Origin: a virus
Taxonomy: Duplodnaviria; Heunggongvirae; Uroviricota; Caudoviricetes
IMG/VR virus record: IMGVR_UViG_3300029711_000143
Strand: one strand, 5' to 3'
Length of the DNA: 4,320 nucleotides
How positions within the stretch are numbered: position 1 is the first letter of the stretch; every line of letters starts with the position of its first letter. Both the position numbers and the translations under genes were made by a program. The notes under the pieces were generated by a model. The model had not been told where the DNA came from, made no database searches, and was given only the letters and a program-made list of their open reading frames with translations. Positions 1 through 4,320 of this stretch are shown here, piece after piece.

Positions 1-2
1 AT

Positions 3-128
3 ATGAAAACCAGTATTATCAACGGCTCGGAAGTGTCTAGATTATCCGTGGCGATTCAAAGCTGTATGAAGAAAACACATTCATGGGCAGATGTGACATT
101 ACAGGGAGTTTTAGTTTTCAATTGCTGA
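3..128 (+). CDS. Small ORF (41 codons) or 3' end of an upstream gene cut by the window edge; unknown function
   Basis: Open frame from ATG at 3 to TGA at 126-128 (MKTSIINGSEVSRLSVAIQSCMKKTHSWADVTLQGVLVFNC). Upstream context is outside the window, so the start and RBS cannot be judged. Lies directly upstream of the moron ORF on the same strand. Confidence 0.2.
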   Translation: MKTSIINGSEVSRLSVAIQSCMKKTHSWADVTLQGVLVFNC

Positions 129-138
129 AGGCATCGAA

Positions 139-156
139 TCATATTCATATTCATAT
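139..156. repeat. Perfect tandem hexamer repeat (TCATAT)x3 just upstream of the 175..720 ORF
   Basis: Direct reading: tcatat tcatat tcatat at 139-156, followed by a GAGGGG Shine-Dalgarno at 163-168 and the ATG at 175. AT-rich, so possibly part of a promoter (-10 region) or an operator. Confidence 0.5.
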
Positions 157-174
157 TGTTTTGAGGGGTAATTC

Positions 175-720
175 ATGGATGCAGGGATAGCCTCAGTTGT
201 CGCCGCAATTATTGCCGCAGCTGCAGCTGGAGTGGGGCTTGTTATCACTAAGGAGAATAAAACATCTGAGTTTCGGCAAGCGTGGATAGATGGTTTAAGG
301 GAAGAGTTAGCTGAATTGATGGAGAACTTTTTACAATTACGCACGACTCCGCCTGAGAAGCTCCCTGAGGTGGCTGGAAAAATTTATTTTCTTTCCGCAA
401 AAGTGAAGCTTAGGTTATCCAGTAAAAACTTAACTAATGAAGAGTCTCAGCTTTTGAAAATCATTGAGGATTACATTTTAAAAATGGATCGCTCATCTAA
501 CATTACAGATGTGGTCAGACAGTATTTTGAATATAGTTCCAGTGTTCTTAAAACTGAGTGGGAGAGAGTGAAACGAGGCGAGAAAAAATACAGAGTCGCT
601 ATCACGGTTTCGTACTCAATATTGGGTTTTTTGGGGCTCTATTTTGCTTTACGTTTCATTCCAGCGATAAGTGAAAAAATCTTAGAAATTATAGAGTTTT
701 TAAATTATTCGTTGTTCTGA
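175..720 (+). CDS. Hypothetical membrane protein (181 aa) with N-terminal and C-terminal hydrophobic segments and a central charged domain; AT-rich moron; candidate superinfection-exclusion or abortive-infection factor
   Basis: ATG at 175 preceded by GAGGGG (163-168) at 6-nt spacing; 181-codon ORF with no internal stops. Residues ~4-24 (GIASVVAAIIAAAAAGVGLVI) and ~150-172 (VAITVSYSILGFLGLYFALRFIPAI) are strongly hydrophobic, and the hydrophilic domain between them is flanked by basic residues. Base composition is visibly more AT-rich than the downstream nin genes (rough by-eye estimate ~40% vs ~50% GC). A perfect stem-loop follows at 761-791. I do not recognise it as a lambda core gene. Confidence 0.7.
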   Translation: MDAGIASVVAAIIAAAAAGVGLVITKENKTSEFRQAWIDGLREELAELMENFLQLRTTPPEKLPEVAGKIYFLSAKVKLRLSSKNLTNEESQLLKIIEDYILKMDRSSNITDVVRQYFEYSSSVLKTEWERVKRGEKKYRVAITVSYSILGFLGLYFALRFIPAISEKILEIIEFLNYSLF

Positions 721-760
721 TGACAAGCTTTGATTTTCCATAATCAACTTGTCATAATTA

Positions 761-791
761 AGTCACCGGAGCCTGAACAACTCCGGTGACT
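761..791. terminator. Perfect 11-bp stem / 9-nt loop hairpin downstream of the moron ORF; possible (bidirectional) terminator or regulatory structure
   Basis: AGTCACCGGAG (761-771) pairs perfectly with CTCCGGTGACT (781-791), loop cctgaacaa. Only a weak T-tract (TTCT) follows on the + strand; the reverse complement is followed by TTAATTAT. Termination function is therefore uncertain. Confidence 0.35.
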
Positions 792-911
792 TCTGCGCTA
801 AACGGGGACGTTTATGCGCACATACAATCCAAACTCTCTTCTCCCTTCACAGATGCAGAAATGTACCTGCGATTTTTTGCATCCAGCGTTTGACCTCTGC
901 GGAGGTGAATC

Positions 912-1367
912 GTGAACCTCCTACAAGATGGCATCAAATTGCATCGTGGTAACTTCACCGCTATCGGCCAGCAGATCCAGCCTTATCTGGAGGAAGGCAA
1001 ATGCTTTCGCATGGTGCTTAAACCGTGGCGAGAGAGACGCAGTCTTTCCCAGAATGCACTCAGCCACATGTGGTACAGCGAAATCAGTGAATACCTCATC
1101 AGCAGGGGGAAATCGTTCGCTACCGCAGCATGGGTAAAAGATGCTCTCAAACACACATACCTCGGTTATGAAACCAAGGACCTGGTTGATGTCGTAACCG
1201 GCGAAATCACTACTATCCAGTCGTTACGCCATACCTCCGATCTTGATACCGGAGAGATGTATGTCTTCCTGTGTAAGGTTGAAGCCTGGGCGATGAATAT
1301 TGGCTGCCACCTGACTATTCCGCAGAGCTGCGAGTTCCAGCTGCTGCGCGACAAGCAGGAGGCGTAA
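912..1367 (+). CDS. ninB: NinB/YbcN-like protein (lambdoid nin-region recombination-associated protein), 151 aa
   Basis: GTG start at 912 with GGAGG (901-905) 6 nt upstream. The translation ([15 protein letters not shown]...[19 protein letters not shown]...) matches my recollection of DLP12 YbcN / the NinB family. First gene of a translationally coupled block; its stop TAA (1365-1367) overlaps the next ATG. Confidence 0.85.
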
Positions 1368-1537
1368 TGGCTACACCGCTTATTCGTGTCATGAACGGAC
1401 ACATCTACAAAGTACCAAATCGTCGTAAGCGTAAACCTGAGCTGAAGCCATCCGAAATACCAACTCTGCTCGGATATACCGCCAGCCTGGTTGATAAAAA
1501 ATGGTTGCGACTGGCAGCAAGGAGGAATCATGGCTGA
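1367..1537 (+). CDS. ninE: NinE-like small protein, 56 aa
   Basis: ATG at 1367 overlaps the ninB stop (TAATG). Translated by hand: [56 protein letters not shown], stop TGA 1535-1537. It is too short to appear in the ORF track. Basic composition and position match lambdoid NinE. Confidence 0.7.
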   Translation: MATPLIRVMNGHIYKVPNRRKRKPELKPSEIPTLLGYTASLVDKKWLRLAARRNHG

Positions 1538-1820
1538 TTTGAGAAAAGCAGCGCGTGGTCGGGAATGCCAGGTAAGAATCCCTGGCGTATGTAATGGCAA
1601 TTCTGAAACGTCTGTACTGGCACATATCCGGCTGGCTGGATTGTGCGGTACCGGTACCAAACCGCCAGACCTGATTGCCACCATTGCATGTTCTGCCTGT
1701 CACGACGAAATCGACCGCCGCACACATTTTGTCGATGCTGAGTATGCAAAAGAATGCGCGCTGGAAGGTATGGCGAGAACACAGGTTATCTGGCTGAAAG
1801 AGGGGGTTATTAAGGCGTGA
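1530..1820 (+). CDS. ybcO: YbcO-like Cys-rich protein (DUF1364-type putative metal-dependent nuclease), 96 aa
   Basis: ATG at 1530 preceded by AAGGAGG (1519-1525) and overlapping the ninE stop. The track ORF 1491..1820 begins at an in-frame TTG, but the ATG at 1530 with its strong SD is the likely start. Translation [24 protein letters not shown]...IACSACHDE has clustered Cys/His residues consistent with a Zn/metal site. Confidence 0.8.
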
Positions 1821-2179
1821 ATACCTACAGCATCACATTACCCTGGCCTCCGAGCAATAATCGCTATTACCGCCATAATCGCGGGCGCACGCACATCAGC
1901 GCAGAGGGGCAGGCATACCGCGATAACGTCGCCCGAATCATTAAAAACGCAATGCTGGATATCGGCCTGGCTATTCCTGTGAAAATCCGCATTGAGTGTC
2001 ACATGCCGGATCGCCGTCGCCGTGACCTGGATAATCTGCAAAAAGCTGCTTTTGACGCACTTACCAAAGCAGGTTTCTGGCTGGATGATGTTCAGGTCGT
2101 TGATTACCGTGTTGTGAAGATGCCCGTTACCAAAGGTGGGAAGCTGGAGCTGACCATCACCGAACTGGGGAATGAATGA
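1817..2179 (+). CDS. rusA: RusA Holliday-junction resolvase (crossover junction endodeoxyribonuclease), 120 aa
   Basis: GTG at 1817 overlaps the ybcO stop (GTGA). Translation [24 protein letters not shown]...DLDNL...[11 protein letters not shown] matches RusA of lambdoid prophages from memory, in length (120 aa) and sequence. Confidence 0.9.
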
Positions 2180-2316
2180 TGTTTGAGTTTTATGTGACAG
2201 AACGTCTTCGCCACCGCTGGATGCGCCTGCGCTTATATCGTTTCCCCGGTTCTGTTTTGACCGATTACCGGATACTGAAGAATTACGCCAAAACACTGAA
2301 AGGAGCTGCCGCATGA
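2176..2316 (+). CDS. ylcG: YlcG-like small basic protein, 46 aa
   Basis: ATG ATG at 2176/2179 overlaps the rusA stop (aATGaATGATG). Hand translation: [46 protein letters not shown], stop TGA 2314-2316 overlapping the Q ATG at 2313. Position and sequence resemble DLP12 YlcG. Below the ORF-track size cutoff. Confidence 0.6.
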
Positions 2317-3002
2317 ATACCCAATATTTACAGTATGTCCGCGAGCAACTCATTGTGGCTACCGCTGATTTGAGCGGAGCAACGAAAGGCCAGCTTGAAG
2401 CCTGGCTGGAGCATGCACAATTTGATACTGGTACATACAAACGAAAGAAGCGACGCATTCTGGATGAGGTAACTGGCAAGATTATTATGCTGGATAATCC
2501 GCCGATTTCCGGTAAGCAGTCGTACGCAAAAGGTTCATCTGTCGCCCTGATCAGTCCGGTCGAGTTTTCAACCTCTTCATGGCGCCGCGCTGTTCTGTCT
2601 CTCGATGAGCATCAGAAAGCATGGTTGCTGTGGAGTTACAGTGAAAATATTCGCTGGGAGCATCAGGTTGCCATAACGCAGTGGGCATGGAGCGAGTTTA
2701 AGACTCTGTTGGGTACCAGAAAAATTGCAGGTAAGACACTGGAACGCCTGAAGAAGTTGATCTGGCTGGCGGCACAGGATGTGAAGAGCGAACTGGCAGG
2801 GCGTGAGGCTTATGAATACCAGGAACTGGCGTCACTGGTGGGAGTGACATCAAAAAACTGGTCTGAGACATTCACTGAACGCTGGGTTGCAATGAAGCAC
2901 ATTTTTCTACAGCTTGATAGCGAAGCTTTATTGCTTCTAACGAGAACACGTTCAAAACAAAAGACGACATTTTCACAGCAAAATATTGCAAAACTGGATT
3001 AA
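2313..3002 (+). CDS. Q: Putative late-gene antitermination protein Q (non-lambda-type Q family), 229 aa
   Basis: ATG at 2313 with GGAG (2301-2304) 8 nt upstream. It sits between rusA/ylcG and the lysis cassette and is followed by a promoter/terminator region, which is the canonical position of Q. The protein contains no cysteine, so it is not the zinc-finger lambda-Q type. Assignment is mainly positional. Confidence 0.65.
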   Translation: MNTQYLQYVREQLIVATADLSGATKGQLEAWLEHAQFDTGTYKRKKRRILDEVTGKIIMLDNPPISGKQSYAKGSSVALISPVEFSTSSWRRAVLSLDEHQKAWLLWSYSENIRWEHQVAITQWAWSEFKTLLGTRKIAGKTLERLKKLIWLAAQDVKSELAGREAYEYQELASLVGVTSKNWSETFTERWVAMKHIFLQLDSEALLLLTRTRSKQKTTFSQQNIAKLD

Positions 3003-3033
3003 AAAGCATATATTTCATATAAATCTGATATTT

Positions 3034-3063
3034 TGCCAATGTTGTACGCACTGGCAGTAATCC
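3034..3063 (+). promoter_or_regulatory. Candidate late promoter (pR'-like) with probable Q-utilisation site immediately downstream of Q
   Basis: TTGCCA (3034-3039) as a -35-like hexamer with AGTAAT/TAATCC (3056-3063) as a -10-like element at 16-18 bp spacing, in an AT-rich stretch just after the Q stop. Weak consensus match; exact boundaries uncertain. Confidence 0.3.
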
Positions 3064-3183
3064 AAATTCAAGCTCGAGGTTTTAAGCCTTGGGCTTTTCT
3101 GTTTCTGGGCGGTGAGTATCCTTCCAACGTACCCCAGACAGGGTGTCTTCAGCTGTTGAGTTGATATTGCTTAACCCTCTGTT

Positions 3184-3209
3184 GCCAGCTACATGCTGGC
3201 TTTTTTATT
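3184..3209 (+). terminator. Intrinsic (Rho-independent) terminator, tR'-like, between Q and the lysis genes
   Basis: GCCAGC (3184-3189), loop tacat, GCTGGC (3195-3200), followed directly by TTTTTTATT (3201-3209). A classic hairpin plus U-tract on the + strand. Confidence 0.55.
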
Positions 3210-3311
3210 CCAGGCTTGCGGGGAGCATCAACTCCGTGCTTTGTCGTTAAATTACCCCGTGAGCCTGATTTCTGACATTTAACGTCCCGGCCTTTTGTCG
3301 GCGGCGAAACA

Positions 3312-3629
3312 TTGGCTATTCATATGCACGAAAAAGAGAGCCTTGCCGGAGCGTTCTGGCTCGTTTTGCTGATCATCGCAGGTTGGGGCGGTCTGGTCCG
3401 CTACCTGATAGATGTGAAGCAGAGTAAAGCAACGTGGAGCTGGATAAATGCTCTGGCTCAGATAGTGGTATCAGGATTCACCGGTGTTATTGGTGGCCTG
3501 ATCAGCATCGAAAGTGGATTCAGTATTTACATGATTCTCGCGACAGCGGGGATTAGTGGTGCGATGGGTTCGGTTGCACTGACGTACTTCTGGGAACGAC
3601 TGACAGGGGTGAAAAATGCAAAATCTTAA
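3312..3629 (+). CDS. Holin (class I-like, three predicted transmembrane segments); start uncertain (TTG 3312 or ATG 3324)
   Basis: ORF directly upstream of and overlapping the endolysin gene. Hydrophobic segments LAGAFWLVLLIIAGWGGLV, WINALAQIVVSGFTGVIGGLI and FSIYMILATAGISGAMGSVALTYF, with a charged C-terminal tail ([11 protein letters not shown]). The track start at 3312 is a TTG, with an in-frame ATG at 3324. The sequence is unlike lambda S as I recall it. Confidence 0.75.
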   Translation: MAIHMHEKESLAGAFWLVLLIIAGWGGLVRYLIDVKQSKATWSWINALAQIVVSGFTGVIGGLISIESGFSIYMILATAGISGAMGSVALTYFWERLTGVKNAKS

Positions 3630-4092
3630 TCCTCAGCGTAAAGCTTTCCTCGATATGGTGGCATGGTCAGAAGGAACGGATAACGGACGGCAGAAAACCA
3701 GAAATCATGGTTATGACGTCATTGTAGGCGGAGAGCTATTTACTGATTACTCCGATCACCCTCGCAAACTTGTCACGCTAAACCCCAAACTCAAATCAAC
3801 AGCTGCCGGACGTTATCAGCTTCTTTCACGCTGGTGGGATGCTTACCGTAAGCAGCTTGCTCTGAAAGACTTCTCTCCGAAAAGCCAGGATGCTGTGGCA
3901 TTGCAGCAGATTAAGGAGCGTGGCGCTTTACCGATGATTGATCGCGGTGATATTCGTCAGGCAATTGACCGTTGCAGCAATATCTGGGCTTCACTGCCGG
4001 GCGCTGGTTATGGTCAGTTCGAGCATAAGGCTGACAGCCTGATTGCAAAATTCAAAGAAGCAGGCGGAACGGTCAGAGAGATTGAGGTATGA
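3616..4092 (+). CDS. R: Endolysin, lambda R-type lytic transglycosylase, 158 aa
   Basis: ATG at 3616 with AGGGG (3605-3609) upstream; overlaps the holin 3' end by 14 nt. Translation [62 protein letters not shown]... is near-identical, from memory, to phage lambda R (158 aa) apart from the first few residues. Confidence 0.92.
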
Positions 4093-4320
4093 GCAGAGTA
4101 ACCGCGATTATTTCCGCTCTGGTTATCTGCATCATCGTTTGCTTGTCATGGGCTGTTAATCATTACCGCGATAACGCCATTACCTACAAAGCCCAGCGCG
4201 ACAAAAATGCCAGAGAACTGAAGCTGGCGAACTCGACAATTACTGACATGCAGATGCGTCAGCGTGATGTTGCTGCGCTCGATGCAAAATACACGAAGGA
4301 GTTAGCTGATGCGAAAGCTG
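4089..4320 (+). CDS. Rz: Rz spanin (inner-membrane i-spanin), 5' portion; truncated by the window end
   Basis: ATG at 4089 overlaps the R stop (ATGA). Hand translation [48 protein letters not shown]...[13 protein letters not shown] matches lambda Rz from memory. N-terminal TM segment present. The ORF continues beyond position 4320. Confidence 0.85.
4309..4320 (+). CDS. Rz1: Probable start of Rz1 (outer-membrane lipoprotein o-spanin) nested in the +1 frame of Rz; only the first 4 codons are in the window
   Basis: ATG at 4309 in the +1 frame relative to Rz, preceded by AAGGAG (4296-4301) at 7-nt spacing, about 220 nt into Rz, where lambda Rz1 begins. Too little sequence in the window to confirm the lipoprotein signal. 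Confidence 0.35.

Follow-up and report, generated by a model that had tools for sequence, protein, structure and literature searches.

Organization of the ORF181 locus

Near the left end of the window (the whole stretch of 4,320 nucleotides that was analysed) lies ORF181 (175..720, + strand), which the ORF list, its homologues and an AlphaFold model together point to as an enterobacterial member of an unnamed family, encoding a predicted inner-membrane protein of 181 aa. Because the frame has 336 homologues (E-value ≤ 1 × 10−3) and 17 of its residues are invariant in a diverse set of 40 of these, ORF181 is, on this comparative evidence, certainly coding. As proposed in a preliminary description of the locus, the gene has its own ribosome-binding site, GAGGGG (163..168, +), 6 nt before the ATG. 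Direct reading of the sequence also revealed a tandem hexamer, (CATATT)x3, in the leader just 5′ of this site (140..157, +), which overlaps the only, and weak, −10-like candidates of the leader; a promoter scan called no consensus sigma-70 promoter on the + strand between positions 1 and 174. Across divergent homologues, the upstream leader/promoter region showed no conservation. The earlier view that ORF181 is not translationally coupled to the nin genes proved correct, as 46 nt separate it from the upstream stop codon and 93 nt from orf33, and orf33, ybcN, ninE, ybcO, rusA, ylcG and Q all overlap start-to-stop. The orf33/ylcH-like small ORF (814..915, +; from the ORF list and the phage 82 record X92588) is the first backbone gene and overlaps ybcN/ninB (912–1367).

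The region directly 3′ of ORF181 contains two structured elements. At the junction of cassette and backbone, folding, the promoter scan and X92588 delineated an inverted repeat (720–755) overlapping a promoter-like site (TTGATT, 730–735; CATAAT, 753–758), the two together spanning 720..758 (+). The promoter-like site (730–758) is the putative −35/−10 annotated in X92588, and the outer arms of the inverted repeat are unlike phage 82. A hairpin then follows (760..792, +), which had been described as a perfect 11 bp structure accompanying the ORF. It is real and indeed stronger, with a perfect 12 bp stem (760–771/781–792) and a 9 nt loop, and the 101 nt region containing it folds with z = −5.7; however, it is an element of the backbone, not specific to ORF181, and has no U-tract. 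It is identical in phage 82, where X92588 annotates it as a ‘possible regulator-binding site’ 3′ of the putative orf33 promoter, and it was not called by a terminator scan. We rejected it as a terminator of the cassette, given its phage-82-type backbone sequence, its annotation in that phage and the missing U-tract. By sequence, both the 12 bp hairpin and the promoter-like site can be assigned to the phage backbone, i.e. to the orf33–nin operon.

A mobile cassette in the ren–ninB slot

Homology breakpoints and GC content delimit a mobile cargo cassette of ∼670 bp (57..728, +) that consists of the leader and ORF181. In all 27 other Escherichia coli copies (15 complete genomes and 12 IMG/VR contigs), homology to the window starts at base 57, and bases 1–56 had no match in any of the homologous loci compared. 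On the right, phage 82, Turner and Lambda_4C10, none of which carries the gene, become homologous at 725–729. The recombination boundaries of the cassette are therefore at 57 and ∼728. This places it in a variable slot leading from the replication genes (O, P, ren) to ninB in a lambdoid prophage of the phage-82/DLP12 type. As had been estimated by eye, the gene is more AT-rich than its flanks: GC content is 38.7 % for the cassette vs 49.1 % for 729–4320, and 39.2 % for ORF181 itself (GC3 0.39) vs 47–52 % for the flanking nin, Q and lysis genes.

The gene was present in 15 of 5,426 complete E. coli genomes (0.3 %), whilst the backbone flank (∼720–900) occurs without it in thousands of E. coli records; among 50,697 deposited phage genomes we found no homologue at all. 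Compared with phage 82, Turner and Lambda_4C10, ORF181 is an extra gene at the same backbone junction, where Lambda_4C10 carries an alpha/beta-hydrolase and phage Turner small ORFs. The DLP12 cargo emrE–ybcKLM presumably occupies the same slot. The cargo of DLP12, Lambda_4C10 and Turner shares with ORF181 the insertion point, directly left of the orf33 promoter-like region, as well as a foreign composition and presence/absence polymorphism, but is unrelated to it in gene content. As ORF181 is AT-rich, is limited to 0.3 % of complete E. coli genomes and occupies a slot used for other cargo by related phages, it is a genuine, horizontally mobile, accessory gene of moron-like character, in keeping with the lysogenic-conversion moron originally suggested. 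Classical morons have their own promoter and terminator, neither of which is demonstrable for the ORF181 cassette, with no consensus sigma-70 site upstream and a 3′ hairpin that belongs to the backbone. Elsewhere, homologues are antisense with respect to the genes beside them, or lie 3′ of a terminator, and must be autonomously transcribed there; a canonical terminator-like site accompanies the Klebsiella homologue.

ORF181 represents a large, apparently undescribed family

Sequence searches assign ORF181 to a large, unnamed and widely scattered family that appears to be undescribed. It comprises 1,169 clusters at 50 % identity (E-value ≤ 1 × 10−3) from several phyla, with 230 matches in 185,579 species genomes, and its proteins are labelled ‘hypothetical’ in every source. 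In line with the initial failure to recognize a characterized family, neither ORF181 nor 40 family members gave anything above noise in Pfam, PHROGs, NCBIfam or PADLOC. Weak matches to JMY, TMCO5, NMD3, Bestrophin-like and DUF7168 entries were dismissed as inconsistent across members. The best E-value in a sequence-profile search of the PDB was not below 0.16, and Foldseek returned no match in PDB or BFVD at E-value ≤ 1 × 10−3. That no homologue turned up in any family of defence, exclusion or toxin proteins weighs against a role in defence. In the literature, no paper containing the motifs or accession numbers was found; the DefensePredictor supplements list neither of them, and an E. coli functional-selection paper contains no relevant passage.

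Predicted architecture and conserved motifs

The AlphaFold model of ORF181 (pLDDT 89.9) contains helices at residues 3–54, 60–81, 88–101 and 111–180, giving a fold in the order first transmembrane helix (TM1), four-helix bundle, second transmembrane helix (TM2). Hydrophobic segments at both termini, part of the original description, were borne out by hydropathy peaks in 19-residue windows at residues 5–24 (Kyte–Doolittle values up to 2.47) and 141–159 (1.90). TM1 (residues 4–24; 184..246, +) presents a face of small residues (A6, A10, A11, A14/15, A18 and G21) and is predicted to be continuous with bundle helix 1. It is followed by juxtamembrane motif 1 (residues 25–45, TKENKTSEFRQAWIDGLREEL; 247..309, +), a variable membrane-distal part of the bundle that includes an LRL(N/S) turn at residues 78–82 (residues 46–123; 310..543, +) and juxtamembrane motif 2 (residues 124–139, VLKTEWERVKRGEKKY; 544..591, +). 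The protein ends with TM2 (residues ∼141–165), modelled as part of the continuous helix 111–180, and a short C-terminal tail that is probably periplasmic (residues 166–181; both within 595..717, +). In the model, TM1 and TM2 are thus unbroken continuations of the first and last helices of the bundle.

Lysine and arginine residues are clustered on the central-domain side of both hydrophobic segments. Furthermore, some relatives have a signal peptide and a collagen-like N-terminal extension, and others continue beyond TM2 with an extension that contains Cys or is rich in Pro/Ser. Because of the charge bias and these extension variants, the central helical domain is most likely cytoplasmic, which agrees with the charged, helical domain tethered at both ends that had been proposed. 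The chain would then begin outside, cross the membrane as TM1, form a cytoplasmic antiparallel four-helix bundle of ∼115 residues and return through TM2 to a short outside tail; in such a model, the two membrane-proximal motifs would be expected next to each other on the cytoplasmic side of the membrane.

Conservation is focused on these two motifs (KENKTSEFRQxW and LKxEWxRVKRGE) and on the small-residue face of TM1. In the diverse set, motif 1 has a mean identity of 0.82, with K26, E27, K29, S31, E32, F33, R34, Q35, W37 and R42 invariant, and motif 2 a mean identity of 0.76, with E128, W129, V132, K133, G135 and E136 invariant. Within the LRL(N/S) turn, L79 is also invariant and R80 nearly so. 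The remainder of the bundle (residues 46–123) has a mean identity of only 0.21–0.23, TM2 and the tail are poorly conserved (0.10–0.20), and the TM1 face positions hold small residues in 75–100 % of the 40 sequences. The motifs provide obvious targets for mutagenesis, namely K26, E27, S31–Q35, W37, R42, E128, W129, K133, G135 and E136.

A small membrane protein with a small-residue transmembrane face, adjoining a ren pseudogene in E. coli prophages, might be thought to act selfishly, as a membrane toxin or addiction element, or to be a decaying remnant that no longer serves any function in the present prophage. We consider this highly improbable, as all 15 complete E. coli genomes have an intact ORF (≥ 98 % identity) and an identical protein is on record for 301 contigs, whilst the 17 invariant residues indicate purifying conservation throughout the family. 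In addition, no antitoxin-like gene is conserved next to it and no Rfam RNA family was detected anywhere in the window at E-value ≤ 1.

Comparison with known membrane proteins

Several exclusion and abortive-infection proteins of the inner membrane are encoded by prophages, including lambda RexB, SieB of lambda and P22, P22 SieA, HK97 gp15 and T4 Imm. Like ORF181, these are small inner-membrane proteins carried by temperate phages as non-essential cargo, each a single AT-rich, variably present gene with no enzymatic domain. In contrast, they are built as a compact transmembrane hairpin or a four-TM bundle, whereas ORF181 is predicted to have transmembrane helices at its two ends with a cytoplasmic bundle of 115 residues between them. 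No similarity to RexB, SieA/SieB, Imm or HK97 gp15 was found at E-value ≤ 1 in Pfam, PHROGs or NCBIfam; we take these families to be represented in Pfam. In PADLOC, the only effector matches were of ‘Effector 1TM’ to 2 of the 40 members (E-value 0.02) and of ‘Effector 2TM’ to one (E-value 0.056). A holin was likewise rejected, as the transmembrane helices are 115 residues apart and just one of the 40 members touches a holin profile (E-value 0.024); the holin of the window is a separate gene of the LydA type (3324–3629), 2.6 kb downstream of ORF181.

In overall design, ORF181 resembles the four-helix bundle sensor modules of NarQ/NarX, QseE, TorS and the chemoreceptors (Tar/Tsr 4HB), in which the first and last bundle helices are also continuous with the transmembrane helices, and in which conservation is found near the membrane and variability away from it. 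This resemblance is at the level of fold only, with 4–12 % identity and no match to Pfam 4HB_MCP or sensor-domain families. Moreover, the topology appears inverted, the bundle being predicted to be cytoplasmic vs periplasmic in the sensors, and ORF181 ends ∼15 residues past TM2 with no HAMP, kinase or methyl-accepting output. With no output domain, no Pfam match and a bundle that is indicated to be cytoplasmic, ORF181 was not placed among these sensors.

The sole recurring profile match, albeit a weak one, was to LeoBC of Eleos, the anti-phage system formerly called ‘Dynamins’. Eleven of the 40 members matched it (best E-value 1.3 × 10−4; 10–19 bits), always by aligning TM1 and helix 1 with positions ∼480–570 of the 601 in the profile. 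According to the domain order given in PMC4159319, this stretch of LeoB would cover a hydrophobic membrane-binding domain and then the GED helix. Such a match is most simply explained by the succession of a hydrophobic segment and an amphipathic helix. Unlike the dynamin-like LeoB, ORF181 has no GTPase, neck or trunk domains and is just 181 aa long. Membership in Eleos was rejected on the missing GTPase domain, the lack of a LeoA gene nearby and the partial nature of the 10–19 bit match.

Genomic context of the homologues

When 6,541 neighbour ORFs from 160 loci were clustered all against all, no conserved partner gene emerged; in a diverse set of 80 genome loci, no neighbour cluster was common to more than 3, and the orientation of neighbours was mixed. 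As such, ORF181 is a stand-alone gene. The association with prophages, raised as a question at the outset, held in Enterobacterales, where copies are always in prophage cargo slots, but not elsewhere, where homologues are mostly alone among housekeeping genes. The P→ninB slot holds a homologue in E. coli, Klebsiella, Kosakonia and Yersinia; the Limnobaculum homologue lies between icd/att and int; and on other viral contigs the gene is antisense between a C5-methylase and RecT, or adjoins int. Two loci have defence-like company: a Kosakonia AAA_21+RloB pair occupies the same slot as the homologue, and the Marinobacter homologue is in an island with TIR, CAP12-PCTIR, SocA_Panacea and DUF4145. 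The 148 neighbours at 19 genome loci, which represent one of five neighbour chunks, were mostly housekeeping genes with two integrases and scattered single PADLOC matches, and gave no clear signal of defence-island enrichment with Pfam and PADLOC. Of 80 chromosomal copies, 9 were within 5 kb of an integrase-like ORF, which counts in favour of defence; 68 had none in ∼16 kb, and this, like the mostly housekeeping neighbours, speaks against it. Thus, the prophage context of the family is suggestive of defence, whilst that of most chromosomal copies is not.

These chromosomal copies, most of them single and between ordinary metabolic, transport or tRNA genes, raise the alternative that the protein originated in cells and has a general role in membrane homeostasis or stress. 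As an occasional phage cargo it would benefit the lysogen apart from defence, for example through envelope stress tolerance, or by modulating a universal membrane machine or lipid via its conserved juxtamembrane collar. Its motifs are invariant across phyla, implying a universal target, its fold resembles signalling or scaffolding four-helix bundles and is unlike any known toxin, and PADLOC matches among neighbours are not clearly enriched. Nevertheless, we regard this explanation as rather doubtful: the distribution is very sparse and patchy (230 matches in 185,579 species genomes; 0.3 % of E. coli), which is atypical for housekeeping genes, related species lack synteny, copies of the gene turn up repeatedly in prophage cargo slots and beside integrases, and its composition is AT-rich and foreign.

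A second alternative concerns transcription. ORF181 is co-directional with the early-right operon, i.e. with O, P and the nin genes, as are its homologues in the Klebsiella, Kosakonia and Yersinia prophages, and a consensus promoter of its own was not found. In Kosakonia, a terminator-like hairpin lies just before the ribosome-binding site, so that transcription may depend on antitermination. Expression of ORF181 may be confined to lytic growth, and the protein could be a lytic-cycle accessory of the early-right (pR) operon that modifies the host inner membrane for the phage, for example in lysis timing, in anchoring of replication or assembly, or in exclusion of kin during lytic growth. This is unlikely, however, as few of the otherwise near-identical lambdoid prophages and none of the deposited phage genomes carry the gene, which is therefore dispensable; homologues that lie antisense in early-left operons, or between att and int 3′ of the icd terminator, require transcription of their own; and most family members are outside recognizable prophages. 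The lack of a consensus promoter 5′ of ORF181 in the window, the Kosakonia hairpin and the absence from deposited phages also tell against defence.

Proposed function of ORF181

We tentatively favour the reading that ORF181 is a non-essential inner-membrane factor of the conflict or ‘lysogenic-conversion’ cargo type, most probably a candidate single-gene phage-exclusion or abortive-infection protein; this is a real possibility, although it stops somewhat short of being probable. It is context that makes the defence function plausible and ORF181 a candidate. Motifs that hardly vary all the way from Acidobacteria to Enterobacteria would suggest a cellular target of universal occurrence, as compatible with a housekeeping-type role at the membrane as with defence.

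For the favoured phage-exclusion or abortive-infection protein, a mechanism can be envisaged in which the variable cytoplasmic tip of the bundle would recognize a phage- or stress-derived cue, and the rigid helix-1/helix-4 connection would pass the resulting change to the conserved juxtamembrane collar. TM1 might then pack with other copies via its Ala/Gly face, and this packing could compromise membrane integrity or block a membrane step of infection; oligomerization and pore formation are here purely inferred. Taken further, ORF181 could found a class of single-gene, membrane-embedded anti-phage sensor-effectors, an ‘inside-out’ module whose tip senses the phage cue and whose collar drives Ala/Gly-zipper oligomerization of TM1, leading to depolarization or blocked genome entry by a mechanism common to homologues from Acidobacteria to Enterobacteria. 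We think it somewhat unlikely that this broader proposal holds.

Should ORF181 prove protective, it would be a minimal, partner-free membrane defence gene outside every current defence-finder model, and the ren–ninB slot of lambdoid prophages would be a defence-cargo hotspot comparable to those of P2/P4. If its role is in membrane homeostasis instead, one would expect the invariant collar to lead to a universal partner in the inner membrane. Whatever its function, a family of this size, which combines two near-invariant motifs with a confidently predicted cytoplasmic bundle of an unusual, double-anchored kind, merits a database entry.

ORF181 is a solitary gene within a mobile prophage cassette

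The window is the nin-Q-lysis segment of an Escherichia prophage of the phage-82/DLP12 lambdoid type, in which ORF181 (175-720, + strand) comes first, followed by orf33/ylcH (814-915), ybcN/ninB (912-1367), ninE (1367-1537), ybcO (1530-1820), rusA (1817-2179), ylcG (2176-2316), a phage-82-type Q antiterminator gene (2313-3002), a LydA-type holin gene (3324-3629), the lysozyme gene (3616-4092) and the start only of Rz (from 4089). The backbone from 729 to 2900 shares 94 % identity with the phage 82 record X92588. Between Q and the holin gene (2986-3240) we observed a promoter-like site (2986-3014) and then three terminator-like hairpins (3070-3096, 3184-3200 and 3217-3238), compared with 0.5 expected; this is presumably the phage-82-type late promoter and Q-utilisation region, together with a terminator cluster.

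ORF181 was found to be a real, conserved gene standing alone. The 181 aa ORF noted in the preliminary description is present, with a GAGGGG ribosome-binding site at 163-168 and the ATG 6 nt further on, and it is uncoupled from its two neighbours (46 and 93 nt away), whilst the seven downstream genes overlap start-to-stop. Composition comparison agreed with the AT-richness estimated by eye, giving a GC content of 39.2 % and a GC3 of 0.39 for ORF181 versus 47-52 % for the nin, Q and lysis genes. The hairpin reported 3′ of the gene is likewise real and has a perfect stem (12 bp, 760-771/781-792), in a region folding far better than shuffled sequence (z = -5.7), but as the terminator of ORF181 it was rejected, as it has no U-tract and was not called by a terminator scan. 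It is identical in phage 82, whose annotation calls it a 'possible regulator-binding site' 3′ of the putative orf33 -35/-10 (window 730-735 and 753-758), and its flanking sequence is found in thousands of E. coli records lacking ORF181. We additionally observed a nested inverted repeat of 14+6 bp at 720-758 (TGACAAGC-TTTGATT...AATCAA-CTTGTCA), which starts from the stop codon of ORF181 and overlaps with the putative orf33 promoter; phage 82 has the inner arms only (TTGATTT/AAATCAA), so that the outer arms are peculiar to this junction.

The mobile unit is an AT-rich cassette (57-728) within a variable prophage slot, which supports the earlier 'moron' reading. The 27 further E. coli copies, 15 of them in complete genomes and 12 on IMG/VR contigs, all align from base 57 only and have a left neighbour unlike that of the window, whilst phages without ORF181 (82, Turner and Lambda_4C10) align from 725-729. 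The left flank (1-56) matched nothing in these 27 copies or in any fetched locus, and a recombination junction therefore lies at 56/57. This junction is crossed by a 41-codon ORF tail (3-128), whereas the upstream 108 aa gene of other E. coli genomes stops short of it; thus, the upstream neighbour of the window differs. In all E. coli prophages examined (including loci L001, 10467-11979, and L002, 6467-7979) a frameshifted ren pseudogene lies upstream of ORF181, accompanied by genes for a 164 aa protein with the RefSeq name 'type VI secretion system-associated protein TagO' and the 108 aa hypothetical protein, none of which accompanies the ORF181 homologues of other genera. At the same junction, Turner carries other small ORFs, Lambda_4C10 an α/β-hydrolase gene on the opposite strand and DLP12 of K-12 emrE-ybcKLM. 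These differing occupants identify a cargo slot, with ORF181, present in 15 of 5,426 complete E. coli genomes, among the rarer ones. ORF181 was absent from all deposited phage genomes in DNA and protein searches alike, and tblastn found no family member at E ≤ 1e-3 among 50,697 of them; IMG/VR does contain 109 contigs with the family, many of which are prophages predicted within bacterial genomes, so it seems that no carrier prophage has ever been recovered as a phage isolate.

No consensus sigma-70 promoter was found across the 118 nt leader of ORF181. This lack of a recognisable promoter, as well as the co-directional placement of the gene, favours a pR-expressed lytic accessory function, an explanation that we consider unlikely overall. 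The leader does contain a perfect (CATATT)x3 tandem hexamer (140-157) directly 5′ of the ribosome-binding site, which may act as a weak -10 cluster or as a site for a regulator; neither it nor the remaining leader is conserved among more distant homologues.

ORF181 belongs to a new family of small membrane proteins

A word-indexed search returned 336 proteins at E ≤ 1e-3, and an exhaustive search 1,169 clusters (50 % identity) at this threshold and 377 at E ≤ 1e-10. Nearly all members have 165-290 aa, are unnamed and have no Pfam domains, and every source terms them 'hypothetical protein'. Scanning one genome for each of 185,579 species yielded 230 loci, in Gamma-, Beta-, Alpha- and Deltaproteobacteria, Acidobacteria, Nitrospira, Verrucomicrobia and Bacteroidota, in addition to the IMG/VR contigs and four PLSDB records. 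The window protein and 40 diverse members had no significant match among Pfam, PHROGs, NCBIfam, PADLOC and PDB sequence profiles, and our literature search found no paper with the family motifs or accession numbers, both of which are also absent from the DefensePredictor supplements. ORF181 thus belongs to no described family, as had been suspected. The sole recurrent profile signal was to the C-terminal part of LeoB/LeoBC (Eleos), seen in 11 of 40 members in a consistent register (E-values 1e-4 to 5e-2). On our reading of the domain order, the matched part comprises a membrane-binding 'paddle' and then the GED helix (PMC4159319). Membership was rejected, as there is neither a GTPase nor a LeoA partner; an amphipathic helix following a hydrophobic segment accounts best for the signal.

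AlphaFold, using a 40-sequence alignment (pLDDT 89.9), placed helices at residues 3-54, 60-81, 88-101 and 111-180, predicting with good confidence a TM1/four-helix bundle/TM2 architecture in which TM1 is continuous with bundle helix 1, and bundle helix 4 with TM2. The hydrophobic termini described previously correspond to two hydropathy peaks (residues 5-24 and 141-159), with K/R residues clustered toward the central domain, bordering both TM helices on the bundle side. The model looks like the NarQ/Tar sensor module, but with inverted topology and no output domain; as Foldseek found nothing in PDB or BFVD at E ≤ 1e-3, this likeness is at the fold level only. With regard to orientation, some homologues (P0246 and L069) have a Sec-type signal peptide and collagen-like Gly-Pro repeats ahead of TM1, and others (P0096, P0201 and L093) a Cys-containing or Pro/Ser-rich extension beyond TM2. 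Both extension types are expected to be non-cytoplasmic, and so the conserved bundle is probably cytoplasmic, with both termini outside. In some betaproteobacterial members (P0246, P0235 and L069, 2779-3768) Cys pairs accompany the signal peptide and Gly-Pro-X repeats preceding TM1; such an extension would be a periplasmic appendage, unusual on a protein with a cytoplasmic bundle.

Seventeen columns of the 40-sequence alignment were invariant (K26, E27, K29, S31, E32, F33, R34, Q35, W37, R42, L79, E128, W129, V132, K133, G135 and E136). Mean identity to the window protein was high in residues 25-45 (0.82) and 124-139 (0.76), the two motifs of a juxtamembrane collar, and low in the distal bundle (0.21-0.23), TM2 (0.20) and the tail (0.10). 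Sequence at the distal tip is unconstrained, even close relatives having 0.50 identity there, compared with 0.93 for the collar. Within TM1, positions 6, 10, 11, 14, 15, 18 and 21 hold small residues in 75-100 % of sequences, forming the kind of helix face that serves tight TM helix packing. This pattern points to the cytoplasmic-face collar and the TM1 packing face as the functional core.

Genomic context and possible role

Clustering of 6,541 neighbouring ORFs from 160 loci revealed no conserved partner, with no cluster common to more than 3 of 80 diverse genome loci, and orientation relative to neighbours was mixed. Enterobacterales copies were prophage cargo in every case: the P-ninB slot holds the gene in E. 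coli, Klebsiella (38 % identity), Kosakonia and Yersinia, whilst the Limnobaculum homologue lies at a prophage end between icd and int, past the icd terminator and convergent with int, and that of Pantoea within a prophage remnant. On other viral contigs homologues adjoin an integrase gene or lie antisense between C5-methylase and RecT genes, placements in which autonomous transcription is required. The latter arrangement recurs in one IMG/VR phage group (L134, L140, L157 and L168), ∼60-400 bp from the start of a ∼690 aa C5-cytosine methylase gene and next to the RecT recombination operon, which suggests a second slot for recurrent cargo insertion and a divergent promoter region.

Defence-like company was present but anecdotal. 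In a Kosakonia prophage (L178, 3825-5819) a gene pair for an AAA_21 ATPase and RloB (TOPRIM-like), reminiscent of AbiL/PARIS-type defence, is found in the same slot directly upstream of the homologue, across a 1.2 kb unannotated gap. In Marinobacter sp. PE14 (L015, 3653-11655) the homologue lies amid CAP12-PCTIR TIR and TPR, SocA_Panacea, DUF4145, TIR_2 and several unannotated ORFs, a run that looks like a defence island. The 148 neighbours at 19 genome loci count against a general defence-island association, being mostly housekeeping genes with two integrases and single, scattered PADLOC matches; the Uliginosibacterium copy, for example, is flanked by a LysR regulator and a luciferase-like oxidoreductase. 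Of 80 chromosomal copies, 9 had an integrase-like ORF no more than 5 kb away, by rough estimate several-fold above a background of ∼2 % but still a minority. Such housekeeping neighbourhoods, along with invariant motifs that span phyla, favour a cellular membrane-homeostasis protein hitch-hiking as cargo, which we regard as somewhat improbable. That ORF181 is a toxin or remnant seems very improbable.

Contextual support for a defence function is mixed, and we offer this function as a hypothesis. Our tentative preference is for a non-essential conflict factor at the inner membrane, with phage exclusion or abortive infection its most probable role. The variable bundle tip would provide a recognition surface and the collar and TM1 the effector, with the continuous helices transmitting the signal and TM1 perhaps mediating oligomerisation. 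RexB, SieA/B, Imm and HK97 gp15 are also small prophage membrane proteins, and by analogy ORF181 may work similarly; it is not, however, a member of their families, having no profile similarity and a different architecture. Whilst the present evidence shows no surprising mechanism, ORF181 is a good, cheap candidate for experiment, and its family, a new one with a new architecture among small membrane proteins carried as prophage cargo, is an obvious candidate for a protein-family entry of its own.
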